Shown here: positions 1 to 64,000 of the stretch, one piece after another
How positions within the stretch are numbered: the stretch's first letter is position 1
Layout of the letters: every line of letters begins with the position of its first letter
From: a virus
IMG/VR virus record: IMGVR_UViG_3300023110_001773
Coordinates: 1-64,000 of that record
Strand: one strand, 5' to 3'
DNA: 64,000 nt
Notes under the pieces: model-generated
What the model saw: only the letters and a program-made list of their open reading frames with translations
Database searches by the model: none
Told to the model about the DNA's origin: nothing
Made by a program: the position numbers and the translations under genes

Positions 1-48
1 AGTCAACCAAGGGTCTGCGTCAATTTCAACAAAGTTTTTACTCATGTT

Positions 49-318
49 TCACCCATCGTCTAGACCAGCTTCCCATCGTTCTGATTCCCACTGCTGAATG
101 AAGTTTGAGAATCCTACTTGAAGTACACTGTACTCGCTCAGATTCTCTTCACGCCACTCTTCAATCTCTTTCACTTGGTCTGGAGTGATTTCAGTAATCT
201 CTCCAACACCAAAATGCTCAGTGATCTGTTCCCATACTTGGTCACAGATTTGGCTTTCATAATACTCTTCGGACTTGTGAGGGCGATGCCACACATACTT
301 TTCTTCACTCATGATCAA
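49..318 (-). CDS. hypothetical protein
   Basis: 89-aa ORF, ATGA overlap with upstream gene, same strand as all genes. Confidence 0.7.
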   Translation of the reverse strand: MIMSEEKYVWHRPHKSEEYYESQICDQVWEQITEHFGVGEITEITPDQVKEIEEWREENLSEYSVLQVGFSNFIQQWESERWEAGLDDG

Positions 319-773
319 AACCTCGTTTGATATCGGTTGTCGGGGTCAACCTCATCGGCAGTCAAGGGCAAACCCATAAACACCTCTGTATATTCGTGAT
401 CCCAATTGTTGTCAAAGAACCAACTGGTTCCATTTTCGCACAGTTCTTCATCTAACCATTCATCAGACAGAGGAGAATTCTCGGTCAGTATGGGATAGTA
501 GAAACAGGCACACTCATCGAAATAGTCTACCATTTCAAACTCGGAGAATTCGCACTCTGGTTCACATTGACCACTAGCACTCTCATCAAGATAAGACTCG
601 AGCAGTTCTTTCTCTTCTTCGTTGGTGATCTTTACGATATATGCACCAGATCGAAAGTTAGACTCAACTCGGCAACGGTCACCGCTCTCGTTATCTTTCC
701 ATACTTCCCACTGGTCAAAACTCTTTTTGTACATCGGGTGAATGGTGTACTCTTTTCCTACTTCAATTTTCAT
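315..773 (-). CDS. hypothetical acidic protein
   Basis: 152-aa ORF with AAGGA RBS directly downstream of a sigma70 promoter. Confidence 0.8.
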   Translation of the reverse strand: MKIEVGKEYTIHPMYKKSFDQWEVWKDNESGDRCRVESNFRSGAYIVKITNEEEKELLESYLDESASGQCEPECEFSEFEMVDYFDECACFYYPILTENSPLSDEWLDEELCENGTSWFFDNNWDHEYTEVFMGLPLTADEVDPDNRYQTRF

Positions 774-806
774 GATAAATTCCTTACTTGAACAATCTAA
801 GATTAA

Positions 807-835
807 ATCTTATCATCTTTTGTATCGGAAGTCAA
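807..835 (-). promoter_or_regulatory. sigma70-type promoter
   Basis: minus strand TTGACT-N17-TAAGAT. Confidence 0.7.
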
Positions 836-842
836 TACAAAA

Positions 843-1154
843 TTAATCTAACCACTGTATGATTTCTACTGTACCACCACATCCAGCAGCACGAATAGTG
901 TTGGCTGTTTCCTCTGCTTCTTCTCTTGTTTCGAACAATTCTACCACCAAATCAGCACAGGAACCCGTGTCTTCAGTGATATAATAAAAAGAGTCATTGG
1001 TCGATACTTTGATGGCGTACTTCATTCTGCCTACCATACCAGATTTCTTACTAAAAATCCGATCCCAATTACTAGCAAACGTTTCATTGTCTACCGAATA
1101 GGGTCTCGGTCTACTTCCCTTGCCACTCATATACTTTTCCTCTAGGCCAATCAA
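843..1154 (-). CDS. hypothetical protein (start probably MSGKGSRPRP)
   Basis: ORF containing a KGSRPRP...NWDRIF motif common in small phage proteins. Confidence 0.65.
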   Translation of the reverse strand: MIGLEEKYMSGKGSRPRPYSVDNETFASNWDRIFSKKSGMVGRMKYAIKVSTNDSFYYITEDTGSCADLVVELFETREEAEETANTIRAAGCGGTVEIIQWLD

Positions 1155-2103
1155 TCATTCCTCTAGCATCACGCTTTTGTAATTCAAAAAAATCCTTGGT
1201 TTCAAATATTGGTAACTCTGGAACCTCAGCATTCTGAATTAATGTTAAACATCTCTTTCGATTATGCATTCTCTCCGTATCTGTTATCTCTACCAAATCG
1301 GACAGTTTAATATTTAGCAATTTTTTAAACTGTTCATAAAATCCTTCAAGTCTTTCTTCATTATCTTCTATACTGTCAAAAGAATAGTCAATAACGTTAT
1401 CGTGCATCTTGAACCCCAACCACTTCAAATTGCGATAATAGTTCTGTGCCGAAAATCCGAATGCAATCTTTTCATGTAGCAGAGGTTTCCATGTTTTTTC
1501 GGTAAACCTCAACGTATTTACCTCTGGTTCAACATAAACATCTATCAATACTCTATCATAAAATTCAGCAGGATTGAAAGCAATTTTCGTTACCATGTCT
1601 GGTTGTTTCAAACTATCGGCAATATTGAATTCTATATCAGCGAACACCCCGTTCCGTAAAAAAGAACAATACTGATTGATCAGTCCATCTTTCTCCACCT
1701 TGTCCCATAATTTCTGTCTAAAGGGTCTAGATTTGCCGTTAAGAAAACAAAACGGAATAGTGATCTCTTGATTTACATGTGTCTTGCCATGAGATATTGT
1801 TAGATACAAAAAATAGTAAGGGTTTTTGCCGTGATACATATTTCTAGGCAGAGTATGATTCATATCACGAAAAGAATTGTCTTCGATGCAAAAAGATATA
1901 TCAGAATTCTCTTCCACGAAAGAAATGTCAACAAATCGCACTATCTCTTCCCACAAATTGAACAAAGTATATTTTTTGTCCTTGCCGTGTTCGGATACTA
2001 TCTCTTTGAGAGCATCATTATCTACAGTTCGGTGGCCATCAGCATCCCTTGCTAATAGGCATGATATGTAAACATTTTTATCATCAGAAGAAACTACGTT
2101 CAC
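1111..2103 (-). CDS. 'TEKTWKP' family protein, putative GT-B glycosyltransferase-like; paralog of 22279..23211
   Basis: FTEKTWKP...LGF...IDYSFD motif shared with 22279..23211. Confidence 0.55.
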   Translation of the reverse strand: MNVVSSDDKNVYISCLLARDADGHRTVDNDALKEIVSEHGKDKKYTLFNLWEEIVRFVDISFVEENSDISFCIEDNSFRDMNHTLPRNMYHGKNPYYFLYLTISHGKTHVNQEITIPFCFLNGKSRPFRQKLWDKVEKDGLINQYCSFLRNGVFADIEFNIADSLKQPDMVTKIAFNPAEFYDRVLIDVYVEPEVNTLRFTEKTWKPLLHEKIAFGFSAQNYYRNLKWLGFKMHDNVIDYSFDSIEDNEERLEGFYEQFKKLLNIKLSDLVEITDTERMHNRKRCLTLIQNAEVPELPIFETKDFFELQKRDARGMIDWPRGKVYEWQGK

Positions 2104-2288
2104 CTAATTTGTTCTCTCTTTTTGTCACCAAACTTACGGCGATACACGGTTTCGCCCTTATCTGGACTTTCGTATATCCACGGTCTTTTTGCGTACCACT
2201 CTTCATAAGTGATCAGAGGTTTATTAGCACCTTCCATCACGGCAAGATCAGCATGGTACATGGCACGCAAAACTTTGTCAGTATCCAT
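2100..2288 (-). CDS. hypothetical protein (start MDTDKV)
   Basis: IYESPDKGETVYRRKFG motif; start trimmed to avoid a long overlap with the receptor gene. Confidence 0.6.
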   Translation of the reverse strand: MDTDKVLRAMYHADLAVMEGANKPLITYEEWYAKRPWIYESPDKGETVYRRKFGDKKREQIR

Positions 2289-3777
2289 GCTGATACCCAA
2301 CATGAAACTCGACACCCCCAACGGGATACCCGTACTGGATTTCATAGACTTCATCAGTGAGATTGCTCACCGTAGCAAAAAATCCACTGTTCTCATAGGT
2401 AAAGTCAATTGTGGTTGCCCACTGATTGCTATTGATCTGAGTCGTGAAGTCTTTCCACTCAGCGGTCACAGAACCTTTCCACTCCGATACAAATGGCTGA
2501 TCACTGTCAGTGTACCCAGCGAATACCGAAAAGTTCACATCACCAAAAGTGTAATTGTCTTGGAATCGCACACCACTGGTAGAGTAGTCGCCCGTATTCT
2601 GAAACTGATTGTTTTCAAAATTGTAGGTAATACCCTCATCAAAATTATATGCGAATGCCGTTACTGGGCCCAGTGAGATATCAATACCGGCAGATTCTTC
2701 TGGATTTAGATTGTTGTTCGACATAACGTAAGCGTCTCCGTTCTCTTCATATAGTGTTGGTTCCCGATAAGATGATCCTATGGCGACATTAATACCAGTG
2801 AGCAGGGGAACCGAAAACCCAACTCTGGCAACTACATTGTCACCGTCAGTTCTAACAGAAAAACCACCGTACTCAGCATACGCCTCGACCCGTTCTCTGG
2901 TTTGTCCTGCGAATCTTTCTGCGTTGATTGTCGCACCGATCAACACATCATAAAACATCTGTCTAGCATCAGTGTAGAATCGTTGCGACTTACTTTCATA
3001 ACCACTGCCCTCATTGGGGAAGTCAGCATTGTTCCAACTGTAGCCAACTGTTATATTCTCATCATTGTACGATACTGTGCCACGGTTGCCTTCCTGTTTA
3101 CACTCATCAGAAAATAGTGTCATGACAAAATTCTCATCAAAGGTAGGCTGGTAGCACCTATCGTAGTCATAGGAATAGTCAGTATAAACTAAATTGAAAT
3201 TGCCGTACTCTCCACGCACCGTATAATTTTTGTACATGTCGTCTTCGTCATTGTCAGACCTGACCGAATCATTGTTAGCACCAAATGCCGTGAAAGAAAA
3301 ACCCAAGTCACTTGATATGTGCGTCATGGCACTCTTTGATCCGGCACGAATCATAAAACGATTATCAAACGTATCGTTGATAAAAACAGTTCCAGCGAGT
3401 GAACCAGAACCATAGATTGTAGAGTTAGAACCCTGCACCAGCGTGATTCTCTCGCCGCCTGTGGGGATATCGTGAGCAAAGTCATACCAACCCGTACCAG
3501 AATCGTTGACTGGGATTCCGTTGCGATATATCTGCGAGTGAATAGTCTGTTGCCCTCGTTCACGATATCCAGCGAAACCACCATACCCACCTTGAGTGAA
3601 TGATTGACTAGGATCAAGAATCTCAGCGACAGTGAAATCTAAGTTTGGTTTGGGTTCAAATGTCTGGCGAGGTGCCGCCTCCACGACAATCTCATAAAGT
3701 TCTTCGGCATACGCTGCACCAGCAAACCATGCCATGAACAGAAATACCACAAAAACATACCATCTAATTTTAATCAC
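2278..3777 (-). CDS. TonB-dependent outer-membrane receptor (BtuB-like, compact)
   Basis: signal peptide (AAYA|EE), TonB-box-like EIVVEA, plug motifs RG..YRNGIPVND and ERITLVQGSNSTIYGSGSLAGTVFI, C-terminal SNLTDEVY..GVEFHVGYQHGY with terminal aromatic; probable GTG start at 3777. Confidence 0.85.
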   Translation of the reverse strand: MIKIRWYVFVVFLFMAWFAGAAYAEELYEIVVEAAPRQTFEPKPNLDFTVAEILDPSQSFTQGGYGGFAGYRERGQQTIHSQIYRNGIPVNDSGTGWYDFAHDIPTGGERITLVQGSNSTIYGSGSLAGTVFINDTFDNRFMIRAGSKSAMTHISSDLGFSFTAFGANNDSVRSDNDEDDMYKNYTVRGEYGNFNLVYTDYSYDYDRCYQPTFDENFVMTLFSDECKQEGNRGTVSYNDENITVGYSWNNADFPNEGSGYESKSQRFYTDARQMFYDVLIGATINAERFAGQTRERVEAYAEYGGFSVRTDGDNVVARVGFSVPLLTGINVAIGSSYREPTLYEENGDAYVMSNNNLNPEESAGIDISLGPVTAFAYNFDEGITYNFENNQFQNTGDYSTSGVRFQDNYTFGDVNFSVFAGYTDSDQPFVSEWKGSVTAEWKDFTTQINSNQWATTIDFTYENSGFFATVSNLTDEVYEIQYGYPVGGVEFHVGYQHGY

Positions 3778-3890
3778 ATGAACATCCCATATGCTAGACA
3801 CCACAATTCTAACCCAAGTTTATAAAATACCCAAGCACCCATAACGCACAATGCGCCCATACACATTTGACCAGTGACAGTCTTATTCAT
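3774..3890 (-). CDS. 38-aa small membrane protein (not in ORF track)
   Basis: MNKTVTGQMCMGALCVMGAWVFYKLGLELWCLAYGMFM; GGAG RBS; stop overlaps the receptor GTG. Confidence 0.65.
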   Translation of the reverse strand: MNKTVTGQMCMGALCVMGAWVFYKLGLELWCLAYGMFM

Positions 3891-4905
3891 TATTATCTCC
3901 TATCATGCCACGTTTAATCAGTTCCTTTTTAACCAATTTCATCCATGCATTTTGGACATCAGTAGGCGGGTGATACATCAGATTTTCTGCAAAATCACCA
4001 CACTCCCAATATCTAAATTCTTGTAGTCCACCTTGAACAACGCTGTCGTTCTCATAAAAAAACCAAGTGTCCCAATCAATCATATCCATCCAATGTTTAC
4101 AGTCTGGATACATCTTTTCAATTCTTTTGTTTTTGAATTCTGCCTTCATATTTTCTGGCAACGGCGTTGTAGTTTTTTCTGTGTTGTCCCACAGTCTTCT
4201 AGCCAACCAACCCATAGTTGCTTGTCCAGAGATTAAGTTTCTATCGCCGTTGCCATGAATTTCATCTGTTGGTCTAACGTGTACATCGTGAAATATATTC
4301 TGCCAACACATGTTCATCAAAGGTACGCCATAGGATTTGCACAAAGACTGTAGAGTAATTATGGCACGACATGTGTCAACATAACATTGTGCTTTGCTAA
4401 AATTGTTATCGAAATAAGACCTAATGCGTCTATCTAATGACGGTATACCAAAATCCCATATACCATAACCACCCCCAATGATCAACCAATTCGACATCGG
4501 GTGTTTTATTTTCTCATTATTTTCGGTGAGGAAATAATTGGTAAAAGTAGTCTGCTGTTCTTTCCTTAACCCATTGTAGATATCTCTCCAGTCTGGGTCT
4601 TCGTGAGTGAACAAGAATTCTTTTCTAAATGGCGATGACCACATCACTACCACACCAGCAGCATTTTTTCTTCTCTCTGGTTTTGATAGTTCATAACATA
4701 AACGATCACAGATGATCTGATTTCCAGAACCCATCTGTGCAGCATGGATAACAGAATCTCTTCCTAATTCAGATTCTAGTTGTCTGGCCCATGATAAAGT
4801 TTTTTTGTCTGTGTGTGCCGTAAAAGAACATCCACCAGTAATAATATAATTATCTTTTTCCGCCGAAGTATCTGACTGCATGTCCCTTTTCCACCAAGTA
4901 TTCAT
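3883..4905 (-). CDS. SGNH/GDSL-like family protein (GCS...HP)
   Basis: IITGGCSFT, SW, GSGN, VVVMWS, C-terminal YHP. Confidence 0.6.
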   Translation of the reverse strand: MNTWWKRDMQSDTSAEKDNYIITGGCSFTAHTDKKTLSWARQLESELGRDSVIHAAQMGSGNQIICDRLCYELSKPERRKNAAGVVVMWSSPFRKEFLFTHEDPDWRDIYNGLRKEQQTTFTNYFLTENNEKIKHPMSNWLIIGGGYGIWDFGIPSLDRRIRSYFDNNFSKAQCYVDTCRAIITLQSLCKSYGVPLMNMCWQNIFHDVHVRPTDEIHGNGDRNLISGQATMGWLARRLWDNTEKTTTPLPENMKAEFKNKRIEKMYPDCKHWMDMIDWDTWFFYENDSVVQGGLQEFRYWECGDFAENLMYHPPTDVQNAWMKLVKKELIKRGMIGDNNE

Positions 4906-5215
4906 TCAATGACTGATCAGCGTATTCTTTGTCTGACCAAATCTCACCAAGGATACGACCATACTTGCCCTTGGCATCATATGTTTTTGTTTTAAGAACG
5001 GCAGTCTCGCCTTCTGGGCAAAAGTTCACACAGTAATCTTTTGCAGCAAGACCCAATTTCTTTTCTTCCAAATCTCTGGTACGACTTTCTGGCGTGTTAA
5101 TACCATAAAGTCTGACTCTTTGATCATTGAGCCAGACTCCAAAACCTAGATCGATATGCACATCAACGGTATCACCATCAACCCATCTGTCAATGATTAC
5201 TTTGTACTCATACAT
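4850..5215 (-). CDS. thermonuclease (SNase-like) family protein
   Basis: VDGDTVD, RVRLYGINTPE, KYGRILG, LVEKGHA. Confidence 0.9.
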   Translation of the reverse strand: MYEYKVIIDRWVDGDTVDVHIDLGFGVWLNDQRVRLYGINTPESRTRDLEEKKLGLAAKDYCVNFCPEGETAVLKTKTYDAKGKYGRILGEIWSDKEYADQSLNEYLVEKGHAVRYFGGKR

Positions 5216-5280
5216 CTTCTTCCCCTTTTATGTGCCACCAAAGGACAAAAACAATCCCACCAGCAACATATAATAAAAAC

Positions 5281-5514
5281 TCAATCATCTTCCGACAATT
5301 CTCTTTCCAAAAACCTTGTAAAGATTTTATTATCCTTTCCAAATGTAGTTGCAAACCATTCCTTGCCCATTTTACGAGAAAGAAATTCTTCCACTACAGC
5401 CATATAGACCGCACCATGAATCATACCGCCCTGTTTAAATCCAGCCTTGTAGCTAGTATAGGAGCAACCTCCCATACAAACTAGTATGATAATAACCTGT
5501 TCAAGTGTGATCAT
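5281..5514 (-). CDS. hypothetical membrane-anchored protein
   Basis: 77-aa ORF with hydrophobic N-terminus. Confidence 0.6.
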   Translation of the reverse strand: MITLEQVIIILVCMGGCSYTSYKAGFKQGGMIHGAVYMAVVEEFLSRKMGKEWFATTFGKDNKIFTRFLERELSEDD

Positions 5515-5517
5515 TTG

Positions 5518-6102
5518 TTATCCTTTCAGAATGTCATATAGTTGCTCCCAACTTTTGACAATCGTTGCCGGCCCCTGATAATCCATATTATGGCCGTGTT
5601 CCATTAGGAATGAATTGAATCCAAACTCAGCACCAACATCTGCGTTTACTGGTTTGTCTTCAATCCACGGTGCTCCATAATATTTATGCGACAATCGTTC
5701 AAGGATTTCATCTTTATCAGCACCACAGTCTAGATAATGAAACCCAACAAAGGCATCACCAAATAATTTTCGTAGGTTTTGAGTTCGCAATTCCTGTGCA
5801 TACGGATCACTATGAAGACTAGTCACGGCAACAAATAGGTATCCATGTTGTTCAAACAATTTGCGAATGAACCATTGGGCATCACGCAAAGGTGGCAGAA
5901 AACCAATAGCGGCACTGCTGTTGAATTGGTTGGTAAGTCTCTTCCCCTCTTCTGGGGTAATGTTAAACCTTTCGTTGATTTTGTACATCAACTGGTATCC
6001 CTCCACGGGAACCATTCCATTGTGCCTACACCATCCCATGAATGCGGTCTCCCAATCAAGGCAAACCCCATCACAGTCGGTTAAAATAAATTTGTTTTTC
6101 AA
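5518..6102 (-). CDS. HAD-superfamily 5'(3')-deoxyribonucleotidase-like phosphatase
   Basis: DCDGV motif I, VTS motif II, K..WIEDK motifs III/IV. Confidence 0.8.
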   Translation of the reverse strand: MKNKFILTDCDGVCLDWETAFMGWCRHNGMVPVEGYQLMYKINERFNITPEEGKRLTNQFNSSAAIGFLPPLRDAQWFIRKLFEQHGYLFVAVTSLHSDPYAQELRTQNLRKLFGDAFVGFHYLDCGADKDEILERLSHKYYGAPWIEDKPVNADVGAEFGFNSFLMEHGHNMDYQGPATIVKSWEQLYDILKG

Positions 6103-6527
6103 GCGGCCTCCTCAAATTTTTCTAGGGCCACATCATATCGGCCGTTTTCATCCTGCGACCATGTGCGCTCACCAACGATATTGCGAGCCATAGTATAGTC
6201 CTTTACATCCTCACGGCAAGACAACTTGCCATCAACGAGTTCAGCGTAGATAGCGGTATCCCACTCTTCTACAACTGTAGCGGGGTCAAAGTCGATATCA
6301 TCGACTAGGTTTTCGCCAACAATATACTCTTCAGCATAATCATTGCGATACTCGATGCACTTAGCCACATCAGTGAAAAACTGGCCAGACATGGCCTGCT
6401 CCAACGAAGCCTCTACAACAAAGCAAGAGCCGCCCTTAGACTTCCAGTACTGCGGGCACTCACCCTTACCGTCCCAATCGTGGGCGCCATAGTTTTCCAT
6501 AAACTGAGTGTAGATAACAACTTTCAT
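6099..6527 (-). CDS. conserved phage hypothetical protein
   Basis: ENYGAHDWDGKGECPQYWKSKGG motif. Confidence 0.75.
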   Translation of the reverse strand: MKVVIYTQFMENYGAHDWDGKGECPQYWKSKGGSCFVVEASLEQAMSGQFFTDVAKCIEYRNDYAEEYIVGENLVDDIDFDPATVVEEWDTAIYAELVDGKLSCREDVKDYTMARNIVGERTWSQDENGRYDVALEKFEEAA

Positions 6528-6530
6528 AAA

Positions 6531-6767
6531 TTAAACCCCTGACAATTTGATTGCGTTGCGGAACATGATCATGGCATCATCATCATTTTCAAAACCCTCT
6601 TCACTGGCAAAGTCCATTGAAGACGATCCTGATACCTGAGAAGCGAGACCATTTTTTGCGATAATCTCTGCACATTCTTCGACAGTAGAACCATAACCAA
6701 TAGGATCAGCAGCATCGCCAAAGAAGACCAGACCACCATCCTGAGCACCAACAAAATCAATAACCAT
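6531..6767 (-). CDS. early hypothetical protein (start ATG 6767)
   Basis: SSSMDFASEEGF motif; GAGAGAGUG leader 4 nt upstream of ATG. Confidence 0.7.
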   Translation of the reverse strand: MVIDFVGAQDGGLVFFGDAADPIGYGSTVEECAEIIAKNGLASQVSGSSSMDFASEEGFENDDDAMIMFRNAIKLSGV

Positions 6768-6799
6768 ATTCACTCTCTCTTTCATCATCTTATGTGGCC

Positions 6800-6828
6800 A
6801 TTATAAGCCATCTGGAAGCAGAAGTCAA
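6800..6828 (-). promoter_or_regulatory. sigma70-type early promoter
   Basis: TTGACT-N17-TATAAT. Confidence 0.9.
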
Positions 6829-6844
6829 GAAAAAGCTGCCTCTG

Positions 6845-6913
6845 TAAGCCATTGATTCAAAAGGATAAAGCAAAAAAGTTGAAATTATTTTCTTCAATAA
6901 AATCAAGGGCTTA
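6845..6913. promoter_or_regulatory. two inverted IHF-consensus boxes with A/T tracts upstream of the promoter
   Basis: TAAGCCATTGATT (6845-6857) and AATCAAGGGCTTA (6901-6913) match WATCAANNNNTTR. Confidence 0.6.
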
Positions 6914-7432
6914 CGATACTGGGCGGTATTTGTCGTAAAATCGGCCCCATTGCCAGTCTTCTGGGATGTCGGAATCCGCCCTGACAAGATGCATTTTTCC
7001 CGTGGGTTCGACACACCAGCGCATCTTGGGTCTCTCATACGCCTTCTGGCGAATCTTGGCGAGTGTTTCTAGTGAGTGTTTACGCCCATACATGGGATTA
7101 AACTCTCCCTGCCGTGTGCCCTTCATTGTCTCGGATATTTTCTTTTTGTGGTCTTCACTCAAACCATTTTTGTGGGGGTGTTTGTCACCTAGTTTTGCTT
7201 GGCGAATCCGTTCTCTGCCCTCTGGTGTGTGCCATGCAGTTCTGTCTCTGCATTTATCAACTATGGGCCAATCCTTTTTGTTGTAAGTAATAACATACTC
7301 TCGCACACCCTCCACCGTTGATTGTTTAATAATCAATTCTCTGGGTTTGGGTACAAGTTGCAGAGAGTTTTCGTCTACAATCCAAAATTCATTTCTGGTT
7401 TGAAACAAAAAGAATCTTGATGCTCTAGACAT
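6911..7432 (-). CDS. NUMOD3 DNA-binding domain protein (homing endonuclease-related)
   Basis: HTPEGRERIR, LSEDHKKKISETMKG, NPMYGRKHSLETLAKIR. Confidence 0.75.
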   Translation of the reverse strand: MSRASRFFLFQTRNEFWIVDENSLQLVPKPRELIIKQSTVEGVREYVITYNKKDWPIVDKCRDRTAWHTPEGRERIRQAKLGDKHPHKNGLSEDHKKKISETMKGTRQGEFNPMYGRKHSLETLAKIRQKAYERPKMRWCVEPTGKMHLVRADSDIPEDWQWGRFYDKYRPVS

Positions 7433-7626
7433 TAGAGTTTTTCTAACATTTCTAGTTTGTCTTGATACTCTGCTGCCCTACCAAGTTCTTCTTCAATGGT
7501 CTGCATGACATCTGGGTGTTCAGCAACACCAACAGATTTTTCTGTCAGAATTCTAGCATTAGTCATATGACGATCACGCATAGCAACAAAGAAAGAGCTC
7601 AATGTTGTTTTAATCTGTTCTTTCAT
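7432..7626 (-). CDS. conserved phage hypothetical protein
   Basis: VGVAEHPD motif. Confidence 0.7.
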   Translation of the reverse strand: MKEQIKTTLSSFFVAMRDRHMTNARILTEKSVGVAEHPDVMQTIEEELGRAAEYQDKLEMLEKL

Positions 7627-7628
7627 TT

Positions 7629-8042
7629 TTAGGATTTCCTCAAATTTACTTTTTCTAGTGATAGTTTGTCTTTATAACTGAGTATGAATGCAGATATTGC
7701 CAACACAAAAATGCCGAGACTTTCGTAAATTATGTTCACTGGTTCGGTTCCCTTCGTGGTCAATACAATCATACGAGTCAATGCGGTAATTGCGATAATG
7801 ATAGGAAGCGTGACTGGTATTCTGTGGTCATTATAGAATGCACCCACCATGCCAAGTATCTCAGCATAAATGAACAACAAGAAAAGATCAGCGAGAGCCA
7901 TTTTGCCTTGTTGACCAAACATGCCAACAATATCATACCCAGCAGCCCACACCGTACCAGCAACAATGAATAGTAGTAAAGCCTTCTCAATGTGGAGAAT
8001 GCCCCTCGACACTCTCTTCTTTACATAATTAGAATCTATCAT
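7629..8042 (-). CDS. psiE: phosphate-starvation-inducible PsiE-family membrane protein
   Basis: 4 TM helices; LADLFLLFIYAEILGMV..RIPVTLPIIIAITALTR. Confidence 0.8.
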   Translation of the reverse strand: MIDSNYVKKRVSRGILHIEKALLLFIVAGTVWAAGYDIVGMFGQQGKMALADLFLLFIYAEILGMVGAFYNDHRIPVTLPIIIAITALTRMIVLTTKGTEPVNIIYESLGIFVLAISAFILSYKDKLSLEKVNLRKS

Positions 8043-8533
8043 GACTTTTTCTTGCGGGGAGCTCTCTTCTTCTTGGCCGGTGTTGGTTTGTTATATTCTG
8101 TAATACCAAGCGGTTCCATTAATTTTTCTAGATCGGGATACAACTCTAGCAGTTTTCCATCTTTTACTGCTGTAAGTATCTTTGCTTCTTTGTGGTGTAC
8201 ACCCTCAAGAATCTGCAACCACTGGGTCTCACGTTTCCAATCTCTCAGTTTATTCATGTTACTGCCTTCAGTGAAAAACTGCGACACTCTGCGCCACTCC
8301 AACTGAATGGTTGTTTCACCCATACCATCTGGAATATCTTCTTTGATTTTAAGTGTCTCTGGTTGTCCTTCTGGTAGATTCCACTCTACTTTCTGAGCAC
8401 CAACCCCAATGCGTACAAGTGGCACAAGGGTTTGATTGGTTTTAGCCCAAGACTTCAGTCTGGCAACTTGATCCTCGACAGATTCGCCCTTGAATACCCA
8501 CTCAAAACCTTCGTTTGTTTGTCTAAACTTCAT
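8039..8533 (-). CDS. conserved T4-like hypothetical protein
   Basis: KRE..WLQILEGVH..EA motif; position next to rnh. Confidence 0.75.
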   Translation of the reverse strand: MKFRQTNEGFEWVFKGESVEDQVARLKSWAKTNQTLVPLVRIGVGAQKVEWNLPEGQPETLKIKEDIPDGMGETTIQLEWRRVSQFFTEGSNMNKLRDWKRETQWLQILEGVHHKEAKILTAVKDGKLLELYPDLEKLMEPLGITEYNKPTPAKKKRAPRKKKS

Positions 8534-8534
8534 T

Positions 8535-9413
8535 TTAAAAATCCTTTACGTTTTCAATTAAACGATGCAAATTAAATTTACTAAAATACTTATACACATC
8601 ATCACGCCCCTTGTTCTTTTGGAGTTCATATTGTGAGATGATGTCATCTTTTATTTCTTGTGGCGTCTGTGACAGATCAACCATCGTCTTGTTACGAATG
8701 TATCCTTCTACCATGTCACCAGTAACCCACTCTTCTGGTTTCATTGTCTTCCATTCAGCAATAAGAGTTTTGCGGATCGGTCTTTGTCGTTTGTTATTGG
8801 TAAAAACATCGTCATCACTGAGAATGTTTGGCACACCATCACCCTTGTCGCCAGTGATAATGTGTTCCATGAGTATTTCACTGGCAGGTTTATCAATCTT
8901 CACAAACTTCTTGCGGATAGGACTCCACTGTGATACGTTCTCCCACTTTTGTAATTGTTGGAAGTCGTGGTCAGCAGACACAATCAAGAATGGTTCAGCA
9001 GACTCAAACAAACCAGACTTGTCAGATGTCTGACTATACTCAGCGAGTGTGCCGATCACATCGTCTGCCTCTGCACCATTGACATCAATGACTGGATAGG
9101 GCATATACTCTGCCAGTTCTTGTTTGACTTGGCCGAGACACTCAAAGATAGTAGACCAATCATATCCACTATCTTCTCTCACTTTTTTGCGGCTTGCTTT
9201 GTAGTTTGGAAATACTTTTCTGCGCCAGTATCGGCGGTTATCACATGCGATAACAACTTCACCATACTCTTTGCCCCAACGTGTTCTATAACTGCGAATC
9301 GTATTGAGGATCATGTGACGCACCAAATCAAAATCAATCTCTTCGGTTTGTCGTTTGTTCAACTCAGCCATCAGATTACTGATACTGATTTGATTATAAT
9401 CAACTAATATCAT
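8535..9413 (-). CDS. rnh: T4-type RNase H (5'-3' exonuclease)
   Basis: ILVDYNQ, WRR..PNYKASR, EADDVIG, SADHDF, GDKGDGVPNI. Confidence 0.95.
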   Translation of the reverse strand: MILVDYNQISISNLMAELNKRQTEEIDFDLVRHMILNTIRSYRTRWGKEYGEVVIACDNRRYWRRKVFPNYKASRKKVREDSGYDWSTIFECLGQVKQELAEYMPYPVIDVNGAEADDVIGTLAEYSQTSDKSGLFESAEPFLIVSADHDFQQLQKWENVSQWSPIRKKFVKIDKPASEILMEHIITGDKGDGVPNILSDDDVFTNNKRQRPIRKTLIAEWKTMKPEEWVTGDMVEGYIRNKTMVDLSQTPQEIKDDIISQYELQKNKGRDDVYKYFSKFNLHRLIENVKDF

Positions 9414-9888
9414 CTTCCATTCCCCACACTATTCCAAGATCGGGATAGTAAGTTCCTCTGTCCCGTTTTGGATTACCATCTTTGTCGTATGCCATTGCTA
9501 CACAAGTGCGAACCATTCTTTTTTCCATGTTCTCACCATAGTAGTCAGCGATCCAATCACCGTTCTTTAGGTATGCCTCCATGTATGCAATGTAAGACTT
9601 AATCACGCATTCCTCAGATATGGAACCCTTGACACCTTGTCTTACCTGTTGTCGTAGGGCAGGCAACTTCTCTTTGTTAGCCTTTATCCACGACTTCACT
9701 TTGGCAAATGATAACGGATCGTCATCTGGTTTGGCCAGTACGTCTGGGTGTACATTTTTGTACGTTGGTGGGTTGGTTTTGGCACGTTTCTCTCGTGCCA
9801 TTTTGAGACGTTCCGCAGCAGCGGCACGTTGTTCTTCTGACATAGGTTTGCGCCTACGTCTGGTTTTTGGTTTAGTTTGGGTGGCCAT
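9400..9888 (-). CDS. conserved basic hypothetical protein (start MATQTK)
   Basis: AGGAG RBS; RKPMSEEQRAAAAERL. Confidence 0.7.
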   Translation of the reverse strand: MATQTKPKTRRRRKPMSEEQRAAAAERLKMAREKRAKTNPPTYKNVHPDVLAKPDDDPLSFAKVKSWIKANKEKLPALRQQVRQGVKGSISEECVIKSYIAYMEAYLKNGDWIADYYGENMEKRMVRTCVAMAYDKDGNPKRDRGTYYPDLGIVWGMEDDIS

Positions 9889-9914
9889 AATGGACTCCTT
9901 TGTATTACTATTAT

Positions 9915-9944
9915 ATAGTACCACAGAGGAGCCGCATATGTCAA
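9915..9944 (-). promoter_or_regulatory. sigma70-type promoter
   Basis: TTGACA-N18-TACTAT with extended TG. Confidence 0.7.
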
Positions 9945-9950
9945 TAGGTT

Positions 9951-10190
9951 TTACTTAACAAAATGAATAATATTGTCAATGATTAGTGATCGCCACTGGG
10001 ACTTTTCCACATCGAATACGGTAACGTGGGTATCTTTTTGAGTGCTAGTGCCACTAGTAGCAGGAACAACCGACTCCTGTAGAGTGGCCTTCACAACACG
10101 TTCCGTACCATCCTTCTTTTTGTAGAGAATATTAGCAGTACCGTTGACCAGCACATCAATCACCTCTTGTTTATTCATCGCAAACTCCAT
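9951..10190 (-). CDS. small SH3/WYL-like beta-barrel protein
   Basis: YKKKDGTER..ATL..VFDVEK..WRS. Confidence 0.75.
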   Translation of the reverse strand: MEFAMNKQEVIDVLVNGTANILYKKKDGTERVVKATLQESVVPATSGTSTQKDTHVTVFDVEKSQWRSLIIDNIIHFVK

Positions 10191-11257
10191 AGTTTTTTCT
10201 CCATGATTTCATCATATAGTTTAGTAGCTATTGCCTCGTGGCACTTTTCATCTGGGTGGCCACCAGGCATTTTTCCAACAAACGATGGATGAGTTTTGTT
10301 GAGGAACATATCACCAAAGTCTGTTTGAGACATCTCCGGCATAGACTTGACCGAATTAATCTTATTGTATATTTTATCATATAATTTAGTTTCACGCAAG
10401 AACAAATAGTATTTTTCTTGGATTTTTTTATCCATGCCCCAAAACTCTTCTCCATCACAAAATAGATCGATGATCTGCATATACCTGTTGCCTTCTCTTA
10501 TATACCTAGAGAGTGCCCCACATGTTTCTGATTCTTCTACTACTTTCAATCCATCCAAAACCACGTTCATTAGACGCAAGTTACCTAAAGCATCCCACAT
10601 GTAACAAGGAATTCTTTTAGCACGGAAAAAATAAACGAGCGATTCAACATATCTCAAAGTATCTAAAACTTGATGTATTGGAGAATTGAATTTGTGATTG
10701 CCAATCACTTCTGTTTTCATATTCACAAAATGTCTTTGTTCTATGTTTTCTGAAAACAAACTTTGTATGCTATGTTGATTCCAGTGTGAATACTCCTCTA
10801 TGACTGGATCAAGGTCATCATCGTCTGGACTGTAGACACCACCCTTTGCCCACTCATTGAAATCCCCATCGGTGTGGTGACCCCTGACCCCATCACATTC
10901 TTCACATGGGTATGTTGGTTCCCACAAATTTAAAAATCTTTCATTGATAGGAATTTGAAATCTCTCTGGGCCAGTCAATTGAATAACTGCTATCCCATCG
11001 TATTCAATGTTTTGTGGTTTGTTGAAAAAATCAAGAGTCGTTCTCCAAGTTCTTGGATTTGATCCTGCTCCCCTTGAAATATTTACTACACCAGTGTTTA
11101 ATTTTTGAGACAAAAGAGTTGACCATCTCTTCTCTCTTCTATACTTCGTGTCTACCCACTGATACGGTTCCTTTTTTTCCGTGTCATAATATCGTGTCTC
11201 TTCTCCCAACTCTGCTCCCAGACTAATGGAACATCCATTGACAAATAATTTACTCAT
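10175..11257 (-). CDS. SGNH/GDSL-like family protein
   Basis: LFVNGCSIS, NISRGAGSN, VIQLTGPER, GGHPDEKCH. Confidence 0.6.
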   Translation of the reverse strand: MSKLFVNGCSISLGAELGEETRYYDTEKKEPYQWVDTKYRREKRWSTLLSQKLNTGVVNISRGAGSNPRTWRTTLDFFNKPQNIEYDGIAVIQLTGPERFQIPINERFLNLWEPTYPCEECDGVRGHHTDGDFNEWAKGGVYSPDDDDLDPVIEEYSHWNQHSIQSLFSENIEQRHFVNMKTEVIGNHKFNSPIHQVLDTLRYVESLVYFFRAKRIPCYMWDALGNLRLMNVVLDGLKVVEESETCGALSRYIREGNRYMQIIDLFCDGEEFWGMDKKIQEKYYLFLRETKLYDKIYNKINSVKSMPEMSQTDFGDMFLNKTHPSFVGKMPGGHPDEKCHEAIATKLYDEIMEKKLWSLR

Positions 11258-12185
11258 CAGTTTTAGCCTTATCGATTAACCAACCGAGTTTTTTCCTTAG
11301 TCCTTTATCTAGTCTTCTAAATTGATCTACTTCGGAGTTGGTCAGTTCTACTTCCTCTTTATCAGACATTTCCATGCCGTAGTCTGGTATATCTTTGATC
11401 AAATCTTCCTCTTTCATAAAAGTTATACTCTCACCCCTCCTTTGCATGAATGTCATGTTTGCTGAAACAACCAGAAGAATAGCGAGAGGATCGAATACCA
11501 AAACAATAAGGATAATAATCCAGCGGACAGCTGCATCAAAATGATCTTGTGCTTCGTCTCCATAAATTAACTCCGCAATGTATTTTAGAGGCCCAACTTC
11601 CGCCTCAAGTGATAACTGTTCTTTCTGAAGTGGTAAGAGGGCAGTTTGTGATTCTTCAATAGCAGAGTACGCAGCAGTGATCTGCTGGTTGAGACTGTCC
11701 CTTTCCTCTTTTTGCGAATTCCGTGTCGCAATCGCACCCGTATCACCTCTAATTCTGTCATATTCAATGAGCGTTGCAACTGTGGAGTCAAGTTGTTCCA
11801 GTACTGTTTCTGCGTCTTTGATAATCGTTTGCTGATACGCAATGCGGCGTTCCAAGGTCTCGATCTGTAATTCATTATTTCCTCCCGCATTCACGGTCTG
11901 TTCAATATGAGCCTTTGATAAGAATCCAAAGATTCCTATACTAGTTACAATGGATAGTACTACCACCGCAACAGTAAAGTAACTTTTGAGTAAAACTCCG
12001 GCGGTACTCCAGTTTCTATACAACCAAGATGCAGTGACCAGTTTTGCTACCTCTAGTACTGCACCCATAGTCACAATCTCCGCAAAAACTGCGGGGAATA
12101 TAGCCGTTAATCCAATTATTGAGAAGTAACCAGCAACTGCGGAAACGGATAACGCAGAAAAAACTAATAGTAGTAGAAATGCCAT
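11250..12185 (-). CDS. conserved phage membrane/coiled-coil protein
   Basis: 3 N-terminal TM, coiled coil, EVGPLKYIAELIYG, VFDPLA TM. Confidence 0.75.
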   Translation of the reverse strand: MAFLLLLVFSALSVSAVAGYFSIIGLTAIFPAVFAEIVTMGAVLEVAKLVTASWLYRNWSTAGVLLKSYFTVAVVVLSIVTSIGIFGFLSKAHIEQTVNAGGNNELQIETLERRIAYQQTIIKDAETVLEQLDSTVATLIEYDRIRGDTGAIATRNSQKEERDSLNQQITAAYSAIEESQTALLPLQKEQLSLEAEVGPLKYIAELIYGDEAQDHFDAAVRWIIILIVLVFDPLAILLVVSANMTFMQRRGESITFMKEEDLIKDIPDYGMEMSDKEEVELTNSEVDQFRRLDKGLRKKLGWLIDKAKTDE

Positions 12186-12928
12186 TAAAAGAATTTCGCC
12201 TCTAATTCTAAAAGATTATCAAACTTACTCAAGTCATGTATGTAGTCATTCACTTCAGATGATAGTTTTGGTTTTGGCGTTGGTATCAAAGGACTGTCAT
12301 TGGGCATTGATACGACATCAGAGTAATCCAAAACTGTAAATTCGGATAAGTCTTTATGCAACCCATAAAAATTATAAACGGTTGTCATTCTATTGAGAAA
12401 AAGTTCTCTCACACTTTCTTTGTTTGTGTCTGCCATAGAGATTTCCGAGTCTGGCATCTTGTCACCTTCTTCCCATTGCCACTTCTTTGTGATATGACAA
12501 ATAGCATAGGACTTCCATTGATCAACAAGGGGTCTCTTTATATAAACTTTTTCGTGATCATAGATGTCAGAAAGTCCATATGTATGTTCATACCCTTTAC
12601 ATATTGCTTTCCTGCCGTGTCTTTCGATGATATCAATATTGTGCATAAAGTTTTCTGGAGACTGCAAAAAACAATTTTCAAAGAATACTCCAGGCAAAGT
12701 CACTTCTTCAAACTGGAGTAGAGGAAATATATCATCTTTTTGTTGTCTAAAACTGGTTCCACTGTAAACCGTGTCACCAAATTTTCTTGTATTACTTCCC
12801 GACCAATCTAAGTTCTCCGTTCCACCATATAGCAATGGATCAGATTTGCACCTAGAATAATGATAGTGCCAAGAACCGTTTCTTGGGCCACCGAATATAA
12901 AAACATGATTTGTCACTTTGGTTTCCAC
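12185..12928 (-). CDS. sulfotransferase-like (Stf0-type) protein
   Basis: FIFGGPRNGS (5'-PSB-like loop) and IKRPLVDQWKSYAI..TKKW. Confidence 0.5.
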   Translation of the reverse strand: METKVTNHVFIFGGPRNGSWHYHYSRCKSDPLLYGGTENLDWSGSNTRKFGDTVYSGTSFRQQKDDIFPLLQFEEVTLPGVFFENCFLQSPENFMHNIDIIERHGRKAICKGYEHTYGLSDIYDHEKVYIKRPLVDQWKSYAICHITKKWQWEEGDKMPDSEISMADTNKESVRELFLNRMTTVYNFYGLHKDLSEFTVLDYSDVVSMPNDSPLIPTPKPKLSSEVNDYIHDLSKFDNLLELEAKFF

Positions 12929-13260
12929 TCCACTGGTGTAAATGATGTTAAGTGACTTCGCCTCAATCTAATGTTCAACATGTCGTTTAGACATTTATCG
13001 TCTTCACGTTGTTGCCACTGTAACAGGAATTCCTGCATCTTTGCGTGGGACTTCTGATCAAACTCGGCGATAGTCTCTTTCGTCAACTCACCTTCATACT
13101 CTTTTACTATTGTAGAACTGCCATAATATTTTTCATACAAGTTTTGTGGTTTGCATGAGTACCCGATATAATATCTGCCATCGGGAAAGTATGTGCAGTA
13201 AACTCTATGTGTCTTCTTTAAGGAAGGCTTTCTCTTTCTCTTCTTCGTAGTCATAACCAT
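12913..13260 (-). CDS. small GIY-YIG-like endonuclease
   Basis: VYCTYFPDGRYYIG, YYGSS, E and N motifs. Confidence 0.65.
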   Translation of the reverse strand: MVMTTKKRKRKPSLKKTHRVYCTYFPDGRYYIGYSCKPQNLYEKYYGSSTIVKEYEGELTKETIAEFDQKSHAKMQEFLLQWQQREDDKCLNDMLNIRLRRSHLTSFTPVEWKPK

Positions 13261-13408
13261 CTGGTAACTCTTGCACTGTTGAGTTACTATTTATGGTCTT
13301 GCCATCACCCCATAATCTTTCAAAGGCCTCTTCTCTTGGCACTTCTTTGATCTTAGGTTTCTTTGTATAGTTTTTTAGTTTTGACATTTTACTATCCACA
13401 AATACCAA
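13205..13408 (-). CDS. hypothetical protein
   Basis: short ORF fills the operon gap. Confidence 0.5.
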   Translation of the reverse strand: MVFVDSKMSKLKNYTKKPKIKEVPREEAFERLWGDGKTINSNSTVQELPDGYDYEEEKEKAFLKEDT

Positions 13409-14040
13409 AGATGTCGGCTACCCTTTTTGGAAAGTGGTTCATACTGTTTTGCCAACTCTAGATTGTCGTTAAGTTCTGGAGAGAATGGTACTAACTTCTC
13501 GTATACCACTTCCCAAGAATTAGGATACATCGCATCACAAACTCTTTCTATTGTATCTTGGTCACTGAAAGTACAGTATGTGAAATAAAATTCTCCGCCA
13601 GGTTTCAAAAAATACTTAGATCGTCTTATTGCTTCAACAATATACTGACTGGAATGACTGGGAACACCATCTGGAAACCAATTGGTTACGTCAACAATTG
13701 GTTGGTCTATGCCACTAACATCACTAGCAATAACATCGTATGAAGAGTCCAACGGCACCTCTTCAAACATATCACTCTTGATTACTGTCATATTCTCGAC
13801 ATCATTCCTTGCAATGTTTTCTTCTGACAACCTAATATGTTCTTCGCTGATGTCAATGCCCACAACAGAGTTAGCACCACGTTTGGAAAACTCGATACCG
13901 ATAGCACCAATCCCACATCCAACATCCAAGACATCCTTTCCTTCAACTGGAACAAACTTAGCAAACTCTTTGCTAGTAGTTGTTGGACGAAATGCATTTT
14001 CATTCCACTCCAATTCATTATCAAAAAAATCTATAATCAT
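13375..14040 (-). CDS. class I SAM-dependent methyltransferase (HemK/MTS-like)
   Basis: AFRP, VLDVGCGIG, GIDIS, KSDMF, LKPGG. Confidence 0.85.
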   Translation of the reverse strand: MIIDFFDNELEWNENAFRPTTTSKEFAKFVPVEGKDVLDVGCGIGAIGIEFSKRGANSVVGIDISEEHIRLSEENIARNDVENMTVIKSDMFEEVPLDSSYDVIASDVSGIDQPIVDVTNWFPDGVPSHSSQYIVEAIRRSKYFLKPGGEFYFTYCTFSDQDTIERVCDAMYPNSWEVVYEKLVPFSPELNDNLELAKQYEPLSKKGSRHLWYLWIVKCQN

Positions 14041-14050
14041 TGTCTTTCCC

Positions 14051-14650
14051 TTAAAGTGTTATAGAAACTATTTTTGAATCTTGGTAAGATGTTATTTCGT
14101 AATTATTTTGTTCACAAAACTCATCAACCGCCCTTTTTAAATCATGCCACTGACCACAGTTGTAATCATCGATAGCAATTACACCACCAGATCGCATACA
14201 CTTAGACCAATAATCAAGAACATCTTTTGTTTCTTCATACGAATGAGAACCATCATAGAAAACTATGTTGGGTGATCTATCCGGCGGGGTGTCCCATTTA
14301 CTCCACCTATGTACCATAAATGTAATATCCCTATTCAGAATATTCTTGTGTATTTCTTCAAACTGTTCTTGTGGAGTGCTTCTGTTTCTAATAACCTCTT
14401 CTTTAAAATTATCATCTAGACCCAGTTCTTCAATCATCTCTTCCGTTGGGCCTTGCCAACCTTCACACACATCTACTGTTACGATGTGATGTTCCACTCC
14501 CTTCAGTGCATCATCAAAGGTTACTGCACTCTTTCCGTACAATGTCCCAATCTCGTAGACAAAAACATATTCACTGTCTTTAAATTTAGAACATATATTA
14601 TATATAGCGGCAGAATCAGCCGGTAACATAAAACCACGGATATCATTCAT
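14051..14650 (-). CDS. SAM-dependent methyltransferase (Methyltransf_24-like)
   Basis: EIGTLYGKS, FYDGSHSYE, GGVIAIDDY. Confidence 0.85.
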   Translation of the reverse strand: MNDIRGFMLPADSAAIYNICSKFKDSEYVFVYEIGTLYGKSAVTFDDALKGVEHHIVTVDVCEGWQGPTEEMIEELGLDDNFKEEVIRNRSTPQEQFEEIHKNILNRDITFMVHRWSKWDTPPDRSPNIVFYDGSHSYEETKDVLDYWSKCMRSGGVIAIDDYNCGQWHDLKRAVDEFCEQNNYEITSYQDSKIVSITL

Positions 14651-15159
14651 AGGATCAATTGTCTCTTGTTTAAATGATGTATCGTGTCAGACCATGACAT
14701 CGTTGTAGATATTTGTAAAACGTAAGAATCTTTATCCCCATGATATGATGCCTTGTGCGGCACAGAAGCATTTATTAAACAAGGATAATGGTATGTTATG
14801 TGTTCATATGTTTCTTCATCTACCTGATGCCAAATATCTCTGGCATCCAAAAAAAGAGGAAAAGTAAAGTTCACATGTCTTAACTTATTATCGACATGCA
14901 AATCTGTTTTACTGTTTGGGGGAGACTTTATCATGGCAACATGAGACGGTTTGAATCCATACCTAGAAGCAATCTGTACAGAAGTTCTATGGTGTCTAGG
15001 TAAAACCAAGAGATTATAATTTTTTCCTTCTTTTCCACCTTTGCGTACAACACCGTTTTCGTCTATCTCGTGATCGTACCACTCAGAGGATAATGCTATA
15101 TTTCGATAAGTTTCTAATTCTTCTTCGGTTACTAAGTTTTTGATTCTATACAAGAACAT
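14647..15159 (-). CDS. cupin / 2OG-Fe(II) oxygenase-like protein; paralog of 40369..40869
   Basis: HVD..NFTFPL..INASVPH (HxD...H triad). Confidence 0.55.
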   Translation of the reverse strand: MFLYRIKNLVTEEELETYRNIALSSEWYDHEIDENGVVRKGGKEGKNYNLLVLPRHHRTSVQIASRYGFKPSHVAMIKSPPNSKTDLHVDNKLRHVNFTFPLFLDARDIWHQVDEETYEHITYHYPCLINASVPHKASYHGDKDSYVLQISTTMSWSDTIHHLNKRQLIL

Positions 15160-15548
15160 TCTATATTACACTTTCTCAAAAAATCTAGACCAGCAGAACC
15201 TTTCGGATAAGGATGTCTCCAAAATACATTTGATACACCAGACTGATAGATCAACTTGGCGCAGTCAATGCATGGTTCGTGCGTAGTATATAAAGAAGCA
15301 CCAACACAACTTTCATTTGATCTAGCAACCTTTGCGATTGCATTTGTTTCTGCATGAAGTACTTCTGGTTTGGTTACGTTATCAATTTCACATATGTTGT
15401 CCCACCCGCTGGGCATACCATTGTATCCGATACTAATAATGCGATTGTCTTTTACAATGATACACCCAACTTGCAGTCTTTCAGCGGAAGACAGTTTAGC
15501 GTATACTTCTGCTGCTTCCATGTGTGCATAATCAAATTTATTCATCAC
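15132..15548 (-). CDS. cd: dCMP deaminase
   Basis: GYNGMP, HAETNAI, PCIDCAK. Confidence 0.95.
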   Translation of the reverse strand: MMNKFDYAHMEAAEVYAKLSSAERLQVGCIIVKDNRIISIGYNGMPSGWDNICEIDNVTKPEVLHAETNAIAKVARSNESCVGASLYTTHEPCIDCAKLIYQSGVSNVFWRHPYPKGSAGLDFLRKCNIECSCIESKT

Positions 15549-15727
15549 CAGTCTATATAATCCTCTTCATCTTCAAATTCAAGTTCACGTTGATTGGGAT
15601 CATAATAGTCGTCCAATCCATCGCCACAAAAAGTACAATAAGTTACTTGGTAGTGATCTTCTGACATATCATGTTTTACATGGTATGTTGCTTCGCATCT
15701 GTCGCACTCAATGTATATCGGTCTCAT
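15545..15727 (-). CDS. zinc-ribbon protein
   Basis: CDRC...CTFCG, acidic tail; typical position after nrdB. Confidence 0.7.
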   Translation of the reverse strand: MRPIYIECDRCEATYHVKHDMSEDHYQVTYCTFCGDGLDDYYDPNQRELEFEDEEDYIDW

Positions 15728-16704
15728 GCTGCTGACCCCCATACATCTCCCCAGTCACCAGACAATGCACCACGGGCATAGTCTGTTGCTCTGTTCTCAA
15801 AGAAGTTTGTGTGAGTAGGAGCATTAATCATTTCCTCGACCCAAAGCAGAGGATTCTTCTTCACCTTGAAGATACCCTTCATACCAAGAGAGATCAATCT
15901 GCGGTCTGCAATGTAACGAATATATTTTTTAACATCTTCGTTTGATAGTCCCTCCATTGGGCCCATGGCAAATGCGAGATCAATAAACTTGTCTTCCAGT
16001 GCAACCATCTTTTCTGCAATGGTGTAAATAGATGACTTCAATTTGTCGTTCCACAGTTCAAGATTCTCTTCTACATATGTGCGGAACAGTTTGATCATAG
16101 ACTCGGCGTGCATTGTTTCGTCTACAATAGACCAAGTAACAATCTGGCCCATGCCCTTCATCTTACCGTGTCGTGGAAAGTTCAACAACATAATGAAAGA
16201 GGAGAACAACTGCATACCCTCAGTAAACGCAGAGAATGCGGCAATGTTTGTTGCTACTGATTCCTTGGTGCCATTCTGATTTGATAGGTCTGTAAAGTAA
16301 TCATGCTTATCACGCATTGCTTCATACTCAAGGAATTCATTGTATGTTGACTCTGGCATTCCGAGTGTTTCAATGAGGTGAGAATAAGCCGCAACATGTA
16401 ATGCCTCTCTTGCAGCAAATCCTGCGAGCATCATGCGTACTTCTGGTTGTGGAAAATATGGCAGATAGTTTGTTACATAACCACCGGCAACATCAATGTC
16501 ACCCTGCGTAAAGAAACGAAAGATGTTAGTAAGAAACGCCTGTTCTTCTTTTGATAATTTGTTTTTCCAGTCTTTTACATCTTCTGCCATGGGAACTTCA
16601 GTGTGCAACCAATGAGACTGTTCATGTTTCAACCACGCCTCGTATGCCCAAGGATAGTTGAATGGTTTGAAGTAAGTTCTTTCTTGTGTTAAATCGGTTT
16701 TCAC
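15724..16704 (-). CDS. nrdB: ribonucleotide reductase class Ia beta subunit
   Basis: FTQGD, EALH..AY, EGMQLFSSF, DETMH, NFFE. Confidence 0.97.
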   Translation of the reverse strand: MKTDLTQERTYFKPFNYPWAYEAWLKHEQSHWLHTEVPMAEDVKDWKNKLSKEEQAFLTNIFRFFTQGDIDVAGGYVTNYLPYFPQPEVRMMLAGFAAREALHVAAYSHLIETLGMPESTYNEFLEYEAMRDKHDYFTDLSNQNGTKESVATNIAAFSAFTEGMQLFSSFIMLLNFPRHGKMKGMGQIVTWSIVDETMHAESMIKLFRTYVEENLELWNDKLKSSIYTIAEKMVALEDKFIDLAFAMGPMEGLSNEDVKKYIRYIADRRLISLGMKGIFKVKKNPLLWVEEMINAPTHTNFFENRATDYARGALSGDWGDVWGSAA

Positions 16705-16713
16705 ACTCTCTCC

Positions 16714-16920
16714 TTAGAAGTATCTGTCCCACTCTGGGGACATAGAAAATTTAATTAATTCTTCGTAACCACCAACATGATAGTCATCGATATATATTTG
16801 CGGCACACGGCCCTCGGGTTGATGCTCTTCGACAAAATCCACTTCCATCCCCATTAAAAATCCTTTAGCATCAGAACAAAATTTACAGTCGTCTCTTGAT
16901 AAAATTCTTACTTTACTCAT
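16714..16920 (-). CDS. nrdC: glutaredoxin
   Basis: CKFC, VPQIYID, VGGY. Confidence 0.9.
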   Translation of the reverse strand: MSKVRILSRDDCKFCSDAKGFLMGMEVDFVEEHQPEGRVPQIYIDDYHVGGYEELIKFSMSPEWDRYF

Positions 16921-17557
16921 TGCCGGTATCTACCTCTCCTATTTCTTTAAAACCCCATTCCCTCTCTTTACACCACCAACAACTATTACATCTACCTCTG
17001 TCACGTTCCGTACAACTATGTGTTATGGGCATTATAATATCAGCAATTCCTAAATCAAATCCCAACTTAATAGTTCTATCCTTTGTCCACGTTGCAAAAG
17101 GATGTGCTACATATTTTTTCTCTTCTTCTGTTGGTTCAAATCTATCGTTTGGTAATGGGTATCCGTCTGGCAACATATCTCTTTGATTCGGAGGATATGC
17201 GTTTTTAGCGTTTAAAATAAAATCGGCGTGGCCGCCCTCTATTATTTCATAAGCTCCACTTGTCACATAATCAGAAGGGTTTTCACTATCGATACTACCA
17301 ACTATGGTAGTTTCCATAACAGGAGTATTTAGGAATTTACAAGTTGCATCAAGTACCTTGTTGGCATAATAAACTGCGCCATCTAACTTTGGTACGGTAA
17401 AAGGAATGCACTCCTGTCCCCGTGTATTACATGTAGCTTTTGCGATAGTCCATAGACAAGCACTATCCCACCCCCCAGAAATAAGTACAGCAATTCTTTT
17501 GTCTCTTGGGATAAGATTACTTATACCAAACACGCCTTTCAGTGATGACATCATCAA
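16913..17557 (-). CDS. QueC-like PP-loop ATP pyrophosphatase
   Basis: LISGGWDS; THSC..RCNSCWWCKER zinc motif. Confidence 0.75.
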   Translation of the reverse strand: MMMSSLKGVFGISNLIPRDKRIAVLISGGWDSACLWTIAKATCNTRGQECIPFTVPKLDGAVYYANKVLDATCKFLNTPVMETTIVGSIDSENPSDYVTSGAYEIIEGGHADFILNAKNAYPPNQRDMLPDGYPLPNDRFEPTEEEKKYVAHPFATWTKDRTIKLGFDLGIADIIMPITHSCTERDRGRCNSCWWCKEREWGFKEIGEVDTGNE

Positions 17558-19353
17558 CCCTCACATGCTAAACATGAGTTTTCATCAATCAGAGATTGCA
17601 TATCAATCTCCTTGATTACTTCTCGTTCAATCCTCTTTGATACTCTGTCTGCCTTACCTAGTTTTTCTGATCGGCAGTAGTAAAGTGTTTTCAAACCGTG
17701 TTTCCATGCCAAGAAATGTACAGCATGTAGATACTTGATGTTTACATCTGGACGGAAAAATAAATTAAGTGACTGTGCTTGGTCAATAAATGACTGTCTA
17801 TCTGCCGCATGTTCGATTACCCATCTCTGGTCAATCTCCATCGATGTTTTGTAAACATCTTTCTCCCAATCACTTAGAAAGTTTAGATGTTGTACAGACC
17901 CATCGTTTGCAATTATTGACGACCAAGTTTCGTCATAATCGATTTTTGGATTTTCTTCAATTTTATTTTTAATGAGATTGTCCAAATGCTTATTTTTGTT
18001 GAGATACGCACCGCTAAGTGTGTCCTGACGGTAGGCGTTAGCCCTATAAGGTTCAATAGACGGTGAAGTGTTACCCATGATAATACTACTACTAGCATTG
18101 GGAGCGATAGCCATAACGTGGCTAAATCTTCGTCCTGTGCCTGTTGCATCAGGCGCTTCACCTCGGTCTTTACCGAGTTCCAAATTTGCGTCATCTAACT
18201 TACTCCTAATCAGTCTGAATATTCTTAGGTTTGTCCCCTTTGCAGTGGGACTTTCCCAAGGGATATTCTTTTTCTGCAAATATGCATGGAATCCCAACGC
18301 CCCAACACCAATACTTCTTTCACGCATTGCAGAAAATTTTGCTCTACCAACTTCTTTGGGTGCATTATCAATAAAGTATTGTAACACATTGTCCAACATC
18401 TCTGCAATATCTTTTAGAAAATTGTTATCCTTAGACCATGCATCATAGTACTCCAGATTGACTGAAGATAGACAACAAACCGCAGTTCTTTCTTTATTGG
18501 TGGGAAGAATAATTTCTGAACAGAGATTAGACTGGTGAATCTTTAGACCCAATGCCTTTTGAAACTCTGGCAAATTCCTATTACTGGTATCAACAAAGTG
18601 TAGATATGGTTCACCTGTCTCCATGCGTAGTTCAAGAATCTTTTGCCACAGTGCCTTCGCTGAAACCGTGTCACGCACTTCACCCGAGTGCGGGTCAATC
18701 AAGTTCCACCCGTCATCCGCCTCTGGGTCTGTCATGCAACGTTCAATCAGTTCCATAAATCGGTCACTGATATTAATACCGTGATGCAGATTTAGGCACC
18801 GCCAGTTCTGATCACCAGTGGGTTTACGCATCTCCAAAAATACAACTACATCGGGATGAGAGATGTCGAGATATGTAGCATAAGAACCACGGCGGGTACG
18901 ACCTTGCCTGTAAGCCAAACAAGAGGCGTCATAGGTTTTAAGATGAGGCATGACACCAACAGACTTGTCATCACTAGCACGGATACCGAATCCAATACCA
19001 ACCCCACCACCGAGCATAGACAACCAATTAGTCTCACTTAAATTCTCCACCAGTCCTTCTGCTGTATCATTAATATAATTGAGAAAACAAGAGATAGGCA
19101 TACCCTTCTTCGATCTACCGAAAGACAGAATGGGGGTAGAGTATGACAGCCAGTGTTTACTAGAATACTCATACAGTCTTTGTGCATGTTCTAGATTAGA
19201 ACCAAACGTCTTACTGACAAAAGCAAATCTCTCTTGGGGAGATACTTCGTCATCTCGCATGTAACTTTCTTTGAGTCTTTGTATTCCAAGTTTGTCAAAA
19301 AGTTCATCCCGAGATAAATCTATCTGAATACCCATGCAGTCTTGTTTTGCCAT
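17554..19353 (-). CDS. nrdA: ribonucleotide reductase class Ia alpha subunit
   Basis: STPIL, PISCF, SNLCSE, VCCLSS, APNASSS, TLYYCR, C-terminal CLACEG. Confidence 0.97.
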   Translation of the reverse strand: MAKQDCMGIQIDLSRDELFDKLGIQRLKESYMRDDEVSPQERFAFVSKTFGSNLEHAQRLYEYSSKHWLSYSTPILSFGRSKKGMPISCFLNYINDTAEGLVENLSETNWLSMLGGGVGIGFGIRASDDKSVGVMPHLKTYDASCLAYRQGRTRRGSYATYLDISHPDVVVFLEMRKPTGDQNWRCLNLHHGINISDRFMELIERCMTDPEADDGWNLIDPHSGEVRDTVSAKALWQKILELRMETGEPYLHFVDTSNRNLPEFQKALGLKIHQSNLCSEIILPTNKERTAVCCLSSVNLEYYDAWSKDNNFLKDIAEMLDNVLQYFIDNAPKEVGRAKFSAMRERSIGVGALGFHAYLQKKNIPWESPTAKGTNLRIFRLIRSKLDDANLELGKDRGEAPDATGTGRRFSHVMAIAPNASSSIIMGNTSPSIEPYRANAYRQDTLSGAYLNKNKHLDNLIKNKIEENPKIDYDETWSSIIANDGSVQHLNFLSDWEKDVYKTSMEIDQRWVIEHAADRQSFIDQAQSLNLFFRPDVNIKYLHAVHFLAWKHGLKTLYYCRSEKLGKADRVSKRIEREVIKEIDMQSLIDENSCLACEG

Positions 19354-20172
19354 TTAAATTTCCCTTAACCATCTCGTTGTTAGGTCTTGCTGAAAGTGCA
19401 AGCCTGGATGCATCAAATCTCTTGATGCCGCAAATTTTTCATTCTCGTTGTTTTTCCAAGCATTCATACCAATATGATGCCTTTCAACAGCAGATATGGT
19501 TCTCAATTCTATGTTGTGTTGGTGACACAGTTCACTGATTGCCATTAGGTTCTTCTGTCTTGATATATATCTCTCTACTTTATCGGCAGCTAAATCTTGT
19601 TTCCAAGATTCTGGTGACCAAAATCCAATGGGTTCAGCATTTTCATTGGTGAACACTTCCCTTCCTAATTGGCTGTTCTCCAAAAGTAAAACCATTTTGG
19701 GTTTTATAATCGGGAGCCAAGAATATAGAGCTCTAAAAGTGACATCCATTGGTGCAGTTGGCAGTCCCAAATTCCACACTTTTGTTTTAGTTTCCCACTC
19801 CAACATGGAAGGCCATATTTGAGTTTCGTGTAAACCAGTGCCAAACGTAAAACACTCTCCAGTTGCTACAATACTGTTTGGAGATTCATAAAACTCTTCA
19901 TCACGAAATCCGTAACTATTCAGATCATAATTAATGGTTGTTCCCAACCACCCATATTTTTCTAGTTCGTTTTTTCGTTTTTCAAAGTTTTTATTGTACT
20001 CTTCCTCACTGTCAGTAGAAACCCAGTTCAATGTAATCGGACTTTTTCGATTATATGATTGGGGGTTGTGATATTTTATTTTATCTTCTACTCGACTAAT
20101 GGTATCCTGATTATCCTCAGTAGATTTAAAAATTCTTTCAAAAGCTTTGTACCGAAAAAATTTTCTACTCAT
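19354..20172 (-). CDS. SGNH/GDSL-like family protein
   Basis: NSYGFRD, TGECFTFGTG, WNLG, SRDLMHPG. Confidence 0.6.
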   Translation of the reverse strand: MSRKFFRYKAFERIFKSTEDNQDTISRVEDKIKYHNPQSYNRKSPITLNWVSTDSEEEYNKNFEKRKNELEKYGWLGTTINYDLNSYGFRDEEFYESPNSIVATGECFTFGTGLHETQIWPSMLEWETKTKVWNLGLPTAPMDVTFRALYSWLPIIKPKMVLLLENSQLGREVFTNENAEPIGFWSPESWKQDLAADKVERYISRQKNLMAISELCHQHNIELRTISAVERHHIGMNAWKNNENEKFAASRDLMHPGLHFQQDLTTRWLREI

Positions 20173-20851
20173 TTAGTGCCTCAACCACTTCTGGAAAATG
20201 AAGACCAATAATATCCCAACACTTATCAGCAACATCCATGTGTTCTTTCTGTGTTCCGTTTGCACGGCGGAGTTCACAGTAATGAATCCAAGATCGCAGT
20301 GAACCCGCCATATAGAGTGTTGTTTCAGTAAGACCCTCGGGCAAAACTGCCCTAGCCTGTTCCTTTGCAATACCCTGATTCAGAGCCCACTGATAAACTT
20401 CTTTGATCTTGTTCACCAATTCATGTTGTTTCATATTCCAAGCTTCTGCCATTCGTTGTTCTGGGGTTGATTCCCCGTGTTTGGTCAGAGTCTTTTCAAT
20501 CGGAATACTATTCTGCCTGTTCTTGGGGTCTTGCAATCTTGCTGGACGAGTTATAAAACTCTCGCTCACGGCATACCTTTGACTAAATTCTTGAAAACTA
20601 AAACTTCTATGTCTCAAGATTTGTCGTGCAATATCACGGGTAGTTTTGATTTCCATAGTAATGTGTACCATTTCAAATGGAGACCAGTGATTGTTTTTTG
20701 CAAGGTATCTCAACAATCTAGGAGCAGTTTCCTGATTGTTTTGATTTTCTGGATTACTTACTCGTGCAACATAGGAAACCAATTGTCCTGCTGTTTCACA
20801 TCCAGTAATTGCAGAAGGTTTAGAGAGACTGACTAGACTCACATGCGACAT
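20165..20851 (-). CDS. thyX: flavin-dependent thymidylate synthase
   Basis: HWSPFE, RQILRHRSFSFQEFSQRY, ARAVLP, TQKEH. Confidence 0.97.
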   Translation of the reverse strand: MSHVSLVSLSKPSAITGCETAGQLVSYVARVSNPENQNNQETAPRLLRYLAKNNHWSPFEMVHITMEIKTTRDIARQILRHRSFSFQEFSQRYAVSESFITRPARLQDPKNRQNSIPIEKTLTKHGESTPEQRMAEAWNMKQHELVNKIKEVYQWALNQGIAKEQARAVLPEGLTETTLYMAGSLRSWIHYCELRRANGTQKEHMDVADKCWDIIGLHFPEVVEALNE

Positions 20852-20868
20852 AATATACTATCCTTGAC

Positions 20869-21225
20869 TTAGTTTTTAGACTTGGGTGCAGCCTTCTTTT
20901 TGGGTGCGGTCTTTTTCTTGGCGCCTGGTTTGCGACCACGGCGAGGTTTACCTTTAGCAGCGTCAACCACATCACCCGCCTGATCTACAACAGCAGCTGC
21001 GGCATCTTTAACGTCTGCGAGTTCTTCCTTGACTCGATCAACACGATTTGCAACTTCTGCTTTTACTTCAGCAACAGTTTCCTTGGCTTCTGCAACGACA
21101 TCATCAACCTTGTTTTTGACATCCGTTCCATCAACCTTCCCATCTTGGTTGTAGTCGAAACCCATCCACCAAGCTTTTACTTTATTCCAAAACTCTTTCA
21201 TGTTATCTCCTAACACTTTTTCCAT
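20869..21225 (-). CDS. hypothetical protein with EF-hand-like loop, amphipathic repeats and Lys/Ala tail
   Basis: DYNQDGKVD; AKETVAEVKAEV repeats; KKKTAPKKKAAPK. Confidence 0.7.
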   Translation of the reverse strand: MEKVLGDNMKEFWNKVKAWWMGFDYNQDGKVDGTDVKNKVDDVVAEAKETVAEVKAEVANRVDRVKEELADVKDAAAAVVDQAGDVVDAAKGKPRRGRKPGAKKKTAPKKKAAPKSKN

Positions 21226-22247
21226 TGATTGAATTTAAATTTGGCAGACAGTCCACGGTGAGTATTGTTGTTCACTATTTCCTGTACGTCCAAACCATCT
21301 CTTGCCATATCATTTATATCTTTTTGAGATATACTTTCTGGCCAAATTACAATATTGTAATTTTGATCTACATATTTTTCGATCAATTTACAAACTTCCT
21401 TGTTTTTCGGTTGGTTATCAAACACAATCCGAATCTTTTCGGGATCAAATCCAAAATCCCCAATCTTGCCAAATGAAGTACCAGCACAAGCAATACAGTT
21501 ATCTAAAAATAGAGAATCCAACGGGCCTTCAACAACCGTGATCATTTTATCCTCACAAACTTGTTCTAAACCGAATACAGTTGGAGCTTCTTCTCTTACT
21601 TTGACTAGGATATATCTTAACGTTTCGCCACGCATGGCACGCAAAGACACAGCAGTGAGTCTGCCGTGTCTGTCAAAGAACGGTATTGCTAATCTTGGTT
21701 CCTCCGTGACGATACTCGCCGCATATTTGTCATTAAGTTGTACGATATTTTTTATGTTGTCAATGAAGTAAAGTCTGTCCCATGCAGTTTTTGGAATTGA
21801 CCTACTTTCAACATACTCGACAACCTCATGATCATATGGAAGAGTACTCACCCTGTCCATTATATTATCTATAAGATTTACAACCTTTGGCTCTGGTGGT
21901 TCGGCAGCAGTATCAAAGAGTTTGTGTCCGTTTGGTGTCCAGTTTGATCCAGATGGTTGCCACTGTTTTTTCTCGCCTTCCGTATATTTTTCAAGACAGT
22001 ATTCTTTGTAGGACACTGGATCAAGTTGTTTCAACACGTTACCAAAGGATGCGCCATATCCACACTTGTGGCACTTATAGATCATGTTGTTTTCTTTACG
22101 AAAGAAGTATCCACGCATCTTATTTAGTTTGCGCTTGGAATCCCCACAAAAAGGACACCTCACATTAAAGAGATAATCATTCTTGCGCTTGAATTTCTCA
22201 AAACGATGAGAGATATAGTTTAAGTATTTGACATCAACGTATAACAT
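21210..22247 (-). CDS. 61: DNA primase (T4 gp61)
   Basis: RCPFCGDS, CHKCG, VEGPLDSLF, VFDNQP, KDINDM. Confidence 0.95.
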   Translation of the reverse strand: MLYVDVKYLNYISHRFEKFKRKNDYLFNVRCPFCGDSKRKLNKMRGYFFRKENNMIYKCHKCGYGASFGNVLKQLDPVSYKEYCLEKYTEGEKKQWQPSGSNWTPNGHKLFDTAAEPPEPKVVNLIDNIMDRVSTLPYDHEVVEYVESRSIPKTAWDRLYFIDNIKNIVQLNDKYAASIVTEEPRLAIPFFDRHGRLTAVSLRAMRGETLRYILVKVREEAPTVFGLEQVCEDKMITVVEGPLDSLFLDNCIACAGTSFGKIGDFGFDPEKIRIVFDNQPKNKEVCKLIEKYVDQNYNIVIWPESISQKDINDMARDGLDVQEIVNNNTHRGLSAKFKFNQWKKC

Positions 22248-22253
22248 AGGAGT

Positions 22254-22282
22254 ATACTACTACAGATAGAGTCAAATGTCAA
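22254..22282 (-). promoter_or_regulatory. sigma70-type promoter (primase; probably leaderless)
   Basis: TTGACA-N17-TAGTAT, 6 nt before ATG. Confidence 0.7.
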
Positions 22283-23211
22283 TAGGATAAGAAACGTTTT
22301 CCTAATTTTTTAGATATTTCTAAATGCTCTAGATATGCTGGAAATTCTGGCACTTCAGAAGGAAGTTCGATGGTGTCTAATAATTTAAAACAAAGTCTTT
22401 GATTTTGTTTTCTAATAGTAAGGGTTTCTTTGTGTATTTTCTCCATACCAACTTCTTCCCTGAGTCTTTTTAGTTCCATCACCAAAGCACGAGCTCTTAG
22501 ATATGGATTTGGTTCGTTGTCATAGGAATAATCAACGATATTGAGTGGAAAACGAAATCCCCATTCCATAAGGGGTTTCATCATAAAGCAATTTCCAAAG
22601 ATCATTGGGAGGCGCATTCCAAGAAAAGGTTTCCAAGTCTTCTCCGTGTAGAATGTGTGGTCTTCGTGCGTCTCTACCACCAAGTCAATTAGACAAAGAT
22701 CATACCAAGGCGGAAACCTGTGAGTTTTTTGTTGATTTGAACCAGACCAAACAACTCTTCCTACGTCTTGCCGAATAGGTTCAACGACATCTCTGTAAAT
22801 ACCCTTTCCAGCAAAGGTCAAGTATTGACTTACACATTTGTTCCACAACAAAAGATCGAAAATCATTTCTCGGTGGGGTCTTAGTTGACCCAACATGCAT
22901 GTGTAGAATTGAGCGGGGGGTCTTGTGGTTTGCCAGTATCTTTTGGGGTCGGTTGCGTCATTGTCCCACACCATGCGAATAGTATCGACTAGCCAAAACC
23001 AAGGATAAATTATTTTTTGGTGATTTGGTTTTAAATTTTGCGGTGGATCAAGACATCCAGTAACTTCTATATAGGATTTTGCTTGTAATTTAGAATAGTC
23101 GTAGTCTGGTCTTATTTCTGCTTCATTTGCGTTATAATAAAGAATATCTTCTTCTGCGTAATTTCCGTCCAGAAGCTTTTGTATTTTTTCGTTACTATCA
23201 AGTAGAATCAT
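22279..23211 (-). CDS. 'TEKTWKP' family protein, putative GT-B glycosyltransferase-like
   Basis: RPHRE, LVVETH..FYTEKTWKP, WGF..VDYSYD. Confidence 0.55.
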   Translation of the reverse strand: MILLDSNEKIQKLLDGNYAEEDILYYNANEAEIRPDYDYSKLQAKSYIEVTGCLDPPQNLKPNHQKIIYPWFWLVDTIRMVWDNDATDPKRYWQTTRPPAQFYTCMLGQLRPHREMIFDLLLWNKCVSQYLTFAGKGIYRDVVEPIRQDVGRVVWSGSNQQKTHRFPPWYDLCLIDLVVETHEDHTFYTEKTWKPFLGMRLPMIFGNCFMMKPLMEWGFRFPLNIVDYSYDNEPNPYLRARALVMELKRLREEVGMEKIHKETLTIRKQNQRLCFKLLDTIELPSEVPEFPAYLEHLEISKKLGKRFLSY

Positions 23212-23243
23212 TACAAAATAATATCACTAGGGGAGGGGATTTG

Positions 23244-23705
23244 TCAAGATAAAAATCCAGATAAAAATTGGGAATTCCCAATTATAAATCCAAGAGTGGC
23301 AGCTGCGCCCATAATTAACCATTGGCGTCTCTCAATGTGCCTAATGCGATCCTCTTCTTTCGCCTGATGTCTGTTCATATCAGAACGCAAATCATTGATT
23401 GCGGTCATAATACTTTTCGTCTCATCCTTCATTTCATCCGCTAGTTCTCTCTGAACAGTAGAAATGCGAGAATGCAGTTGTTCATATCTTTGATCAAACA
23501 TGGAAAACTGTTGCTCCAATTCTACTTCTGTGGCGTTTAGTCTTGTTTCATGGGAGGACAAAACTTCACGGATGGACACGTTTAGTTCGGTGATTTTCTC
23601 AATAGATAAATCTAGTCTACTAAAGAATCCGTCCAGTTTGTGCATTTCGGATTCCAGTACAGCTATTCTTGAATCATTTGTTTTTGCTGGTTGTCTAGTT
23701 GACAT
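23244..23705 (-). CDS. coiled-coil protein with C-terminal TM
   Basis: heptads plus WLIMGAAATLGFII. Confidence 0.7.
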   Translation of the reverse strand: MSTRQPAKTNDSRIAVLESEMHKLDGFFSRLDLSIEKITELNVSIREVLSSHETRLNATEVELEQQFSMFDQRYEQLHSRISTVQRELADEMKDETKSIMTAINDLRSDMNRHQAKEEDRIRHIERRQWLIMGAAATLGFIIGNSQFLSGFLS

Positions 23706-24240
23706 TGAGATGCCTCTTCTTCTTTTTTCTACGTTGAAGAGGCATTAGAGATGGATTGCGGCCTGGTTCGCCCTGAGCGTCTGTTCCTAATCCGGCGATG
23801 TTTCCACCTACCATAGGCCCAGCAGCGTTGGCTATTTCCTCTCCCATTGCAAAATATCTAAATGGGAGTTTTCCCGATTCTAATATTTTTGCCTCGCTGA
23901 TAATGTTTTCATCTTGAGAATACATATCAATTAAAATATCAAAGTCTTCTTCTGACATTTCATCTACATCACTCTGTTCTCTCAAAATAGCGATGGCAGC
24001 AGCAAATGTCAACAGTCTCTTTGCATTTCTATCTGGAGATTTCATCAATGATCTTTTAATTTTGAAGGCTAATCTATCGAGCATTGTATAAGAATCTAGT
24101 TCGGATGAAGTACTAGGTTCTTTGATCTTGTTACCGTCTTTATCAACAATACCTTGAATATATGCTGGGTGCTGAGTAATAGGTTGAGAAAACATTCTCA
24201 ATATTCTGTAAGCAATTAGCGTGTCTACTACTCTTGACAT
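23695..24240 (-). CDS. conserved T4-like hypothetical (probable virion) protein
   Basis: YRILRM..AY..GIVDKDG; EE|IANAAG..IAGLG. Confidence 0.7.
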   Translation of the reverse strand: MSRVVDTLIAYRILRMFSQPITQHPAYIQGIVDKDGNKIKEPSTSSELDSYTMLDRLAFKIKRSLMKSPDRNAKRLLTFAAAIAILREQSDVDEMSEEDFDILIDMYSQDENIISEAKILESGKLPFRYFAMGEEIANAAGPMVGGNIAGLGTDAQGEPGRNPSLMPLQRRKKKKRHLNVN

Positions 24241-24617
24241 TAAATATTCCTAAGTATGTTTATAACATGAAAGTCGAGTGGTATCTCATCACCCCTTACT
24301 CCACCACTAACTATTGATTCTATAGGCATTCTATTAATGAATACTAAAAAAGTTTTTAAAATTGGCCAATGTTTTTTATCAATCTTAAAAAACAATAGTG
24401 GTGTCGCAGCACCGTCAAGGACATTATACAACACAATTAAGTGATTCAAAATTAATCTATCGTTCAGTACTCCAGTTCTTTCATACCTTCTGAACAATCT
24501 CTTCAAATATTTAAATCTTTTTATGTCTTCTTCAAAATCTTCCATGCCAGAACATTCTGGACTATTGTAGTGTTTTAAAGCATAAACAAGATAATTATCT
24601 TCACTCAATTCTACCAT
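24240..24617 (-). CDS. conserved T4-like hypothetical protein
   Basis: HYNSPEC..DIKRFKYLKRL..RLILNHLIVLYNV. Confidence 0.8.
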   Translation of the reverse strand: MVELSEDNYLVYALKHYNSPECSGMEDFEEDIKRFKYLKRLFRRYERTGVLNDRLILNHLIVLYNVLDGAATPLLFFKIDKKHWPILKTFLVFINRMPIESIVSGGVRGDEIPLDFHVINILRNI

Positions 24618-24632
24618 ATTATTATTCTTATC

Positions 24633-25076
24633 TTATGTTACTACAGCCGTTCCCCCAATCATCCACCATTTTGACCCTGCAAAAATTAGAGTAGCAGTAT
24701 CACCAACATTAGAGAAGGTGATGGTGTCATGACCAAGATCACTGTCATCCAATATCATATTAATCTGACTAGAATTGGATGTCATTATAATTATTTTCAT
24801 TTGTCCTTCTACACCAGCGGACATTGTGAGTGTTCCGCTTGCGCCTGGACTATTGATAAGATGTACGTTGACAAGGTTAGACAACGCACCTGCACCAGTA
24901 ATTGTTTCATGATCGCCAATAGAAACTTTATCGGCAAAAACAGTAGGTGTCGGAACCTGACCAAAAACATTGGCAACAGTTACCTTTTTGCTATCCGAAC
25001 TCTGAACCACATAAAGTGTGTCATCAGCGGCTACAGAAGTAGCCGCATTTAGTTCTGAAAGTTTTGCATCAGCCAT
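24633..25076 (-). CDS. putative virion structural protein
   Basis: MADAKLSEL..DTLYVVQ..KKVTV N-terminal motif, beta-rich. Confidence 0.6.
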   Translation of the reverse strand: MADAKLSELNAATSVAADDTLYVVQSSDSKKVTVANVFGQVPTPTVFADKVSIGDHETITGAGALSNLVNVHLINSPGASGTLTMSAGVEGQMKIIIMTSNSSQINMILDDSDLGHDTITFSNVGDTATLIFAGSKWWMIGGTAVVT

Positions 25077-25103
25077 GAAATACTCCTAATCTAAAAGTAT
25101 TTA

Positions 25104-25505
25104 TTAGGAGTCTGGGAACTCGTCATCGTCATCATCGGCAGTTGCAACAGCAGTACCAGTTCCTACGCCAGCACCAGTAGCGGTGAAGACTGTGCCTGGG
25201 TTAGAGTCTGTGGCGCCAACCAATGTGAAGTCGGTGTCACCTGTAGTAAGAATTTTGTACTCTGTACCATTAACAAGTGCTGTAGCAACAACACCAACTG
25301 CGGCTTCGTATTCAGCATCAGTAGCGGCATCTGCCATTGCAACAAGAGTTTCATAGACAACTCTAGAACCCTGTACTTTACGGCGAACCCAACCAGGCTG
25401 TGCGATGCCTGGGGTTGCGGCAACTTCTGCTTCGTCAACCATGAAGATTTCTGAAGCAGGAATACCCGTAACTACGGGTTTTGTGGACTTAGACCAAGCG
25501 GACAT
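25104..25505 (-). CDS. putative virion structural protein
   Basis: late promoter upstream; PGWV..ETLVAM; YKILTTGDTDFT..GA module. Confidence 0.6.
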   Translation of the reverse strand: MSAWSKSTKPVVTGIPASEIFMVDEAEVAATPGIAQPGWVRRKVQGSRVVYETLVAMADAATDAEYEAAVGVVATALVNGTEYKILTTGDTDFTLVGATDSNPGTVFTATGAGVGTGTAVATADDDDDEFPDS

Positions 25506-25536
25506 TGTTATTCTCCTTTAGAGGTTTTTGTTTTGA

Positions 25537-25544
25537 TATTTATA
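25537..25544 (-). promoter_or_regulatory. T4-type late promoter
   Basis: TATAAATA. Confidence 0.75.
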
Positions 25545-27660
25545 CATGCTTCATAAAGTGATCGTGACTCTTATGGGCAGACGTTTGCATCTTATGTTTG
25601 TCAGCAGGTTTACTGTTCATATACTTGTTCAAAAATTTGGCAGCATGGCCCTTGCTGATCTTGTGCGTCTTCCCATCTTGAAACTGAACCTCTTTACCAA
25701 CAGTAATTGCTTTTCGCATCTGAGGTACAATGTGTTCGATTTCTTTTGCATTAGATGCGTCACTGACTTTTGCGGGTTTAGAGTCTTTCTTGGTAGGAGC
25801 AAGACCTTTCTTGTCATCCGCATCGTAATCTCTTTTTGCCTGAGCAAAAGCCCTGTTAGCAGCGCTCTCTTCAATCTCTTCGTTGGCAATGGCACCTTTG
25901 ATCTCTTTGCTAGTTGCACCAGCCTTCCAAGCAGAGTTTGCAAGTTTAGTGTCTTTTGGATTTTTTCTAAGTTTGTCGAGAAGTTCTTTGCGAGTACCAC
26001 CCTGTGAAGGTGCGTTGATACCAGCGATTGCAACTTCACTGATACCCTTCTTCGCCTTGAGTCTATCCTTTGCAGCAGCGGCATCTTTGTTAGAAATACG
26101 GAAACCACCCGTGTCATGTGATTCCTTATCCTTTGACATCTTGCCAGACTTAGCGTAAGAGTTCTTCATGGTGTAGTTTTCGTTCTTCGCCTTGTGTGCG
26201 TCATCTACACTGTTGAAAAACTTCTTCTTCTCTTCGTCAGACATTGATGCAAGAGACTTGCCAGTTTTCTTCAACATGGCCTGAAACTTTTCTTTGTAGG
26301 ACATTTCTGCGATTTCATCAACAGAATCTTCTTGAGACTCTTCGTTCTGTTTCTGCAATTCTTTCCTAACACGAGGATGATCAGAGAGACCTTTCTTGAC
26401 CTTTTCCATCGCCTTAGATGCACCTGTCATGTTTCCACCAGCATATCTCTTATCACGAGCAATACCCACGCCCATCTTAATATCTTTTGCAGTCATACCC
26501 TCTTCAATTTCGACTTCTTCCTTGATGCCTGGGTCTGTTTCCTTCTCGGTCTTTGCAACTTTACGAGAAAGTCTCTCAGCAGCCTTCTTGGCACGTTGGC
26601 GAGAATCTTCTGCATCGGCGGCAGGGTTCTTAGTTCTATACTCGTCTAATTTTGCCTTCTTAGCTGCAGCAAAGGGGTTGTTCGTGTTCACAGTAGTTTC
26701 CTCTTCGGTCTCTTCTTTGGAGAGTTTAGCGGCAATTGCCATCTCTCTTCTTTTTTCTTTTGACTTACCTTTAAACTGAGGGGCATCAGACTTTTGGAAG
26801 TCTTTGATAACTTCACCCATGTCCATGTCTTCGATCTTTTCGTCAAGTTCTGTTTCTTCGTTTGTGGGTTTTACTCTTTTGAATTTGCGTTCCCACACAC
26901 TATGGTCTTTTCCAGTTTGTTCACCCGCCTGTTTAAGAGTCCACCCTATGCCTGGGGGTCTTTTGCCAACTGGATGTTTAATGCGTTCTGTTTCTAACTT
27001 TTCGTCAAGTTCGACTTCTTCTTTCTTTAGTTTTTTCATCCTTTCACGATGCTTGTCGAAAACAGCTTGTTTTTCCTTTTCACTGGACTGCGGTTTCTTT
27101 CTTGCATCATACTGTCCAGTGTCAACTTCTTCACTGACAGTCTTCCAACTACCACCGGCCTTTTTATACATCTTGGCGGCCCAACCATTGGCGTAAGCAG
27201 AAGGGTAGACATCAAACTTTGATTTTGCCTGCGACTTATACTTAGACCACAATTTTGGGTTTGTTGGGACATTCTTCTCTTCAAGAGTTTCAATGTCCAA
27301 CAAAAATGTTTCCCATTCATTCAGTTCTACATCATCACTTTCATCGGCCGAGTTGATCTCACTCTCTTCGGTCTGATAGCGATTCTTTTGGGTGTGTTGT
27401 CTTGCCCGTTGAAATACCGTATCGTCACCAAGAACGATATACATCATAGAATTCAACAGAGTGTTTACTGCATCTCTTTCCTGTGGCGTTCCAACTTTTC
27501 CCATTTGTAGTTTTTCTAAACCACGTTTTAGGATGGGAAGTTTGCCTGTTGACATCAAACCCTGTCTGACCAACATATCAAGTCTTCTTGACATATCTGC
27601 TTCCAATAGGTCTGTCTGTCCAGAAGCAAGAATATCCCTGATATTTCTTTCAACTGGCAT
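25540..27660 (-). CDS. large putative internal head (poly)protein
   Basis: basic modules separated by acidic (L/I/V)xE linkers; YPSAYAN module; late promoter. Confidence 0.65.
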   Translation of the reverse strand: MPVERNIRDILASGQTDLLEADMSRRLDMLVRQGLMSTGKLPILKRGLEKLQMGKVGTPQERDAVNTLLNSMMYIVLGDDTVFQRARQHTQKNRYQTEESEINSADESDDVELNEWETFLLDIETLEEKNVPTNPKLWSKYKSQAKSKFDVYPSAYANGWAAKMYKKAGGSWKTVSEEVDTGQYDARKKPQSSEKEKQAVFDKHRERMKKLKKEEVELDEKLETERIKHPVGKRPPGIGWTLKQAGEQTGKDHSVWERKFKRVKPTNEETELDEKIEDMDMGEVIKDFQKSDAPQFKGKSKEKRREMAIAAKLSKEETEEETTVNTNNPFAAAKKAKLDEYRTKNPAADAEDSRQRAKKAAERLSRKVAKTEKETDPGIKEEVEIEEGMTAKDIKMGVGIARDKRYAGGNMTGASKAMEKVKKGLSDHPRVRKELQKQNEESQEDSVDEIAEMSYKEKFQAMLKKTGKSLASMSDEEKKKFFNSVDDAHKAKNENYTMKNSYAKSGKMSKDKESHDTGGFRISNKDAAAAKDRLKAKKGISEVAIAGINAPSQGGTRKELLDKLRKNPKDTKLANSAWKAGATSKEIKGAIANEEIEESAANRAFAQAKRDYDADDKKGLAPTKKDSKPAKVSDASNAKEIEHIVPQMRKAITVGKEVQFQDGKTHKISKGHAAKFLNKYMNSKPADKHKMQTSAHKSHDHFMKHV

Positions 27661-27695
27661 GTAAATTCTCCAAAATAATATTTAATGTTTCAATA

Positions 27696-27703
27696 TATTT
27701 ATA
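27696..27703 (-). promoter_or_regulatory. T4-type late promoter
   Basis: TATAAATA. Confidence 0.75.
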
Positions 27704-29309
27704 AAGATAACTTCTTCTGTTTGTACTCTTCTATAGAATCTTTGACCATTTCTCTGGGTGGATTCATCATACTAGGCAGTTCTCTAAATGTTTTGGTCAA
27801 CATATCATTCTTTGTAAATCCAACTCCCTGCCAATTTGACTGATTAAAGATAGGTACACCACGATCCCAGTATCTTTCGTGTCCAAATATTTCTTCCTGC
27901 ACGCCAATGAATGCTTCAATATAGTCAAAGTGTTCGTTTTTCCAGAGGTAACTACCCATTTGAAACTGTGGTGAGTTTACATCTGGAACCATTTTCTTAA
28001 TTCTCCACTTAAAATAGTCAGCAATATTTGGGTTGTTGTAAATATGATCCAGTCTATCCCCAACTGGTTTAATTTCTATTGGTTGCAAGGTTGTATATCC
28101 ATATTTATCCATATTGTTGGACATATCATTGGGTCTCGAAAACCCGCTATCCCTAATGATGTGTAGAGGAAACATTGATACTGCCTCACCATACCAATTT
28201 TCGTCAATCCATTTGAATGTTTTGTCCAGTGTTTCTCTGGTTTCGTGAGGTAGTCCCCAAATAAAACTCATTTCGCCACGATAAAAATCATTGTGTTTGA
28301 GGAAATATTTCTTTGCTTCTAATATACCAGGCAGGATTTTTTCTGGGTCTCCCCCTTTACCAATTGCTTTAGCAGATGCATGATTCGTAGATTCGATGCC
28401 ATACAAGTGACTGTTAAATCTCATCCTTGCCAGTTCTTCCAGATCACCTTCCCTCATGGTCATTAGATCAGCACGAACATATCCAGTGAAATTTGGTTTG
28501 AAGTCCAATGATTGAACAACATCACCGTACTTTCTTATTTTTTCAACATAATCATTGAATGTGTCATCTGTAATAATGTATTCTGTAAGACCCCACTTGT
28601 CGTAATTTTCTTTGATGTTTGTTTCAAAGTCTTCTTTGCTACGAGTGTAGTCTTCTTTAACCCCTAGAATCGGGAAGTTGCAATAAGAACACTTGAAACG
28701 GCAACCACGAGATGTCTCCATAGAAACAACTTCATAAGGTTTGATAAAATCTCTTTCCTCGTATTTGATGGAGAGTATTGGCCATGGCCATGCGTTGTAT
28801 TCTTTTGTTCTCCAACAATCAACATGTTTCACAACTGGCATATGTGGAAACATCTGAAGATCGACACACTTGGGGTTTCCTTCTAATACTGCTTTGATAC
28901 CAAGTTCTCCGTATCCAGAGACGTAGTAATCTATGTTTGGTATCTGTACAATAGACCACACATCTTGACTACCAGCGCATGTGGTGACATGTGGATAAGT
29001 TTCTTTGATGTGTTTGAACAATTCAAGAACTACTGGGGCGCTAAGAAAAAAGATTCCGCCAATACCAACAAGTCTGGTATCTGGCCCAATCCTACTTTTA
29101 CAAAGTTCTTTTAGTTCTTCAATTGTCCAAGAAAAGATAAAATCTACCACCTCAACATCAAGATCAAACTCATCTCTTATGTAGGTAGCAATTCTATATG
29201 TTCCAGAAGTTCTACTTCTGGTTTCATACACTGGTTCATCACCAAACTCTTTTACTGTATTTGCATATCCCGCCATTCCAGTAAAAAGTAACACATCAAC
29301 TTTTGACAT
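27699..29309 (-). CDS. radical SAM enzyme with B12-binding-like N-terminal domain
   Basis: ETSRGCRFKCSYC, DDTFN, GIES, GLPHET; N-terminal Rossmann-like segment ending GYGE. Confidence 0.85.
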   Translation of the reverse strand: MSKVDVLLFTGMAGYANTVKEFGDEPVYETRSRTSGTYRIATYIRDEFDLDVEVVDFIFSWTIEELKELCKSRIGPDTRLVGIGGIFFLSAPVVLELFKHIKETYPHVTTCAGSQDVWSIVQIPNIDYYVSGYGELGIKAVLEGNPKCVDLQMFPHMPVVKHVDCWRTKEYNAWPWPILSIKYEERDFIKPYEVVSMETSRGCRFKCSYCNFPILGVKEDYTRSKEDFETNIKENYDKWGLTEYIITDDTFNDYVEKIRKYGDVVQSLDFKPNFTGYVRADLMTMREGDLEELARMRFNSHLYGIESTNHASAKAIGKGGDPEKILPGILEAKKYFLKHNDFYRGEMSFIWGLPHETRETLDKTFKWIDENWYGEAVSMFPLHIIRDSGFSRPNDMSNNMDKYGYTTLQPIEIKPVGDRLDHIYNNPNIADYFKWRIKKMVPDVNSPQFQMGSYLWKNEHFDYIEAFIGVQEEIFGHERYWDRGVPIFNQSNWQGVGFTKNDMLTKTFRELPSMMNPPREMVKDSIEEYKQKKLSL

Positions 29310-29331
29310 TTTTTATCCATTCATAAAGATA

Positions 29332-29580
29332 TTAATAAATTTTTTTCAAATCGTACCCAACATCACCCACCATTTTTATTTCGTGTCTCTTTCCTTCCAT
29401 ATCAACAAAAATAATATGTTTGGTAGTAAGTTTTACTATTTTTTTACAATGATATGTCTTTGGGGCCCCAGACTCAATTCGTGAACCATCCGGCATAACT
29501 TGCGCTGGGCCTGGGAAGAATACAGTAAGTTCATATTCTTCTGTGAACCATAGTTTGATTTTTTCTATTAACCATTTCAT
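29332..29580 (-). CDS. hypothetical protein
   Basis: 82-aa ORF in operon. Confidence 0.65.
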   Translation of the reverse strand: MKWLIEKIKLWFTEEYELTVFFPGPAQVMPDGSRIESGAPKTYHCKKIVKLTTKHIIFVDMEGKRHEIKMVGDVGYDLKKIY

Positions 29581-29589
29581 TTGATTTCC

Positions 29590-30546
29590 TCAAGCAAAGT
29601 TAAGGGTATTCATAGACGGGCCTATCAAACCAATAATATCATCCGCCCAGATTTTATGAGTTTCAGCGCCTGGGTGTATCAAATCTCTTGCCATACTTAT
29701 ACCATCAAAAGAATCATTTCCTCTAGCCAGCTGCCATTCATAGTGGCCCCATGCTCTATACTCTTTACGAAATTCATGTGCAGAATCAACAATAAAAACT
29801 GGAATTTTCATTTCTTTTGCTATTGTTTGAAGCATAACAATGTTTTTTGATGTTTGGACAAGGTTGTTCATATCGTTTAAGATAGAACAATATTCCATAC
29901 TGTACATTTCTTCTTTCGTTGGGTTTTTCTTTATTGTATTTGCAGAACAAGACCTTATATTAAAACCAGAAAAAAAATTCCATCGTCTAGGAGGGGGATT
30001 CAACACAACAATTGCTTTTGGATTTTTTACATCGGTTCTTAACATAAACATAGCATGTAAAACTGCTAAATCCAATCCAGTGCCAGGAACACCAAAGTTG
30101 AAATCCGCACAATCAAAGTATTTAGATACTATGTGTGAGAAAGTTTTTTCTTTTGGCAATCCGACACCAAAAGTGTGACTGCATCCATAAAACACAATCC
30201 CCTCTTTATCATAACTATCATCAATTCTAAACCCATCCGAGTTTAAATTATAATTGATTGCTACTGGAACACCTTTCTCGGTTATCCACCCAAAGTGTTC
30301 CAAACACTTTAACCTTACTTTATCTTTTTTGTTTTTTTTAAATGCGTCTAAATTATCAGTTGACATCCAGTGAACAAGATGATCTCTGTTTTCTTGATAT
30401 TCTGTTTCAGCAAACTGTAAATTGACACCACCAATAGACCTTCTTAGGTTCACCAGTTCTTCTTGCGGTAGACATATACTATGTTCCCACCCGAGGCCTC
30501 GTCCCAAATAAGTTCTTACATATTCTAAAACTTTATCAACTTTCAT
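29590..30546 (-). CDS. SGNH/GDSL-like family protein
   Basis: NSDGFR, YGCSHTFGVG, NFGVPG, ARDLIHPG. Confidence 0.6.
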   Translation of the reverse strand: MKVDKVLEYVRTYLGRGLGWEHSICLPQEELVNLRRSIGGVNLQFAETEYQENRDHLVHWMSTDNLDAFKKNKKDKVRLKCLEHFGWITEKGVPVAINYNLNSDGFRIDDSYDKEGIVFYGCSHTFGVGLPKEKTFSHIVSKYFDCADFNFGVPGTGLDLAVLHAMFMLRTDVKNPKAIVVLNPPPRRWNFFSGFNIRSCSANTIKKNPTKEEMYSMEYCSILNDMNNLVQTSKNIVMLQTIAKEMKIPVFIVDSAHEFRKEYRAWGHYEWQLARGNDSFDGISMARDLIHPGAETHKIWADDIIGLIGPSMNTLNFA

Positions 30547-30562
30547 AATAAATTAAATAACC

Positions 30563-31081
30563 TTATGTCAACCTAACACGAACAGTTCCACCGTTATCGT
30601 AGTATGCTTGGCCGATTGCAATGCCAGCAGAAGCAGCAGATGATTCATTTGTATATGGGCCAGGCAGATTCCAACCAGAACCATCTTGCAGTTCTGTAAT
30701 TGTGGTAGCGGTGGCCAACTCTGTATCCAAGTTTGCGGTCTGTAAAAATGCAGATAAGTCAACTGTATTACCATTACTTATAGTTAAATCAGTACCAGCA
30801 ATACTAAGTGTCTGCGAATCAGTATTCTGTCCTGACAAAGAACTTAGATCAGCACTATTGCCACCAGAAATGGATAGAGTATTTGTCCCAGAATCCCAAG
30901 AAATTGTTTGTGAGGAACCACCCCCACCAGTGTTTATAATAACACCGCCTGGAGTAGAACCATCAGAAATTCTGAGAGTAGTGGTGGTGGGATCATAGAA
31001 AATTTCTCCAGCAGAACCCACAAAGGTGGTTGCGTCAGACCCACCCAATTGTTCTACGAAATTTCTAAATACAGTAGTCAC
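30563..31081 (-). CDS. putative fibre/structural protein
   Basis: GEIFYD..LRISDGSTPGG fibre N-terminal motif; two QTxS..LxISxGN.xDLS repeats; probable GTG start 31081. Confidence 0.6.
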   Translation of the reverse strand: MTTVFRNFVEQLGGSDATTFVGSAGEIFYDPTTTTLRISDGSTPGGVIINTGGGGSSQTISWDSGTNTLSISGGNSADLSSLSGQNTDSQTLSIAGTDLTISNGNTVDLSAFLQTANLDTELATATTITELQDGSGWNLPGPYTNESSAASAGIAIGQAYYDNGGTVRVRLT

Positions 31082-31365
31082 TAGCAGTTCCACCTTCTTC
31101 TTGCGGCCTTACCTCTTTCGCCTGTCCAACTACGAGATCGAGCGCAGAATGATTTGCGTCTCTTTGCGTCTTTGCTACCAGGCTTTAGTTTACTGGGCGG
31201 AGTAGTAACTGCGGTTTGCAATTTAGAGCCTGGGTTTTGGCGGCGATACTTTTCGACACCTTTTTTGGTTAAGCCAGCACCTTTGCTAACAGGAAGTTTA
31301 TGACCACCCTTGACGGTCATACCCTTCATACCTTCTTCGCCCAAAAATTCTAGGAAAGTTTTCAT
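31081..31365 (-). CDS. small basic protein with capsid-targeting-like N-terminus
   Basis: MKTFLEFLGEE; KRRKSFCARS..ARRRWNC. Confidence 0.75.
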   Translation of the reverse strand: MKTFLEFLGEEGMKGMTVKGGHKLPVSKGAGLTKKGVEKYRRQNPGSKLQTAVTTPPSKLKPGSKDAKRRKSFCARSRSWTGERGKAARRRWNC

Positions 31366-33674
31366 TTCTTTTTCACCTTAAATTTCTTAGCCTTTTGTGC
31401 CGAAGCAGAAGACTTTGCGGATGAAGCTTTATACTTCTTCGCCTTCTGTGGTTTTTTGTTGGTAGATGTAAGTCGTTTCAATTCATTCTTTCTAATGATT
31501 GGAACCATTCTCTGTGCAAGTCTAGAGATCAGTCCTGTAAATCGTTTTGACATAGCCTCAATTCTAGCCTTTTCGGCAGGAGGCATGGAAGACATGTCTC
31601 TCCCTCTAGCAAGTCTGGACTTAATCATGTTTCTTGCACCACGAGTTGCCCTTCTCTTAACCCTAGCAGGATCGGCGGCTCTCCTAGATGCTCTCATTCT
31701 AGCAACTTTGAGTTTCTGTCTGTTTCTTCTAGCGTTAAAACGCCTCTTCATTCTACCTTGAATAGACAGGGCTTCAAGAATGTCCACGTTGTCGTGAATA
31801 TCTGATTCTTCATCGTCATCTTCTTCTGCTGAATCAAAGTCTTCTAATTCTTCTGAATCGTACATACCCAAACCTATCATCTCATCAAAATCCATATTGT
31901 CAATTTGAACTTCCATGTCGGCAATATCTTCCGATGTGAAGATAGAATCAACATCCATTTCCAAAACTTCCATCTCTTCTTCACATCCACAGTGTTCTTT
32001 TATTTTTAGTTTATCAAGAACCATCTGTCTAGCTTTTTGGCCAAGGTCTTTGAAGTGATATAGGTTTTCACTATCCTTTGTGTGTTTCTTACCAGTCATA
32101 ACTTGTCCATCGTGGGCGTGTTGATCACCCTTCCATTCAGTACCATCTTTCTTATAGTGACCATCGGTTTTCCACGAATGATTCTCACCTTCTTCGATCT
32201 TTGTTTTGTAGTGATATTTGTTGGTGGTTTGATTTTTCTTGGTAGTAGAGCCTGGTTCGCCTGGAGTCAAGGCCTTGAAGTATTGTGTACCTTCTGGTCT
32301 TCCCCACTCGTATCGACTAATCTGTTTGTCTTCCTTCTGATACATTTTTGCCAGAGTTCTAGCATCAACCTTGTCGGAAATCGTTCTTGCTACTTGTGCA
32401 GCATAGTATTCAATACCGTGTTTGAGTTTGCCGCCACCTTCTCTCTTCTTTCTATCGATAATAGGTTTCAGAGTTTTGAGTGCGGTGTTATAGTGAACTC
32501 TATGAACAGTTTTGGCAAGTGGGTCTTTCATCCACTGAAATGTTTCTTTTTGAGTTTTTGAGGAATCAACTGCTTTTGCAGAAGTATCCTTCATTTTCTT
32601 GATCATATCCGTATAAAACTTTTGACGGGCTTCCAAATCTATACCGTGGTGAGTTTTGAGTCGTCTATTGAGACGTTCTGCTGCAGAAAGTTTTGCTGCC
32701 TCTTTGACATCCGTCTTGACCATGATGGGTTTACCACCCTTGCCCTTTCTATCGGCAACGGGGTCTTTTCTTCTCTTGCGTCTGGCAGAAGTCGCCCTAT
32801 CGTCCTTGTCCATACTGTGTGCCTTTTGTCTCGGCATACACTTGGGTTTACCTTCGCCAGGCTCTCTTGCACATTGACCTTTGATTTCTCCATCCGTACC
32901 TACACGAACCCAATCACCTTTGGGATGATCTTTACTAAACCAATTACGGAGGTCTTCTCTTATGCCCCTCTGTTGTTTTTGGTCACGAATCCATCGTTGA
33001 GCGATATAATTATGGGAAGTTTTTACCCACCGACCAACCTTGCGATAGGCGTGCATAATTCCACTTTGATAGTCTGAACCCTCTGAGTTATCAATAATAA
33101 CAAAATCGTTTCCAAACAAGTTCTGAAACTTACCAATATTCTTTTGTGTTTCTTTCCACATGAAACCCAGTGAAACATTGTCAATAGTTCTGGCTCGATT
33201 TGCATTTCTTTTTCTAGCAGTCTCTCTGTCAGCATTGACAAAAATCATCATTGTCTGGTAACCTAGAGTCTCAAGTGCGTTTTTCTGTTTTTCTATCTTA
33301 GCGTAATCTTTACCAGTACCGTCAATGACAAGACCAAGACGCCCTTCAATATATTGGTCTTGCCTTTTATTAGTTATGTATTTTGCTCGGTCACGCATCG
33401 CCTGACCTTTTGGGCTAGAGATGAAGTCAGTAATTGCTTTTTTCGCCGGGTCTCTTCTAGAAGAGTATGATTGCATAACTCCAGCTTTCTTTAATGCATT
33501 CTCAAACGCATCATCAGAGTTGATAGTCTTTAACCCAAAAGTAGACAGTGCAGTCTGTCCAACGACAAATGACTTACCGCTACCAGGCCCGCCGGCTAAG
33601 AAAACCGCTTTGAAGATGGCAGGGTCATTGACACCTTCTTCTAGAGGTAGAAAATCTTTGAAAGTCTTATCCAT
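31362..33674 (-). CDS. P-loop kinase (zeta-toxin/Pnk-like) fused to multiple basic modules; putative internal head protein
   Basis: MDKTFKDFLPLEE; AGGPGSGKS; LVIDGTG; R..R lid; late promoter. Confidence 0.75.
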   Translation of the reverse strand: MDKTFKDFLPLEEGVNDPAIFKAVFLAGGPGSGKSFVVGQTALSTFGLKTINSDDAFENALKKAGVMQSYSSRRDPAKKAITDFISSPKGQAMRDRAKYITNKRQDQYIEGRLGLVIDGTGKDYAKIEKQKNALETLGYQTMMIFVNADRETARKRNANRARTIDNVSLGFMWKETQKNIGKFQNLFGNDFVIIDNSEGSDYQSGIMHAYRKVGRWVKTSHNYIAQRWIRDQKQQRGIREDLRNWFSKDHPKGDWVRVGTDGEIKGQCAREPGEGKPKCMPRQKAHSMDKDDRATSARRKRRKDPVADRKGKGGKPIMVKTDVKEAAKLSAAERLNRRLKTHHGIDLEARQKFYTDMIKKMKDTSAKAVDSSKTQKETFQWMKDPLAKTVHRVHYNTALKTLKPIIDRKKREGGGKLKHGIEYYAAQVARTISDKVDARTLAKMYQKEDKQISRYEWGRPEGTQYFKALTPGEPGSTTKKNQTTNKYHYKTKIEEGENHSWKTDGHYKKDGTEWKGDQHAHDGQVMTGKKHTKDSENLYHFKDLGQKARQMVLDKLKIKEHCGCEEEMEVLEMDVDSIFTSEDIADMEVQIDNMDFDEMIGLGMYDSEELEDFDSAEEDDDEESDIHDNVDILEALSIQGRMKRRFNARRNRQKLKVARMRASRRAADPARVKRRATRGARNMIKSRLARGRDMSSMPPAEKARIEAMSKRFTGLISRLAQRMVPIIRKNELKRLTSTNKKPQKAKKYKASSAKSSASAQKAKKFKVKKK

Positions 33675-33680
33675 AAGGAC

Positions 33681-33688
33681 TATTTATA
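33681..33688 (-). promoter_or_regulatory. T4-type late promoter
   Basis: TATAAATA 6 nt before ATG. Confidence 0.75.
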
Positions 33689-33899
33689 ATACCTTAACTA
33701 ACTTAGAGATAGCATCAACAACCTTAGCAGCAAGAATTTTCATACTCTCATCTTTAATATCTTCTCTGATTGATTCGATATCAGTAAAGTCTTGAACAAG
33801 TTCTTCGTATTCATCTTGGGAAATCATACCACCGTCTAAGAGTTCATTGAGTTCTCTGACTTTTTGTTCGTACTTCTTAATTAATGCGTCTTCGCTCAT
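33684..33899 (-). CDS. hypothetical protein
   Basis: GMISQDEYEE (SHOCT-like); coupled to the lipoprotein gene. Confidence 0.65.
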   Translation of the reverse strand: MSEDALIKKYEQKVRELNELLDGGMISQDEYEELVQDFTDIESIREDIKDESMKILAAKVVDAISKLVKVL

Positions 33900-34267
33900 T
33901 TCATTCTACTCCCAGCTACGGCAAGTGCCTCTTCTACTATAGAGGAAATATTTCCCCACTTGATTCTACAATAACCCTCAGACGGGTCTTGTCTGTTTCT
34001 CAACTCAGTGGTTAGATCATGAATCTGTGTATAGATTTTTTGATTTGTTTCGTTCATGGTATGTTCTGAATACTTTTCCAAGAAAGCAGAATAAGACCAT
34101 GCCAGTTGAATCTGGTCTGAGGAACAATCCTTTGTGTTTTCTGAAATTACACCCAAGTGTACCAAATTACCATATTCCACATTATCAAACTTATCTGGTA
34201 TTAAATTGCTAAGGCTAGAACACCCAACCAATACCGTTGTTAAAACACCAACTAAAAAACCTTTCAT
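33896..34267 (-). CDS. putative lipoprotein
   Basis: lipobox LVGC. Confidence 0.7.
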   Translation of the reverse strand: MKGFLVGVLTTVLVGCSSLSNLIPDKFDNVEYGNLVHLGVISENTKDCSSDQIQLAWSYSAFLEKYSEHTMNETNQKIYTQIHDLTTELRNRQDPSEGYCRIKWGNISSIVEEALAVAGSRMK

Positions 34268-34710
34268 ACTGACTCCAAACGACTCATCAACCTCTCTGCT
34301 CTGTTGGTGACCTGTTTATACCACAAAGAATCTCTTCCCTCTACTGCGGCATTTTTCCAATCACCCTCTAAGAGAGCTTCATTCATTTTTTTAAACTTGG
34401 ATAATCGGGTACGTCCCATATTAAACATCATGTTGACCAATATCTGCTGGACTTCATCGGGAAAATCTCGAAAACACCCCTCCCCGTATAAAGCATCACA
34501 TTCTCGGATTGCTGTCTCCAAATCTCTATCAAATACCTCTCTGACTCTTTCTTCGTCCACTGGAGTTCCAATTGGTTTTCCGATCTCCTCGTCACCCTCA
34601 ACGATGAGGTGTCCGACTCCGAAAGTAGGATATCCAAGGTGATCATTGTAGATTTCATACACTACACCCTCGTCTATCTTTAATTGTTCGTATACTGCCT
34701 CTCTGTTCAT
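34264..34710 (-). CDS. T4-type lysozyme (GH24)
   Basis: DEG..IYNDHLGYPTFGVGHL, NMMFNMG, SLWYKQVTNRA. Confidence 0.92.
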   Translation of the reverse strand: MNREAVYEQLKIDEGVVYEIYNDHLGYPTFGVGHLIVEGDEEIGKPIGTPVDEERVREVFDRDLETAIRECDALYGEGCFRDFPDEVQQILVNMMFNMGRTRLSKFKKMNEALLEGDWKNAAVEGRDSLWYKQVTNRAERLMSRLESV

Positions 34711-35360
34711 TTATTTGACTCCTTCAGAAACATTGAAAAGGACATTCTCACTTGGTCTTCATGAAGACCCATACCTTTTCTGGTAGCATGGAACAATTTT
34801 TTTGCCTCTTCATGAGAGGTGTTCTTATGCAAACCAGACTTAAAAGATTTATAATCATTGTTAGATGCGTGAGATCGCATCTTTGTTCCACTTATTCCAG
34901 CAACACCCGAAGCATCAGGATCACGAGCACCAGCAGATACAACTTTGAGGTGCTTAAACTTATAATATCCGTGAGAACCCTTTTTGCCATTATACTTGTC
35001 TGCAAGTTTCTGGAATTCATGAACACGATCTGATCCTGCCACCATTGTGACATGGGTGTGACCCTCTTGGTGCATTTTACTGAGGTGTGCAAAAAAGTGA
35101 GGATGGGATTGCGAAGATGCTTCAAACTTTCCGTGGGGATGAACATGTTTGAGATACCTCAATTTTTGTTTTGCTGAGAGCGGGTTTTTGTGTTTGTCCT
35201 GAGAGTGACTAACTATAACTCTATGATCAGCATTCCTCGATTTTGCTTCTGCATGAACCTTGTCTACCAATTTACTGTGACCAGCAGTAGGCGGATTCAT
35301 TCTTCCAAATGCAAACACGATATGTTTTTCTTTTTCTTCTTTTATTCTCATCTGTCCCAC
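34707..35360 (-). CDS. HIGH-family nucleotidyltransferase (phage 'cytidyltransferase', NadD-like fold)
   Basis: FGRMNPPTAGH, KNPL, AGSDR, SAGARDPD, ISGTKMR. Confidence 0.85.
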   Translation of the reverse strand: MGQMRIKEEKEKHIVFAFGRMNPPTAGHSKLVDKVHAEAKSRNADHRVIVSHSQDKHKNPLSAKQKLRYLKHVHPHGKFEASSQSHPHFFAHLSKMHQEGHTHVTMVAGSDRVHEFQKLADKYNGKKGSHGYYKFKHLKVVSAGARDPDASGVAGISGTKMRSHASNNDYKSFKSGLHKNTSHEEAKKLFHATRKGMGLHEDQVRMSFSMFLKESNK

Positions 35361-36607
35361 GCCTTGATTGCAGTGAAATTATTGTAACTGAATTCCATGC
35401 GGTCAACAAGTTTAACTGCATTACCACCAACTCTATCGATAGCAACATAACCTTCTGGATTGACAACCTTGAATCCCTGTTTGGTGCGAACAAAAGTATC
35501 CATCAACTGTTTGATAGAATTTAGTTTCCTCACAATAATCATCTTCGCATCTACCAGAGCATTTTGAAAAGCAACAATATTTCCAAGTAAAACCCTATGT
35601 TTTTTTATTTCTCTGAGAGTTTCTACTTTCTTTTTCTCCACTCTCTTCTTTGCATCGGGGGTCTTTAGTTTATTAGCAGCAAGGTCAAACTTTTCCGACA
35701 CCCAAGTTTCATAACCAGAAACATGGGTGGAAACATTGGCAATTTTCTCTCCAACCCTAACTTTGGAGTTATTGTATGTTTTGAGTGTAGCGCCAGTAGT
35801 TTTACTATCAGCTTCCAAAGCAGACTGCAATCTCATAAAATTCTTTAACTGTACAGCATCGATTTTGCGAAATAACTTTCCTGCCTCGGAAAGTTTTGCA
35901 GTTACCGATGCAGTTTCAGATTTTGTAAAGGTAGCAGTGCCACTTTCATCACGATAACTAGCATCATCCATCCACACACTTTTTATTTTTTTGAGACCAC
36001 TGATATTTGCACCAAAAGACGCTTGCATATTTTGCAAACTGTTGCCAGTATATGTGGTATGCCATACAACACCAATTCTCGCAGCCCTTATCTGATTGTC
36101 AAGATCAGAACCACGGGGAACTGCATAAACGATTGTATTTGGTTGAAATGTTGTATACCTAACATTATCAATGGTCTCGGTTTCAAGGGAACCAGAGGTA
36201 AACATCAAATCACCCTGTAGAACTCCCCTGATACCGAGTTTGCTAAATTCTTCTAATGCGATACTAAAAGGAATTTTCAATGCTTGTGGTAGTTTAGCAT
36301 CGTCTTGTATTTCTTTTTTTGTCTTATATAGTAGCGGTGTTTTGTTGAACACAGACTTCTTTGCGACAAAAAACTTCCCATCCGAGGGGTCTACACCAGC
36401 AAAGATAGCAGGGGCCCCATCCCACTTCACTGTCATGTGAACAGAGGAACGAGAACTACCAGAAAGCATATCACGCAAAGACTGTAAAAAATTAATTGCG
36501 CCCCTAGCCCCACCAATTCCGAAATTAATAATTTCGTCTTCTAGGTGTTCTAGGTGAAGATTCTTCCCTTGGGCATCTTCATTTAAATAGGATGAAAAAC
36601 TATACAT
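35348..36607 (-). CDS. conserved T4-like protein with ATP-dependent ligase motifs
   Basis: KNLHLEHLED; KWDG (motif I), QGDLM (III), EGYV (IV), VKLV (V). Confidence 0.65.
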   Translation of the reverse strand: MYSFSSYLNEDAQGKNLHLEHLEDEIINFGIGGARGAINFLQSLRDMLSGSSRSSVHMTVKWDGAPAIFAGVDPSDGKFFVAKKSVFNKTPLLYKTKKEIQDDAKLPQALKIPFSIALEEFSKLGIRGVLQGDLMFTSGSLETETIDNVRYTTFQPNTIVYAVPRGSDLDNQIRAARIGVVWHTTYTGNSLQNMQASFGANISGLKKIKSVWMDDASYRDESGTATFTKSETASVTAKLSEAGKLFRKIDAVQLKNFMRLQSALEADSKTTGATLKTYNNSKVRVGEKIANVSTHVSGYETWVSEKFDLAANKLKTPDAKKRVEKKKVETLREIKKHRVLLGNIVAFQNALVDAKMIIVRKLNSIKQLMDTFVRTKQGFKVVNPEGYVAIDRVGGNAVKLVDRMEFSYNNFTAIKAWDR

Positions 36608-36612
36608 ACCAC

Positions 36613-36620
36613 TATTTATA
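36613..36620 (-). promoter_or_regulatory. T4-type late promoter
   Basis: TATAAATA 5 nt before ATG. Confidence 0.75.
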
Positions 36621-36629
36621 AAAAACCTC

Positions 36630-37061
36630 TCAAGCGTTTTTGGCCACGGACTTTTTTTCGGGGGCCGAACGCTTTGAAACCTCTTTAGGTTTTTTGAGCG
36701 ACCTTAGTTCTGCCTTCAATACCTTCATCTCTTCCTTGAGTTTCTCTTTCTCATTGATCTCAAATGCAACAGCGATTTTCTTATCTTCTAATGCTTTTAG
36801 AGTCACTTCAAGGTTCGCATTCACATGGACTAATTTTTGCGTCAGACTTTTGCGAAGATTTTCAGATTTTTCCAAATTGCTTTCTGCAAGTTTCATCCTC
36901 GCATAAACCTTCCACTTTTCCACATAGTCTATAGCAAGAGCCTCAGATAAAGAATCTACTTCAGCCTGTTCTAGGTTATTATCTAAGAGTTCTTGACTTT
37001 TTAAAAATTCTTTTTCTACTTTCTCTTCAAGTATTTTGATATCTTCTTCTTTCATTATCAT
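36630..37061 (-). CDS. coiled-coil hypothetical protein
   Basis: E/K-rich heptads, GGAG RBS. Confidence 0.7.
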   Translation of the reverse strand: MIMKEEDIKILEEKVEKEFLKSQELLDNNLEQAEVDSLSEALAIDYVEKWKVYARMKLAESNLEKSENLRKSLTQKLVHVNANLEVTLKALEDKKIAVAFEINEKEKLKEEMKVLKAELRSLKKPKEVSKRSAPEKKSVAKNA

Positions 37062-37068
37062 TCTCCAT

Positions 37069-37093
37069 AAAAAAAGGGGGTGTTACCCCCCTT
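37069..37093 (-). terminator. rho-independent terminator
   Basis: GGGGGT-AAC-ACCCCC stem followed by a U-tract on the minus strand. Confidence 0.65.
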
Positions 37094-37115
37094 ATTTATC
37101 ACACTTTTGATGTAA

Positions 37116-38057
37116 TTAGTTACAAACAATAGTACCTGTTCCATCATCAGCACATGTGATCGGTGTTGCAAGATCAGTACCTAACTGTTGAATCGTGGAA
37201 TTGAAGTCTGCAAGAATTGATTGAATGTTAGCATCTCTTGTTGTAGAGTAGTCCAACCAAGCATCATTCTGAGTCACGAGACTAGTCATTCCCGTAGTAC
37301 CAAGACTAATACCAGTGTTCTCAGTAGCGGCAATTCCAGTAGTACCCAAAGTCACAAGACTAGTCATACCAGCAAGACCGACTGCACCCGTTGCATTGAT
37401 ACCGTCTTCAGCAGTAGCACCAATCTGAGTGAAACCGGCGGTAGCAACATCACCAAGGGTAGTCATGCCAGTGGTTGCGATACTATCCGCAGTATTCAAA
37501 CCAGCGACTGCGACATCAACAGTTTGACCACCAGCAGTATTCAGTGCATTGAATCCTGCGATTGCAATCTCAGCAGTAGCGGCACCACCAGCAGCTGCGG
37601 TAGTAGACCAACCAGTACTCAGATCACCGACCAAACCACCAACCATTTCCTGTTGACCAAGTTGAATGGCTTCGTTACTAGCCATACTTGCCATCTGGAC
37701 TTTAGCAGCGTTATTAGATGCATTTTTCGATACACCGGCCTGGATCAAACCAAGACCCAAAGTACCAACAGTAGGCGTAAGAACTTGCGCCCATTTCAGA
37801 GCGGAAGACTCAACGTACTGCGGGGTAACGGTTTTGTCTTGAGACAGTGCGATAGCCATAACAGCTGCGGATGCAGCCTGACCATCACCACTTGCAGCGA
37901 CTTGTGCGAGCGCACGATACTTCGCTTCGGATGCAAGAGCCTGGGCTTCTGCGGTCTTGCGAATTGCTTCGTAATATTCACTTCCTGAGGCTGAAGCACA
38001 CCCCACATTTGTTGCCATGACTATAAAAGCCAATGCAACCGTCAATAACCGTGTCAT
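37116..38057 (-). CDS. exported/lipoprotein with 11-residue Gly/Ala/Thr repeats
   Basis: signal peptide ending NVGC; hendecad repeats. Confidence 0.7.
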   Translation of the reverse strand: MTRLLTVALAFIVMATNVGCASASGSEYYEAIRKTAEAQALASEAKYRALAQVAASGDGQAASAAVMAIALSQDKTVTPQYVESSALKWAQVLTPTVGTLGLGLIQAGVSKNASNNAAKVQMASMASNEAIQLGQQEMVGGLVGDLSTGWSTTAAAGGAATAEIAIAGFNALNTAGGQTVDVAVAGLNTADSIATTGMTTLGDVATAGFTQIGATAEDGINATGAVGLAGMTSLVTLGTTGIAATENTGISLGTTGMTSLVTQNDAWLDYSTTRDANIQSILADFNSTIQQLGTDLATPITCADDGTGTIVCN

Positions 38058-38120
38058 AAAAAATCCCTCTTGTTGCTTACTAAACGGTTCTAAATATATA
38101 TAGCAGAAAGAAACACAAAA

Positions 38121-38423
38121 TTAATCAGATGAGCGATATTTTTGTGATAGATTTCTCACTGCAACCGACTTGGCGTCCTTTTTGCCGTAATCATTTGCAA
38201 GAGCTGATGTTGGATTAGCTTCTGCAATTCTAGACAGGACTTCCTTGAACCCGCCGTCTGGTTTTGTTCTATCTCCATGGCCGCCAACCAAACCAGGCGC
38301 CTTACCGTTGAAAACTTTTTCAACGTGTGGATTCTCTTTAAGAAACTCTTCGGAAGCAGAAATTCCCATGAACTCTTCCCACTCTTCACCAGTTTCTTTG
38401 TTTCTAAAATTATAAGTTGGCAT
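38121..38423 (-). CDS. FmdB-like regulatory protein
   Basis: MPTYNFRNKETGE..GFKEVL. Confidence 0.75.
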   Translation of the reverse strand: MPTYNFRNKETGEEWEEFMGISASEEFLKENPHVEKVFNGKAPGLVGGHGDRTKPDGGFKEVLSRIAEANPTSALANDYGKKDAKSVAVRNLSQKYRSSD

Positions 38424-38437
38424 TTACTTTCCTAAAT

Positions 38438-38514
<77 letters not shown>

Positions 38515-38519
38515 AAAAA

Positions 38520-38798
38520 TTATAACTTATCTACAATGGTTTTAATTTCTGGAGTATTTTCATCCAAACCAAGAGATTTTGCATAGTTTAACTGATTTGT
38601 CTCAACTTTTTTCAAACCCAAAACATGTCTAGCTTCATCACGAACTTCAGCAGAACAAGAAAAACCAAATTTATCTGGGTCTAAAAGAGACCAGATAAAT
38701 GTATATGCTTCAAGAATATTCTGTGCAACTTCTGGGTTTGACATCTCTTTGATGCCATCCGCAATTTTGTTTAAATGTTCTTTTGAACTAGAACTCAT
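38520..38798 (-). CDS. hypothetical protein
   Basis: LLDPD.FG..EVRDEAR motif. Confidence 0.7.
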   Translation of the reverse strand: MSSSSKEHLNKIADGIKEMSNPEVAQNILEAYTFIWSLLDPDKFGFSCSAEVRDEARHVLGLKKVETNQLNYAKSLGLDENTPEIKTIVDKL

Positions 38799-38832
38799 TA
38801 TGAAATACCTTTTTTATCAATTTCAATTTACT

Positions 38833-38861
38833 ATACTAACAAAAGTATCAACTAAAGTCAA
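38833..38861 (-). promoter_or_regulatory. sigma70-type promoter
   Basis: TTGACT-N17-TAGTAT. Confidence 0.7.
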
Positions 38862-39049
38862 GGAAATATTTCAACAAATTTTCGATAACTTTTTGAAAAC
38901 TGGCGGGAAGGTTTTGAAAAAATGATTTCTTCTTTAGTGCCAGTCTTGATGTATCCCACACACTTTGAGTCTTCAAATATATATGTGTGATTGGGGACAG
39001 TGTGTTCAACTTTGTCCCACTTGGTTATTTCTTTGAAGTATCTTTTCAA
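38858..39049 (-). CDS. hypothetical protein
   Basis: EITKWD..PNHTY..FSKSYRKF motif. Confidence 0.7.
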   Translation of the reverse strand: MKRYFKEITKWDKVEHTVPNHTYIFEDSKCVGYIKTGTKEEIIFSKPSRQFSKSYRKFVEIFP

Positions 39050-39273
39050 AATGCCCTCGCATCTTTATCAACTAGTCGGGGTTCACAATACGCACGAATG
39101 TTTACTCCATTCGACTTCCAACTTTTTACAGCACCGTCTGGGCCAGAACCAGCGAAACCCGTCTCGGTCTCAAAGGCCTTGCGATTACAGTCAGCGGCAT
39201 TTTGGAAATACATACCATCAGTATTGTTGGGCAAATTATTGATCAAAACAACCAAAGCAAATACCAGTTTCAT
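39046..39273 (-). CDS. hypothetical protein
   Basis: hydrophobic N-terminus, C..AYCEP. Confidence 0.65.
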   Translation of the reverse strand: MKLVFALVVLINNLPNNTDGMYFQNAADCNRKAFETETGFAGSGPDGAVKSWKSNGVNIRAYCEPRLVDKDARAF

Positions 39274-39467
39274 CTTTCACCTCTTCTTACAGCGTTCAAC
39301 AAAGCTCTCAACTCGGTCTCCATCTGCTCGACTCCAAAGACTAACACTTGTGTGCCGTCTTTACGAATCGTTACATGGCGATCCACAAACCAGTATGGAT
39401 CATCTAAAATACGATTACGCTCTTCATCGAACACCCGCACAGGCCACTCGGTCTTCCAATCTATCAT
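39270..39467 (-). CDS. hypothetical protein
   Basis: ATGA-coupled ORF. Confidence 0.6.
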   Translation of the reverse strand: MIDWKTEWPVRVFDEERNRILDDPYWFVDRHVTIRKDGTQVLVFGVEQMETELRALLNAVRRGER

Positions 39468-39610
39468 GATGTCAAAACCTTGTGTGCCTCGATGACACGG
39501 TTGGGGAACATCATGGGATTAGTGGCGACAGCATTCATCACCCAATCCCATGTCTTGCCAAGGAACTCGGCCTCAGCGTTGATAATACGTCCTGCTTTAC
39601 TTAGAGTCAT
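39464..39610 (-). CDS. 48-aa hypothetical protein (not in ORF track)
   Basis: MTLSKAGRIINAEAEFLGKTWDWVMNAV...; overlaps both neighbours' start/stop. Confidence 0.65.
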   Translation of the reverse strand: MTLSKAGRIINAEAEFLGKTWDWVMNAVATNPMMFPNRVIEAHKVLTS

Positions 39611-39819
39611 TAAAAAGCCTCCATCTGACCAGTCTTTTCGTTGGTCATCTCAAGAATAACATAGGGAACCCGAACAGACATGGTAACTTCACCAGCCCAC
39701 GCACATGCATCAGCCCAAGACATGAAACCCATGCGTTCTTTGGTTTTTATACCTTCCAAAGTACCTTTCAAATGATACTTGGTCATAGCAACAGTAACGG
39801 GATAATTATCAGTATGCAT
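39610..39819 (-). CDS. hypothetical protein
   Basis: coupled ORF in early operon. Confidence 0.65.
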   Translation of the reverse strand: MHTDNYPVTVAMTKYHLKGTLEGIKTKERMGFMSWADACAWAGEVTMSVRVPYVILEMTNEKTGQMEAF

Positions 39820-40205
39820 TAGGCAGCCTCCGCACCAACAAAAGAACTCATCAACTGAGTGAAACCCATTGGATCAACCATTAGGACTTCACCATATTCT
39901 CCAACGAGAATGTCACCAACTGACATCGAATGTTGTTGAGCATGGCGAGTGATCAACTTTTCGTAATCCTCATTGCCATGCGGATTATTGTGAACCAAAA
40001 ATGCCTGTTCACAATCGTTTACATCGATGTCAGCGACATGTTGGAAGTATTGATCATACTCGGTCACATAGGCCTCGGAACCACGCATGGTCAGTGCCAT
40101 GTGAGCCTCAACTCGGGGAAACTTTTCCATCGCCTCCGTCCAACCCATCTCATTGACGGCATCAAACTCGGAACGGGGAACATCTAACTGAAACAATCTA
40201 AACAT
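39819..40205 (-). CDS. YodL-like early protein
   Basis: HSMSVGDIL..VDPMGF. Confidence 0.65.
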   Translation of the reverse strand: MFRLFQLDVPRSEFDAVNEMGWTEAMEKFPRVEAHMALTMRGSEAYVTEYDQYFQHVADIDVNDCEQAFLVHNNPHGNEDYEKLITRHAQQHSMSVGDILVGEYGEVLMVDPMGFTQLMSSFVGAEAA

Positions 40206-40239
40206 CAAAAAAACCTCTCTCAACTCAATTTACACATAT

Positions 40240-40268
40240 ATTATGACAGCTATTGGGGCAGATGTCAA
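40240..40268 (-). promoter_or_regulatory. sigma70-type early promoter
   Basis: TTGACA-N17-CATAAT. Confidence 0.85.
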
Positions 40269-40283
40269 GTTTTTAAACATCTG

Positions 40284-40379
40284 TAAGCCATTGATTTAAA
40301 AGGAAAAGCAAAAAAAATTAAAAAAAATGTAAGTCATTGATTTTAAAGGAAAAAAATATCCTTACAAATCAAACACTTA
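40284..40379. promoter_or_regulatory. three IHF-consensus boxes with A tracts
   Basis: TAAGCCATTGATT 40284-40296, TAAGTCATTGATT 40330-40342, AATCAAACACTTA 40367-40379. Confidence 0.6.
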
Positions 40380-40869
40380 GAAATTTTTTGCTTTTGTAGA
40401 GGGAAAAAACCTCTTCTAGAGGCAGATCAAACCAGATTTGGGCCTGATATCGGTCATAATCGGTATTATTATTGACACCATGCAATTTTGTAGTATCAAA
40501 GGCATAACAGTCTCTCCATGATATATTGATTGTACGGTGATCATCGGGGTCATACATGGTGCAAGGAGCATAGTTGTCTGACTTGGGCATCAAAGGAAAG
40601 ACAACGCTGGTTGGTCTTTTGTGGGATGGATTGTCCACATGAGGGACAACTTCATCACCAGACTTGATTCTCATTAGAGAAATCATTGTTGGTTTGACTT
40701 GATACTTGGCAGAAATCTCTTGCACAAAATCGTAATCCCAAATCACAGCAATATCTAAGTGAGTATCGTCACCACCAGTAGTGTGGTCGAAAAAGGAGTG
40801 TCTGCCAAGTTCAAGGAAAAGGTGTTTTTGTCTTTGTGTCAAAGAGTCTTCAATATCAAAATATAACAA
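40369..40869 (-). CDS. cupin / 2OG-Fe(II) oxygenase-like protein
   Basis: PHVD..SVVFPL..FDTTKLHGVNN..R. Confidence 0.6.
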   Translation of the reverse strand: MLYFDIEDSLTQRQKHLFLELGRHSFFDHTTGGDDTHLDIAVIWDYDFVQEISAKYQVKPTMISLMRIKSGDEVVPHVDNPSHKRPTSVVFPLMPKSDNYAPCTMYDPDDHRTINISWRDCYAFDTTKLHGVNNNTDYDRYQAQIWFDLPLEEVFSLYKSKKFLSV

Positions 40870-41196
40870 TTATTTACCTTTACTAAAAGCCTGTGCGCCA
40901 AAGAAAGCGGCAACAATACCAGCAACAGCAACAAAATAAGTAGGTGCCATGTCGCCAAGAGTACCTTGTGCTTGATCAAGACCGGCGAGAGAAGCAATAA
41001 CCACTGCAAACGGGTAAAGCAACATTCCAAAGAGGGCAAACCAAGCCATCTTTCGTTGACTGTCTCGCATGGCATCCTGATCTTCAAGTTCTTTCCTCTT
41101 GAATTCCATGTACATCGCATGTTCTTCTGCGCTTACTTTACCATCACCGTTGGTGTCGGCTGGATGAAATTCTTTACTCGTTGTTTCTTCCGTCAT
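40870..41196 (-). CDS. EF-hand + 2-TM membrane protein, holin candidate
   Basis: DTNGDGKVSAEE; two TM helices; directly after the spanin pair. Confidence 0.55.
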   Translation of the reverse strand: MTEETTSKEFHPADTNGDGKVSAEEHAMYMEFKRKELEDQDAMRDSQRKMAWFALFGMLLYPFAVVIASLAGLDQAQGTLGDMAPTYFVAVAGIVAAFFGAQAFSKGK

Positions 41197-41593
41197 CTGT
41201 AACTTCCTCTTTAGGTTCTTCATCATTTGAAGTCACAGTACGATAATATATAATCACTTCTCTAGTTTCTTTTACAAACCTCTTGATTTCTTGGAGGTTG
41301 TAAGCCATTAGTTCGTAATCGCCTGGGGTCATTGCAAAGAATACACCGCCAGTTTCTTTTTGAATTCGCTGCATGAACTCTTCGATATTCTTTTCAGACA
41401 CCACATACCAATTGGGGTCTTTCATGTCGATGGGTCTCGGCATGACGGGATGCTGAATTGGAATCTTCATCTCGACAGTTCTAATTTCAACTTCTCTGGG
41501 CGCCTGTTTCATCAGCGCACATCCACTAAGGATCAGGATCGAAGTCGTAATTACTGTCGCTTTCCAAACTGTCGAAAACTTCTTTGGTAGCAT
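41174..41593 (-). CDS. o-spanin-like lipoprotein
   Basis: lipobox LSGC, Pro-rich segment, overlaps the i-spanin gene. Confidence 0.7.
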   Translation of the reverse strand: MLPKKFSTVWKATVITTSILILSGCALMKQAPREVEIRTVEMKIPIQHPVMPRPIDMKDPNWYVVSEKNIEEFMQRIQKETGGVFFAMTPGDYELMAYNLQEIKRFVKETREVIIYYRTVTSNDEEPKEEVTDDGRNNE

Positions 41594-41909
41594 TATTAAC
41601 TCTCGGTTCTATTAAGCCTGGTTTTGCAGCGGCCAGTTTAGACAAATCATGTCTACGAAAAATATCCAAATACCGATCTCTTTCAGCAATAATCTCTGCA
41701 TTTTTGGATGTCAAATCCATGAGAGCCTGTGCTTGCAATTGGTACTGACTATTCATTTTATCTATGGTTTCATCTTGGGTTTGAGTCTTGAGTTCCAACG
41801 CCATGTTGTATTCTCTCAACTCAATGAGCTCAGCTTGGGTCTGGGTGTAGTAGAGATACCCTACCGCACCGCCCGCAAGAATGACACCAAATAGTATTTT
41901 ACTAAACAT
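41526..41909 (-). CDS. i-spanin-like protein
   Basis: N-terminal TM plus periplasmic coiled coil; late promoter. Confidence 0.7.
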   Translation of the reverse strand: MFSKILFGVILAGGAVGYLYYTQTQAELIELREYNMALELKTQTQDETIDKMNSQYQLQAQALMDLTSKNAEIIAERDRYLDIFRRHDLSKLAAAKPGLIEPRVNNATKEVFDSLESDSNYDFDPDP

Positions 41910-41914
41910 AATTA

Positions 41915-41922
41915 TATTTATA
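41915..41922 (-). promoter_or_regulatory. T4-type late promoter
   Basis: TATAAATA 5 nt before ATG. Confidence 0.75.
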
Positions 41923-43306
41923 ATTTAATTGAACCTAAGTTAGCACGAGAACCGAAATCGGTTTTATCAAAGATTGGTTCGTCTGGAATGGATTGTCCAG
42001 AGTCGTGGATACCATCTTGTGCCGCTTCATCGAGATCATACAATCTCATTTTAGCACGATCAACACCAATCATGAATCGTTTGTTGCGAGTAGGATCACT
42101 GTAACGATTCTTCAACTGTTTCACCATGATATGACCCTGTTGTTCCAACTCTTCGGTGGAAATTAGGGCAAACATCAAGTCTGCGGTTGCGGGGAGACCA
42201 AAAGATTCTGAAGTATCTGTCAGATCAACATCACTGTTGTTGTATCCACCACGGGTTGTCTGTGTTGCAGTGACAATCGGCACATCAAACTCAACAGCAA
42301 GTCCACGCATTTCTTCTGCAATGCTCTTGACAATGGTGTAGGAATTCGCACCAACATTTCCACGGAGTCTTTGACTCACACAGATATTTAGGTAGTCAAC
42401 ATAGATGATGTCTGGGATGAAGTTCTGTTTGACTTTCAGTTCTTCAAGTAGTGTACGGAAGTGTCCAACGTGAGCAGAGGCAGTCGGATACTCTTTGATA
42501 ATCAAACGTCCATCGATCTTGTTCTTGATCTTTTCGACCCGATCATCAAACATTTTCTTAGACAGATCACGCAAGTCTGTGATTGGCACATTCATCATGT
42601 TGGCATCGATACGTTCTGCGATGCGTTCCTCTGCCATTTCCAGTGTGATATACAAAACATTCTTACTCTGTTCGATACAGGCTGCGGCACAGTGACACAT
42701 GAACAGAGACTTACCAACACCAGTACCAGCAAGTGCCACATTGAGAGTCTTGTTACTCAGTCCACCCTCGGTGATCCTGTTGAAGTAGTCAAGATCAAAT
42801 GGCAATTTCTCTTCTTCTCGGTGGTAAAAATCATATCGCATGTCAGCATCAGCAACATAATCATGACCAACGTGGTTATCAAATCCTACGCTGAGTGCAT
42901 CTGACAATATACTAGGCAAAGAATCTACGGTGTGTAGTTTGTCTTGACCATCGATGATTTGAATAGACTGCATGATGGCATTGTAAACTGCCTTATCCTT
43001 GCAAAACTTTTCTGACTGATCAACTAACCAATTCAAATCAGAAGAGACATTAGACAATCCATTGATAAGTTCTTCCGACTTGGCATACAAGTCTTCAGTA
43101 ATTTTTCTATTGTTTTGTAAAGAGATTAGTAGAGCATTTTTTGATGGACATGCATTGTACTTTTGAAAATGTTCGGCAATTGATGCAAACACTGTTCTAT
43201 GTTCTACATCAAGAAAGTAATCCTCTCTTAGAAATGCAATAACCTTTCGTGCATATTCCTCATCAAATATCAGATTCGATAATATTTCTGTCTCTAATCT
43301 CATCAA
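41918..43306 (-). CDS. 41: replicative DNA helicase (T4 gp41)
   Basis: AGTGVGKS, ITLEMAEE, IYVDYLNI, SESFGLPATAD, KNRY. Confidence 0.97.
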   Translation of the reverse strand: MMRLETEILSNLIFDEEYARKVIAFLREDYFLDVEHRTVFASIAEHFQKYNACPSKNALLISLQNNRKITEDLYAKSEELINGLSNVSSDLNWLVDQSEKFCKDKAVYNAIMQSIQIIDGQDKLHTVDSLPSILSDALSVGFDNHVGHDYVADADMRYDFYHREEEKLPFDLDYFNRITEGGLSNKTLNVALAGTGVGKSLFMCHCAAACIEQSKNVLYITLEMAEERIAERIDANMMNVPITDLRDLSKKMFDDRVEKIKNKIDGRLIIKEYPTASAHVGHFRTLLEELKVKQNFIPDIIYVDYLNICVSQRLRGNVGANSYTIVKSIAEEMRGLAVEFDVPIVTATQTTRGGYNNSDVDLTDTSESFGLPATADLMFALISTEELEQQGHIMVKQLKNRYSDPTRNKRFMIGVDRAKMRLYDLDEAAQDGIHDSGQSIPDEPIFDKTDFGSRANLGSIKL

Positions 43307-43445
43307 TAAATTCTCTCTTTACATCTTCCACACATGGTTCACATAAGTAAACCTTATCATCTGCACTATTAAAACATATTGCAGGATCATTGTCAAGGTC
43401 TATCGCAGTTTCACAACGATCACAATTCACTGTAGGCATCTTCAA
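43263..43445 (-). CDS. small zinc-finger protein
   Basis: CDRC..LCEPC. Confidence 0.55.
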   Translation of the reverse strand: MKMPTVNCDRCETAIDLDNDPAICFNSADDKVYLCEPCVEDVKREFIDEIRDRNIIESDI

Positions 43446-44481
43446 TATCCTCCTCGGTTACCTCTGCTTGCATGATAGAATCAGAAGAGATTAGGTATCT
43501 CTGAGAAATCCATTCGACAAACGTATCGTCTTTCAAAATTGGTAACCAGAATTCTTTCTGATATGTTTCTTTGGTGCGATACTTCTTACTGTCATCGCCA
43601 TTTGCCGCAACTTGATACCATCCGTTACTGGGTTTCACAACATGACCAGATTCAAGTGCCATGTCCAGTAGACCAGACCACTTGCTGATACCACCTTCAA
43701 AAGAAACTTCGATTGGAATCTTAGACTTCTCTCTGACATAACGAGACTTCTCAACATTAATAATAAAGTTGTATCCCGTCAAATCTGTGCCCGTCTTTTC
43801 TTGTTGACGGCCAATAATATAGATGTTGTCGGCAGAGTAGTAGATACCTGTACCACCAGAGACGATATCTTTTGGGAACATACCAATCTCTTTGTAAGTA
43901 TGATTGACAACTACAGCAGGGATATCTTTCAGTGTCAAGTGAGGAGTGATCATACGGAACAGAGACTTCATCTGTTTAGCACGAGTCATATCAGCCACTG
44001 ACTTGCCATCAAGTGCATCTTCCACTTCCTTTTTAGATGCCAAGTTACCAACAGAGTCAACGATAATCATCACACGGTCACCCCGTTCGATGTTATTCAA
44101 CTGAGACATGGAGTCATGTTTCAACTGTTCGATGTCTGTGATTGGAGTATGTACAACTCGGTCAGTATCAATACCAAAAGATTGGAAGTAACCCTGAGGC
44201 GCACCAAACTCTGAATCATAGAACAGAATCACCGCATCATCATACTTGTCTAGATAAGACTTGGCAAGAAGCATAGCAAAGGCAGTCTTGAAGTGTTTGG
44301 AAGGCCCAGCGAACACCGTCAATCCTGGCGTAAGTCCACCATCAAGTTTACCAGAGAGTGCCACATTCAAAGCAGGCACAGATGTCTGGATCAAATCTTT
44401 CGTGTTGAAAAACTTGGAGTCAGTCAATACAGATGACTCTTTAATTGTGGAATTCTTTTTTAACTTATCAATCAAACTCAT
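43420..44481 (-). CDS. uvsX: RecA-like recombinase UvsX
   Basis: GPSKHFKT, YDSEFG, DSVGNLASKKE, SGGTG. Confidence 0.97.
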   Translation of the reverse strand: MSLIDKLKKNSTIKESSVLTDSKFFNTKDLIQTSVPALNVALSGKLDGGLTPGLTVFAGPSKHFKTAFAMLLAKSYLDKYDDAVILFYDSEFGAPQGYFQSFGIDTDRVVHTPITDIEQLKHDSMSQLNNIERGDRVMIIVDSVGNLASKKEVEDALDGKSVADMTRAKQMKSLFRMITPHLTLKDIPAVVVNHTYKEIGMFPKDIVSGGTGIYYSADNIYIIGRQQEKTGTDLTGYNFIINVEKSRYVREKSKIPIEVSFEGGISKWSGLLDMALESGHVVKPSNGWYQVAANGDDSKKYRTKETYQKEFWLPILKDDTFVEWISQRYLISSDSIMQAEVTEEDIEDAYSEL

Positions 44482-46988
44482 AAAAATAATCCTTCTAATG
44501 TAGCAACTGGTTTTGTATTCCAGTTCAAACTTTCAACAATTGTATTTAGTGGGTCAAGAAATGCTTTCTGAAACTGGGTATCATAATCGATGTATCGATG
44601 GAGATCGAACTCCTTCGGCATCAGACCATTGAAACCGACACAATTTTCTCGGACATGATTTGGTTCCTTGAGATACAGATACTTAATCTTGTCACCATCT
44701 TGAATCAACTGATACTTCTTTTCAATCTTCTGGGTGCGAACAAGGTGATTATACACCAAAGCACCACGAACATGCATCGGAGTTCCTTTAGTGTAAACTG
44801 TTTCACGGGAAACATACTTATCAATGTTATTGCATCCACGAGGAAAGGCAATGTCTTCGGGAGGCATACTCTTAAACTTCTGCCATGTCTCTTCAACGTA
44901 GTCCTGCAACTCTTTTTCATCAGCACTGAGACACAGACTGACTGCCTCCTTCAACCAACTACGGACTGGTGCGGGAGTAGATGATCGAACAATCTCCAAC
45001 CCCATCACTTTTAGTTTGGGTTCCTTGTATCGGACACCTTCGTTGTCCCACACATTCATTGCATATCTTTTCTTCGCAACCCAAATGCCAGTGTCAGCAA
45101 TACCTTCACGTTTGAACACAATCTTCTTGTCAAATACATTCATGTAATCACCAAGTTCCTGCATCCGGCCATTGATAACTGGTTCAAGTTTCTGGTCAAC
45201 AAACTTGTCGAGGATGTCAATAATCTCATCGAATGGTTTGTCCTTCAGATGTTTCTCCACCATCGTATCCAGTGTCAAATAACAAGAGTCGGTGTCGGTG
45301 TAGAAAGAGTACACTTCATTATCTGTGCCAAGAAACTTGTTCATGAATTCATCAATTACCTTGGCAGTGTCACGGATAATCAACTGACCCGTCAAAGTAA
45401 TTGACTCTGCGATTCGCTCATCAAAGTATCGGAACCACTTGTTACCAATCGCACCAAAGAGAGAGTTCAACTGAATTTTTCTTGCCATCTGAAAGTTGTG
45501 ATACTTGGCAATGTCATTCTTGAGTTTAGGATTCTTTGTATCCTCATACTCTTGTTCTGCCTGTTTCATCAGTTTCTTATACCGTTGTCGGTCATCAAAA
45601 AACTTCTGAGTAATCTCTGCCATGAAACCCTGTTTGTCTTTTCGATAGAGATATCCATTAGCAGCCATGGACAACCCGCTATCTGCCAGTTTCAACTGAT
45701 GTTTCCGTTCCAAGATACTGTCCACGGTACAGTCAATTGGTTTGTGGTTTTCTGCAAGCATCTCGGGAGATAGATTGTGTTGCATGATGATAGAAGGATA
45801 CAGACTTGTAGCATCAACAGACACAACCCACTTGTATTTTCCTGTCTTGGGTTCTTGCACATAACCGCCTGGAAATCCCTTGGAGAAGTGTTCTTTCTTC
45901 TGGGGGATCATGATATTTTTTTCTAGCAGATGGTTATACAACAGGCAATCCCATGTACGCACTGAAGAAAAGATGTCGTTGTAATTACACTTACAGTCAT
46001 ATGCCATCGTGATAATCAACTCAAGGAACTTCATCTTATCATCAAGTTCGTCAACGAGTTTGGTATCGATGATGTTGTAGTCGATGAACCTGTTCCAATC
46101 ATTCTCATAAAACTCACGGAAAGTTTCAAACCCCGTGTCAAGTTTGTTCTTCCCAAGTTCTACTTCGGCAATGTAGTCGAGTCGGTAGGACTCTTGGAAA
46201 GTGTAAGTAAACTTTTTGTACAAATCCATGTAGTCCAGTTGGATCACACCCTTGATATCAATCTTCATGATCTCTCGGTTGTGTCCTCGCACCATACGTT
46301 TACGAGTCATGTTGTACGGACTGAGATTGTTCTTGGCATCATTGCCAAACACTCGGTCAATCCTGTTGACTAAGTATGGCATATCAAACTGTTCCATGTT
46401 CCATCCAGTAACAATGTCTGGATAATCACTTGCCCACCACTGCATGAATTGTTCTAGCAAATCATATTCATCACTGCAATAGTGATAGGTCACGGGCAGT
46501 CCTTCGACTTCTTCTGACACACACTTCCATTCACCAGAACCCCATGTATGGATTTCTTTGGTGGCATTGTCAATGACAGAGATAAGAAGAACCTCTTCGA
46601 TGGGGTTCTCTACATCTGGGAATCCGTGTTCGGCGGTTGTCTCAATATCGATGGACAAGATTTTCATTTGACTCATGTCAAATTCAATCGCACTTGGATA
46701 CATTGAAGAAAGGTATTGATAGGTCAGATCGGTCTGACCGTAGATAGGATAGTTTTCGATCTTAGAATAATTATCTAAGAATTCTTTACAGTCAGCATTG
46801 TCTCCGAAAGTAATTTCTTTCAGACTTTGACCGTCAATAGATTTAAATTGAGATGGTTCGGCAGACTTTACATAAAGTGTAGGGGCGAAGGGATGACGTT
46901 CCGTAAAACGCTTACCATTCCTCACGCCCCTAACTAAAATGGAGTTACCGTATTGCCATGCATAAGTGTAGAAGTTTTGAGACATCAA
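44478..46988 (-). CDS. 43: family B DNA polymerase (T4 gp43)
   Basis: DIET exonuclease, DATSLYPS, KIQLNSLFG, YTDTDS, KKRY. Confidence 0.98.
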   Translation of the reverse strand: MMSQNFYTYAWQYGNSILVRGVRNGKRFTERHPFAPTLYVKSAEPSQFKSIDGQSLKEITFGDNADCKEFLDNYSKIENYPIYGQTDLTYQYLSSMYPSAIEFDMSQMKILSIDIETTAEHGFPDVENPIEEVLLISVIDNATKEIHTWGSGEWKCVSEEVEGLPVTYHYCSDEYDLLEQFMQWWASDYPDIVTGWNMEQFDMPYLVNRIDRVFGNDAKNNLSPYNMTRKRMVRGHNREIMKIDIKGVIQLDYMDLYKKFTYTFQESYRLDYIAEVELGKNKLDTGFETFREFYENDWNRFIDYNIIDTKLVDELDDKMKFLELIITMAYDCKCNYNDIFSSVRTWDCLLYNHLLEKNIMIPQKKEHFSKGFPGGYVQEPKTGKYKWVVSVDATSLYPSIIMQHNLSPEMLAENHKPIDCTVDSILERKHQLKLADSGLSMAANGYLYRKDKQGFMAEITQKFFDDRQRYKKLMKQAEQEYEDTKNPKLKNDIAKYHNFQMARKIQLNSLFGAIGNKWFRYFDERIAESITLTGQLIIRDTAKVIDEFMNKFLGTDNEVYSFYTDTDSCYLTLDTMVEKHLKDKPFDEIIDILDKFVDQKLEPVINGRMQELGDYMNVFDKKIVFKREGIADTGIWVAKKRYAMNVWDNEGVRYKEPKLKVMGLEIVRSSTPAPVRSWLKEAVSLCLSADEKELQDYVEETWQKFKSMPPEDIAFPRGCNNIDKYVSRETVYTKGTPMHVRGALVYNHLVRTQKIEKKYQLIQDGDKIKYLYLKEPNHVRENCVGFNGLMPKEFDLHRYIDYDTQFQKAFLDPLNTIVESLNWNTKPVATLEGLFL

Positions 46989-47017
46989 TCATAACCAAAA
47001 TAATAAATCAAAGTAAC

Positions 47018-47046
47018 ATAGTATCACAACAGATGGTTAATGTCAA
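47018..47046 (-). promoter_or_regulatory. sigma70-type promoter for gp43
   Basis: TTGACA-N17-TACTAT. Confidence 0.75.
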
Positions 47047-47049
47047 TCC

Positions 47050-47436
47050 CTATCCTTCAAATTTTGGTGTCCTAGAACTAGTAGAAGTAGCAGTGTGTTG
47101 GAACTTTGCTTCGTATTCCAACTTAATATCTGCCTTTGGTTCAAAGACATAATTTATTTGACCGTAGGGGACAAACAAAACCCCTTCACTAGCAGGAGAA
47201 CAAGGAACAAAGACTATTCTAAATACTCCCTCCCTATTCTTCTCGTCAGATTTATAGTGAATTTCAGCTGGGTTCTGAACCATCCATCGGTTACCCTCTT
47301 TATCATCGGAAAGATATCCAATGATATCTTGCGTACAACCCTGAAGTTTAATACCAATACTAACTGGTTTACTAGGAGGTTGTGGGGTTTCCACCACTTC
47401 TTCATTCAAATTTGCATCTACAATTTCTTCACTCAT
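47050..47436 (-). CDS. conserved hypothetical protein (Sm-like)
   Basis: typical gene between hsp20 and gp43; GGAG RBS. Confidence 0.7.
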   Translation of the reverse strand: MSEEIVDANLNEEVVETPQPPSKPVSIGIKLQGCTQDIIGYLSDDKEGNRWMVQNPAEIHYKSDEKNREGVFRIVFVPCSPASEGVLFVPYGQINYVFEPKADIKLEYEAKFQHTATSTSSRTPKFEG

Positions 47437-47452
47437 AACAATATAGTCTCCA

Positions 47453-47566
47453 TTAAGCTACAGTTTGTAGACCAACAACTGAATAAATCATTACTGCTAG
47501 AGTTCCCAAAACAAATACTGTTTCGGTTACCTGTTCACAGAATCGTCCATCACAATCCTTGGCCAT
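47453..47566 (-). CDS. 37-aa single-TM peptide (not in ORF track)
   Basis: MAKDCDGRFCEQVTETVFVLGTLAVMIYSVVGLQTVA. Confidence 0.45.
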   Translation of the reverse strand: MAKDCDGRFCEQVTETVFVLGTLAVMIYSVVGLQTVA

Positions 47567-47580
47567 TTGGATTAAAGTTT

Positions 47581-48060
47581 TCATTTTTCCTCTTTGAGAA
47601 ATTTTGGGTTAGACTTTTTGTTTACTAGGATTTCACGAGCCTTTTTCTCTTCGGGAATAATTTTTTGTAGAGTGATATTCAACATACCATCTACAAAGTC
47701 AGCACCAAGTACTTCTACATCTTCCGCTAGTGCGAAAGTGCGAGTGAAGTTTCTTGCGCCAATTCCTTTGTGGAGATATTCTCTCTTGTCTTCTCCACGA
47801 TCTTGAACACCTTGAACAATGAGTTTGTTGCCGGTGGGGACAACGTGGATATTGAATTCATCTTCAGTAAAACCAGCGCCGGCAATTTCTATGATGAAAT
47901 TTTCATCATCTACCCGAACGATATTGTAGGGGGGATAATTGTTGGCAACTTCACTACAGGTTACAAGGTTATCAAATACCGAGTCAAAACCAATAGTGAA
48001 TGGGCGATACTGATCCATAATTTTGTCGATGTCGGCGACACCAAATTTGCGTGTGACCAT
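47581..48060 (-). CDS. hsp20: small heat-shock protein (Hsp20/IbpA-like)
   Basis: IGFD, NYPPYNI, YLHKGI.RNFTRTF, DGML. Confidence 0.95.
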   Translation of the reverse strand: MVTRKFGVADIDKIMDQYRPFTIGFDSVFDNLVTCSEVANNYPPYNIVRVDDENFIIEIAGAGFTEDEFNIHVVPTGNKLIVQGVQDRGEDKREYLHKGIGARNFTRTFALAEDVEVLGADFVDGMLNITLQKIIPEEKKAREILVNKKSNPKFLKEEK

Positions 48061-48111
48061 AATAGTCTCCTTTTCAGCGAGTTTAAATTGCGTATCCCTT
48101 ACGGCGATACG
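48061..48111 (-). promoter_or_regulatory. structured hsp20 leader, ROSE-like RNA thermometer candidate
   Basis: CGUAUC/GAUACG hairpin followed by CUCGCU-GAAA-AGGAG pairing over the SD. Confidence 0.5.
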
Positions 48112-48143
48112 ATAATATATATAAGACTTCTTGCCTTATATAA

Positions 48144-48560
48144 TTATTTTTTCCTACCAATATTGTATTTAGTGACCAGAGTCCAATCGTTTTTCTCCTT
48201 GTAAGGCAGAATCTTGATCTGACTCATTGGTGCTAATTTTTCCTCTGCAATAGGACTGCAAAGTTCAATCAGACCCCAATCACTCAACAGTTTGGCAATC
48301 GAGTTTCTTCTCATCAAATCATTGTCACTGAGTTCAGCAGACTTACCATCAAGAGCAAAGAGCTCTTTGAAATGGGTGATAAAATACCTACCCTGCTTGT
48401 GCAAGATATGACAAGATTGATATAAGACTTTTTCTTTTTTGGATGCAACACCTATTCTAGATAGGGTTTCTCTCACTTTCAAAAAGTCATCATCATTTTT
48501 TAATTTTATTTCCACTGGAGTATAATCTGGAAAATTAATAGCAAAAAAATCTTCACTCAT
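48144..48560 (-). CDS. regA: translational repressor RegA
   Basis: DDFLKVRETLSRIGVAS, LYQSCHILHKQG, HFKELF. Confidence 0.97.
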   Translation of the reverse strand: MSEDFFAINFPDYTPVEIKLKNDDDFLKVRETLSRIGVASKKEKVLYQSCHILHKQGRYFITHFKELFALDGKSAELSDNDLMRRNSIAKLLSDWGLIELCSPIAEEKLAPMSQIKILPYKEKNDWTLVTKYNIGRKK

Positions 48561-48602
48561 TTTAAAGTTACCTTCATAATTATTATTATTGTTTATGAAG
48601 AT

Positions 48603-48610
48603 TATTTATA
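48603..48610 (-). promoter_or_regulatory. T4-type late promoter
   Basis: TATAAATA upstream of regA. Confidence 0.6.
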
Positions 48611-48615
48611 AAATG

Positions 48616-49062
48616 CTAATTTTTCCCACCCTTATTTAATAGTTTAATAATAGACTGGAGGTCATCATCGGATAATATTCTCAGAGCCTCAATCGCCTTG
48701 GTATCAGTGTACCCAAAATATTCTTTCACGATCTCAACATTACTTTCCCGCTCGGGTTTGATCCACTTGTTAAATCGTTTTTTCTTACGAACTATACCGA
48801 TCAGGAAATCGTACTGCATCTTCTTATCTATGTGTGGTCTAGAATTCATTTCATTTGCCACATGTACAGTATCATTACCATGAGACAGAGACTTGTTTAC
48901 CAAAAATGGATTATACTGTTTCTCTGACCAATCATCTACAATCAGATTCTCTTTGGTATAAGTAATGCTGTTTGTAAAATCAAATGGACTAATAGACTTC
49001 TTCTTTGTCTGATAGTCCTCTGGATTGTAAGTTGGTTTGGGTGTTCCTAAATCTTCAAGCAT
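48616..49062 (-). CDS. 62: clamp loader small subunit (gp62)
   Basis: YNPFLVNKSLS, ANEMN, QYDFL, KEYFGY. Confidence 0.92.
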   Translation of the reverse strand: MLEDLGTPKPTYNPEDYQTKKKSISPFDFTNSITYTKENLIVDDWSEKQYNPFLVNKSLSHGNDTVHVANEMNSRPHIDKKMQYDFLIGIVRKKKRFNKWIKPERESNVEIVKEYFGYTDTKAIEALRILSDDDLQSIIKLLNKGGKN

Positions 49063-49204
49063 TTTTATCTACAACACTCACTTTGTATTTGACTGATAGT
49101 TTCTTTGCAGTGTCTATCCAGTAAGCACGCCACTGTGGATCAATGGTACGTTTACTAGCTTCCAGACAATTTTTTATTCTTTGTATCGCCAACTTTTTAC
49201 TCAT
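49055..49204 (-). CDS. 49-aa hypothetical protein (not in ORF track)
   Basis: MSKKLAIQRIKNCLEAS...; ATGA-coupled to TauD. Confidence 0.55.
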   Translation of the reverse strand: MSKKLAIQRIKNCLEASKRTIDPQWRAYWIDTAKKLSVKYKVSVVDKNA

Positions 49205-49998
49205 AACTTCACCTTGGAATAATCAAATGCGATGCGATGCAACACTCTATTCTCCATGTTGTCGCACTCCCACCTCTTGTGAATAGTCAACCACTGTTCA
49301 CTAATAACAACATCACCATCTTGCCAGTGATGATCGTACCTATACTTATCTTGCAATACATGTTCCTTCAACCAATCCATAGTTTCTTCAAACTGAGGTT
49401 GTTCATATTCTACTATACCAAATATCTGTAGGAAAGGAAAGTAAAGTCCAGTTTTTCCTGCTTCATTGGTATAGACTAATGGGAATGGTTTATCTGTAGC
49501 ATGATGTTCAATAAAAAAATCACTTTCAGAATACGAACCAGTTTTATATCCCAAGGTAATATGAAGTTTGTTGATTCTTTTTTTATCTTTGTCGGAAAGG
49601 TCTTCATATGCCTGTCGCATGTCAATCCAACTGGTACAACTACCAACAGTATCCTTGACACCATGCAACCAAATAAGTGGAGCACGATCATAACTGCTTG
49701 CCTGATTGGCATGCCAGTCAAGAGCAGAGGTGTGACCAAACAACCCAGGCTCGCCGTGTTGATTCTTCTCACCAGTGACCCGAATGATATGATCATTGAC
49801 TGCAATATGCTCACCACGTTCGCCTGGCTTGTTCTGCAACTGCTGACACTCACCAATCATTTGGCAAAACCTAACCTCATCATCTGGGGTTAGATTCTGA
49901 TTACGAAAGACAATCACACCGTGATCAAGAACTTCTTCTGCAATTGCATGTGCTACTGATTCGGTTGCTTTTGTTAAATCGTATTTTGCAAATCTCAT
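49201..49998 (-). CDS. TauD/TfdA-family Fe(II)/2OG dioxygenase
   Basis: HGVIVFRNQ, WHAN, T.WIDM..AY, HHWQDGDVVI..TIHKR, RVLHR. Confidence 0.85.
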   Translation of the reverse strand: MRFAKYDLTKATESVAHAIAEEVLDHGVIVFRNQNLTPDDEVRFCQMIGECQQLQNKPGERGEHIAVNDHIIRVTGEKNQHGEPGLFGHTSALDWHANQASSYDRAPLIWLHGVKDTVGSCTSWIDMRQAYEDLSDKDKKRINKLHITLGYKTGSYSESDFFIEHHATDKPFPLVYTNEAGKTGLYFPFLQIFGIVEYEQPQFEETMDWLKEHVLQDKYRYDHHWQDGDVVISEQWLTIHKRWECDNMENRVLHRIAFDYSKVKL

Positions 49999-50927
49999 TT
50001 CATATCCACGTTGGCCATAATATCAACAAGACATGCTGTAAGATTAATTTCTTGGTCAGCAACAAATGCCGACTTGTACTGGTAGTCAGCAATCAACAAC
50101 ACCAAGTGAGGAACCTGTACCACTTTGTCCATCAGAGTATCATAGATTTTACGATACAACCCTTGTGGGTCGGTGTCTACATTGTTAGCAACCCACTGGC
50201 GCATCTTCTTGAAGTCTTTGTCCTTGAGACTATCACACAATCCCTTCATGTTGACTTCAGCAATGTTACTCAGAATACCTTCATCAATTGCACCAGACTT
50301 TGAGTACCGTTGTAGTTCGTTTAGCGTCCTACGATAGTCTGGGAAATATTTCATCAGAAGTTCAGCAAGAACTTTTTCTGAATACTGAATACTTTCTTGA
50401 TCAAGGATGTCAGAGATACGATTCATGAAGGCAGATGCCATCTGAGGTTTCTCTTCTTTCTTGAGTTTGAATTCTACCACCGTTGTCCGACTATGAAGCG
50501 GTTCGATGATTCGATTCTTGAAGTTACATGTAAAAATAAATCGACAGTTCTTGGAGAACTCTTCGATAAAGGCACGCAACGCTGGTTGCGTAGAGTTGGG
50601 GTTTAGATAGTCCGCCTCGTCAAGGATAACTACCTTGGTCTTACCGCCGAAACTGACCGTACTTGCAAAGTCCCTAATCTTTGTTCTGAGAACATCAATG
50701 CCGGACTCATCCGATCCATTGATAATGATGTAGTCACATTCTAATTCATTACAAAGAGCACGTGCCACTGTGGTCTTGCCTGTACCGGCAGTACCACAGA
50801 GCAACATGTTAGGAATTTCTTTCTGGTCAACAAAAGATTGAAATACATCCTTCAGTCTATTTGGGAGAACACACTCCGAAATAGTTTGGGGTCTGTACTT
50901 CTCCACCCAGAGAAATTCATTCATCAC
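49995..50927 (-). CDS. 44: clamp loader large subunit (gp44)
   Basis: WVEKYRP, GTAGTGKTT, LDEAD, SRT. Confidence 0.97.
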   Translation of the reverse strand: MMNEFLWVEKYRPQTISECVLPNRLKDVFQSFVDQKEIPNMLLCGTAGTGKTTVARALCNELECDYIIINGSDESGIDVLRTKIRDFASTVSFGGKTKVVILDEADYLNPNSTQPALRAFIEEFSKNCRFIFTCNFKNRIIEPLHSRTTVVEFKLKKEEKPQMASAFMNRISDILDQESIQYSEKVLAELLMKYFPDYRRTLNELQRYSKSGAIDEGILSNIAEVNMKGLCDSLKDKDFKKMRQWVANNVDTDPQGLYRKIYDTLMDKVVQVPHLVLLIADYQYKSAFVADQEINLTACLVDIMANVDMK

Positions 50928-51085
50928 CGTATCCTTTTTTCAAGAACCTCAATCTGTTGTTGTCGTTTCTCTTCCCACTTCTCTTCGGTGCGATCACCTT
51001 TGGGGAAAAACTTGGCACTCTTGAGGTTTTCAAGTGCCACCATACGCCGACCACGAGCGTTCTTACTTCTCCATGCAGAAGCCAT
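50924..51085 (-). CDS. 53-aa basic hypothetical protein (not in ORF track)
   Basis: MASAWRSKNARGRR...; AAGGAG RBS. Confidence 0.6.
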   Translation of the reverse strand: MASAWRSKNARGRRMVALENLKSAKFFPKGDRTEEKWEEKRQQQIEVLEKRIR

Positions 51086-51093
51086 AATACTCC

Positions 51094-51699
51094 TTATCCA
51101 ATTTTATCCTTTGTACCAAGAGACTCTTCCAGATTGAGTTCTAATTGACTGCCGCCAACTGGACTCTCGTTCATAATGTATTCAAACATCGTAGCTGGAT
51201 CAGAAACTTCATACGGATCATTTTCAACGTTGTCTCCAAAACCATCTTCAACAAAGGCTTTTTCAACAACACCATCATTCAAAAGTACCGAGTATCTCCA
51301 TGATCTTTGGCCAAATCCAAGATTATCTTTGTCAACCAACATCCCTATCTCAGAAGTAAACATACCAGAACCATCTGGAATAGGTTTAACTCCATTGATC
51401 TGTTGATATCGGAACCACATGTTCATAACAAACGAATCATTTACAGATAAACAATAGATTTCGTCAATACCTTTTGACCTAAACACTTCATAGTTTTCTT
51501 CATATCCAGGCAACTGGAAAGCAGAACAAGTTGGAGTAAATGCCCCAGGCAATGCAAAGATAATTACCCTCTTGTCCCTAAACAAATCACCAGAAACTAC
51601 ATCTTGCCATCGATATGGATTAGTACCACCAACGGATTCATCACGAACCCGTGTTTTAAAAACGACATCCATTGGAAATCGCTGTCCTACTTCAATCAT
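51094..51699 (-). CDS. peroxiredoxin (Prx5 type)
   Basis: LPGAFTPTCS, SVNDSFVM, RSWRY. Confidence 0.92.
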   Translation of the reverse strand: MIEVGQRFPMDVVFKTRVRDESVGGTNPYRWQDVVSGDLFRDKRVIIFALPGAFTPTCSAFQLPGYEENYEVFRSKGIDEIYCLSVNDSFVMNMWFRYQQINGVKPIPDGSGMFTSEIGMLVDKDNLGFGQRSWRYSVLLNDGVVEKAFVEDGFGDNVENDPYEVSDPATMFEYIMNESPVGGSQLELNLEESLGTKDKIG

Positions 51700-51710
51700 T
51701 TTAATTCACC

Positions 51711-52367
51711 TTACTGAGTTTTTGAACTTGGGTCAAGTGCCAACCAATAGGTTCTTTCACTATTGGAAAACATCATTACTGGTTTTGTGCCAATGGTCAC
51801 ATCGTATGTGTCTGGAATGATCTTCAATGATTCAATTGACAACCTAGCATCAAATTCCAAATCACTATCACCAAGAACTGTCGTAAAAGAATTACTCTTG
51901 GGGGTATTTGGATCACCAACAGACATTAATACCTGTTGTCCATTGCCAACTACTCGCAAGAATGGAGCAGAGATGGCAGATGCAGCACGATAAATTGTCT
52001 GAATATTTTCTTTGGCGATATGAAATGTGTAGAGTGGTTCTACTTCAATCGAGCGATCTGGTGCAGCTTTAATCACAGACGGTTCAGCATAGTAGAATTC
52101 AAACTTGCCAGCATTAGTTTGTACCGTGACAGATTCATCTCCAAACTGGAGATCAGCATTCTCATCCATAGTCAACAAAGACAAGAACTGATTCAAATCA
52201 TAGATGGCAAATTCTTTGGGGAAACTTTCTGTTACCGTGGCACGGCACAAAATGTTCATTGAGTTTGACACAGTAGCAAGAGTTTGTCCCTCACGAACCA
52301 AAAGATTCGTATTGATAGAGGCAAAGTTCTTAAATGTGTCGAGGGTTGGTTTGGAAACTTTCATCAT
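51711..52367 (-). CDS. 45: sliding clamp (gp45)
   Basis: KNFASIN, FAIYDLNQFL, YWLALD. Confidence 0.93.
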   Translation of the reverse strand: MMKVSKPTLDTFKNFASINTNLLVREGQTLATVSNSMNILCRATVTESFPKEFAIYDLNQFLSLLTMDENADLQFGDESVTVQTNAGKFEFYYAEPSVIKAAPDRSIEVEPLYTFHIAKENIQTIYRAASAISAPFLRVVGNGQQVLMSVGDPNTPKSNSFTTVLGDSDLEFDARLSIESLKIIPDTYDVTIGTKPVMMFSNSERTYWLALDPSSKTQ

Positions 52368-52392
52368 AATATACTCCGATCAAACAAATTAC

Positions 52393-52421
52393 ATAATAAC
52401 AAATAAAAAAGGAAAAGTCAA
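52393..52421 (-). promoter_or_regulatory. sigma70-type promoter
   Basis: TTGACT-N17-TATTAT. Confidence 0.65.
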
Positions 52422-52423
52422 GA

Positions 52424-52810
52424 TCAAATTTCAAAAGGTTTTTCCAAAATTTCATTTTCTGGCAAACTACACTCAATCCCATGCTTCTTGTGATATTCTA
52501 GAAGACATGGGAAAGAGGTAATTGGAATTCCGTTAAACGGTTCATCACTGATCAATTCTTTAAACTGCCTTTCATAATCATTGTAGTGTTCTTCATCATC
52601 AAAAACCATTGTCCACTTATAAGTCAATCCATCAGATGAAAACGTACTATGGGCCTCAACTCTTTCTTGTTGTCTTAACCAATCATGAAATATCTGTGAT
52701 GCTTTTTTGTGTTCAACAGTTCTTTCTTCTGATTGTTGATACCATTTTGTACTAAGTGTAGGTCTTTTTAAAACATACTCAAGTTTATACATTTTCCGTA
52801 GTATGAGCAA
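52424..52810 (-). CDS. hypothetical protein (possible paralog of 52785..53132)
   Basis: Y....KRP....W ... DG.T....F..E..Y pattern. Confidence 0.65.
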   Translation of the reverse strand: MLILRKMYKLEYVLKRPTLSTKWYQQSEERTVEHKKASQIFHDWLRQQERVEAHSTFSSDGLTYKWTMVFDDEEHYNDYERQFKELISDEPFNGIPITSFPCLLEYHKKHGIECSLPENEILEKPFEI

Positions 52811-53132
52811 TGGTGACGTTATTTGTCGTACAATAATCTAGGAAAGCCTGATCTTGGAATTGGTCTTCAAGACCAGCTGATGTCCAAGCAGAAGTATAAT
52901 CATCGTATGCATCTTCATTAGCAAACATGATATCACAATAAACGGTATTGCCGTCTGGTTCTGCATCAAACACCACATCAGCTTCGTCTCTACCAGTCAA
53001 CCAATCTTGAAATGCAGACGCCTTGGTTTCATAGGTTGATCCTAAGAGGTCAGCTGCCCAAAAAGGCCACTCTACACTCTCAGATTGACGGGTAAATGTA
53101 ATTCTAATTCGATAAGCCATTATTCTCTCCAA
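52785..53132 (-). CDS. hypothetical protein
   Basis: late promoter and GGAGAG RBS. Confidence 0.7.
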   Translation of the reverse strand: MERIMAYRIRITFTRQSESVEWPFWAADLLGSTYETKASAFQDWLTGRDEADVVFDAEPDGNTVYCDIMFANEDAYDDYTSAWTSAGLEDQFQDQAFLDYCTTNNVTIAHTTENV

Positions 53133-53156
53133 AAGTTAAATGGTAATTTACTCTCT

Positions 53157-53164
53157 TATTTATA
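53157..53164 (-). promoter_or_regulatory. T4-type late promoter
   Basis: TATAAATA. Confidence 0.7.
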
Positions 53165-53166
53165 AC

Positions 53167-53238
53167 AAAAAAATCGGGGACTGGCGAATTGAGAGAGAGT
53201 GAGAGAGGCCGCCAGTCCCCGATCCGCCCTAAGGCGGA
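53167..53238 (-). ncRNA. terminator with 14-bp stem and 23-nt CU-rich loop plus a 5' hairpin; candidate 3'-UTR-derived sRNA
   Basis: UCCGCC-UUAG-GGCGGA then AUCGGGGACUGGCG-GCCUCUCUCACUCUCUCUCAAUU-CGCCAGUCCCCGAU-U tract. Confidence 0.55.
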
Positions 53239-53245
53239 ACCTTTA

Positions 53246-53521
53246 CTACTGTTCTAAGTCATGAACATGTAGTGCAATTAACGCATAGTGCAGTACTTTT
53301 AGCAAGTCTTTACGGTTCTTGCCCTCTTTTTTACCATACCTTTGCGTATATTTGATAATATTACCAAGGCAAAATCCTTCGCCATGTCCAGTATCTATAA
53401 CAAACTCGGTGGTTTGTACTTTGTTCTGAGCATAGTGTTCATCATATGTACTATCAACATATGCTTGAAGGTCAGCGATCAGCTGACCCTCATTGTATTT
53501 GTAATCTTTCTTAGAAGTCAT
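53246..53521 (-). CDS. DUF3310-like conserved phage protein (start MTSKKD)
   Basis: YKYNE..TY..HY, GFCLGNIIKY..RYGKK. Confidence 0.8.
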   Translation of the reverse strand: MTSKKDYKYNEGQLIADLQAYVDSTYDEHYAQNKVQTTEFVIDTGHGEGFCLGNIIKYTQRYGKKEGKNRKDLLKVLHYALIALHVHDLEQ

Positions 53522-54695
53522 AGTTATCTGCCTCTGGGTTGTCATCATTCTGGTCTTCAGCAGGGGCATCAAGATCAACACCAGCATCAACCTTGGTGTA
53601 AAGATCGATGAAGGCAGACTTGGTGTCAGTGTCGAAACGGTTGACACACAACTGAATTGCCTTGAGGCGATCTTTGAACATGGCGTATGCCTTGACAATG
53701 TGTTCTAGACGGCGGGTTGAAACCAACTCATCAATGCCACCCTCATAGAAAGTCTTTCGGATCACATCAGCCCACAGTACCAACTTGTCGGCGAATTCAT
53801 CATCAACGCAGTCAGCGACTTCCATCTTGTTGAGAACAATTTTTTTCTCTTGAGCGGAAGACGGGTATTCCTGTTCAACCGTGATTGCGAATCGTTCGAG
53901 GAATGCCTCATCAAGAACCTGAGCACCCATGAACTTACCGTCATCAGAACCACGGCCCTTGGTGTTCGCAGTAGCGATCACATTGAAACCAGAGGCGGGA
54001 GTAACAACTTCGCCAGTCTTTTTGTTGAAGTAGGGTTTGCCTTCAAGGATTGCCTGTAGACACATCAACTTGTTTGATCCACGATCAATCTCATCAAGGA
54101 TCAAGACAGCGCCACGTTTCATGGCAGTCAGCACAGGGCCTTCACGGTAAACTACGTTACCATCAACCAACGTATTGCCACCGATCAGATCATCTTCATC
54201 GGTCTCAATCGAAATGTTGACACGGATTGCCTCACGTTTGAGTTTGGCACAAACCTGTTCAACCATCATGGTTTTACCGTTACCCGACAAACCACAAATG
54301 AATGTAGGATAGAACATACCAGACTTGACAATGTTCACTAGGTCACGATAGAAACCAAAAGGAACATATGTTTTGTCAGCGGCAGGAACTAGGTTTTCAA
54401 TTTCCACAGCAAGTTTCGCCTGAGTTAGAACCCTAGAAGCAGCAGCGGCCACTGGTTCGGGTTGGGTTTGAATAACCGCCACTGGTTTGGTTGGTTTGGG
54501 CATTGACACAACTTGGCCAACCATCTCGGGGTTAAACTGATTGCGGCCAACCTTGGCCTCTTTGAAAAACCACATCGGGTTTTTGAGACCAGCCTCACGG
54601 GCGATATCCATAACTTCAGATTTTGAGAAAATACCCGTCTGGTTGTTAGACTCAGCAAGGGCGGCCATCAGTTGATCTTTCTGTTTAATACTCAT
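53511..54695 (-). CDS. cobS: CobS-like MoxR AAA+ ATPase
   Basis: GLSGNGKT, DEDDLIGG, LDEID, TANTKG, AFLERF, STRRL. Confidence 0.9.
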   Translation of the reverse strand: MSIKQKDQLMAALAESNNQTGIFSKSEVMDIAREAGLKNPMWFFKEAKVGRNQFNPEMVGQVVSMPKPTKPVAVIQTQPEPVAAAASRVLTQAKLAVEIENLVPAADKTYVPFGFYRDLVNIVKSGMFYPTFICGLSGNGKTMMVEQVCAKLKREAIRVNISIETDEDDLIGGNTLVDGNVVYREGPVLTAMKRGAVLILDEIDRGSNKLMCLQAILEGKPYFNKKTGEVVTPASGFNVIATANTKGRGSDDGKFMGAQVLDEAFLERFAITVEQEYPSSAQEKKIVLNKMEVADCVDDEFADKLVLWADVIRKTFYEGGIDELVSTRRLEHIVKAYAMFKDRLKAIQLCVNRFDTDTKSAFIDLYTKVDAGVDLDAPAEDQNDDNPEADNYDF

Positions 54696-54735
54696 AATTT
54701 ACTCTCTCTATTAACTCAATCACTCAACATACTAC

Positions 54736-54765
54736 TAGCTTACTACATCCCGAAGCAGAAGTCAA
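54736..54765 (-). promoter_or_regulatory. sigma70-type early promoter (IHF-like box at 54805-54817)
   Basis: TTGACT-N17-TAAGCT; spacer starts TCTGCTTC as in the 6800 promoter. Confidence 0.75.
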
Positions 54766-54814
54766 GGGGCTTGGCGAAAATAATTGAATTTTCTTTCCCT
54801 TTGAAATCAACAAC

Positions 54815-57112
54815 TTACGCAACCATATCAATAAATCGATTGATAAAGTGGCGGGAATTGGTCTTTTTGGACTGAAATTGGCGGAATCCACGCAGAATAT
54901 CTGACTTCTTTTCGGACTTTACTTCCAATTCAGCATCATCAATTTTGAGATCAGAACCACCTTTGATAAGGAAAGCCTGATCATATCCCCATGCACTATC
55001 AAGTGGCAGGTAATCTTTTTTCAACCAAGTACTTTTGTATACGGCATCAAACTCAGCGGTATCCCATTGATACGGATTGAGGGTTACCCAATTGTAAGCA
55101 TTTTTGACATCGCCACGTTTTTTACTGGTGATCCAGAAGTTTACCATGCGGGAACCCGTAACTTTTTTGAACATGGCAATACCAGCGAGAAGAGACATCT
55201 CTTTGCCAATACGGTAACGTGACTGATAAACTGCGGCGGGTTGTTTAACCACAACAGAAGTAGTGCCACGTTTTAGAATGAGTTTAGTGGCGAAAACTGA
55301 TTTGCGATTTCTCCAGCCATCATCTCTGATATTGTCACCCCAAATTTCATACTCATCAGTGTTACCGCCATCGGAAAGAACAATGGTGTTAAGCACTTCG
55401 ACACGATTGCGGTCTTTGAATTCTTTGGCAAGATCAGTAGCAATGATCATAGCACCGGCAAGGGGGGTAGAACCCAACGACAAGTGTCGAGGAAGATCGG
55501 CATAATTGGCAAGACATCCATTGTGTCGGTTAGAACGCCAACGACTACCATAATTAGCCCAAGTATCAGCGTAAATCAAAAGACTTTCAAATTGTTTTTT
55601 GTAGTCACTGGGTGAAGATTCTGAAGTGATTAATTGAATCATACCAGTGCCAGGATTGATGCAAATTTCATTTTCAGAATTTGACTGGCGAACACCTTCT
55701 CTCATATCCATACCACAAACAAAACCATATACATCAAATGGGATGCCAACTTTTTTGCAGAAGGAAACTTGTATCAATAACTGTTCAATTGTGCCAGCCA
55801 TATGTTGAGCCATAGAACCAGACATATCAAGAATCATGAACATGCCGTGGTTTTTGCCAGAAGGCGTGACAGTGTTTGACAAGAACAAGTCTTCGGTCAA
55901 CTTGTAGGCCCACAACTTATCTTCATTGAGTTTGCCAGTATTGTGAACCTGTGCCTTGCGTAACTCAGACGCCTTGCGCTTCATCTCAAACTGCATGACC
56001 AACTGATTGATGGAAGACTTGTTTTTAGATCGAAACGCATCAGACAAACTTTTACGATAGGCTTTTGCCTCATCGGCAGAAACTTCATCATAATAATTTT
56101 TTGTTAGTTTGAACTCAAAGTCCCAAGTTTTTGAGACGGGGATTACATGGTGTTTGCGACTGATAAACTTGGGGAAGTAAGCGGTGAAAACTGATTCACT
56201 GTCAGACTCCAAGAGGCGACTTTCATTTTGACGGAAACTTCTGTCGGTTTGCGACATGGGTTCGCCATCTTCAACAGGCGATTCACTTGATTGACTTGAT
56301 TGTGATTCAATCGGTTGATCAGATTCAGACTGTTCGGTGTCAGATTGAGAATCAGATTCGGAATCAGTAGACTCGGCAGATTCGGAACTGTCATCGGACT
56401 CTTCGCCAGTGGTCTCACCAGATTGGCCATCGCCCTCGGTGGGATCATCAGTATCTTCGGCGTCATCGGACATTTCCATTGAGGAACCTTGACCCTCGAC
56501 TTCTTCACTGTCATCTTCGCCAGCGGCAGGAGCAGGCTGTTCCTGTTGCTGATCTTCCATATCTTCCATTGCGCCATTATAAAGATCATTGGCAATGTCA
56601 ACTACATCAGACCATTCCTCAGCAGAATCAATGCGAGCGAGAAATTCTTTCTCGGAATCGGAAAACTGAACATTGAGGAATGAACCAATCTTGTAATGAA
56701 GATTGATACGATCAATCAGAGGCAGGGTGTTGACATCTTTATCAGCAACACCGAAAAAATCTTTGTCGAATAGGAAACGATAACCCTTGTAGAATGATTT
56801 AACAAGGCCGGGGTATCGTTGCTTGACTAGTCGTTCGTTGCGAGCGTCTTCAATAACATTTAGGAATGACTTGAAACCAGCACCTTGATCACAAACAGCA
56901 TCATGCCATCCTTCAGCGGGGGTGACCAAACCGTGGCCAACTTCATGTCCGATCAGAAGATCGTAAACATAGCCGGGCATATCTTTCCAATTGGGAAGAA
57001 TAATTTTGCGGTTTTTAAGATCGAACGCTGCGGTAGGAACATTAGCATGTTCTATCGCAAGGTCTTCGGTGGCCAACAACTTGGCGAGATAGGACTTGGA
57101 TTCAATATTCAT
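54815..57112 (-). CDS. CobT-like metallopeptidase-VWA protein (MoxR partner)
   Basis: HEVGH, NVIEDAR, acidic linker, DMSGSM MIDAS, STPL, LSDG. Confidence 0.85.
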   Translation of the reverse strand: MNIESKSYLAKLLATEDLAIEHANVPTAAFDLKNRKIILPNWKDMPGYVYDLLIGHEVGHGLVTPAEGWHDAVCDQGAGFKSFLNVIEDARNERLVKQRYPGLVKSFYKGYRFLFDKDFFGVADKDVNTLPLIDRINLHYKIGSFLNVQFSDSEKEFLARIDSAEEWSDVVDIANDLYNGAMEDMEDQQQEQPAPAAGEDDSEEVEGQGSSMEMSDDAEDTDDPTEGDGQSGETTGEESDDSSESAESTDSESDSQSDTEQSESDQPIESQSSQSSESPVEDGEPMSQTDRSFRQNESRLLESDSESVFTAYFPKFISRKHHVIPVSKTWDFEFKLTKNYYDEVSADEAKAYRKSLSDAFRSKNKSSINQLVMQFEMKRKASELRKAQVHNTGKLNEDKLWAYKLTEDLFLSNTVTPSGKNHGMFMILDMSGSMAQHMAGTIEQLLIQVSFCKKVGIPFDVYGFVCGMDMREGVRQSNSENEICINPGTGMIQLITSESSPSDYKKQFESLLIYADTWANYGSRWRSNRHNGCLANYADLPRHLSLGSTPLAGAMIIATDLAKEFKDRNRVEVLNTIVLSDGGNTDEYEIWGDNIRDDGWRNRKSVFATKLILKRGTTSVVVKQPAAVYQSRYRIGKEMSLLAGIAMFKKVTGSRMVNFWITSKKRGDVKNAYNWVTLNPYQWDTAEFDAVYKSTWLKKDYLPLDSAWGYDQAFLIKGGSDLKIDDAELEVKSEKKSDILRGFRQFQSKKTNSRHFINRFIDMVA

Positions 57113-57139
57113 ATAACTCTCACTCTCAAATACATGTAT

Positions 57140-57168
57140 AGTATGACAGCTATCGAGGCAAAAGTCAA
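57140..57168 (-). promoter_or_regulatory. sigma70-type early promoter (IHF-like box at 57198-57210)
   Basis: TTGACT-N17-CATACT; spacer nearly identical to the 40240 promoter. Confidence 0.8.
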
Positions 57169-57234
57169 GGGGCCCAGCGAAAAAAGATTTCCTTATAAAT
57201 CAAGGGCTTACAAATTTTTTTCAATTTTTTTCGA

Positions 57235-57603
57235 TCAAATCCGCTCAAAATAGCGAGTTACGGCGAGAATTTTCTCGATTTGTTTGTCAATTATGGCGGT
57301 TCTATTGGGCCAGTGAATGTAGTCCTTTTCGGGGTTCTTTTTGAGATTCTGCAACAGGGGCAGGATCAGCAGTTCTACATCCTTCAATTTGCCACTAACA
57401 TCGGCCTCCAACAGGGCTCGGTGTTCGTTTATCATGCCAGTATTATCGGCAGACAGGATTCTGGATTCCAATTGTTCTAGTTTATCCATGATCGAATCCA
57501 AAGACCCCTCGGGCAATGTAGCCTGTACAGGTTCGGATGGGACGGTTGTACTGGTAGGTACGTCATCTACCGCAGTAAAACCAAAATCGAAATCATCTGA
57601 CAT
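57235..57603 (-). CDS. conserved T4-like hypothetical protein
   Basis: DFGFTAV..PLLQNLKKNPEKDYIHWPNR. Confidence 0.8.
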   Translation of the reverse strand: MSDDFDFGFTAVDDVPTSTTVPSEPVQATLPEGSLDSIMDKLEQLESRILSADNTGMINEHRALLEADVSGKLKDVELLILPLLQNLKKNPEKDYIHWPNRTAIIDKQIEKILAVTRYFERI

Positions 57604-57612
57604 CTATTTCTC

Positions 57613-57939
57613 CTAGACGGCGAAACTCTCTCCACAACCACAGTGTGCGGTTGCCTTTGGGTTGGAAATTTCTATGCCGCTGTTGATACCCTCTCTCTTA
57701 AAATCTATCAAAGACCCAGAGAGGTACAACAAACTTTTTGGATCAATGAAAACTGTTACGCCGTGTTCTTCGACTACAACATCTTCTATAGATTGGTGAT
57801 CGGCATACTCAATAACGTACTTGAATCCAGTACACCCACTCGGAGTGACACCCACTCTCACACCCAACCCTCTTCCACGTTCTTGTAATTGTTTTCCAAT
57901 CCAATCAGCGGCTTGTTTGGTGATCTGTATCGTTTCCAT
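57613..57939 (-). CDS. iscA: Fe-S cluster A-type carrier IscA
   Basis: GCTGFKY, DPKSLLYL.G, NP..CGCGESF. Confidence 0.93.
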   Translation of the reverse strand: METIQITKQAADWIGKQLQERGRGLGVRVGVTPSGCTGFKYVIEYADHQSIEDVVVEEHGVTVFIDPKSLLYLSGSLIDFKREGINSGIEISNPKATAHCGCGESFAV

Positions 57940-58312
57940 GCTTCTCTTGATAGTTTTTTATTGCCGCCTTGATTGCATCTTCGGCAAGTACACTACAATG
58001 AATCTTTACAGGCGGGAGTGATAGTTCTTGAGCAATTTCTGTATTGCGGATTTTTCCTGCTTCGTCAAGGGACTTTCCTCTAACCCATTCTGTGAGTAGT
58101 GATGAAGAAGCAATAGCACTGCCGCATCCGTAAGTTTTGAATTTAGCGTCTTCAATAATTCCGTCATCCGATACTCGGATTTGCAACCGCATAACGTCTC
58201 CACACGCTGGAGCTCCGACCATGCCAGTTCCGACAGTTTCATCATTTTCGTCAAGTTTGCCAACATTCCTTGGGTTCTCGTAGTGATCTAGTACTTTATC
58301 TGAATAAGCCAT
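57905..58312 (-). CDS. iscU: Fe-S cluster scaffold IscU
   Basis: AYSDKVLDHYENPRNVG, APACGD, GCGSAIASSS, LPPVKIHCS. Confidence 0.97.
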   Translation of the reverse strand: MAYSDKVLDHYENPRNVGKLDENDETVGTGMVGAPACGDVMRLQIRVSDDGIIEDAKFKTYGCGSAIASSSLLTEWVRGKSLDEAGKIRNTEIAQELSLPPVKIHCSVLAEDAIKAAIKNYQEKHGNDTDHQTSR

Positions 58313-58317
58313 GTCTA

Positions 58318-58325
58318 TATTTATG
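58318..58325 (-). promoter_or_regulatory. late-type promoter for iscU
   Basis: CATAAATA 5 nt before ATG. Confidence 0.55.
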
Positions 58326-58836
58326 CAGCACTAGACTTCAACATCTTAATTTTTTTGTTTTGTTTTTTCACCTTTTTCAAAGCCCTATCTAGTTGCAGTT
58401 TACCAACTCTTTGCAACATGTTTTGTCCTAACATATGATCATATTCATGCAAAACAACTCTAGCCCAAAGACCATCAAACTCTTCCATAACAATTTCTTG
58501 ATTTTCATTTTGATATGAGAGTGTACACTTTTCTGGTCTTTTGACTCTCAACATCAATCCAGGCGCACTCAAGCAACCCTCTTCCATCATTACAACAGTG
58601 TCACTATGAGAAACTAGTTCTGGATTAAAGAATATCCATTTTTTTGCACCAGCACCCATAGTAAATACCCTAGCATTCAACCCAACCTGATTTGCAGACA
58701 ATCCGATCCCGCCCAAAGACTGCTGTCTTTTCCAAATCTTATCTCCAAATTCTTCTGCATTTTCCCAATCCACAAACTCATTAGGCGGAACCTTTAGCAT
58801 GGGGTGGTTAAGGGGAAGTAATTCTAAATCGCTCAT
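58321..58836 (-). CDS. def: peptide deformylase
   Basis: GIGLSANQ, EGCLS, HEYDH. Confidence 0.95.
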   Translation of the reverse strand: MSDLELLPLNHPMLKVPPNEFVDWENAEEFGDKIWKRQQSLGGIGLSANQVGLNARVFTMGAGAKKWIFFNPELVSHSDTVVMMEEGCLSAPGLMLRVKRPEKCTLSYQNENQEIVMEEFDGLWARVVLHEYDHMLGQNMLQRVGKLQLDRALKKVKKQNKKIKMLKSSAA

Positions 58837-60503
58837 GACATCACCGAATAGTTTTGTTTCTTTTCAAATTTAATCTGACTTCTAAATTTATCAAACAGTT
58901 GATCACCCTTGTGGCTGATAACAAATACATTTGCTTGATCACCGATAGTATTTAGTAGTTGCATAACATAGTCTGTACCATTATTATCCAAAGAACTGTC
59001 AAACACTTCATCCAGTATCAACAAGTTTGTACTAGCACTGTTCTTCATCTTGGCAATTGTTCTCCATGTGAACAAAAGAGCCAAGTCAATACGTTGTTTC
59101 TCACCCTCGCTGAAGGATGCGTAACTAAATTTATCTCGGTGTCTAGATTTGATTGTCTCATTAAACTTCTCATCAAGTTCAAAGTGTACAAAGAAATCCA
59201 TCGACTGCAAATACTTATTAACCAGTTTATTGATAGCCGGTAAGTACTGTTTGATAATTCTAGTTTTAATACCAGTGTCTTTCAATAGATGTGAAACAGC
59301 CAAATTATAATGTTGTTCTTCATTCTTGGCAGAACGCAACTCATTCTTGGATATAACTTCCTTAGCCATCACTCTTAGTTTCTTTTTTTCGTCACTAATA
59401 TCAGTAGAATTTGTTTCCGCATCAGATAACATATCTTTTAATTTTTGTTTGTATCTTTCTTGTCCGATGATGTCAGATTGTACAGAAGATATTTTATCGG
59501 ATATATTTTGCCACTTCAATAATGTACTAGCAACATCATCATATTCCTTCTCCAATCCCTTTAAAGATTTTTCCAGAGAAGATATTTCTTCTGATTTAGT
59601 ATTTGACATATCATGTTTGAAGTCTTCGCAAATCTCCTGTTTACATGTAGGACAATCACTGTTCTCTTCGTAAAACTTTAACTCTTTTTCTGCTCTTTTA
59701 ATATTGGTTGAGAATTTTTCTCTGAAGGAATCGAGTTCTCTTTTTCGTTTCTCAGGTTCACCCAAGTCTGACTTCTCAGCCTCATATTTCTGAAGTTGTT
59801 GTTCATTATTCTCAATTGATGTTGTCGTCTCATTTATAGACTCCTTAATATTGTCAATCTTGGTTGCTTTATCTTTCTCCAAAGTATCAATATAATTTTT
59901 CTGAACTTTGGTTTTGTGTTTAGCAAGTTCTACTTCAGATTCTATTGTGCGAATATCTTCTTTTAGAATGTTCATCTTTTCTTTTAACAAAACATTCATA
60001 GTAGTAAAAATTTGTATGTCGAGAATGTCTTCAATGATCTCTCGTCTAGATGCAAGAGGCAGCTGCATGAAGGGGGTGAAAGAGGCACTACCCAAAATAA
60101 CAATCTGAGTAAATGACTTGTAGTTTAACTTGAGAATACTTTCTTCAAGATACTTTTGGGTGTCTCTGAGTGCCGCATCTTGGTCTAGAAACTTATCGTT
60201 GCAGTATATCTCAAAGACATTTGGTTTCATTCCACGAATTACTTTATACTGTTTTTTTCCAACAGAGAATTCAATTTCAACCAACATCTTTTTACTGTTA
60301 ATTGAGTTTACAAGTTGTGGCTTGTTAATACTTCTAAATGGTTTGTTGAATAATACAAAACACAAAGCATCAAGACAGGTAGACTTACCACTGCCGTTCT
60401 CACCCACAATAAGTGTCGTGGGGTTGCGGGTAAAATCTATCTCAGTAAAATTATTGCCAGTGGAAAGAAAGTTTTTCCACCGCAATTTTTGAAATATAAT
60501 CAT
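58833..60503 (-). CDS. 46: recombination ATPase subunit (gp46, SbcC/Rad50-like)
   Basis: GENGSGKS, CPTC hook, FSEGE, LDEVFD, ISH. Confidence 0.97.
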   Translation of the reverse strand: MIIFQKLRWKNFLSTGNNFTEIDFTRNPTTLIVGENGSGKSTCLDALCFVLFNKPFRSINKPQLVNSINSKKMLVEIEFSVGKKQYKVIRGMKPNVFEIYCNDKFLDQDAALRDTQKYLEESILKLNYKSFTQIVILGSASFTPFMQLPLASRREIIEDILDIQIFTTMNVLLKEKMNILKEDIRTIESEVELAKHKTKVQKNYIDTLEKDKATKIDNIKESINETTTSIENNEQQLQKYEAEKSDLGEPEKRKRELDSFREKFSTNIKRAEKELKFYEENSDCPTCKQEICEDFKHDMSNTKSEEISSLEKSLKGLEKEYDDVASTLLKWQNISDKISSVQSDIIGQERYKQKLKDMLSDAETNSTDISDEKKKLRVMAKEVISKNELRSAKNEEQHYNLAVSHLLKDTGIKTRIIKQYLPAINKLVNKYLQSMDFFVHFELDEKFNETIKSRHRDKFSYASFSEGEKQRIDLALLFTWRTIAKMKNSASTNLLILDEVFDSSLDNNGTDYVMQLLNTIGDQANVFVISHKGDQLFDKFRSQIKFEKKQNYSVMS

Positions 60504-61348
60504 AAAATAGTCTTTAGTCGGGGAACAATTACTTGTTCAGCATATATGTCATGTTGTTCTGGGGTGGGGTGTGAGGGAGAATTTCTATCTCTTTCTCTAC
60601 CAAAGGCAAGTTGTTCCTTAAAAGGTAAATCGGTGTTATCAAAACACCATTCAAACTCACCACTCGGTATGAAAGAATCCCAATCAATAAGTTTTACTAA
60701 CCAATTTACTTCTGGATGTTCCCAAGAACTTTTAACAAAGGCATCATCAATGTATTTTGCAAAAAAGTACTTGATGTTATTTCTCTTTAAGAATTCTTGG
60801 AGGGTCAAAATACTTTTCATGGTATTAACAACACGAGAAACATCGGTAAGAAAAAACTCCTCCAACATAATACGGCCAAGATCGACATACCTTCTTGTAT
60901 ATTCTGGGTATAAATTTGAATTTGGATCATCTAGGTTTTGTGATATCCACCCAACATTTGTGGGAGAAAAGGGAACCCAGTGTCCGTCTGATCCCTCTAC
61001 AAATTTTACTACAGAAGGAACTGCTTTTCCTTGTGGCAAAATATCATCTCTATGATCTTCTCTGTAATATTCTGCTCTGTCTGCATGAGACCACATGACT
61101 CCTACAACAATTTCATCCGCACCAATGCCAGACTCTATCATACGTTGAAGAACATGGAGAACATTCATCAATATTAGATTGTTGCCTATCGCCGGTATCC
61201 CAGTGTTCATTCCTACCATGTTCATCTTTGAACACACGGACTCTGGCCATGAAACGTTTAACATGTTTGAAGTAAATGAACATCCACCAGCAACAAAGTA
61301 TTTTTGTTCTGGGGATTTGTTTGGAATTTTTACATACTGAATTTTCAT
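60500..61348 (-). CDS. SGNH/GDSL-like family protein
   Basis: AGGCSFT, SWP, IGN, VGVMWS, SHPTPEQH. Confidence 0.6.
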   Translation of the reverse strand: MKIQYVKIPNKSPEQKYFVAGGCSFTSNMLNVSWPESVCSKMNMVGMNTGIPAIGNNLILMNVLHVLQRMIESGIGADEIVVGVMWSHADRAEYYREDHRDDILPQGKAVPSVVKFVEGSDGHWVPFSPTNVGWISQNLDDPNSNLYPEYTRRYVDLGRIMLEEFFLTDVSRVVNTMKSILTLQEFLKRNNIKYFFAKYIDDAFVKSSWEHPEVNWLVKLIDWDSFIPSGEFEWCFDNTDLPFKEQLAFGRERDRNSPSHPTPEQHDIYAEQVIVPRLKTIL

Positions 61349-61351
61349 TGT

Positions 61352-62404
61352 CTATTCCATATGTTGTGCTTCAACATAGAGTGTTTGCACAACCGATGTA
61401 AGTTTTTCTCTGTCCAAGTCGGTAACAGTATTGCTAATGTAGTCCCTAAGTAATGTCATTGTATCATCTATAGCAAGTTCTACATCATCGCCAACCGCAT
61501 CATCTTCAAACTCAGAGAAGTCTTCTACGATTTTTAATTCTACACAGTTGCAAGTATACAAAGAATCAACTAGTTTGTCAAACTTTAGGAAGTTCTCTTT
61601 CTTTACCACAATAAGCTTAACGCAAGAGCCGACAAGACCAGAAAGATCAAAAGAGCTGTCTCCGTCCATATCGTTATAGAAGAGTTTGTGAAACATTCTG
61701 TAGGGATTTTTGATAAAATCCAGTTCGTTCGATTCCGTATCGTAGATGTGAAATCCTCTGTCATCATCGAAATCAGACCATGTAATCTCATAAGGATTGC
61801 CAAGATAAGTAATGTTATCCCTAGAAGAACGATGATGGAAATGCCCGCTGCAAACCAAATCAAAATGATCAAAGGCATCAGTATCCATTCCGTGAGGGTT
61901 TGGTACACCTTTGTACATTTGGAACCCAGTAAACTCAAAATGCCCAAAACATACTTTGGCATCCGTTGACTTAACAGCATCCATTGTAGTTGTATAATTG
62001 TCACTACATATCCAAGGGACGAATAAAATTTTTCTTTCATCTAACGTTATCTCCGTAACTTCTGGGTAGACATGGATATTGTCATACTCCTTCAACAACA
62101 ATTCCAAAGAGTTTACGTCATTGGTATTTTTATAATATGTGTCATGATTGCCTGGAATCATGTGCAAAGTCATACCAAGGCGTTGTGCCTGCCCAAAAAA
62201 ATACTCCTTGCATGATTTGAGTGTGTTGAAGTTTACAAACTTCCTTCTATCAAACGCATCACCCAAATGTACAATAGTATCTATATTGTTTTCTTGTAAA
62301 TATGGAAAAAAATACTCATCATAGAATTTCTTAAAATACGCATCAAACGCAAGACTGTCTGATCTAGCACCAAAGTGCGTATCAGTAATTAGTGCAACCT
62401 TCAT
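61352..62404 (-). CDS. 47: recombination nuclease subunit (gp47, SbcD/Mre11-like)
   Basis: TDTHFG, GDAFD, GNHD, SGHFH. Confidence 0.97.
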   Translation of the reverse strand: MKVALITDTHFGARSDSLAFDAYFKKFYDEYFFPYLQENNIDTIVHLGDAFDRRKFVNFNTLKSCKEYFFGQAQRLGMTLHMIPGNHDTYYKNTNDVNSLELLLKEYDNIHVYPEVTEITLDERKILFVPWICSDNYTTTMDAVKSTDAKVCFGHFEFTGFQMYKGVPNPHGMDTDAFDHFDLVCSGHFHHRSSRDNITYLGNPYEITWSDFDDDRGFHIYDTESNELDFIKNPYRMFHKLFYNDMDGDSSFDLSGLVGSCVKLIVVKKENFLKFDKLVDSLYTCNCVELKIVEDFSEFEDDAVGDDVELAIDDTMTLLRDYISNTVTDLDREKLTSVVQTLYVEAQHME

Positions 62405-63387
62405 GCAATAGCCTTATTCATCATGTGTGCAAACATGTCATAGTATCCACCCTTTGATAGTAGCACACTCTCATAGTTTCTTCTGTATTCAGAAAGTTTA
62501 TCTGCCATAACAGACGGGTTCTTTAGTTCGATAACCTTTTCTCTAAAATCTTCAAAGTCCTGCACCCTTTGCCAGTCATCAATATTATATGTATTATTCT
62601 CATCATAGTTCTGGTAAACAAAAGGAATCATACCAATCGCCAGGGCCTCAACATACCTTGAAGTAGTGGCGGTAGGGTCTTTCCAGTTGAAACAAAGTGT
62701 TGATCGGCATGGTTCTAGTTTTGGGTACAACTGATTCCAATTTTTAATCCACGCAGACTGTCTTTTCATTCCAGAGGGAAACCCACCTATCAAAACAGTA
62801 GAGATGTCTGGGTCTCTGTAAATCTTTCGCAATACTTTGCCACGATCACACCCGTCTTTCATTCGACCCCAATAACCAAAGTCGTGGTTATGTGTTCGTC
62901 CAAACATTTCAGATATTGCATTTTCAAATCTATCACGAATAAAATGATACTTCATTCCGTGGATGTTGCCTGGAAAATCAATTTCATCTATGACAACAAA
63001 TTTTTTGACGTTTGGCAGAAAACTCCTATAAAGTTCTTCGGTGTCACCTCTGTCACTTCTCCAAATGATCACTGTTTTACCATCAAAGAAAGGTGCAATC
63101 TTTTCAATATGGGACTGAGACTTTGCCAAGTCTTTGGGGTTCATTTGTAACTCACCATGATATCTAAACTCACTATCACTAGGAATTACAATTACATCTG
63201 CCCACTCAATAGACTCTGGTGTACGGACTGGTCGAGTATGGTCAAAAGAAATATTGTATGTGCCATACTCATGTTGTGGATTATTTCTCATCCACTGTAC
63301 ATAGTTCTCCAAGAAACTATCCAACACAGTTTCCAGTGGGCCATTGTACTTTACATTAGATCGCAATCTGGCACAAGCAATTTTCAT
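62401..63387 (-). CDS. T4 beta-glucosyltransferase-like GT-B glycosyltransferase
   Basis: MKIA start; FGYWGR; TTSRYVEALA..YD..RV..FEDFREKVIELK resembles the BGT C-terminus. Confidence 0.55.
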   Translation of the reverse strand: MKIACARLRSNVKYNGPLETVLDSFLENYVQWMRNNPQHEYGTYNISFDHTRPVRTPESIEWADVIVIPSDSEFRYHGELQMNPKDLAKSQSHIEKIAPFFDGKTVIIWRSDRGDTEELYRSFLPNVKKFVVIDEIDFPGNIHGMKYHFIRDRFENAISEMFGRTHNHDFGYWGRMKDGCDRGKVLRKIYRDPDISTVLIGGFPSGMKRQSAWIKNWNQLYPKLEPCRSTLCFNWKDPTATTSRYVEALAIGMIPFVYQNYDENNTYNIDDWQRVQDFEDFREKVIELKNPSVMADKLSEYRRNYESVLLSKGGYYDMFAHMMNKAIA

Positions 63388-63779
63388 GATAACTTCACTC
63401 GGTCTCGCAAACTAGTGGAAGAAAAAGAGTGTTTCCTATTGGTGAATACAACAGGTATGTTTAATTCGTCACCAGTAAATCTTTTGTCCCTATAATCTTC
63501 ACCGACAAACCGTACATCAATTTTTTTAGTGACAAGAATATCCATCAGGCATGTCTCACTTGAGTACGGAATAATTTCATCCACATACTTCAACCCGTCC
63601 AGTTGTATAAATCGTTCGTATACAGACTGCACCGGCGAGTTCTTACCTTTTCTGTCTAAGCTGGGGTCAATCTGCAAACCAACAATCAAGTAATCACATT
63701 TGCTTGATGCCTCTTCCAGCATCACAACATGTCCAGCGTGCAACAAATCAAATGCACCACAAGTAAATCCAACTATCAT
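63384..63779 (-). CDS. tagD: glycerol-3-phosphate cytidylyltransferase-like (TagD)
   Basis: GAFDLLHAGH, LIVGL, YVDEI, GEDY, SSTSLR. Confidence 0.85.
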   Translation of the reverse strand: MIVGFTCGAFDLLHAGHVVMLEEASSKCDYLIVGLQIDPSLDRKGKNSPVQSVYERFIQLDGLKYVDEIIPYSSETCLMDILVTKKIDVRFVGEDYRDKRFTGDELNIPVVFTNRKHSFSSTSLRDRVKLS

Positions 63780-64000
63780 CGTATAATATCTATCTTATCA
63801 ATCGTGTCACGGTTCCATACCTCCAACTCTTTTCTTATTCTACCATCAGAATGGAGGTTGTTGTATCTCTTGGTGGCCAGTTTCTTCCACCACTTAATAA
63901 TTTCTGGCAGTTCAAATCTATCAAAGTTTTCTGCCTTTGTCAATGTGTCTGTTTTTCCAAGTAACACATCTTTCACGTTGGAGTATCCATACTCTGACAT
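63776..64000 (-). CDS. C-terminal part of a gene running off the window edge
   Basis: open to the window end; WWKKLATKRY motif. Confidence 0.6.
   Translation of the reverse strand: MSEYGYSNVKDVLLGKTDTLTKAENFDRFELPEIIKWWKKLATKRYNNLHSDGRIRKELEVWNRDTIDKIDIIR

Follow-up and report, generated by a model that had tools for sequence, protein, structure and literature searches.

A miniature BtuB-like TonB-dependent receptor and an adjoining predicted membrane microprotein in an uncultured T4-like salt-marsh phage

Our analysis of a 64,000-nucleotide stretch of viral DNA (the window; positions 1 to 64,000 of IMG/VR record IMGVR_UViG_3300023110_001773) indicated that an uncultured, T4-like phage from salt marsh encodes a miniature TonB-dependent receptor whose closest relative, by sequence profile and by structure, is BtuB. 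We assign a probability of roughly one half to the reading that this protein is a working, miniaturised BtuB-type transporter with a corrinoid as its likeliest cargo, feeding the B12-type enzymes of the phage. The reading we prefer is that the infected cell makes the protein as a TonB-powered importer of corrinoids, with a link to the B12 enzymes that is partial only. The source record (165.6 kb) carries T4-like replication genes, in agreement with an earlier claim that the receptor is phage-encoded. Its family is virus-only in the collections searched, with members in 291 IMG/VR viral contigs and in none of 185,579 species genomes, suggesting that marine and estuarine phages have long kept an outer-membrane uptake gate of their own. 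If the cargo is B12, these phages would be direct competitors for a vitamin that is among the scarcest in the sea.

The receptor gene (2278..3777, minus strand, stop codon included) encodes 499 amino acids. Its GTG start (3777-3775) overlaps the TGA stop (3776-3774) of a 38-codon open reading frame; an alternative GTG at 3804 would give 508 residues, and the lengths chosen by gene callers on identical DNA ranged from 485 to 508 residues. Downstream lies a 62-residue gene (2100..2288, minus strand) whose ATG falls within the receptor gene, 11 nt from its end, an arrangement repeated in two contigs with receptor orthologues (L002 and L176). Upstream, an SGNH-hydrolase-like/DUF6071-like phage gene of 340 residues (3883..4905, minus strand) ends in a stop that overlaps the start of the 38-codon frame by 8 nt. 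PHROGs returned no family for the receptor, the 38-residue peptide or the neighbouring genes, and among 50,697 GenBank phage records there was no match to the first 8 kb of the window (megablast) or to the receptor protein (tblastn).

All the parts attributed to an intact protein of about 499 residues in the preliminary description, namely a signal peptide, a TonB box, a BtuB-like plug and a C-terminal BAM-type strand (here read from its terminal aromatic residue), were found, all on the minus strand. The putative signal peptide (residues 1-24; 3706..3777), as read from the sequence, comprises K3/R5, a hydrophobic core and AYA at 22-24, followed by EE from residue 25, and N-termini of equivalent kind were present in 81 listed relatives. 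The TonB box YEIVVEA (residues 28-34; 3676..3696) aligned to D6-A12 of BtuB (DTLVVTA); its family consensus is (I/L)EE(I/V)VV(V/T)G, also given as EEIVVVG, and V32 was kept in 55 of the 56 members aligned. The plug, or hatch, domain (residues 52-130; 3388..3624) matched Pfam PF07715 with 34.8 bits against a cut-off of 23.9, and the GWYDF sequence at its apex (96-100) was invariant across the family. The remainder of the protein (residues 140-499; 2281..3360) is a predicted beta-barrel with an invariant Cys208/Cys226 pair. The Pfam barrel model PF00593 found no match in the 499-residue protein, while some relatives do match it; the C-terminus, ...FHVGYQHGY, closes with an aromatic residue, Tyr, as in the BAM beta-signal.

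Members of the family, with at least 98 homologues of the receptor, are about 440-500 residues long, and cellular matches aligned mainly over the plug with only short stretches of barrel. A pseudogene-like dN/dS had been named beforehand as evidence that would speak against a working receptor; the ratios obtained were 0.09 and 0.23, with saturated dS, and the family is under purifying selection. The region that holds the gene is variable and accessory, close relatives carry the gene only patchily, and synteny with the closest complete relative found is lost immediately ahead of the receptor region. No paper on the mini-receptor family or on the microprotein family described below was found in the literature searched. 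TonB-dependent receptor genes have been reported in marine phages, among them the SusC-like gene of the megaphage Mar_Mega_1 (PMC9723777). That gene likewise encodes an outer-membrane TonB-dependent receptor as an auxiliary function of an uncultured marine phage; however, it carries a SusC-type annotation and a link to the uptake of carbohydrates, and the paper describes no miniaturisation, BtuB kinship or phage-only family (PMC9723777).

Structural modeling supported a complete, compact transporter. An AlphaFold2 model built on 56 relatives was confident (pLDDT 87.1; pTM 0.85), and its top structural match in both Foldseek and VIA-align was BtuB: residues 25-499 of the model superposed on residues 14-594 of chain 2gsk_A (Z, 35.6; root mean square deviation, 2.2 Å; 462 of 475 mature residues; VIA-align), followed by Bacteroides BtuB proteins (Z, ~31) and heme receptors (Z, ~29). 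The DSSP elements of the model could be parsed by inspection into 22 strands plus loop hairpins, the short hairpins lying in L3, L8 and L11. This end-to-end superposition argues that the plug and all 22 barrel strands are retained and that the small size comes from trimmed loops and strands of reduced length, as far as the predicted model can be trusted. The preliminary description had anticipated very short loops or fewer strands, to be settled by an AlphaFold strand count; the loops are indeed trimmed, as are the strands and the N-terminus of the plug, whereas the expectation of fewer strands did not hold in the model. To our knowledge, no well-studied TonB-dependent transporter is smaller than BtuB (594 mature residues), and we know of no characterised member of this class as short as the phage receptor. 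With a plug, a TonB box and, in the model, 22 strands in some 440-500 residues, the family would offer a natural minimal scaffold for studies of binding and passage through the gate, as well as a compact target for structural work.

Sequence comparisons also placed BtuB first. The family profile matched E. coli BtuB with an E-value of 1e-24, versus 1e-5 or worse for any non-BtuB receptor of solved structure, and TIGR01779 (TonB-B12), the commonest NCBIfam family among the members, was matched by 49 of 56. The receptor did not reach the BtuB equivalog cut-off (TIGR01779/PRK10641; 28 bits versus 599.7), and the best family member matched the equivalog model only at 1e-22. E. coli BtuB (PDB 2GSK and 1NQE-1NQH) and the phage protein share a signal peptide, TonB box, plug and 22-strand barrel; the phage protein, however, is about 119 residues shorter when mature (475 versus 594), is only ~17% identical, lacks 14 residues that follow the TonB box in BtuB, and in the sequence alignment has L10 nearly deleted and L5, L9, L3 and L2 shortened. 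BtuB has no counterpart of the invariant Cys pair, and the phage protein, in the collections searched, is encoded only by phages.

In BtuB, Ca2+ and cobalamin are bound by the plug and by loops L2-L5, L8 and L11 (PMC7360065). The residues invariant in the phage family fall within the plug and opposite BtuB loops L2, L3, L7, L8 and L11, including E178 (L2) opposite BtuB D179 and Y484 (L11) opposite BtuB Y579. In an alignment at 17% identity, the phage/BtuB pairs D99/D95, E178/D179, Y182/Y183, Y209/Y229, Y385/Y446 and Y484/Y579 appear to be kept, while many other cobalamin-contact residues of BtuB differ and L5 and L10 are shortened. The pattern of invariant residues on the outer face argues for ligand binding over mere titration of TonB.

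The 38-codon frame upstream (3774..3890, minus strand) is a separate, real gene for a predicted membrane microprotein. It has a GGAG Shine-Dalgarno sequence 9 nt before its ATG, and its TGA/GTG overlap with the receptor bears out the translational coupling suggested earlier. Residues 23-35 (3786..3824, minus strand) form a near-invariant C-terminal motif, YKLGLELWCLAYG, and the peptide ends in YKLGLELWCLAYGMFM. Family members are 35-53 residues long, have a hydrophobic N-terminal half and share the motif Y(K/R)xGLELWCxAYG; 38 clusters matched at an E-value of 0.01 or better. Over the 13 motif codons, compared in 21 distinct nucleotide versions, third positions varied freely (2.8 bases per site), and first and second positions were nearly fixed (1.5 and 1.15 bases per site); therefore, the microprotein is a translated gene, as the preliminary description had supposed, and it was also called upstream of the receptor orthologues in L002 and L176. 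The family is new here, and a literature search for the motif GLELWC and a protein-atlas search returned nothing and no usable lead, respectively.

The association between microprotein and receptor is recurrent and not obligate. The microprotein adjoins BtuB-like phage receptors of two clades, in both gene orders; the second clade comprises phage-borne receptors of ~577-600 residues (for example, L183, L186 and L199), which directly adjoin the same microprotein family, score 149-168 bits against TIGR01779 and match E. coli BtuB over the full length (E-value, 1e-29). These receptors, unlike the window protein, are nearly full-size, and the microprotein gene usually follows rather than precedes them. 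Thirteen nearly invariant residues are kept across phages whose receptors are just 24% identical, and such sharp conservation points to a conserved host target. The idea of a dedicated receptor partner did not survive, since the family is also found in phages that have no such receptor, one of them with a complete genome of 353 kb, and an orthologue of the 340-residue upstream gene (55% identity) precedes the microprotein in phages lacking a receptor gene there. A complex prediction for the receptor (25-499) with the peptide scored 0.00 without controls and gives no verdict either way.

Several roles for the microprotein were considered. A leader, arrest-peptide or sensor role is unlikely because the R(A/G)PP C-terminal arrest motif of CruR/DUF2946-type leaders, or any Pro-Pro motif, is absent from the 38-residue peptide, its position relative to the receptor gene varies, and its C-terminus is conserved at the protein level. 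A lipoprotein or cleavable-signal reading was rejected, as the family alignment showed, by inspection, no conserved lipobox or AxA site, and kinship with the DUF2061 protein preceding a 462-residue family member in L006 was likewise rejected (hhalign probability, 0.8%). Unlikely, in our estimate, is a phage-specific two-part uptake module in which the receptor would serve the passage through the outer membrane and the microprotein, at the inner membrane, would couple the receptor to the host Ton/Tol motor or hand on the corrinoid. Its hydrophobic stretch includes an invariant Cys, a Trp and a Lys/Glu pair, and BtuM ligates cobalt through a Cys, an analogy for the proposed hand-over. Such a module, if true, would be a minimal import system usable in hosts poorly equipped for B12 uptake.

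The evidence for a corrinoid from the enzymes of the phage points in two directions. Two radical SAM enzymes of the phage fall into the B12-binding class; the one at 27699 belongs to that family, as previously proposed, and the window enzyme itself has no match to the Pfam B12-binding domain. In one lineage (L013/L014), a homologue of the window enzyme (E-value, 1e-151) that does match the B12-binding domain is encoded 70 nt downstream of the gene for a family member of 461-463 residues. On the other side, the receptor is missing from all four of the complete phage genomes that carry the window enzyme (the closest complete relative found is one of them), so the enzyme does not depend on it, and the ribonucleotide reductase (RNR) of the phage is class I (NrdAB) and B12-independent. 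The suggestion that cobalamin is imported for phage enzymes was therefore upheld in part: the enzyme class and the adjacency speak for it, and the reductase class and the receptor-less genomes against it. A search for the window enzyme in nine receptor-bearing viral records found none, a result that is uninformative because all are fragments of 14-27% completeness. Rfam found just a tRNA in the window and no cobalamin riboswitch; the overlapping genes leave no leader for one.

Other explanations of the receptor draw on much of the same evidence. It is possible that the protein is a working TonB-dependent importer of a different cargo, such as heme or another iron source for the Fe-S radical SAM enzymes, the di-iron RNR and the 2OG enzymes, or a small metabolite. 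Heme, hemoglobin and transferrin receptor models were matched by 25 of the 56 members, heme receptors form the next structural tier, the replaced cobalamin contacts and trimmed loops would fit, and the phage is rich in iron enzymes; yet BtuB is clearly the best match by profile, NCBIfam and structure, and the lineage in which the gene right after the receptor encodes a B12-binding radical SAM enzyme also favors a corrinoid. A role in phage competition is more doubtful. An abundant receptor could titrate TonB, or replace or occlude another receptor, blocking superinfecting TonB-dependent phages or bacteriocins, with trimmed loops denying rivals a grip; phages provide established precedents in outer-membrane exclusion proteins such as Cor and Llp, no other short motif is as uniformly conserved as the TonB box, and the accessory location and patchy occurrence of the gene are consistent with such a function. 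However, titration alone needs no invariant residues in the plug and the outward-facing loops, and a whole 22-strand barrel would be a costly decoy.

Quite improbable is a joint action of receptor and microprotein on the cell envelope, for instance to remodel membranes or time lysis, in which the barrel would be a gated pore of the outer membrane and not an importer of nutrients. The recurrence of the pair in two clades and both gene orders, together with the SGNH-hydrolase-like gene beside the module in this clade, could be read in this way, but conservation of the plug and TonB box matches that of true transporters, genes for a holin, endolysin or spanin were not recognised next to the module, and the microprotein also occurs without any receptor. 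Hardly any weight falls on a decaying or non-functional captured host gene: its very short length and missing Pfam barrel match might suggest decay, which is contradicted by the selection data, and the frame is intact in the 291 viral contigs, the full-length model is confident, and a cellular counterpart is lacking among the species genomes.

Under the preferred reading, a corrinoid importer, the receptor would be made early in infection, exported by Sec via its signal peptide and probably inserted into the host outer membrane by BAM. Host TonB-ExbBD, assumed to be present, would then open it through the conserved TonB box; no phage-encoded TonB (TonB_C) or ExbB homologue was found in the phage. 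The likeliest cargo, vitamin B12 or a relative, would presumably serve the two B12-binding-type radical SAM enzymes. A PsiE homologue of the phage shares 77% identity with a gene from a 14-kb contig binned into a Gammaproteobacteria MAG; it is at most a weak host lead because the neighbours on that contig look phage-like. Contigs from four salt-marsh RNA libraries covered the receptor gene at ≥99% identity, which is weak evidence of expression because DNA carry-over is possible; positions 6628-7000 were uncovered in all four runs, and contigs of such low depth do not allow a transcript start to be called. The late-promoter box TATAAATA does not occur nearer than 25537. A sigma-70-type promoter-like site at 6800..6828 (minus strand; TTGACT, 17 nt, TATAAT) is the closest strong candidate for the start of the uninterrupted run of minus-strand genes that holds the receptor; it matches the consensus at 11 of 12 positions and is identified by that match only.

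The receptor is encoded on the minus strand by an uninterrupted frame of 499 codons (2278-3777). Its start codon, GTG at 3777-3775, shares bases with the stop codon, TGA at 3776-3774, of a 38-codon open reading frame (3774-3890, minus strand) that has a GGAG ribosome-binding site. The ATG of this small frame lies 8 nt within the 3′ end of the preceding 340-aa gene, and a 62-aa gene starts 11 nt within the 3′ end of the receptor gene; these overlapping starts and stops therefore indicate a translationally coupled chain of four genes. The receptor N-terminus is a typical signal peptide with K/R, a hydrophobic core and AYA ahead of EE. After it comes YEIVVEA, which aligned to the BtuB TonB box DTLVVTA; the Pfam Plug match (34.8 bits; cut-off, 23.9) and an aromatic C-terminal residue complete the picture. 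Both the intact receptor of about 499 aa and its coupled 38-aa peptide, as claimed in the preliminary description, were thus confirmed, and its interpretation of the receptor taken as a whole was partly supported. The receptor start varies among gene callers on identical DNA (485-508 aa), and the canonical signal peptide is obtained with the 499-aa form. Pseudogene-like dN/dS, named beforehand as a sign against a working gene, was not seen: the values were 0.09 (window versus L002, which carries an orthologous receptor) and 0.23 (L009 versus L011), with synonymous sites saturated in deeper pairs.

The AlphaFold2 model built from 56 relatives is confident (pLDDT, 87.1; pTM, 0.85), and Foldseek ranked E. 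coli BtuB first for it. In VIA-align, model residues 25-499 superposed on BtuB chain 2gsk_A (14-594) over 462 residues (Z, 35.6; rmsd, 2.2 Å), with lower Z scores for Bacteroides BtuB (~31), heme receptors (~29) and siderophore receptors (27-28). Our own parse of the DSSP elements gave 22 strands and short hairpins in loops L3, L8 and L11. As nearly all mature residues superposed on the 22-strand barrel, the receptor is predicted to have 22 strands; of the two explanations previously offered for its size, trimmed loops stood and fewer strands did not. Part of the missing ~119 residues was located by alignment to E. coli BtuB, using loop limits from PMC7360065, and the lengths are approximate given ~17% identity: the receptor lacks 14 consecutive residues behind the TonB box, has shorter L10 (1 versus 18 residues), L5 (6 versus 11), L9 (9 versus 13), L3 (11 versus 15) and L2 (17 versus 21) and several shorter strand ends, whereas L4, L7, L8 and L11 are of equal length. 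The 38 invariant positions of the family map to the plug, L2, the start of L3, L7, L8 and L11, and include the plug apex GWYDF opposite BtuB 92-96, N176, E178 (opposite BtuB D179), D180 and N184 in L2, Y201, Y203, D206 and C208 at the start of L3, and Y484 in L11 opposite BtuB Y579. This pattern would fit a conserved outer-face ligand site better than a role limited to TonB-box display.

A word-indexed search recovered 98 relatives of the receptor (436-677 aa, apart from one fragment each of 279 and 363 aa), nearly all annotated only as Plug, and the first three gene contexts inspected were all phage-like. Exhaustive phmmer gave 21 clusters below 1e-30 and then a drop to ~1e-8, where the matches were ordinary 600-750-aa receptors aligned mainly over the plug. 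Motifs confirmed the family in 291 IMG/VR contigs, while the 110 motif matches among 185,579 species genomes included no true relative. CheckV completeness values suggested two kinds of carrier, phages of ~170-185 kb and of ~360 kb. The family profile matched BtuB at E 1e-24 and non-BtuB solved receptors at 1e-5 or worse; TIGR01779 was matched by 49 of 56 members and heme/transferrin models by 25, all far below equivalog cut-offs. With BtuB as best match and scores this low, the family is a clade related to BtuB and not a BtuB equivalog. On a 141-kb phage contig (L003:14405-16555), a 524-aa member is encoded 3 kb ahead of genes for SAM synthetase, a phosphoribosyltransferase and a nucleosidase-like protein, a set that would suit recycling of radical SAM by-products.

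In L002 and L176 the 38-aa peptide again precedes the orthologous receptor; it recurred too in L009-L011, where the upstream neighbor is a different gene (166 aa). In a profile search, 38 clusters of proteins 35-64 aa long were recovered; their N-terminal half is hydrophobic and variable, and they close with the near-invariant motif Y(K/R)xGLELWCxAYG and two or three further residues. Twenty-one distinct DNA versions of the motif vary chiefly at the third codon position (2.8 bases per site; first position, 1.5; second, 1.15), so this GLELWC microprotein is translated and strongly constrained. It lies upstream of the mini receptor in the window clade; in L186/L187 it precedes a 577-aa BtuB-like receptor and overlaps it by 31 nt; and in L183-185 and eight IMG/VR loci it comes immediately downstream of 577-606-aa BtuB-like receptors. 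No receptor is nearby in L177-182, L188-191 and six IMG/VR loci. Similarity of the 577-aa receptors to BtuB covers their full length (TIGR01779, 149-168 bits; BtuB E 1e-29), and they share 40% identity with each other and 24% with the window protein. In the IMG/VR motif scan, a receptor was directly adjacent at 9 of 15 loci, and this frequent adjacency in either gene order suggests a functional link with BtuB-like phage receptors. A complete 352,754-bp phage has the microprotein with no detectable receptor, and the motif was absent within 6 kb of ~70 other mini-receptor loci; the microprotein is therefore not an obligate partner. In abundant marine T4-like phages (L177:2702-4117, also L178-L180), an SNase gene, an SGNH-like gene (317 aa) and the microprotein occur together with no receptor gene, the L177 microprotein following an orthologue (55% identity) of the window 340-aa SGNH-like gene; the microprotein cluster of this module is listed in 95 index blocks, with contigs up to 275 kb. 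All three genes are also present in the window, where the receptor is inserted after them. On a short contig (L191:946-4095), the microprotein accompanies an ArsC-like gene, and a Porin_4 outer-membrane porin gene lies 2.6 kb away. In the 462-aa receptor clade (L006:9778-11389), a 73-aa DUF2061 membrane protein is encoded immediately upstream of the receptor (1-nt gap) and is unrelated to the microprotein. Phage-borne TonB-dependent receptor genes are on record, among them the SusC-like gene of Mar_Mega_1 (PMC9723777); the literature searched yielded no account of either a miniature BtuB-like family restricted to phages or the GLELWC microprotein. New here are this microprotein family and its association with receptors of two clades.

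Whether the receptor supplies B12 to the radical SAM enzyme at 27699-29309, as previously proposed, drew mixed evidence. The best NCBIfam matches of this enzyme were B12-binding radical SAM families, and its homology to many proteins with both PF02310 and PF04055 extends over most of its sequence. In L013 (1534-4560) and L014, a homologue of the enzyme (E 1e-151), itself matching the B12-binding domain, is encoded 70 nt downstream of the gene for a 461-463-aa family member. Against the link, the phage ribonucleotide reductase is class I and no cobalamin riboswitch was found. Beyond the adjacency in L013/L014, the expected co-occurrence was sparse: of 12 long viral records with the enzyme, only one had the receptor, which was missing from all four that are complete. 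The nearest complete relative identified, of 165,127 bp with terminal repeats, is syntenic with the window as far as the orthologue of 5518-6102, beyond which the shared gene order ends. The receptor thus belongs to a variable accessory region, and the enzyme can do without it. In favor of the link, the phage has a second radical SAM gene (G000:C1:122559-124064 in the whole record; L089:388-1893) with a weak PF02310 (B12-binding) match, directly beside the gp32 single-strand-binding protein gene. The gene order in L186:2356-5466 is microprotein, 577-aa BtuB-like receptor, Cupin_2 protein and a radical SAM gene of another family than the window's.

The source record (165,637 bp; complete by CheckV), whose first 64 kb make up the window, encodes T4-type replication proteins, namely family B polymerase, DnaB-type helicase, RNase H, SbcC-like ATPase and class I ribonucleotide reductase, and the identity of its polymerase to cyanomyophage polymerases reaches 48% at most. 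The phage sequence turned up again in metagenomes of salt-marsh and marine origin. No T4-type late box lies nearer to the receptor than 25537, and the top sigma-70-like site on its strand (6828-6800) stands in front of the unbroken gene run that contains the receptor. Contigs at least 99% identical to parts of the receptor gene in four salt-marsh RNA libraries are weak evidence for expression because of possible DNA carry-over.

The protein atlas treats as virus-only the group to which three SGNH-hydrolase/DUF6071-type proteins are assigned (3883-4905, 10175-11257 and 29590-30546; the latter two by weak Pfam matches only). The product of 7629-8042 is a homologue of the phosphate-starvation-inducible PsiE, and a 77% identical copy (L090) is found, among phage-like neighbors, on a 14-kb contig from the bin of a Gammaproteobacteria MAG. 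The 770-aa protein encoded at 31362-33674 has N-terminal Zeta-toxin/AAA_33 kinase-type matches, and a TATAAATA box lies ahead of its gene at 33681.

Follow-up and report, generated by a model that had tools for sequence, protein, structure and literature searches.

Introduction

The locus analysed here raises the question of whether a run of late phage genes encodes enzymes that are carried in the virion head and, if so, what chemistry these enzymes would bring into the cell. It lies in a 64,000-nt stretch of DNA (the window) from a marine T4-like phage. An initial annotation had proposed that a ligase-like protein, a nucleotidyltransferase and a kinase are packaged and injected with the DNA, an interpretation that our analysis supports in part. 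We put the probability at roughly 0.6 that the locus represents a late-gene module for head cargo conserved in marine myophages of the Kyanoviridae type. That the candidate proteins are head cargo is quite likely; a polynucleotide ligase-plus-kinase chemistry is a tentative reading, and RNA or DNA end repair by these enzymes appears plausible.

Results and Discussion

Organization of the locus

Every feature of the interval described below is on the minus strand, as are all ORFs of the cargo interval (419, 217, 770 and 94 aa). The first encodes a DUF6267 protein resembling ligase-fold covalent nucleotidyltransferases (35348..36607; pI 9.6), and the second, called at 34707-35360, a HIGH-type nucleotidyltransferase, for which the ATG at 35351 is the more likely start, giving 214 aa. 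An ATGA overlap couples the DUF6267 stop to the transferase ATG, and a second one links the 770-aa gene to the 94-aa gene in the same way. The T4-type late promoter TATAAATA precedes the ATG of the 419-aa gene by 5 nt (36613..36620) and that of the 770-aa gene by 6 nt (33681..33688); all seven copies in the window (7/7) are on the coding strand, and the chance expectation is 2.56 for both strands together. These ORFs and promoters, as well as the three leaders and the motifs KWDG, QGDLM, EGYV and VKLV, are located exactly where the initial annotation had placed them. The interval also contains three genes which that annotation did not mention and whose products are not cargo-like, namely a T4 e-type lysozyme of 148 aa (34264..34710; Pfam Phage_lysozyme E 1e-8; PHROG endolysin / tail lysozyme), which is acidic (pI 4.7) and has no leader, a predicted lipoprotein of 123 aa with an LVGC lipobox in its sequence (33896..34267; pI 5.3), for which Pfam and PHROG searches gave no family match, and an acidic 71-aa protein with a weak SHOCT-like match (33684..33899). 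Values of pI are 9.6-11.1 for the four candidate cargo proteins, compared to 4.4-5.3 for the interspersed lysis-type genes.

N-terminal leaders

Three of the proteins begin with a leader that resembles a capsid-targeting sequence (CTS): MYSFSSYLNE at residues 1-10 of the 419-aa protein (36578..36607), ending in L-N-E; MDKTFKDFLPLEE at residues 1-13 of the 770-aa protein (33636..33674), ending in L-E-E and followed by G14; and MKTFLEFLGE (MKTFLEFLGEE including the next residue) in the 94-aa protein (31336-31365). All three end in an [LI]xE site. The first is kept in 78/110 DUF6267 family representatives and is present in ~70-80% of family members, the L-x-E site of the second is kept in 48/48 aligned homologues of the 770-aa protein, and the third is common to nearly all small DUF6321 homologues inspected. 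The same leader occurs on unrelated families, that is, DUF6267, kinase and DUF6321 and, in other phages, also the transferase; in P0357, a MDKTFKDFLPLEE-type leader is fused straight onto the C-terminal half of the 770-aa protein. AF2 models of the 419-aa and 770-aa proteins have residues 1-12 disordered (pLDDT <50 at these residues in the former).

From 78 DUF6267 leaders, all taken from other phages and none from this genome, we built a position matrix. Among the 1917 ATG N-termini of the 165.6-kb genome, it scores the 94-aa DUF6321 protein best of all and places the 770-aa and 419-aa proteins 4th and 5th; rank 3 belongs to a 114-aa protein adjoining the gp21-type protease. Applied to T4, the same matrix places ipI, ipIII and ipII 2nd, 3rd and 4th of 1549 N-termini. 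Its most informative positions are 4, 7, 8 and 10, and experiments in T4 have established that CTS positions 4 and 7 direct targeting while 8 and 10 direct processing (PMC9026906; T4 CTS sequence from PMC8442874). We interpret the leader as a CTS. The earlier claim of T4-type capsid-targeting leaders is thus matched both statistically, including recovery of T4 ipI, ipII and ipIII, and position by position.

Alternatively, the proteins could be ordinary late cytoplasmic enzymes whose shared N-terminus is not a capsid signal: in late genes with a promoter abutting the start codon it might reflect translation initiation or a property of the mRNA, or it might simply be a generic amphipathic helix. 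A distance of 5-6 nt between promoter and ATG, as in both cases here, would allow selection on the nucleic acid to shape the first codons. However, the leader is conserved as amino acids in proteins with and without an adjacent promoter, the leader-bearing 94-aa gene starts inside an ATGA overlap, a spanin gene at 41909 with the same 5-nt promoter spacing has no such motif, the matrix recovers three proven T4 CTS proteins, and a leader-bearing homologue has been found in the S-SM1 virion, all of which makes this explanation very improbable.

The published virion protein list of cyanophage S-SM1 includes the transferase homologue T4-GC190, with the leader MKKFSAFLNE, and two downstream proteins, whereas the leaderless S-SM1 DUF6267 protein is absent from it. 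The packaging claim of the initial annotation therefore receives indirect support for the transferase homologue and none from this list for DUF6267. A cytidylyltransferase and a kinase, likened here to the window proteins by their annotated function, were likewise detected in virions of S-CREM2, and the cytidylyltransferase adds to this indirect backing; its authors cautioned that late proteins made in abundance may be carried along when virions are purified.

The ligase-fold protein

Motif I of the 419-aa protein, KWDG (36416..36427), contains K61 as the candidate nucleotidyl-lysine; K61 and D63 are each conserved in 109/111 homologues and G64 in 108/111. The other ligase motifs are Q131-G-D-L-M, E385-G-Y-V and V398-K-L-V, the last two forming motifs IV and V (EGYV ... 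VKLVDR, 35399..35455; E385, G386, K399, D402, R403), in which G386 and K399 are invariant and E385 is kept in 109/111. Residues K61, D63, G64, Q131, G132, D133, E385, G386 and K399 are 96-100% conserved in the 111 diverse homologues, and the nearly invariant motifs follow the canonical order I, III, IIIa, IV, V. Motif V has one Lys and not KxK. The fold model (pLDDT 92.4) has RNA ligases as its best structural matches, and a helical insert of ~135 residues between motifs IIIa and IV (residues 229-363 by DSSP of the model; 35519..35923) matches generic helical bundles only; neither an OB nor another known nucleic-acid-binding domain was found. The model consequently supports a nucleotidyltransferase fold of the ligase type that lacks an OB domain, and the earlier description of these motifs as RNA-ligase-like is borne out by the fold. 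Sequence methods do not detect this relationship: searches of Pfam and NCBIfam gave no ligase match, the DUF6267 HMM had no match among PDB sequences, and hhalign gave a probability <1% whether T4 Rnl2 was used as a single sequence or as a profile. The comparison with Rnl1/Rnl2 proposed in the initial annotation thus holds in fold and fails in sequence.

A ligase fold in this position invites an alternative that the initial annotation had not considered: the phage family may have its "missing" DNA ligase, replicative or for repair, in DUF6267, a functional analogue of T4 gp30, with the kinase replacing pseT. Both enzymes would then act within the host during infection, and the N-terminal motif would be no packaging signal for them, or only secondarily so. 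Ligases of PF01068, PF01653 and PF09414 are lacking in this complete genome and in Melnitz, HTVC008M, S-PM2 and S-SM1 (the T4 control was positive), which fits the literature on cyanomyoviruses, where g30, rnlA and pseT are not recognisable although distant homologues may remain unidentified (PMC2984593, PMC1079782). DUF6267 (T4-GC71) is moreover present in 16/16 cyanophages of Sullivan 2010, in all relatives examined it forms part of the replication cluster, downstream of gp43, uvsX and gp41, and its cyanophage copies have no leader and have not been seen among virion proteins. On the other hand, the gene in the window is directly behind a late promoter, the leader is borne by most of the family, the protein has no OB or other nick-sensing domain, reviewers of the field held the host ligase to be sufficient, and the obligate link to a HIGH-type transferase is left unexplained. 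We consider this alternative unlikely and retain the head-cargo reading.

The nucleotidyltransferase

The 214-aa protein (34707..35351; pI 10.0) has a HIGH-type motif in the form TAGH and an ISGTKMR motif, and no leader of its own. It passes Pfam PF01467 (CTP_transf_like; 23.5 bits, cut-off 21), matches phrog_3041 (E 2.8e-64) and is the syntenic equivalent of cyanophage T4-GC190 (39-43% identity). The initial annotation assigned it a NadD fold; a HIGH/TxGH Rossmann nucleotidyltransferase is confirmed at the family level only, and NadD itself is a weak match to the family profile (E 0.08, compared to 0.14 for PPAT and 0.88 for NadR), of which the best match is MJ0951/UPF0348.

The kinase-headed protein and the 94-aa protein

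The 770-aa protein (31362..33674; pI 9.8) begins, after its leader, with a P-loop kinase domain (residues 14-240, 32955..33635; GGPGSGKS at residues 28-35), in which D54, D118-G-T-G and R156/R160/R162 are invariant. Pfam Zeta_toxin (4.8e-9) and AAA_33 (2.6e-8) were both passed, and no match to T4 was found. The top Foldseek match, the Pnkp kinase domain of Clostridium thermocellum (4gp7, E 4.4e-5), is tied with adenylate and dephospho-CoA kinases; the modelled fold does not separate polynucleotide from nucleotide kinases. A Pnk/zeta-like kinase, as originally proposed, is hence tenable at the family level and not as Pnk specifically. The invariant D54 after strand 2 presumably indicates a hydroxyl-group kinase, which fits riboside and polynucleotide substrates alike and so does not discriminate between them. 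One source annotates a homologue as dephospho-CoA kinase.

The kinase is followed by a conserved basic Cys-containing module (residues 241-325, 32700..32954; phrog_12753, phrog_23735), whose flanking sites I-R-E and V-K-E are conserved in 39/43 and 21/23; a homologous piece occurs in cyanophages and was once annotated "structural protein". The remainder consists of a helical region and a disordered stretch in the AF2 model (residues 326-560, 31995..32699), an acidic linker with 32 D+E, 0 K+R and an I-L-E site at its end (residues 561-634, 31773..31994), and a highly basic, internal-protein-like C-terminal helical module (residues 635-770, 31365..31772; pI 12.0). All [LIV]xE sites (7/7) are in low-pLDDT linkers and five are conserved in homologues, so that sequence and model together make the protein look like a protease-cut polyprotein. 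The 94-aa DUF6321 protein (31081..31365; pI 11.1) matches Pfam PF19846 (E 3.3e-12).

A kinase next to a HIGH-type transferase could also represent a nucleotide-cofactor pathway delivered as counter-defence or for host takeover, comparable to NadR (riboside kinase and NMN adenylyltransferase) or CoA synthase (PPAT and dephospho-CoA kinase), with DUF6267 as a cofactor-using adenylyltransferase. Bearing on the NAD counter-defence named in the initial annotation are weak, motif-level matches of the transferase to NadR-type NMNAT (TIGR01526 E 1.1e-3, phrog_3462 E 6.9e-4); it also weakly matches NadD and PPAT, and its TxGH variant of the HIGH motif is the form seen in PPAT. The Foldseek matches of the kinase include dephospho-CoA kinases, and one homologue is annotated as such. 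An NMNAT role was proposed for the virion cytidylyltransferase in the S-CREM2 paper. Nevertheless, the cofactor-enzyme matches span two generic signature motifs only and are far below family cut-offs (18 bits compared to 341 for TIGR01526), the best profile match is to MJ0951/UPF0348 instead, nothing ties the ligase-fold enzyme to cofactor synthesis, and D54, as we take it, is neutral. This possibility is accordingly rather remote.

Gene linkage and proposed mechanism

In most loci, DUF6267 and the transferase are no more than 4 kb apart, and all three pairwise fusions of the ligase-fold enzyme, transferase and kinase exist in nature: kinase-DUF6267, DUF6267-transferase in both orders, and transferase-kinase (22/80 loci).

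We infer packaging, cleavage, injection and all enzyme activities of these proteins as follows. Since three proteins bear the ten-residue head-loading tag of T4, they probably travel in the virion and are delivered along with the DNA. The leader of the DUF6267 protein, kinase polyprotein and DUF6321 protein (aromatics at 4 and 7, [LI]-x-E at 8-10) would dock them onto the scaffolding core of the prohead and would be cut off after Glu by the gp21-type prohead protease, which may also cleave the 770-aa protein at the conserved [LIV]xE sites in disordered linkers, to yield the kinase, basic modules of small size and a C-terminal piece that is very basic. The leaderless transferase would be made by translational coupling to DUF6267 and, as both are fused in many relatives, probably enters the head as its partner. 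The mature basic proteins would be located alongside the DNA and pass into the cell with it. In the cytoplasm the three enzymes would work jointly, the ligase-fold enzyme, through a Lys61-NMP intermediate, and the kinase most likely healing and sealing broken RNA or DNA ends. The module contains no 3'-end-healing phosphoesterase, and this scheme gives no role to the nucleotidyltransferase.

Comparison with known systems

The closest parallel is provided by T4 IPI, IPII, IPIII and Alt, which share the 10-13-residue leader with aromatics at 4 and 7 and [LI]xE at 8-10. Further likenesses to the T4 internal proteins are late expression, mature proteins that are basic (predicted here) and a gp21-type protease in the genome; moreover, like ipII and ipIII in T4, the cargo genes are neighbours of a T4 e-type lysozyme gene. 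T4 internal proteins are, however, small inhibitors that are known to be gp21-processed and ejected with the DNA, whereas the predicted cargo of the window comprises large enzymes and a multi-domain polyprotein, with one partner apparently loaded without its own leader.

DUF6267 differs from Rnl2/REL1, Rnl5 (Naegleria NgrRnl), Rnl1 and the Trl1 ligase domain in the lack of detectable sequence homology, in the helical insert that replaces an appended N- or C-terminal domain, in a conserved HLEHLED segment ahead of the fold, and in the single Lys of motif V. As in T4 Pnk and Rnl1, bacterial Pnkp and fungal Trl1, a P-loop kinase is coupled, sometimes by fusion, to a ligase-fold enzyme; but Pnkp is a kinase-phosphatase-ligase and Trl1 a ligase-kinase-CPDase, while the window module has no phosphatase or cyclic-phosphodiesterase, has a HIGH-type nucleotidyltransferase as third partner, and encodes proteins with a virion tag. 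The 214-aa protein is homologous to the cyanophage "cytitidyltransferase" T4-GC190, which was detected in purified virions; compared to those virion forms it is minimal, leaderless and coupled to DUF6267. Neither the S-SM1 nor the S-CREM2 paper mentions the leader, the protease sites, the fusions or a ligase fold in the neighbouring gene product. Finally, in the ejection polyproteins of the giant phages SPN3US and phiKZ, a large head-internal protein is cut at x-x-E by a gp21-like prohead protease into several mature pieces. Although the protein families are others and the present phage is much smaller, its 770-aa protein likewise has predicted x-x-E sites for several pieces.

Genomic setting and late promoters

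The block under study (31081-36620, minus strand) belongs to a virus record of 165.6 kb, rated complete, of which the window is the first 64 kb. Among isolates, Methylophilales phage Melnitz (Kyanoviridae) is closest, with 63.7% protein identity for the 419-aa protein; a megablast comparison with phage records found no relatives of the block at the DNA level, and all relatives discussed here are recognized at the protein level only. The block lies downstream of the genes for DNA polymerase, UvsX and a gp41-type helicase (41918-43306), and Melnitz, pelagiphage HTVC008M and the cyanophages S-PM2 and S-SM1 carry a homologous block at the corresponding place. The gene order on the minus strand is as follows: the 419-aa DUF6267 protein (35348-36607), a 214-aa HIGH-type nucleotidyltransferase, hereafter the transferase (34707-35351), a T4 e-type lysozyme (34264-34710), a lipoprotein (33896-34267), a 71-aa acidic protein (33684-33899), a 770-aa protein headed by a kinase domain (31362-33674) and a 94-aa DUF6321 protein (31081-31365). 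ATGA overlaps join the DUF6267 stop to the transferase start and the 770-aa stop to the start of the 94-aa gene. The cargo genes flank the lysozyme gene (minus strand) much as ipII and ipIII do in T4 (65416-66997), an arrangement that may be left over from a common gene order.

The late promoter motif TATAAATA occurs on the minus strand at 36613-36620, 5 nt ahead of the ATG of the DUF6267 gene, and again at 33681-33688, 6 nt ahead of that of the 770-aa gene. The window has seven copies in all, every one on the coding strand; the expected number for both strands together is 2.56. Read from this motif, both operon starts would be transcribed late. Among relatives the motif precedes 9 of 61 DUF6267 homologues versus 27 of 533 other ORFs, and the enrichment is only modest because many of the homologues are located inside longer operons. 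Spacing between TATAAATA and the ATG is bimodal, either 5-6 nt (36613, 33681, 41915) or 31-42 nt (25537, 27696, 48603), and both spacing classes recur ahead of homologous genes in other viral loci; late mRNAs of the short class would be leaderless or nearly so. Two Rz-like spanin genes (41174-41909, minus strand) lie directly downstream of the helicase, the first behind a copy of the motif that abuts its ATG, and the lysozyme is 7 kb from them, within the cargo block.

N-terminal leaders resembling the T4 capsid-targeting sequence

The initial annotation likened the N-termini of the 419-aa, 770-aa and 94-aa proteins to the T4 capsid-targeting sequence (CTS), and the three N-termini read exactly as it gave them. 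The T4 CTS is MKTYQEFIAE (PMC8442874); in the leader of IPIII, residues 4 and 7 are responsible for targeting, and residues 8 and 10 for processing (review of Black's work, PMC9026906). We constructed a leader matrix from residues 1-10 of 78 representatives of DUF6267, taken from other phages only in order to avoid circularity, and scored it over all ATG-initiated N-termini on both strands of this genome (n = 1917) and, as a positive control, of the whole T4 genome (n = 1549). The 94-aa protein ranks 1st in this genome, the 770-aa protein 4th (with a one-residue offset) and the DUF6267 protein 5th. The same profile recovers the T4 internal proteins ipI, ipIII and ipII at ranks 2, 3 and 4, behind the unstudied gp61.1, and the proposed likeness of the leaders to the T4 CTS is thereby upheld.

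The matrix is most informative at Phe4, Tyr/Phe7, Leu/Ile8 and Glu10. As targeting determinants the 419-aa protein has F4/Y7, the 770-aa protein F5/F8, again offset by one residue, and the 94-aa protein F4/F7. The determinants of cleavage by gp21 ([LI] at P3 and Glu at P1) close each leader as L-N-E10, L-E-E13 and L-G-E10, respectively, and those at the leader end are kept in 48 of 48 kinase homologues. A prohead protease of the gp21 family is encoded in the genome (PF03420, 137.8 bits, 72306-72752), and residues 1-12 are disordered in both AlphaFold models, those of the 419-aa and the 770-aa protein.

The leader is common to otherwise unrelated families. It is present in most DUF6267 proteins, in all inspected kinase-polyprotein homologues with a full N-terminus and in nearly all inspected small DUF6321 proteins, and about 60% of transferase ORFs in other phages have it, abutting strand 1 of the Rossmann fold. 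In P0357, a homologue of the 770-aa protein from a metagenome, the kinase domain is deleted and the leader (MEKSFKDFVP) is fused straight to the C-terminal half of the protein; a modular signal would permit such a natural loss of the domain with the leader retained.

Three further N-termini attracted attention in these scans. T4 gene 61.1 (NC_000866, 18966-19130, minus strand) encodes a hypothetical 54-aa protein that begins MKTFKEFIKED and outscores ipI, ipII and ipIII; judged by this N-terminus, gp61.1 may be an unrecognised capsid-targeted protein. A 114-aa protein encoded beyond the window, at 73208-73552 of the genome record (G000:C1, minus strand; L003:2403-2747), begins MKTFRDFREEAK and ranks 2nd-3rd of the 1917 N-termini by leader profile. 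Its gene directly precedes that of the gp21-type prohead protease, and the protein probably represents a further component of the head core or the cargo. A 326-aa ORF contains an internal ATG (15724-16098 in the window, minus strand) that would give the N-terminus MIKLFRTYVEE, which scores second when the offset is allowed and represents either a true start or a chance match.

Cargo-like composition and the 770-aa protein

T4 internal proteins are described as highly basic. The predicted isoelectric points are 9.6 for the DUF6267 protein, 10.0 for the transferase, 9.8 for the 770-aa protein and 11.1 for the 94-aa protein, and those of the interspersed lysozyme, lipoprotein and 71-aa protein are 4.4-5.3.

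In the model of the 770-aa protein, confident domains alternate with disordered linkers. All seven of its [LIV]xE sites are located in or beside low-confidence segments, which make up ~39% of the chain, and the kinase domain (227 residues) contains none; homologues preserve five of them (48/48, 39/43, 21/23, 15/16 and 40/47). This pattern fits cleavage into a kinase, a basic module containing Cys, a helical segment, a spacer of acidic character and a C-terminal fragment with a pI of 12. Elsewhere in the window, a basic 706-aa protein (25540-27660, minus strand; pI 9.3) contains 11 [LI]xE sites and has a late promoter at 27696-27703, and it looks like a second protease-cut polyprotein.

Virion proteomes of related phages

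Data on homologues bear on the presence of these proteins in virions. A "cytitidyltransferase" of cluster T4-GC190 was detected in purified virions of S-SM1 (Sullivan et al. 2010, PMC3037559), and this cluster corresponds to homologues of the 214-aa protein by tblastn coordinates in P-SSM4 and P-SSM7 and by the annotation of PSSM4_155. The two S-SM1 genes downstream of T4-GC190 are likewise marked structural, and T4-GC71, the DUF6267 homologue, is unmarked (File S1, PMC3037559); the row numbers of File S1 are shifted in the stored text, and both downstream genes are structural under either reading. The S-SM1 transferase begins MKKFSAFLNE and SSM1_192 begins MLSFKELQE, and the S-SM1 DUF6267 protein has no leader; leader and virion presence therefore coincide in this one proteome. 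A cytidylyltransferase and a kinase were also reported from S-CREM2 virions, in a paper that describes such enzymes as frequent in cyanophage virion proteomes and cautions about co-purification (PMC10665884). We consider packaging of the cargo proteins in the head to be well supported but indirectly, the data on virion presence being those of the homologues in S-SM1 and S-CREM2.

Fold and family assignment of the three enzymes

The 419-aa protein is a full-length member of DUF6267 (E 5e-99), a mostly marine-viral family of 2577 clusters at 50% identity. Its model, built with 110 diverse homologues, has a pLDDT of 92.4 and a pTM of 0.89. Foldseek returned nothing significant for the whole model; in a second structure search, ligases took 49 of the best 50 places, with alignments that cover residues from about 10 to 413 and bridge a helical insert of ~135 residues (229-363). 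The modelled chain would thus place the protein in the nucleotidyltransferase fold. The ligase-like motifs listed in the initial annotation turn out to coincide with the family's most conserved positions: K61, D63 and G64; Q131, G132 and D133; F154-P-N-T-I-x-Y161; E385 and G386; K399, D402 and R403. They follow the order K61xDG (motif I), III, IIIa, IV and V, with K61, D133, F154, E385-G386 and K399 nearly invariant (n = 111), and we infer their residue-level equivalence to the ligase motifs. An OB domain is absent, as had been noted: in the model, motif V is followed by no more than a short terminal helix, and no nucleic-acid-binding domain is appended, the inserted helical bundle being the only extra domain.

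Sequence-based searches gave no ligase assignment. The protein matched no ligase family in Pfam or NCBIfam (PF01068, PF09414, PF01653), neither phmmer nor an HMM of 111 homologues assigned it to ligases among PDB sequences, and for DUF6267 a search of the ESM Atlas yielded unnamed viral clusters only. Profile comparison gave no support for kinship to Rnl2: the hhalign probability was below 1% both against T4 Rnl2 alone and against an 18-sequence, shallow Rnl2 profile (Neff 2.7). Judging from the model, we regard a ligase-type fold as likely, with "RNA ligase" its best, though unproven, subtype.

The transferase matches Pfam CTP_transf_like (PF01467) at 23.5 bits (gathering score 21), and its motifs GRMNPPTAGH and ISGTKMR are both kept across a varied set of ten phage homologues, among them those of the jumbo phages RaK2 and PA5oct. 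In the ESM Atlas it retrieved viral CTP_transf_like clusters only, and phmmer found nothing in the PDB. The NMN adenylyltransferase model TIGR01526 scores 18.3 bits against a cut-off of 341, well short of membership. A profile of the ten sequences searched against the PDB ranks MJ0951/UPF0348 best (E 3.8e-5, over the signature motifs only), followed by NadD (0.08) and PPAT (0.14). NMN adenylyltransferase, PPAT and glycerol-3-P cytidylyltransferase were each considered as the subfamily, but their models are unmatched and the ten-sequence profile places the transferase in none of them.

The kinase domain has a Walker A motif and a kinase fold, and matches Zeta_toxin (36.4 bits, cut-off 22.3) and AAA_33 (34.7 bits, cut-off 27). 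In Foldseek, Pnkp from C. thermocellum comes first with its polynucleotide kinase domain (E 4.4e-5), tied with adenylate and dephospho-CoA kinases; there are 97 PDB matches at E<=1e-3, with kinases throughout among the matches listed. Polynucleotide and nucleotide kinases are inseparable by such a fold search. The domain matches nowhere in the T4 genome and hence shows no sequence relationship to Pnk/pseT, and family-model searches found no phosphatase family in the 770-aa protein. The enzymology proposed in the initial annotation thus stands at the level of fold and family only.

Gene fusions and the missing ligase

Representatives of DUF6267 include kinase-DUF6267 fusions and DUF6267-transferase fusions, the latter in both orders. 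In a sample of 80 viral loci fetched with the transferase profile, transferase-kinase fusions occur in 22 loci and DUF6267-transferase fusions in 4, and 63 separate DUF6267 ORFs are found within 4 kb of the transferase. All three pairwise fusions consequently exist, which argues that the three enzymes may serve one task.

The pairing of a kinase with a ligase, together with the structural neighbours, points to healing and sealing of polynucleotide ends, but a phosphoesterase is absent and such a scheme has no use for the transferase. The other task considered, a cofactor pathway of NadR-like or CoA-synthase-like type, would draw only on generic motif matches. A further reading touches an older question: the absence of g30, rnlA and pseT from cyanophages has long been noted, with distant homologues left possible (PMC1079782, PMC2984593). 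The Pfam models for ATP- and NAD-dependent DNA ligases and Rnl2-type RNA ligases (DNA_ligase_A_M, DNA_ligase_aden and RNA_ligase) have no match in the present genome, Melnitz, HTVC008M, S-PM2 or S-SM1, and the T4 control is positive for DNA_ligase_A_M and RNA_ligase. DUF6267 is present in 16 of the 16 cyanophages of the 2010 comparison and is located in the replication cluster. It may be the missing ligase, carried as cargo in most lineages and perhaps intracellular in the leaderless ones.

We put at roughly 30% the probability of the following overall reading. Marine myophages of the Kyanoviridae type (cyanophages, pelagiphages, methylophages) would possess the seemingly absent DNA ligase, RNA ligase and polynucleotide kinase after all, as a divergent DUF6267 ligase and a kinase accompanied by a HIGH-type nucleotidyltransferase. 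In many lineages the capsid would bring in all three preformed, and nucleic-acid end repair, or else some nucleotidylation reaction, could start at DNA entry, before phage gene expression.

Relation to known systems

Taken as a whole, the original observation on this block is confirmed. Cytidylyltransferases and kinases in cyanophage virions are already in the literature, and we found no paper on DUF6267 and none linking the CTS to cyanophages. This study adds a T4 positive control for the leader profile, whose informative positions agree with the CTS residues defined by mutation. It further adds the correspondence of leaders with detection in S-SM1 virions, fusions for every pair of the three enzymes, the mapping of protease sites to linkers and a tie to the question of the missing ligase. 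DUF6267, a very large family and a cyanomyovirus core gene, gains a testable fold-level assignment as a ligase-type nucleotidyltransferase, which bears on the question, raised in 2005-2010, of why ligase, RNA ligase and polynucleotide kinase seem absent in these phages, and the three-way fusions define a new enzyme triad. The mechanism of the T4 CTS is textbook knowledge, and the documented carriers of the signal have until now been mainly small coliphage proteins that act against restriction; if the reading is true, T4 capsid targeting would extend to the ocean's most abundant myophages as a general route for enzymes into virions.

Follow-up and report, generated by a model that had tools for sequence, protein, structure and literature searches.

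A conserved CU-loop hairpin at the end of an early operon of a marine T4-like phage, a candidate anti-leader RNA

RNA elements that hide ribosome-binding sites

In phage T4, the late genes e, soc, 49 and I-TevI carry a Shine–Dalgarno (SD) sequence that is buried in a simple local hairpin on early RNA, while their late transcripts are translatable. T4 also makes RegB, an endoribonuclease that cuts GGAG in the SD sequences of early messages and thereby shuts them off. RNAIII of Staphylococcus aureus is a 514-nt multi-hairpin regulator of host virulence genes that works with short UCCC seeds and is not phage-encoded. To our knowledge, very little has been learnt about regulatory RNAs in lytic phages, and the abundant marine T4-like phages of SAR11- or OM43-type hosts have had none described. 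As far as we know, these marine phages are also without the T4 middle-mode and RegB machinery.

The alphaproteobacterial small RNAs (sRNAs) of the cuckoo RNA family, CcsR and NfeR1 type have been proposed to occlude ribosome-binding sites (PMC4615179). As in the hairpin described here, their stems vary by compensatory changes while a loop of 9-27 nt keeps a C/U-rich motif resembling an anti-SD; unlike here, the motif (CCUCCUCCC) is presented by two to four adjacent hairpins of a stand-alone bacterial sRNA (PMC4615179). Our element has one CU-loop hairpin with a (CU)n motif, comes from a phage and occupies a 3'-UTR, and CCUCCUCCC is absent from it. The 3' hairpins H13 and H14 (the terminator) of RNAIII bear UCCC loops, and there too the apical loop of a terminator hairpin pairs with the SD of its target (PMC4615179). 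The icaR mRNA of S. aureus has a 3'-UTR anti-SD motif complementary to its own SD, and the loop studied here is likewise complementary to the SD regions of its own transcription unit, with matches of 9 nt in the cobS leader and of 11 nt in that of the peptidase gene; the icaR motif, UCCCCUG, lies outside any terminator loop and has one target (PMC3868564), whereas our loop also matches several unlinked operons. T4 late-gene masking shares with this locus a late promoter placed between the inhibitory segment and the SD, but the anti-SD here is carried by the loop of a separate hairpin of very high stability (a pseudoknot-like arrangement), and the cis complementarity is absent in half of the clades that we compared. 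The likeness to RegB is one of function only (early shut-off), RegB being a protein nuclease. The closest mechanistic parallels known are the cuckoo/CcsR sRNAs, the RNAIII terminator hairpin and the icaR interaction, and the element belongs to none of these families.

The hairpin and the leaders that match its loop

The window, the whole stretch of DNA analysed, covers the initial 64 kb of an IMG/VR virus record (G000) that is 165.6 kb long. Almost all of its genes lie on the minus strand, and they include a T4-like set with the gp45 clamp, the gp44 clamp loader and RegA. Judged by cobS, the nearest cultured relatives are Pelagibacter phage HTVC008M and cyanomyophages, at ~51-60 per cent identity. 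The homologue of the translational repressor RegA is encoded at 48156-48515 of the window (minus; Pfam PF01818, E = 3.8e-46). A search of the genome for RegB, run without a positive control, gave no match, and a gene for ribosomal protein S21 was not found in the phage.

The hairpin closes an early operon (53246-54695, minus) that encodes a cobS-like AAA+ ATPase (53511-54695; Pfam AAA_5/CbbQ_C) and a DUF3310 protein with its stop at 53246. When the longest TTG start is used, the DUF3310 reading frame overlaps the cobS-like 3' end by 188 nt (53511-53698); its relatives align only from about residue 50-60, and the true start is probably further downstream. Along the minus strand, the DUF3310 stop is followed by a small hairpin (P1), the long stem and its loop (P2), a U run, the T4-type late promoter TATAAATA, the sequence AGAGAGU, the SD GGAGAGA and an ATG (53120). 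P1 (CCGCC-UUAG-GGCGG, 53224-53237, minus) starts 9 nt past the stop codon. P2 is a perfect 14-bp stem (53210-53223 with 53173-53186, the element spanning 53173-53223, minus), and its 23-nt loop, GCCUCUCUCACUCUCUCUCAAUU (53187-53209, minus; reverse complement AATTGAGAGAGAGTGAGAGAGGC), displays the CU repeat that is the candidate anti-leader, or anti-SD, sequence. The U run UUUUUUG (53166-53172, minus) adds U residues 53167-53172 to the last U of the stem. Small hairpin, perfect stem, long loop and U tract are thus all present as the earlier note had described them, and RNA folding recovered the claimed structure at -41.7 kcal/mol (z = -3.8 against shuffles), with the loop unpaired in both the MFE and the centroid structures. 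There is one copy of the hairpin per genome. An Rfam search of the element (E <= 10) returned noise only and no family, megablast of the region against GenBank phages gave no match, and the literature searched holds no description of such an RNA.

Like an intrinsic terminator, the element has a G+C-rich stem with a U tract directly behind it, here 14 bp and six U after the last stem U. Intrinsic terminators typically have loops of 3-8 nt against 23 nt here, and the element was unreported by our terminator consensus scan, which allowed 3-8-nt loops. The U run and P2 probably form an intrinsic-terminator-like end of the peptidase-cobS-DUF3310 early unit, an end that we infer for this phage only.

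The late promoter (53157-53164, minus) lies directly after the U run and precedes a gene of ~111 aa (52785-53120) whose product begins MAY. Directly after the promoter comes the GA box AGAGAGU (53150-53156, minus), a complement to the loop's 3' half. The SD and ATG of the late gene occupy 53118-53130 (minus). The promoter motif occurs twenty-three times in sense and four times in antisense orientation across the genome, and just this one of the twenty-three is followed by AGAGAG. The U run and GA box also form an imperfect inverted repeat around the late promoter (53150-53173, minus), which RNAfold pairs through G-U and A-U; the counterpart at L030 is a perfect 10-bp palindrome (CUUCUCUUAU/AUAAGAGAAG) centred on TATAAATA.

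The earlier note had proposed that the loop is complementary to the ribosome-binding leaders behind four early promoters with IHF-like boxes, and every one of these matches is exact. Behind the promoter at 6800-6828 (IHF-like boxes upstream; 6771-6828 with its leader, minus), the leader AGAGAGAGUG at 6771-6780 matches over 10 nt (AGAGAGAGTG; -21.4 kcal/mol). The promoter at 40238-40268, with an IHF-like box upstream, is followed by the leader AAUUGAG-U-UGAGAGAGG at 40214-40230 (40214-40268, minus; -21.0 kcal/mol), which matches in two blocks, AATTGAG (40224-40230, 7 nt) and TGAGAGAGG (40214-40222, 9 nt). The cobS leader itself, behind the promoter at 54737-54765 (54701-54765, minus), contains AGAGAGAGU at 54701-54709 and matches over 9 nt (AGAGAGAGT; -20.7 kcal/mol). 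The longest match, 11 nt (GAGAGTGAGAG), is with GAGAGUGAGAG at 57117-57127, the leader of a gene for a 765-aa peptidase behind the promoter at 57138-57168 (57117-57168, minus; -20.1 kcal/mol). All four promoters share TTGAC(A/T)T(C/T)TGC, an extended -35, together with WATCAANNNNTTR-like boxes. Again as claimed, GA-repeat leaders are lacking behind the remaining sigma70-like promoters of the window. The ribosome-binding site of an nrdB-like gene, GAGAGAGUG (16704-16712, minus), is a secondary candidate target with an exact 9-nt match (GAGAGAGTG; -19.0 kcal/mol, rank 8 of 232).

To rank these leaders we used RNAduplex, pairing the loop with positions -35 to +6 of the 232 called genes of the whole 165.6-kb genome. 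The median over the 232 leaders is -7.9 kcal/mol, and the four named ones (-20.1 to -21.4 kcal/mol) are all in the top six. The top rank goes to a fifth promoter-proximal leader, at 160600 and thus outside the window (-24.0 kcal/mol), which follows a TTGACATCTGC-type promoter with an IHF-like box. Beyond the four named, two promoters with GA leaders lie outside the window, their leaders being at ~160618 and ~165019 of the genome; these promoters and the late promoter are additions to what the earlier note had reported. Perfect sense-strand matches to the loop of at least 9 nt number seventeen in the genome. Seven of them fall within leaders, which make up 4 per cent of positions (a ten-fold enrichment), and the other ten are inside genes. 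Among sixty composition-preserving shuffles of the loop, none did as well as the real one. The leaders therefore stand above the background of other gene leaders and of shuffled loops, and complementarity to translation-initiation regions in excess of background is a property expected of an sRNA. The GA leaders are not fully independent observations, as they belong to promoter-leader cassettes of a related kind. Both repeats, GA and CU, are also of low complexity, and SD sites are purine-rich regardless.

Conservation, covariation and stand-alone versions

A search based on cobS returned eighty related loci, forty of which carry the hairpin at the same place. These represent twenty-six variants in eight clades, with cobS ~67-91 per cent identical, and a pattern scan gave twenty-two more instances; the hairpin is kept in ~50 related viral contigs, and the related contigs derive from open-ocean samples. 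The earlier note had made conservation of the loop a test of its proposal, and the loop is indeed conserved: the sequence of the stem is unrelated between clades, and the CU tract of the loop persists in all eight despite this turnover (as CCUCUCUCACUCUCUCUC, CCUCUCUCUUACUCUCUC, CCUCUCUCUCCUCUC, CUUCUCUCCUC, CCUCUCUCUC and others). The twenty-four unique stems are 11-24 bp long with 0-2 mismatches, and every stem position, counted from the loop-closing pair as anchor, shows 4-7 pair types. MAFFT and RNAalifold applied to whole elements gave no consensus structure, because stems do not keep a common register from clade to clade. In seventeen of the twenty-four stems G-U pairs give the sense strand the greater stability, which argues for an RNA rather than a DNA structure. 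Twenty-one of twenty-five variants have a counterpart of P1 with changed sequence, and TATAAATA follows the hairpin in all forty loci. In clades D-G the U tract is weak or missing, and what is conserved is therefore not termination. Relatives that are more distant and have no hairpin pass directly from the DUF3310 stop to the late promoter, and we therefore regard the hairpin as an insertion in a subgroup.

What is sought in an sRNA, a conserved single-stranded seed within a conserved structure, is found in this element. We conclude that the hairpin is a genuine and conserved element, under selection for its role as an RNA with a specific CU-repeat loop on display. It is a member of an undescribed RNA hairpin family of marine T4-like phages, in which a long stem of free sequence carries a loop of 20-26 nt with a CU tract.

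At several loci (L038, L048, L052, L054-L056/L073), CT tracts downstream of cobS were considered as a larger structured RNA and rejected as false positives, since they lie inside a glycosyltransferase-like coding gene. In HTVC008M, the syntenic region between cobS and gp45 has a small hairpin, GUCUUGC/GCAAGAC with the loop CUCUCGUAAAU (L111:4895-4920), ~60 nt upstream of a late promoter (4981). Its loop equals the 3' part of the L006 loop, and it may be a reduced homologue.

We then asked how the loops of relatives fit the leaders of their own genomes. In the whole genomes G001 (clade B) and G002 (clade E), the best partners of the own loop are GA-rich leaders just after -10 boxes; those of G002 score -25.1, -24.5, -22.4 and -21.2 against a median of -7.7. 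No strongly complementary leaders were found in G003, which is 58 per cent complete and has the hairpin. Cognate pairs of loop and cobS leader are on average complementary over 9.2 nt, at -19.0 kcal/mol, as against 7.3 nt and -16.0 kcal/mol for non-cognate pairs (permutation P <= 5e-5, a statistic without phylogenetic correction). Some of this pairing is non-repetitive: clade D combines the loop UCCUAACUAUA with the cobS leader UAUAGUUAGGA over 11 nt, and clades E and H combine the loop (U)GACCUCUCUC with the leader GAGAGAGGUC(A). The cobS leader also tracks the loop in clade F (ACUCCUCUC), clade C (UCACUCUCUC) and L006 (CUCUCUCUUA). In the whole-genome matrix of loops by leaders, a cognate preference appears for G002 only and overall specificity is modest, with the loops of clades A and B fitting each other's leaders about as well as their own. 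The covariation of loop and leaders that the earlier note had named as a check appears at the level of clades for the cobS leader, and across whole genomes a cognate preference is seen for G002 alone.

The leaders follow another motif, GAAAAGGAAA, in G004 (the record behind L049; loci L103-L110), a relative that has no hairpin at this locus. We looked in G004 for a CU-loop hairpin and for a loop complementary to the GAAAAGGAAA leaders and found neither. It has ~22 near-identical early promoters (TTGACTT...GGTATACTGT), and their leaders share UUUGAAAAGGAAA, not GAGAG.

The pattern scan also found the same 18-20-nt loop in unrelated stems and in another context, in L128, L138 and L172. The IMG/VR contigs L138 and L172 have a TTGACA-N17-TAGTCT promoter, then ~8 nt, the hairpin, a separate short terminator and the next promoter (fold z = -6.5). 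Among eighty relatives of L138 collected by its endolysin, the RNA gene is in L172 only. We rejected an assignment of L138 to a different phage lineage, which its endolysin, similar to those of the CRP roseophages, had suggested; its flank matches HTVC008M and Melnitz, and L138 is therefore also a T4-like marine myophage. The third case, L128:6880-6990, is on an 8.3-kb viral contig that is richer in G+C, where the loop CCUCUCUCUCACUCUCUCUAAA in the hairpin GUCGGACUA/UAGUCCGAC is followed by a second hairpin, an SD and an ATG.

A further version is present in a cultured phage of Methylophilales, Melnitz EXVC044M (MZ577097.1, ~38.51-38.68 kb), as a TTGACT-N17-TATGAT promoter, then the loop ACCUCUCUCUCGACUUUCUCUCUCA closed by a stem of 14 bp, then a terminator. 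Early leaders nearby contain GAGAAAG(G), the complement of CUUUCUC in the phage's own loop. The hypothetical coding sequence 'gene 66' (L262:3216-3395) overlaps this promoter-hairpin-terminator unit (L262:3180-3350; ~38,511-38,681), and the region is probably a small RNA gene rather than a protein gene. The Melnitz paper and the pelagimyophage survey are both silent on such an RNA. As a relative in a cultured phage, now annotated as a protein gene, it opens the family to laboratory testing.

The Melnitz, L138 and L172 RNAs resemble the hairpin studied here in several ways. All come from Kyanoviridae-like marine myophages, all display a CU-repeat loop on a stem of unrelated sequence (14-16 bp; their loops are 24 nt, CCUCUCUCUC...CUCUCUC), and the loop matches GA-rich early leaders of the same phage. 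The variable stem of 11-24 bp and the 20-26-nt loop with a (CU)n tract are common to both forms. Unlike our hairpin, each of these RNAs is transcribed from a sigma70 promoter of its own, is followed by a short terminator hairpin distinct from the CU-loop one, and is located after the endolysin gene. The hairpin here comes at the end of an mRNA, probably serves as its terminator and lies right beside a late promoter; it has no promoter of its own directly upstream, no sigma70-like site being found from the DUF3310 stop to P1. Genes that stand alone, each equipped with a promoter and a terminator, favour an RNA that acts in trans.

Anti-leader pairing and its alternatives

Taken together, the conserved sense-strand structure with its constrained single-stranded loop, the complementarity to early leaders in this phage and in two relatives, the covariation with the cobS leader and the stand-alone homologues partly support the anti-SD RNA interpretation of the earlier note. 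We put the chance at about 0.5 that the hairpin is a base-pairing anti-leader RNA, a candidate drawn from sequence comparison, that damps early messages, is fused to the 3' end of an operon and doubles as its terminator. Counting against this are the size of the loop, 23 nt being uncommon in an efficient terminator, and the lack of conservation of the U tract. An ordinary intrinsic terminator, whose long loop is a chance CT microsatellite and whose leader matches come from low complexity and purine-rich SD sequences, would account for the strong stem, the U run and the repeats. It would not lead one to expect a loop that is kept while stems turn over fully in eight clades, a single copy at a fixed locus with a variable U tract, the poorer performance of shuffled loops, or covariation in non-repetitive sequence. 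This explanation is disfavoured by the comparative data, and we give it very little credence.

The constant neighbourhood of a late promoter and the two-part cis complementarity would fit a role in cis equally well. The CU loop might act purely by masking the GA box and SD of the ~111-aa late gene on read-through early RNA, with late transcripts from TATAAATA lacking the hairpin and being translated. The hairpin is always found directly before the late promoter of one and the same 'MAY...' gene, itself weakly conserved; this holds in clade E as well, where a different gene lies upstream. Since the U tract is not kept in several clades, read-through is to be expected there. Following the T4 rule, late transcription would start ~6 nt past TATAAATA, so that the GA box, peculiar to this one late promoter, would be present mainly in read-through RNA. 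The loop can pair in two parts, through its 3' half with the GA box and through its 5' half with the SD. Among ~126 late leaders this pairing ranks 0-2 for clades A-C and 3-6 for clade G; in this phage it reaches -14.5 kcal/mol (rank 1 of 125 late leaders). Such pairing in four of the eight clades suggests a cis role, which the earlier note did not consider. In clades D, E, F and H, however, the loop fits the downstream leader no better than background and is still conserved, so that the T4-type arrangement, a late promoter between an inhibitory segment and an SD complementary to it, is present here and missing there. Masking in cis also leaves unexplained the covariation of loop and cobS leader, the distant early leaders that are the best partners in G002 (clade E), and the stand-alone versions in L138/L172 and Melnitz, which have their own promoter and terminator and no adjoining late promoter. 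We consider a purely cis-acting element unlikely; given the clades without complementarity and the stand-alone genes without a late promoter, a cis role would be at most a second function.

Two other explanations do without base pairing to messages. The pyrimidine loop could be a ligand or decoy for Rho, ribosomal protein S1 or a phage RNA-binding protein and affect termination, RNA stability or the titration of a factor. Rho primary sites bind YC dinucleotides, and (CU)n is a classical ligand of the Rho/S1 type. A hairpin that displays its loop suits recognition by protein, as does the conservation of 18-20 nt of loop sequence across unrelated stems. We think this improbable, because it explains neither the clade-specific tracking of leaders by the non-repetitive flanks of the loop nor the enrichment of complementary sites at early leaders, and a 23-nt loop is far below the length of a rut site. 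The motif could also act as double-stranded DNA, as a GAGAG-type operator at early promoters (~+5 to +25) that is inverted at the hairpin site, RNA complementarity being a by-product. Loop and leaders do carry the same motif as duplex DNA, and at the early promoters its place, just downstream of the -10 boxes, is typical of an operator. Against an operator, the sense strand reads CU in every hairpin and GA in the leaders without exception, and the motif always occupies the loop of a covarying stem with G-U pairs, which is an RNA signature; the stand-alone versions also resemble RNA genes. A DNA operator is accordingly a still more doubtful explanation than a protein ligand.

Returning to anti-leader pairing, we can outline how it might work. 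The hairpin is fused to the 3' end of early peptidase-cobS-DUF3310 transcripts and, with the U run, probably also ends transcription. Its loop would pair with the GA-repeat ribosome-binding leaders of the first genes behind strong sigma70/IHF-box early promoters, including the two leaders of its own operon. By occluding them, it would lower or stop translation of the earliest messages in step with the build-up of early transcripts. The pairing could occur in trans, if the 3' end outlives decay of the mRNA, or within one molecule, from the 3' end to the 5' leader, and on read-through transcripts the neighbouring late gene's GA box and SD would also lie within reach of the same loop. The stable RNA species, the pairing in vivo and the direction of regulation are all what we infer. 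A broader hypothesis, which we advance tentatively and would not bet on, is that early shut-off in these phages relies on RNA only: a CU loop co-evolving with the GA leaders would silence the immediate-early messages, its own operon included, gate the neighbouring late gene and replace RegB-like proteins, as a mobile module that occurs either as a free gene or fused to a terminator.

Because the loop of a conserved single-copy RNA mirrors the phage's own early leaders, the proposal amounts to a concrete and testable mechanism of early-gene shut-off. The combination of a variable stem and a fixed CU loop is moreover a structural motif that can be searched for in viromes. Outside the window, the genome has a second terminator-like hairpin, GGGAUGUGG / UUUUUUCUUUCUCCUCC / CCACAUCCC followed by U6 (G000:C1:164366-164400, minus), whose long pyrimidine loop contains the canonical anti-SD core CCUCC.
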